From: Candidatus Wukongarchaeum yapensis
Lineage (GTDB): Archaea; Asgardarchaeota; Wukongarchaeia; Wukongarchaeales; Wukongarchaeaceae
Assembly: GCA_016840425.1 (NCBI GenBank)
Contig: JAEOSI010000151.1
Location: forward strand, 1 to 5,809
Reading direction: 5' to 3'
DNA length: 5,809 bases
Shown here: one piece after another, positions 1 to 5,809 of the stretch
How positions within the stretch are numbered: the first letter of the stretch is position 1
How the letters are laid out: every line of letters begins with the position of its first letter
Translations under genes and position numbers: made by a program
Notes under the pieces: model-generated
What the model saw: only the letters and a program-made list of their open reading frames with translations
Told to the model about the DNA's origin: nothing
The model's database searches: none

Positions 1-1
1 C

Positions 2-166
2 GCTTTAGAATTCATACTTTCAGGGGCTGAAGCGTTCCAAATTGGGTCAGCTTTGAGCATGAATAACTTCAAAATCTTTGATGAAATAATTAAAGGTTTA
101 GCAAACTATATGGAACAAATGGGGATTAAAACCATCGATGAAATAGTAGGAATAGCGCATGAATGA
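2..166 (+). CDS. pyrD: Dihydroorotate dehydrogenase catalytic subunit (family 1B), C-terminal fragment, 5'-truncated by the window edge
   Basis: Manual translation of frame +2: ALEFILSGAEAFQIGSALSMNNFKIFDEIIKGLANYMEQMGIKTIDEIVGIAHE*, TGA at 164-166. GAEAFQIGSA resembles the GA.AVQVGTA FMN-phosphate-binding motif, and the YM..MG...I.E.VG.AH tail is typical of PyrD. It overlaps the pyrK start by 8 nt (ATGAATGA). Not in the ORF track. Confidence 0.87.
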   Translation, partial: ALEFILSGAEAFQIGSALSMNNFKIFDEIIKGLANYMEQMGIKTIDEIVGIAHE

Positions 167-1016
167 AGCTAATAAAAGCGACAATATTGTCCACGCGCCT
201 AAAATGGTGAAAATTACAAAGGTCATCCAAGAAAATCCTACAGTATCTTCGATTGAGATGAAGGCTCCAAACATTGCGAGGATAGCAGAACCTGGACAGT
301 TTGTCATGGTGTGGTGTCCTGGCGTAGACGAGGCCCCAATGGGTCTTTCGATAATAGATAAAGAAAAAGGAATTATCGCCATTACTGTTGAACAAGTAGG
401 GGAAGCCACAAGGGCTGTTTGTTCAAAAAAAGCAGGAGATTTTCTTGGAATTAGAGGACCCTACGGGAAGGGTTTCGCTTTGAAAGGAAAAAAGATTGTA
501 GCAGTCGGGGGAGGTTATGGCATGGCACCTTTGCGCGCCCTCATTCAAAAGTTTTTAAAACTCAATATCTTTGACACGATAGATGTTATAATAGCTGCAA
601 AAACAAAGGAACAACTTGTTTTTTTAAAAGAGATGGAAAAGTTAGCAGAGAAAAATTCAAGAATATTTATTCAGCCTTGCACTGATGATGGAACAAGGGG
701 CATGAAAGGATTAGCACACCAAGCCCTCCTCAAAATAGTTTCTGAAAAAAAGGTGGATGAGGTCTACGCAGTCGGTCCAGAGCTTATGTTAAAAAAAGTT
801 TTTGAGATTACAGAGAAGCATGGAATAGAGCTTCAAGTTAGTCTAACACGATATGTAAAATGCGCCATAGGTTTGTGCGGTCAATGTGTTTTAGACCCTA
901 CAGGAACCATATTATGCACCGAAGGACCAGTTTTTAATTCAAACAAACTTCGAGAAATCAAGAAATGTTTTGGAAAATACACGCGGGATGCATCCGGGCA
1001 AAAGATAACTTTTTAA
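159..1016 (+). CDS. pyrK: Dihydroorotate dehydrogenase electron transfer subunit (FAD/NAD-binding, [2Fe-2S])
   Basis: 285 aa with PGQFVMVW, IRGPYGKGF, NAD-binding VGGGYGMAPL, VGPELM, and C-terminal cluster ligands CAIGLCGQC...LCTEGPVF (CX4CX2CX9C). Directly follows pyrD. Confidence 0.92.
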   Translation: MNEANKSDNIVHAPKMVKITKVIQENPTVSSIEMKAPNIARIAEPGQFVMVWCPGVDEAPMGLSIIDKEKGIIAITVEQVGEATRAVCSKKAGDFLGIRGPYGKGFALKGKKIVAVGGGYGMAPLRALIQKFLKLNIFDTIDVIIAAKTKEQLVFLKEMEKLAEKNSRIFIQPCTDDGTRGMKGLAHQALLKIVSEKKVDEVYAVGPELMLKKVFEITEKHGIELQVSLTRYVKCAIGLCGQCVLDPTGTILCTEGPVFNSNKLREIKKCFGKYTRDASGQKITF

Positions 1017-1046
1017 TAGGAATAAGAATATATCGTGAGTAAGAAG

Positions 1047-1053
1047 TGAGGTG
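1047..1053 (+). promoter_or_regulatory. Shine-Dalgarno site of rps30e
   Basis: TGAGGTG ends 7 nt before the TTG at 1061. Confidence 0.7.
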
Positions 1054-1060
1054 TTAATTT

Positions 1061-1243
1061 TTGCCAGGCAGTCACGGTAGCTTAACTAAAGCAGGAAAAG
1101 TTAGAAAACAAACACCAAAAGTCGAGTCTCGTGAAAAACATTCACCATCCCCAAGAATGAGATATCGAAAACTTCATTGGAAAAGAATCATGCTAGGACA
1201 AGCCTCAGGACAACCTGAAGCCACTTCTCGCCGCCGCAGATAA
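1061..1243 (+). CDS. rps30e: 30S ribosomal protein S30e (eS30), TTG start
   Basis: 60 aa basic protein with the S30e signature HGSLTKAGKVRKQTPKV and a strong SD upstream. Confidence 0.95.
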   Translation: MPGSHGSLTKAGKVRKQTPKVESREKHSPSPRMRYRKLHWKRIMLGQASGQPEATSRRRR

Positions 1244-1244
1244 C

Positions 1245-1279
1245 TTTTTTAAAAAACATAATTTCTAAAAACTGTTTTT
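1245..1279 (+). terminator. Putative archaeal oligo-T terminator after rps30e
   Basis: T6 at 1245-1250, one base after the stop codon, and T5 at 1275-1279. Function is inferred. Confidence 0.45.
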
Positions 1280-1331
1280 GTTCTCTTTCATAGCTTGGGT
1301 GGGGGATAAAACAAAAAAGAGAGTAAATTTA

Positions 1332-1337
1332 AGGTGA
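1332..1337 (+). promoter_or_regulatory. Shine-Dalgarno site of elp3
   Basis: AGGTGA ends 6 nt before the GTG at 1344. Confidence 0.6.
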
Positions 1338-1343
1338 GATTTT

Positions 1344-2978
1344 GTGAGCCAGGTTTTTAGAGCGGCTGATTTGGTGTACTCTAAAGCTTGTGAAGAGATA
1401 GTTTCTAAACTCTATGAAGCAGCAATAAAAGGAAAAATAAAAGGGAGGGATTACGTCGACAAAATAAAGCATGAAATATGCGCCAAATACTCCCTACCAA
1501 AATGCCCAAGCAACTCTGAACTAATAGAAAAAATATCAGACGACCTTGAGAAGTTCCCCGTCCTTATAGGCTTACTACGCAAGAGAAGAGTAAGATCCCT
1601 TTCAGGAGTAGCAGTAGTAGCCGTAATGACCAAACCCTACCCATGCCCCCACGGTAGGTGCGCCTACTGTCCTGGTGGACCCGAACAAGATGTCCCCCAA
1701 TCCTATACCGGGAGAGAGCCAGCATCCCTCCGAGGTGCACAGCACCTATATGATCCCTCGGCTCAAGTGAAGGCTCGTATAAAACAGTTGATGAGTATAG
1801 GTCATCCTACCAGCAAGATCGATCTAATCATCATGGGAGGAACTTTTCCTTCCACGCCGATAAGCTACCAAAAGTGGTTCGTTAAACGATGTATAGACGC
1901 CATGAACCAACAAGATTCAAAATCATTAATAGAGGCTCAAAAATTTAATGAAACCGCGCCATCAAGGTGTATAGGGCTCACAATAGAAACTAGGCCAGAT
2001 TATTGCAGGGAATCTCACTTAGACCTTATGTTAACGCTTGGTGCCACCAGGGTCGAAATAGGAGTGCAAACCCTTTATGACGATGTATATGAAAAGGTAG
2101 AACGAGGTCATACTGTAGAAGATGTGGTGAAAGCTTTTCAGCTGGCTAGGGATGCTGGATTAAAAATCGGGGCTCACATGATGCCCGGTCTTCCAGGGAC
2201 GGATTATCACCGGGATCTTGAAGCTTTTCACGCGCTTTTTAACGATCCAAGGTTTAAACCCGACATGCTAAAGTTATATCCATGTCTTGTTTTAGAAGGT
2301 ACCAAGCTTTATGAGCGGTGGAGGAAGGGAGAATATGTTCCTTATTCTGATGAAGAGTTAATCAAATTGATAGCAGAAATAAAAGCTATGGTTCCACCAT
2401 GGTTAAGAATCCAAAGGATTCAACGGGACATTCCAGCCTACCTTATAGAGGCAGGGCCCAAAATAGGGCATCTTAGAGATGTTGTTAAAGAGCATATGAA
2501 AAATGAAGGGTTAAAATGCGGGTGTATAAGGTGTCGTGAGGCAGGGTTGAAAGCCCATAAAGAAGGGATAATGGTAGATATTGAAAACGTTTGTTTAAAG
2601 AGACAGAGTTACGAAGCTTCGGGCGGAGAGGAAATATTTCTTTCATACGAGGATCTGAAAAACAATGTTCTCATAGGTTTTTTGAGACTAAGAATACCTT
2701 CAAAAAACGCGCACCGCCCAGAAATAGATGAAAAAACTGCAATAGTTCGAGAGTTAAGAATTTACGGACTTCAAGTACCAATAGGTGAAAAATTTGAAAA
2801 CGCTTGGCAACATAAAGGATGGGGATCAAACCTCCTCTCAACCGCAGAAAAAATAGTGAAAGAAGAATATGACATCAAAAAACTTTTAGTCACAAGCGGT
2901 ATAGGAGTTCGCCCCTACTACGAGGAGAAAGGCTACGATCTTTTAGGCCCCTACATGGCAAAAATTATAATAACATAA
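1344..2978 (+). CDS. elp3: Elongator protein 3, tRNA uridine(34) acetyltransferase (radical SAM + KAT domains)
   Basis: 544 aa. VRSLSGVAVVAVMTKP precedes the radical-SAM motif CPHGRCAYC (C101/C106/C109). Also QSYTG, MGGTF, ETRPD, KLYP, RIQRDIP, CGCIRC (C392/C394/C397), and KAT motifs VRELRIYG, QHKGWG and GIGVRPYY. Confidence 0.96.
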   Translation: MSQVFRAADLVYSKACEEIVSKLYEAAIKGKIKGRDYVDKIKHEICAKYSLPKCPSNSELIEKISDDLEKFPVLIGLLRKRRVRSLSGVAVVAVMTKPYPCPHGRCAYCPGGPEQDVPQSYTGREPASLRGAQHLYDPSAQVKARIKQLMSIGHPTSKIDLIIMGGTFPSTPISYQKWFVKRCIDAMNQQDSKSLIEAQKFNETAPSRCIGLTIETRPDYCRESHLDLMLTLGATRVEIGVQTLYDDVYEKVERGHTVEDVVKAFQLARDAGLKIGAHMMPGLPGTDYHRDLEAFHALFNDPRFKPDMLKLYPCLVLEGTKLYERWRKGEYVPYSDEELIKLIAEIKAMVPPWLRIQRIQRDIPAYLIEAGPKIGHLRDVVKEHMKNEGLKCGCIRCREAGLKAHKEGIMVDIENVCLKRQSYEASGGEEIFLSYEDLKNNVLIGFLRLRIPSKNAHRPEIDEKTAIVRELRIYGLQVPIGEKFENAWQHKGWGSNLLSTAEKIVKEEYDIKKLLVTSGIGVRPYYEEKGYDLLGPYMAKIIIT

Positions 2979-3035
2979 ATTAAACTAACAAAAATAAAAA
3001 ATCTATTTTTCTAATAATTAAAAATTAGTGAAAAT
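2979..3035. terminator. Short AT-rich gap between convergent elp3 and tRNA-Pro; probable bidirectional oligo-T terminators
   Basis: 57-nt gap with T5 at 3006-3010 on + and several A4-A5 runs that are T-tracts on -, including 3031-3034 just after the tRNA CCA end. Confidence 0.45.
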
Positions 3036-3074
3036 TGGTGGGCGAGGTGGGATTTGAACCCACGACCACCTGCT

Positions 3075-3112
3075 TACTTGACTTACTGGAAACATGTTGT
3101 TGATCGGCGGTT
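3075..3112 (-). other. Canonical tRNA intron (37/38), 38 nt
   Basis: BHB motif: exon C32-U33-U34-G35 pairs with intron CAAG. The 5' bulge is GG|A and the 3' bulge is UA|A, flanked by the anticodon stem and a 2-bp inner helix (AC/GU). Confidence 0.92.
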
Positions 3113-3116
3113 CCCA

Positions 3117-3163
3117 AGGCAGGCATCATGCCAATCTAGAGGCTGGCATAATCCCTTTCTAGA
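3117..3163 (-). repeat. Imperfect 23-nt tandem repeat inside the tRNA-Pro gene
   Basis: + strand 3118-3140 ggcaggcatcatgccaatctaga versus 3141-3163 ggctggcataatccctttctaga: 18/23 identical with no gaps, extending one more base at 3117. Confidence 0.9.
3134..3156 (-). other. Non-canonical D-loop tRNA intron (about 17/17a), 23 nt
   Basis: The D arm has 23 extra nt. Best splice motif found: central helix exon CUAG(12-15)/intron CUAG, 5' bulge AA|A, inner helix GGG/CCU, 3' bulge AU|U with only a weak U-G outer pair (relaxed motif). Removal gives D loop AGAAUGGCA with G18G19. Exact boundaries are inferred and could shift because of the repeat. Confidence 0.75.
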
Positions 3164-3208
3164 CTACTCGCCCCACATCTTGGACGGCTCTATTTTTAGC
3201 TTCAAAGA

Positions 3209-3216
3209 TTTATAAA
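3209..3216 (-). promoter_or_regulatory. Candidate TATA box for tRNA-Pro
   Basis: Palindromic TTTATAAA 36-43 nt upstream of tRNA G1, consistent with a short 5' leader. No clear BRE. Confidence 0.5.
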
Positions 3217-3448
3217 TCAAGCGGTTTTAGTTCTTTGAATGCTTTCATTATGTTTGTTTATAATGTTATGATTATATTATTTTTCTTAAAATGTTTATAT
3301 GTTCTTTTTATTTTTGGTGTTGTTTTTTGAGATGTTGGAGATTCCGTGTTTTAAAATATCGTTCACGTAAAGTCTCACAGAACTCTAAAGAGAACAAGAA
3401 GACAGTTAAAGAAAGAAACTGATTCAAAATATTCCTATTCAGGCTTGA

Positions 3449-3463
3449 GAAAAGCTTTATTAA
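3449..3463 (+). promoter_or_regulatory. Candidate BRE-TATA promoter, possibly for hmgA
   Basis: GAAAAGC-TTTATTAA resembles an archaeal BRE+TATA. It would imply a 5' UTR of about 120 nt, so the assignment is uncertain. Confidence 0.3.
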
Positions 3464-3595
3464 CTATCTTTTTAAATTAGCAACATAATTAAGTCAAACT
3501 TCTTGATAACCTTCTCATTTTGAATCAATGTCCCCAGCTATTTCTTCAATCTATCCGCTCTAAAACAAAGAAAATGCTTTATCCTCAATTTTCTT

Positions 3596-3602
3596 GGAGG
3601 TG
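3596..3602 (+). promoter_or_regulatory. Shine-Dalgarno site of hmgA
   Basis: GGAGGTG ends 6 nt before the ATG at 3609, which argues for 3609 rather than the TTG at 3594 as the start. Confidence 0.75.
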
Positions 3603-3608
3603 TTTTTT

Positions 3609-4865
3609 ATGGTTATCTCTTTAGTCGAAGTTGAAGATGTTGTAGATCGGCTTGTTAGAGGAGATTTAAAGTTCCATGAGATCGAAGAATTAGTGGGGGG
3701 CGATGCTAATGTCGCGACGAAAATTAGGCGACTTGCTTTAGAAAAAATCACGAATAAAGACCTCTCTTCTCTCGTATCAACGTTAGACTTTAACGAGTTG
3801 TGCGGTAGAAACATAGAATGTCCTGTCGGTAGCGTAGAAATCCCCATAGGAATTGTTAAAATCAAAGTAAAAGGTGATTACGCTGACGATTTGTATTATT
3901 TCGCGCTTGCCACTACAGAAGGTGCCCTTGTAGCTAGCGTAAACAGAGGTTGTTCTGCGATAAATGTGGGAGGAGGAGCAAGGGCAAAAGTTTACAGAGA
4001 CCAAATGACCCGCGCTCCAGTTTTTGCCTGTGGAAATGTAGAAAACGCTTTCAAGTTAAAAACATGGGTCGAAGAACACTTCGATGAAATAAAAAAGGTT
4101 TGTGAATCAACTACAAGACACGGAAAACTGGTAAAAATTTCCCCTTACTTAGTGGGGGACACGGTATTTTTAAGGTTCATTTTTACAACAGGCGACGCTC
4201 TTGGAATGAACTTGGTTACCATCGCCACGGAAGCAGCTGTAAACTTTATCGTGGAAAACCTGCCTTTTCCAAGGTGTGTATCTCTTTCAGGGAATCTTTG
4301 CGCTGACAAAAAACCTGCAGCAATAAACTTCATCGAGGGAAGGGGTAAAAGCGTCATAGCTGAAGCAGCAATACCGCGAGAAATCGTTGAAAAAAAGCTT
4401 AAAACTACGCCAGAAGCAATATGCGAAGTAAACCTGAAGAAAAACTTCATAGGCTCAGCGTTAGGCTACTCCCCCGGCATTAATGCTCATTTCGCCAACA
4501 TGGTTGCTGCAGCTTTCATAGCCTACGGCCAAGACGTGGCTCAAACCGTGGAAAGTTCCCTCGGAATAACCACAACTTCCACCACTCCTGAAGGCGATCT
4601 TTACGGTTCTGTCACCCTCCCCTGCCTAGAAGTAGGGACAATAGGGGGCGGCACACGCCTACCAAGACAGAAAAATCTCCTTGAACTATTATCCTGTGAA
4701 GGAGGCGGGGATCCTCCCGGAACTAATGCTTTAAAGTTCGCAGAAATTTTAAGCGCGGTAGTGCTTGGCGGAGAACTATCCCTCCTCGCTGCCCTCGCCG
4801 CGGGTCACCTTGCAAAAGCTCACATAAAATTAGGAAGAAGCAACAATCAACAACTTTTGAAATAA
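3609..4865 (+). CDS. hmgA: Hydroxymethylglutaryl-CoA reductase, class I (NADPH-type), soluble archaeal form
   Basis: Motifs LATTEGALVASVNRG, TGDALGMN, SGNLCADKKPAAINFIEGRGKSV, GQDVAQ, GTIGGGT and GELSLLAALAAGHLAKAH (catalytic His). No membrane domain. The ORF track starts 5 codons earlier, at 3594. Confidence 0.96.
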   Translation: MVISLVEVEDVVDRLVRGDLKFHEIEELVGGDANVATKIRRLALEKITNKDLSSLVSTLDFNELCGRNIECPVGSVEIPIGIVKIKVKGDYADDLYYFALATTEGALVASVNRGCSAINVGGGARAKVYRDQMTRAPVFACGNVENAFKLKTWVEEHFDEIKKVCESTTRHGKLVKISPYLVGDTVFLRFIFTTGDALGMNLVTIATEAAVNFIVENLPFPRCVSLSGNLCADKKPAAINFIEGRGKSVIAEAAIPREIVEKKLKTTPEAICEVNLKKNFIGSALGYSPGINAHFANMVAAAFIAYGQDVAQTVESSLGITTTSTTPEGDLYGSVTLPCLEVGTIGGGTRLPRQKNLLELLSCEGGGDPPGTNALKFAEILSAVVLGGELSLLAALAAGHLAKAHIKLGRSNNQQLLK

Positions 4866-4922
4866 CAACAAAGCCTTTTTAAGCGTTATAAACTCTCCCA
4901 TCCCAAGCCTTATCACCTTCTC

Positions 4923-4956
4923 TTTTTTTATGTTGTTTTTCAGTAAAAGTTTTTTT
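4923..4956 (+). terminator. Oligo-T tracts downstream of hmgA (probable terminator; see finding on pyrB leader)
   Basis: T7 (4923-4929), T5 (4936-4940) and T7 (4950-4956). Confidence 0.5.
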
Positions 4957-5011
4957 AGGTTGGTAAATCTATTTATAGGAGGGAAAAGTGTGTGCGTGGA
5001 GGAATATTTGG

Positions 5012-5809
5012 ATGAGTCTAGGTTTTAAAGGTCGTCATATAATTTCTATTACGGATCTCATGCGAGAGGAAATCGATCATATTTTAAATGTAAGTTCTAA
5101 GATGGAAGAATTTTCCGAGAGTTCCTCAGAAATTTTAAAGGGTAAGATCTTAGCAACTGCGTTTTTCGAACCTAGCACGCGGACGAAGTTAAGTTTTGAA
5201 TCTGCAATGTTCAAGCTTGGTGGTCATGTTATTGGTTTCAGCGATCCACAAAAAGTGTCAGTTGCTAAAGGAGAATGTTTAGCAGATACTATAAGAACAA
5301 TCGCTAACTATGCAGACATAATAGTTTTAAGACACCCAAAAGAAGGTTCTGCAAAGCTGGCAGCAGAAGTTTCCCCCATCCCCATAATTAATGCAGGAAG
5401 CGGACAACAAGAGCATCCGACTCAAGCCCTCCTTGATCTATACACAATCCGTTCTGAATTAGGCAGAATAGAGTCGTTAAAAATCGCGATGTTAGGTGAT
5501 TTAAAATATGGGAGGACAACCCATTCCTTAGCTTATGCCCTTGCAAAATACCCTAACATAGAACTATTTCTAGTATCTCACCCTATGTTAAGGATGCAAA
5601 AAGAAGTTTCAGAAAAATTGAAAGAAAACGGGGTTAAGGTAAAAGAATTAGAAACAATAGATAGCGTCATCAAAGAAATAGACGTCCTCTACGTAACCCG
5701 CGTGCAAGAAGAACGGTTCGTTGACCCAGCGGAATTCGAAAAAGTCAGGGGAACCTACAGACTTGATAGTAGACTTATCGAAAAAACAAAAGACAAAATG
5801 ATAATCATG
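5012..5809 (+). CDS. pyrB: Aspartate carbamoyltransferase catalytic subunit, 3'-truncated by the window edge
   Basis: Manual translation: MSLGFKGRHIISITDL...FFEPSTRTKLSFESAM...KGECLADT...DIIVLRHP...PIINAGSGQQEHPTQALLDLYTI...GDLKYGRTTHSL...DVLYVTRVQEERF. Contains the carbamoyl-phosphate motifs STRT and HPTQ. SD GGAGGA at 4998-5003. Open for 266 codons to the window end; not in the ORF track. Confidence 0.96.
   Translation, partial: MSLGFKGRHIISITDLMREEIDHILNVSSKMEEFSESSSEILKGKILATAFFEPSTRTKLSFESAMFKLGGHVIGFSDPQKVSVAKGECLADTIRTIANYADIIVLRHPKEGSAKLAAEVSPIPIINAGSGQQEHPTQALLDLYTIRSELGRIESLKIAMLGDLKYGRTTHSLAYALAKYPNIELFLVSHPMLRMQKEVSEKLKENGVKVKELETIDSVIKEIDVLYVTRVQEERFVDPAEFEKVRGTYRLDSRLIEKTKDKMIIM

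Follow-up and report, generated by a model that had tools for sequence, protein, structure and literature searches.

A bulge-helix-bulge (BHB) motif has a 4-bp central helix, and the offset that separates its two strands is exactly the length of the intron. D-arm introns are a known kind of non-canonical intron in Asgard tRNA genes (PMC11291895; bioRxiv 10.64898/2026.10.13.758758): they are short inserts (median 22–23 nt) in genes that carry a further intron, have a motif of four central pairs and one flanking helix, vary in presence between close species, and, according to a 2026 census, are missed by tRNAscan-SE. That census, whose focal lineages alone hold over 1,000 intervening sequences, asked whether introns had been copied from other tRNAs, brought by mobile elements, or made through reverse transcription; it identified no general route and left intron arrival as the central open problem (bioRxiv 10.64898/2026.10.13.758758); tandem duplication and palindromes are not mentioned in it.

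The only scenarios in a 2014 review (PMC4090602) are intron-early, intron-late, and transposition. The last of these is what has been published for Thermoproteales, where, as far as that review relays the primary studies (Sugahara 2008; Fujishima 2010, in PMC4090602), introns form families across tRNA genes, lie at non-canonical positions, have relaxed BHB motifs that a heterotetrameric EndA cuts, and were gained recently at the DNA level. At intron borders, including a few in archaea, direct repeats have been noted and taken for the target-site duplications of an inserted foreign element (Rogers and Bendich 2025, PMC11782384). Searching full texts for archaeal tRNA introns together with tandem duplication returned nothing relevant, and the literature searched contains no statement of a duplication route for archaeal introns.

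In the spliceosomal duplication model, duplication of AGGT gives GT..AG. As summarised in a later paper (Rogers 1989; Hellsten 2011, Nat Commun 2:454, cited in PMC11782384), exon duplication supplies both splice sites in that model, and removing one repeat unit restores the original message. Here we describe a 23-nt insert in the D loop of an Asgard tRNA-Pro(UGG) gene, and we propose, with a probability of roughly 0.7, that it arose by head-to-tail duplication of a segment of its own tRNA and was then spliced via a CUAG/CUAG helix.

RESULTS

The tRNA-Pro(UGG) gene has inserts in the D loop and at position 37/38

The window, the whole stretch of DNA analysed (5,809 nt), is an entire 5.8-kb contig of a 2.16-Mb, 92%-complete metagenome-assembled genome from a GTDB class of only three species, and contains genes for a PyrK-like protein, Elp3, HMG-CoA reductase, and aspartate carbamoyltransferase. 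A tRNA-Pro(UGG) precursor on the minus strand (Table 1) scores 44.3 bits with the Rfam tRNA model (RF00005, 3173..3039) and carries an insert of 23 nt in the D loop and another of 38 nt at position 37/38. ARAGORN makes no call on the unspliced DNA. Removal of precursor positions 18–40 and 62–99 gives a 74-nt product that ARAGORN identifies as tRNA-Pro(TGG) and that ranks first in our own cloverleaf scorer, with all stems paired and 3 of 4 pairs in the D stem. This product meets the criteria for tRNA-Pro, having a 7-bp acceptor arm, D, anticodon, and T arms, UGG at positions 34–36, U33, and a purine at position 37. In particular, the exons retain a perfect acceptor stem (GGGCGAG/CUCGCCC), anticodon stem, and T arm; the discriminator is A, the anticodon is UGG, and CCA is encoded at 3036–3038, followed by T-runs at 3031–3034 and 3020–3024. 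A TATA-like box, TAAAAATA, which we infer to be the promoter, lies upstream of the gene; the sister species has kept it, along with the encoded CCA. There is no second tRNA-Pro(UGG) candidate in the 2.16-Mb, 92%-complete assembly. The best explanation is that 3039..3173 holds a functional tRNA-Pro(UGG) gene, present in one copy in this uncultured Asgard archaeon, with the splicing of its transcript inferred without RNA evidence.

A whole-genome Rfam search of the assembly listed 25 tRNAs, from which the tRNA-Pro(UGG) at 3039–3173 is missing; D-arm inserts therefore hide such genes from standard screens. The Rfam alignment of the sister-species tRNA-Pro(UGG) starts only at the second copy of the repeat described below.

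Table 1. Features of the tRNA-Pro(UGG) locus, in window coordinates
Feature	Precursor positions	Coordinates	Strand	Basis or sequence
tRNA-Pro(UGG) gene, 135-nt precursor		3039..3173	minus	Rfam RF00005; ARAGORN on spliced product
Repeat copy 1, degenerate	11-33	3141..3163	minus	TCTAGAAAGGGATTATGCCAGCC
Repeat copy 2	34-56	3118..3140	minus	TCTAGATTGGCATGATGCCTGCC
Predicted 23-nt D-loop intron	18-40	3134..3156	minus	BHB enumeration and best cloverleaf
Central-helix strand H_a, CUAG (exon)	12-15	3159..3162	minus	BHB enumeration
Central-helix strand H_b, CUAG (intron)	35-38	3136..3139	minus	BHB enumeration
5′ bulge AAA, predicted cut after A17	16-18	3156..3158	minus	BHB enumeration
3′ bulge AUU, predicted cut after U40	39-41	3133..3135	minus	BHB enumeration
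Inner helix 5′ strand, GGG	19-21	3153..3155	minus	BHB enumeration (n2=3)
Inner helix 3′ strand, CCU	32-34	3140..3142	minus	BHB enumeration
Canonical 38-nt intron at 37/38	62-99	3075..3112	minus	Strict BHB CUUG.GGA / CAAG.UAA
TATA-like box TAAAAATA		3191..3198	minus	18-25 nt upstream of mature 5′ end

The D arm contains a gap-free tandem repeat with a period equal to its excess length

Two 23-nt segments of the D arm, copy 1 and copy 2, are identical at 18/23 positions without gaps (19/24 when extended through position 34/57). The copies abut directly, with zero DNA between them, and the repeat has a period of 23, the same as the number of extra nucleotides in the D arm. The repeat meets the criteria for a tandem duplication, in that the copies are adjacent, gap-free, and in the same orientation, the period matches the added length, and the similarity exceeds chance. 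Specifically, the raw binomial probability of the match is ~2e-7, and the repeat statistic, taken over all periods and offsets, was reached by 0/500 mononucleotide shuffles and 0/300 dinucleotide shuffles; a harsher, ungapped score was reached by 6/200 shuffles. The similarity spans the whole 23 nt, including the interior, with 14/19 identities outside the palindrome. Copy 2 holds the functional D loop, the 3′ strand of the D stem, and the 5′ strand of the anticodon stem; copy 1 can form neither a D stem nor an anticodon stem.

The repeat is not an assembly artefact: a JGI metagenome contig carries an identical 135-nt precursor, and in three DNA runs, which come from different studies, the Logan contigs that span the repeat show no change in it. 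Relative to the window, a marsh strain has two altered bases in the 37/38 intron (3096 and 3099) and one upstream of the gene.

The palindrome CUAG of each copy forms the only length-correct splice motif

Full enumeration of BHB candidates in the D arm yields a sole candidate with offset 23, CUAG/CUAG, and only this candidate, excised along with the 37/38 intron, yields the 74-nt product. The central helix, which satisfies the 4-bp criterion, comprises pairs C12-G38, U13-A37, A14-U36, and G15-C35, and its second strand, H_b, is the same palindrome as H_a exactly one period downstream. The predicted cut lies one nucleotide 5′ of G18, and the predicted intron begins within copy 1, takes in the rest of that copy, and ends 7 nt into copy 2. 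The 5′ bulge is conserved in the sister species, and the 3′ strand of the inner helix straddles the junction between the copies. The strict hBHBh′ criterion, with both bulges closed by at least 2 bp, is not met: the 3-bp inner helix closes the 5′ bulge, and the 3′ bulge is closed only by U11.G42 (n1=1), and the motif belongs to the relaxed HBh′ class because its outer helix is a single G.U pair. The genome contains one EndA catalytic-domain gene, encoding an alpha subunit of 203 aa; published work describes Asgard EndA as an (alpha-beta)2 enzyme whose L1 loop broadens its specificity (PMC5829648).

The five differences between the copies are at positions 17 and 18, in the 5′ bulge, and at positions 21, 24, and 30. 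The change of C to G at position 21 adds the third inner-helix pair; the changes at positions 21 and 24 together abolish a CAUG palindrome that would provide a rival motif in a perfect duplication; the change at position 24 breaks a decoy D stem; and the difference at position 30 breaks a decoy anticodon stem. We infer the functional role of these differences, and the direction of the substitutions, rather than observe them.

The first-pass annotation had described the gap-free repeat of 18/23 between precursor positions 11–33 and 34–56, and this description holds, including the support of both copies by independent data from the JGI contig and three Logan DNA assemblies. Its span needs a small correction: the copies are real and lie at the limits in Table 1, and an end at 3117 takes in an extra matching T. 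The annotation had also equated the period with the 23 extra nucleotides of the D arm, now seen to be the offset of the only length-correct motif as well, and had built the central helix from the palindrome of each copy, which full enumeration bears out. Its inference that duplicating a palindrome creates a splice helix is reproduced in our model, in which a perfect newborn unit would have the CUAG motif with a 2-bp inner helix. Its suggestion of later tuning of the bulge and inner helix agrees with the position of all five differences at sites where they would tune the motif or disable decoys.

The insert is conserved in the sister species

The sister species (~89% nucleotide identity, ~11% diverged) is syntenic at this locus, and its D-arm insert differs from the one here only by G19 to A, which turns the inner-helix strand GGG into AGG and the G19.U34 pair into A19-U34. 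The sister-species gene has no 37/38 intron. The exon D loop is more divergent between the species than the intron is, and the copies are less alike in the sister species. Judged by comparison with the CGG paralogue, the UGG exon D loop of this genome is the more ancestral of the two. The greater change in the exon counts against our best explanation, since a simple picture of a neutral intron fails to account for it.

In the other genome of the class, neither a DNA query nor a D-arm/anticodon pattern found a tRNA-Pro(UGG). Across all GTDB species and the JGI metagenomes, a search for tRNA-Pro(UGG) with a D-arm insert returned only this lineage, the unrelated archaeal gene described below, and bacterial chance matches. 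A mangrove metagenome contig (X13) from a relative that is ~9% different joins 2977 to 3177 with ~130 unaligned letters versus 199; those letters were not read, and the tRNA locus may be shorter or strongly diverged in this relative.

Comparison with paralogues and with possible outside donors

The paralogous tRNA-Pro(CGG) and tRNA-Pro(GGG) genes have no D-arm insert. Both have CCAGC as the 5′ strand of the anticodon stem, in line with the first-pass annotation's comparison with other archaeal tRNA-Pro genes, and the intron likewise has CCAGC; at this place the UGG exon has come to read CCUGC, compensated by a change in the opposite strand. A30 of the intron is probably the ancestral state of the exon, because both paralogues have CCAGC, and the intron seems to preserve an older form of the exon.

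The presence of CCAGC in the paralogues leaves possible an origin in which the 23 nt were copied from a paralogous tRNA-Pro (CGG or GGG) by unequal recombination, template switching, or gene conversion. Copy 1 matches positions 11–33 of tRNA-Pro(CGG) at 19/23 positions, versus 18/23 for its own exon, and it has A30 and an 11-nt exact run, ATGCCAGCCTC, in common with that paralogue. This case, however, rests on one informative site, A30, which, all paralogues having CCAGC, is just as well explained as ancestral in the UGG gene. Ahead of copy 1, moreover, the 5′ strand of the acceptor stem has the UGG gene's own sequence, GGGCGAG and not GGGTGAG, the paralogues sit on other contigs (C215 for CGG, C136 for GGG), and an in-register insertion from another locus is more contrived than a local duplication. 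We therefore regard a paralogous template as unlikely.

The second alternative concerns RNA. The splice motif is thermodynamically weak: in isolation, the D-loop motif has −3.5 kcal/mol, versus −7.7 kcal/mol for an alternative 8-bp helix, which would bury the 3′ cut site, and −10.2 kcal/mol for the minimum free energy fold. When the whole precursor is folded, its minimum free energy structure does not contain the motif. The sole RNA run that shares words with the locus, a metatranscriptome (X20), covers 3032–3077 through the generic T arm and nothing over 3094–3177; it also covers Elp3 of a relative and, having no intron coverage and no joint, shows nothing either way. Removal of the 23 nt from tRNA-Pro(UGG) RNA is accordingly an inference, without RNA evidence, and this lack and the weak, relaxed motif weigh against our best explanation. 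The insert could thus be retained, in a decaying pseudogene or in a tRNA with an enlarged D arm, the repeat being a neutral duplication, and the relaxed motif and the absence of the gene from ARAGORN calls and the whole-genome listing count in favour of this. Such a gene would nevertheless be the only tRNA-Pro(UGG) candidate of the assembly and would have kept three perfect stems in its exons, a conserved promoter-like box, and an encoded CCA; in the ~11% diverged species, the insert and motif persist with a change that preserves pairing; and D-arm inserts are common in Asgard tRNA genes (bioRxiv 10.64898/2026.10.13.758758). We consider retention of the insert improbable.

A search for a donor of the intron with blastn-short in the assembly and ~140 loci returned only matches of 11–14 nt (E 0.09–5.5). 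The best foreign matches were of 12–14 nt (E about 0.09 to 1.4), and the only match in a tRNA gene was 11 nt of tRNA-Pro(CGG). The first-pass annotation had held that a better match to another intron would refute its reading; none was found in the 2.16-Mb assembly or in any fetched locus. The criterion for an intron family of Thermoproteales type is not met, as there are no related introns in other tRNA genes of the genome, and that for an integration scar is not met either, as the 5.8-kb window, all that could be examined, contains no integrase or mobile-element gene and no separated attachment site. An origin from outside, as a transposed tRNA intron or the scar of an integrating element with only secondary likeness to the exon, has precedents in the Thermoproteales route (Fujishima 2010, as cited in PMC4090602), in the integration-linked tRNA disruption proposed for Caldiarchaeum (PMC3293823), and in some other Asgard mini-introns that are hairpins with a flanking 7-nt direct repeat (CCGGACT, below), but it is very improbable here, with no related intron in the assembly or the fetched loci, no mobile-element gene in the window, and an exon likeness that covers all 23 nt and leaves no foreign segment.

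Other inserts that resemble their exons

A repeat scan of 72 interrupted Asgard tRNA genes identified two genes in which 0/300 shuffles reached the observed statistic: tRNA-Pro(UGG) and a tRNA-Met(CAU) of the sister species (L093, G001:C55:9843-9970, contig minus strand). The tRNA-Met gene has a 35–37-nt insert, located after the anticodon stem and before the T stem, with a copy of the gene's own T arm: AAGGGTTCAAATCC is present twice, and the copy accounts for 14 identical bases in a repeat that matches at 21/32 with period 32. The motif of this insert is strict (GUUU.AGG / AAGU.CAA), ARAGORN recognises the product after splicing, and the syntenic tRNA-Met of the present genome (L004, G000:C120:367-459) is without the insert. 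When 400 Asgard genomes were searched for duplicated T loops, genomes with matches were about as many as for a reversed-pattern control, and this tRNA-Met was the only clear within-gene copy of a T arm.

A protein-coding gene of the present genome, for aIF2-alpha (L140; G000:C70, minus strand, ~1430–1500), has a 30-nt, stop-containing insert in the S1 domain. This insert carries a 15/16 direct copy of the tail of exon 1 (GTCATATCTC[G/C]GAAAA, period 29), an inverted copy also lies between the two direct copies, and the BHB helix, UCGG/CCGA, is one base off the repeat register.

Shorter repeats border mini-introns elsewhere. An unrelated archaeal tRNA-Pro(UGG) from JGI metagenomes (L063:419-531 and L066; Ga0190316_1008670 and Ga0180300_10021944) has a 22-nt D-loop intron with a strict motif and a 15-nt variable-region intron in which CCGGAGA recurs in register, with 10/15 identity at period 15. 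A tRNA-Pro(CGG) of another genome (L049, G058:C130) has a 23-nt intron at 32/33 that consists of a 16-nt hairpin between exact 7-nt repeats, CCGGACT, which look like a target-site duplication or a minimal duplication. Thus, 7-nt in-register repeats of palindrome and bulge border mini-introns in two unrelated lineages (L063 and L049).

Palindromic or near-palindromic helices were also noted in other tRNA genes. The tRNA-Ala(GGC) gene of the present genome (G000:C174:4789-4925) has a 41-nt T-arm intron at 53/54 (CGCG.GGT / CGCG.AAT); its sister-species counterpart (L079, G001:C4:20049-20144) has no T-arm intron, and Ala(UGC), Ala(CGC), and His have an intron at 53/54 with the same palindromic CGCG helix. 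Four tRNA-Leu genes (G000 C70:3988-4090, C268:11131-11243, C189:13116-13256, and C89:3462-3612) have D-loop introns with GGCC or GGUC paired with GGUU or GGCU, near-palindromes that differ by transitions. The variable-arm introns of Leu(UAA) and Leu(CAA) have GCGU with GCGC or GCGU, and in Leu(UAA), GUGGCG is repeated in register.

Two candidates were rejected: a 28/54 repeat in tRNA-Ile(GAU), whose score is reached by 3% of shuffles and which was attributed to chance and a palindromic stem, and a 20/50 repeat at period 45 in alba, which is weak and out of register with the 36-nt insert.

A model of duplication and its reach

We modelled every second tandem duplication of 12–40 nt in 36 spliced Asgard tRNAs, scoring a duplication as successful if it had an in-register motif, made of four central pairs with at least 2 bp of flank, whose excision would remove exactly one unit. 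In this model, 44% (mean) of tandem duplications would be born with an in-register motif, versus 1.8% of shuffled inserts of the same length and place; motifs with both flanks would arise in 29% versus 0.2%. Duplications are thus predicted to be about 25 times likelier than random inserts to be born spliceable.

Extended similarity to the exon is confined, among 35 scanned tRNA genes of this genome (~50 introns by a rough count), to the D-loop intron of tRNA-Pro(UGG), and the pooled flanks of 27 non-canonical introns have no in-register excess, with an identity of 0.19–0.23 that equals the shifted controls. In a survey of introns against their flanking exons, as the first-pass annotation had proposed, the focal gene and the sister tRNA-Met stand out (0/300 shuffles each), but pooled flanks do not. 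The exon strand of the central helix is self-complementary in ~10/25 non-redundant non-canonical introns, versus a tetramer background of 15.2% (binomial 0.002), and in 3/18 canonical introns. These counts are exploratory, being our own curated counts from semi-automatic intron calls: the cloverleaf scorer resolved 41/85 genes, with Gln, Val, Arg(CCU), and several three-intron genes left unresolved, and the combination of BHB enumeration and ARAGORN was rejected as an automatic intron caller for being too permissive.

DISCUSSION

The focal intron is a non-canonical Asgard tRNA intron, of a known kind, with a new and well-evidenced origin, although its splicing and the generality of the route have not been demonstrated. 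Behind this stand direct observations: the repeat and its significance, the unique length-correct motif, its conservation, the absence of any other donor in the assembly and the fetched loci, and the presence of EndA. They confirm what the first-pass annotation had seen and support its interpretation.

Local duplication, our preferred reading, would proceed as follows. Before the split of the two known species of the genus, a 23-bp segment that starts at D-stem position 11 and ends with the first base of the anticodon loop would have been duplicated head to tail. The unit would have included the self-complementary CUAG, so that the two CUAG copies could pair at once, with identical bulges in register; because CUAG is both self-complementary and duplicated, cutting both bulges would remove exactly one repeat unit. 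The junction of the copies would have supplied CC from one copy and U from the next, pairing with GG of the D loop as the inner helix. EndA, of broad specificity in Asgard archaea, would then excise the extra copy, and the RNA ligase RtcB would join the exons. Changes in the upstream copy at positions 17, 18, 21, and 24, together with the difference at position 30, may subsequently have tuned the motif and disabled decoys, with position 30 of the intron keeping an ancestral A that has since been replaced in the exon.

The intron shares with the Asgard D-arm introns (PMC11291895; bioRxiv 10.64898/2026.10.13.758758) its length, its place in a gene with a further intron, its four central pairs with one flanking helix, its escape from a standard detector (here ARAGORN), and a setting in which intron presence varies between close species; unlike those in the census, it is demonstrably a copy of the flanking exon. 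It resembles the transposed introns of Thermoproteales, as these are portrayed in PMC4090602, in its non-canonical position, its relaxed BHB motif, the heterotetrameric EndA published for Asgard archaea, and recent gain at the DNA level, but it has no relative among other tRNA genes and its nearest match is its own exon. Unlike the border repeats of Rogers and Bendich (PMC11782384), the whole intron is the repeat, and the geometry follows from the BHB motif. A parallel in logic is spliceosomal intron gain by duplication, insofar as PMC11782384 conveys it: in both cases, exon duplication supplies both splice sites, and removing one unit restores the original message. The chemistry differs, and here a self-complementary tetramer gives the central helix of an RNA fold that is recognised by protein.

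A broader claim, that local duplications containing a self-complementary tetramer are a general birth route for BHB introns in Asgard tRNA genes and mRNAs, remains tentative, and we lean against it. If it were true, the route would explain a sizeable share of the repeated intron gains of unknown source; the focal, sister tRNA-Met, and aIF2-alpha inserts would be surviving cases young enough for the exon copy to be recognised, and older introns would retain only the self-complementary central helix.

Taken together, these sequences suggest that a small duplication can give rise to D-loop introns in situ. Of all known tRNA genes, those of Asgard archaea are the most interrupted, and this locus offers a testable answer for at least one intron: a 23-bp duplication with a 4-base palindrome would create both the helix and two in-register cut sites for the splicing enzyme, so that the mutation would be masked at the RNA level from birth. 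According to the model, a self-complementary central helix should persist as a trace of such an origin, for which existing intron catalogues can be searched, and the idea of duplication, paralleling as it does spliceosomal intron gain, may extend to the mRNA introns of this lineage.
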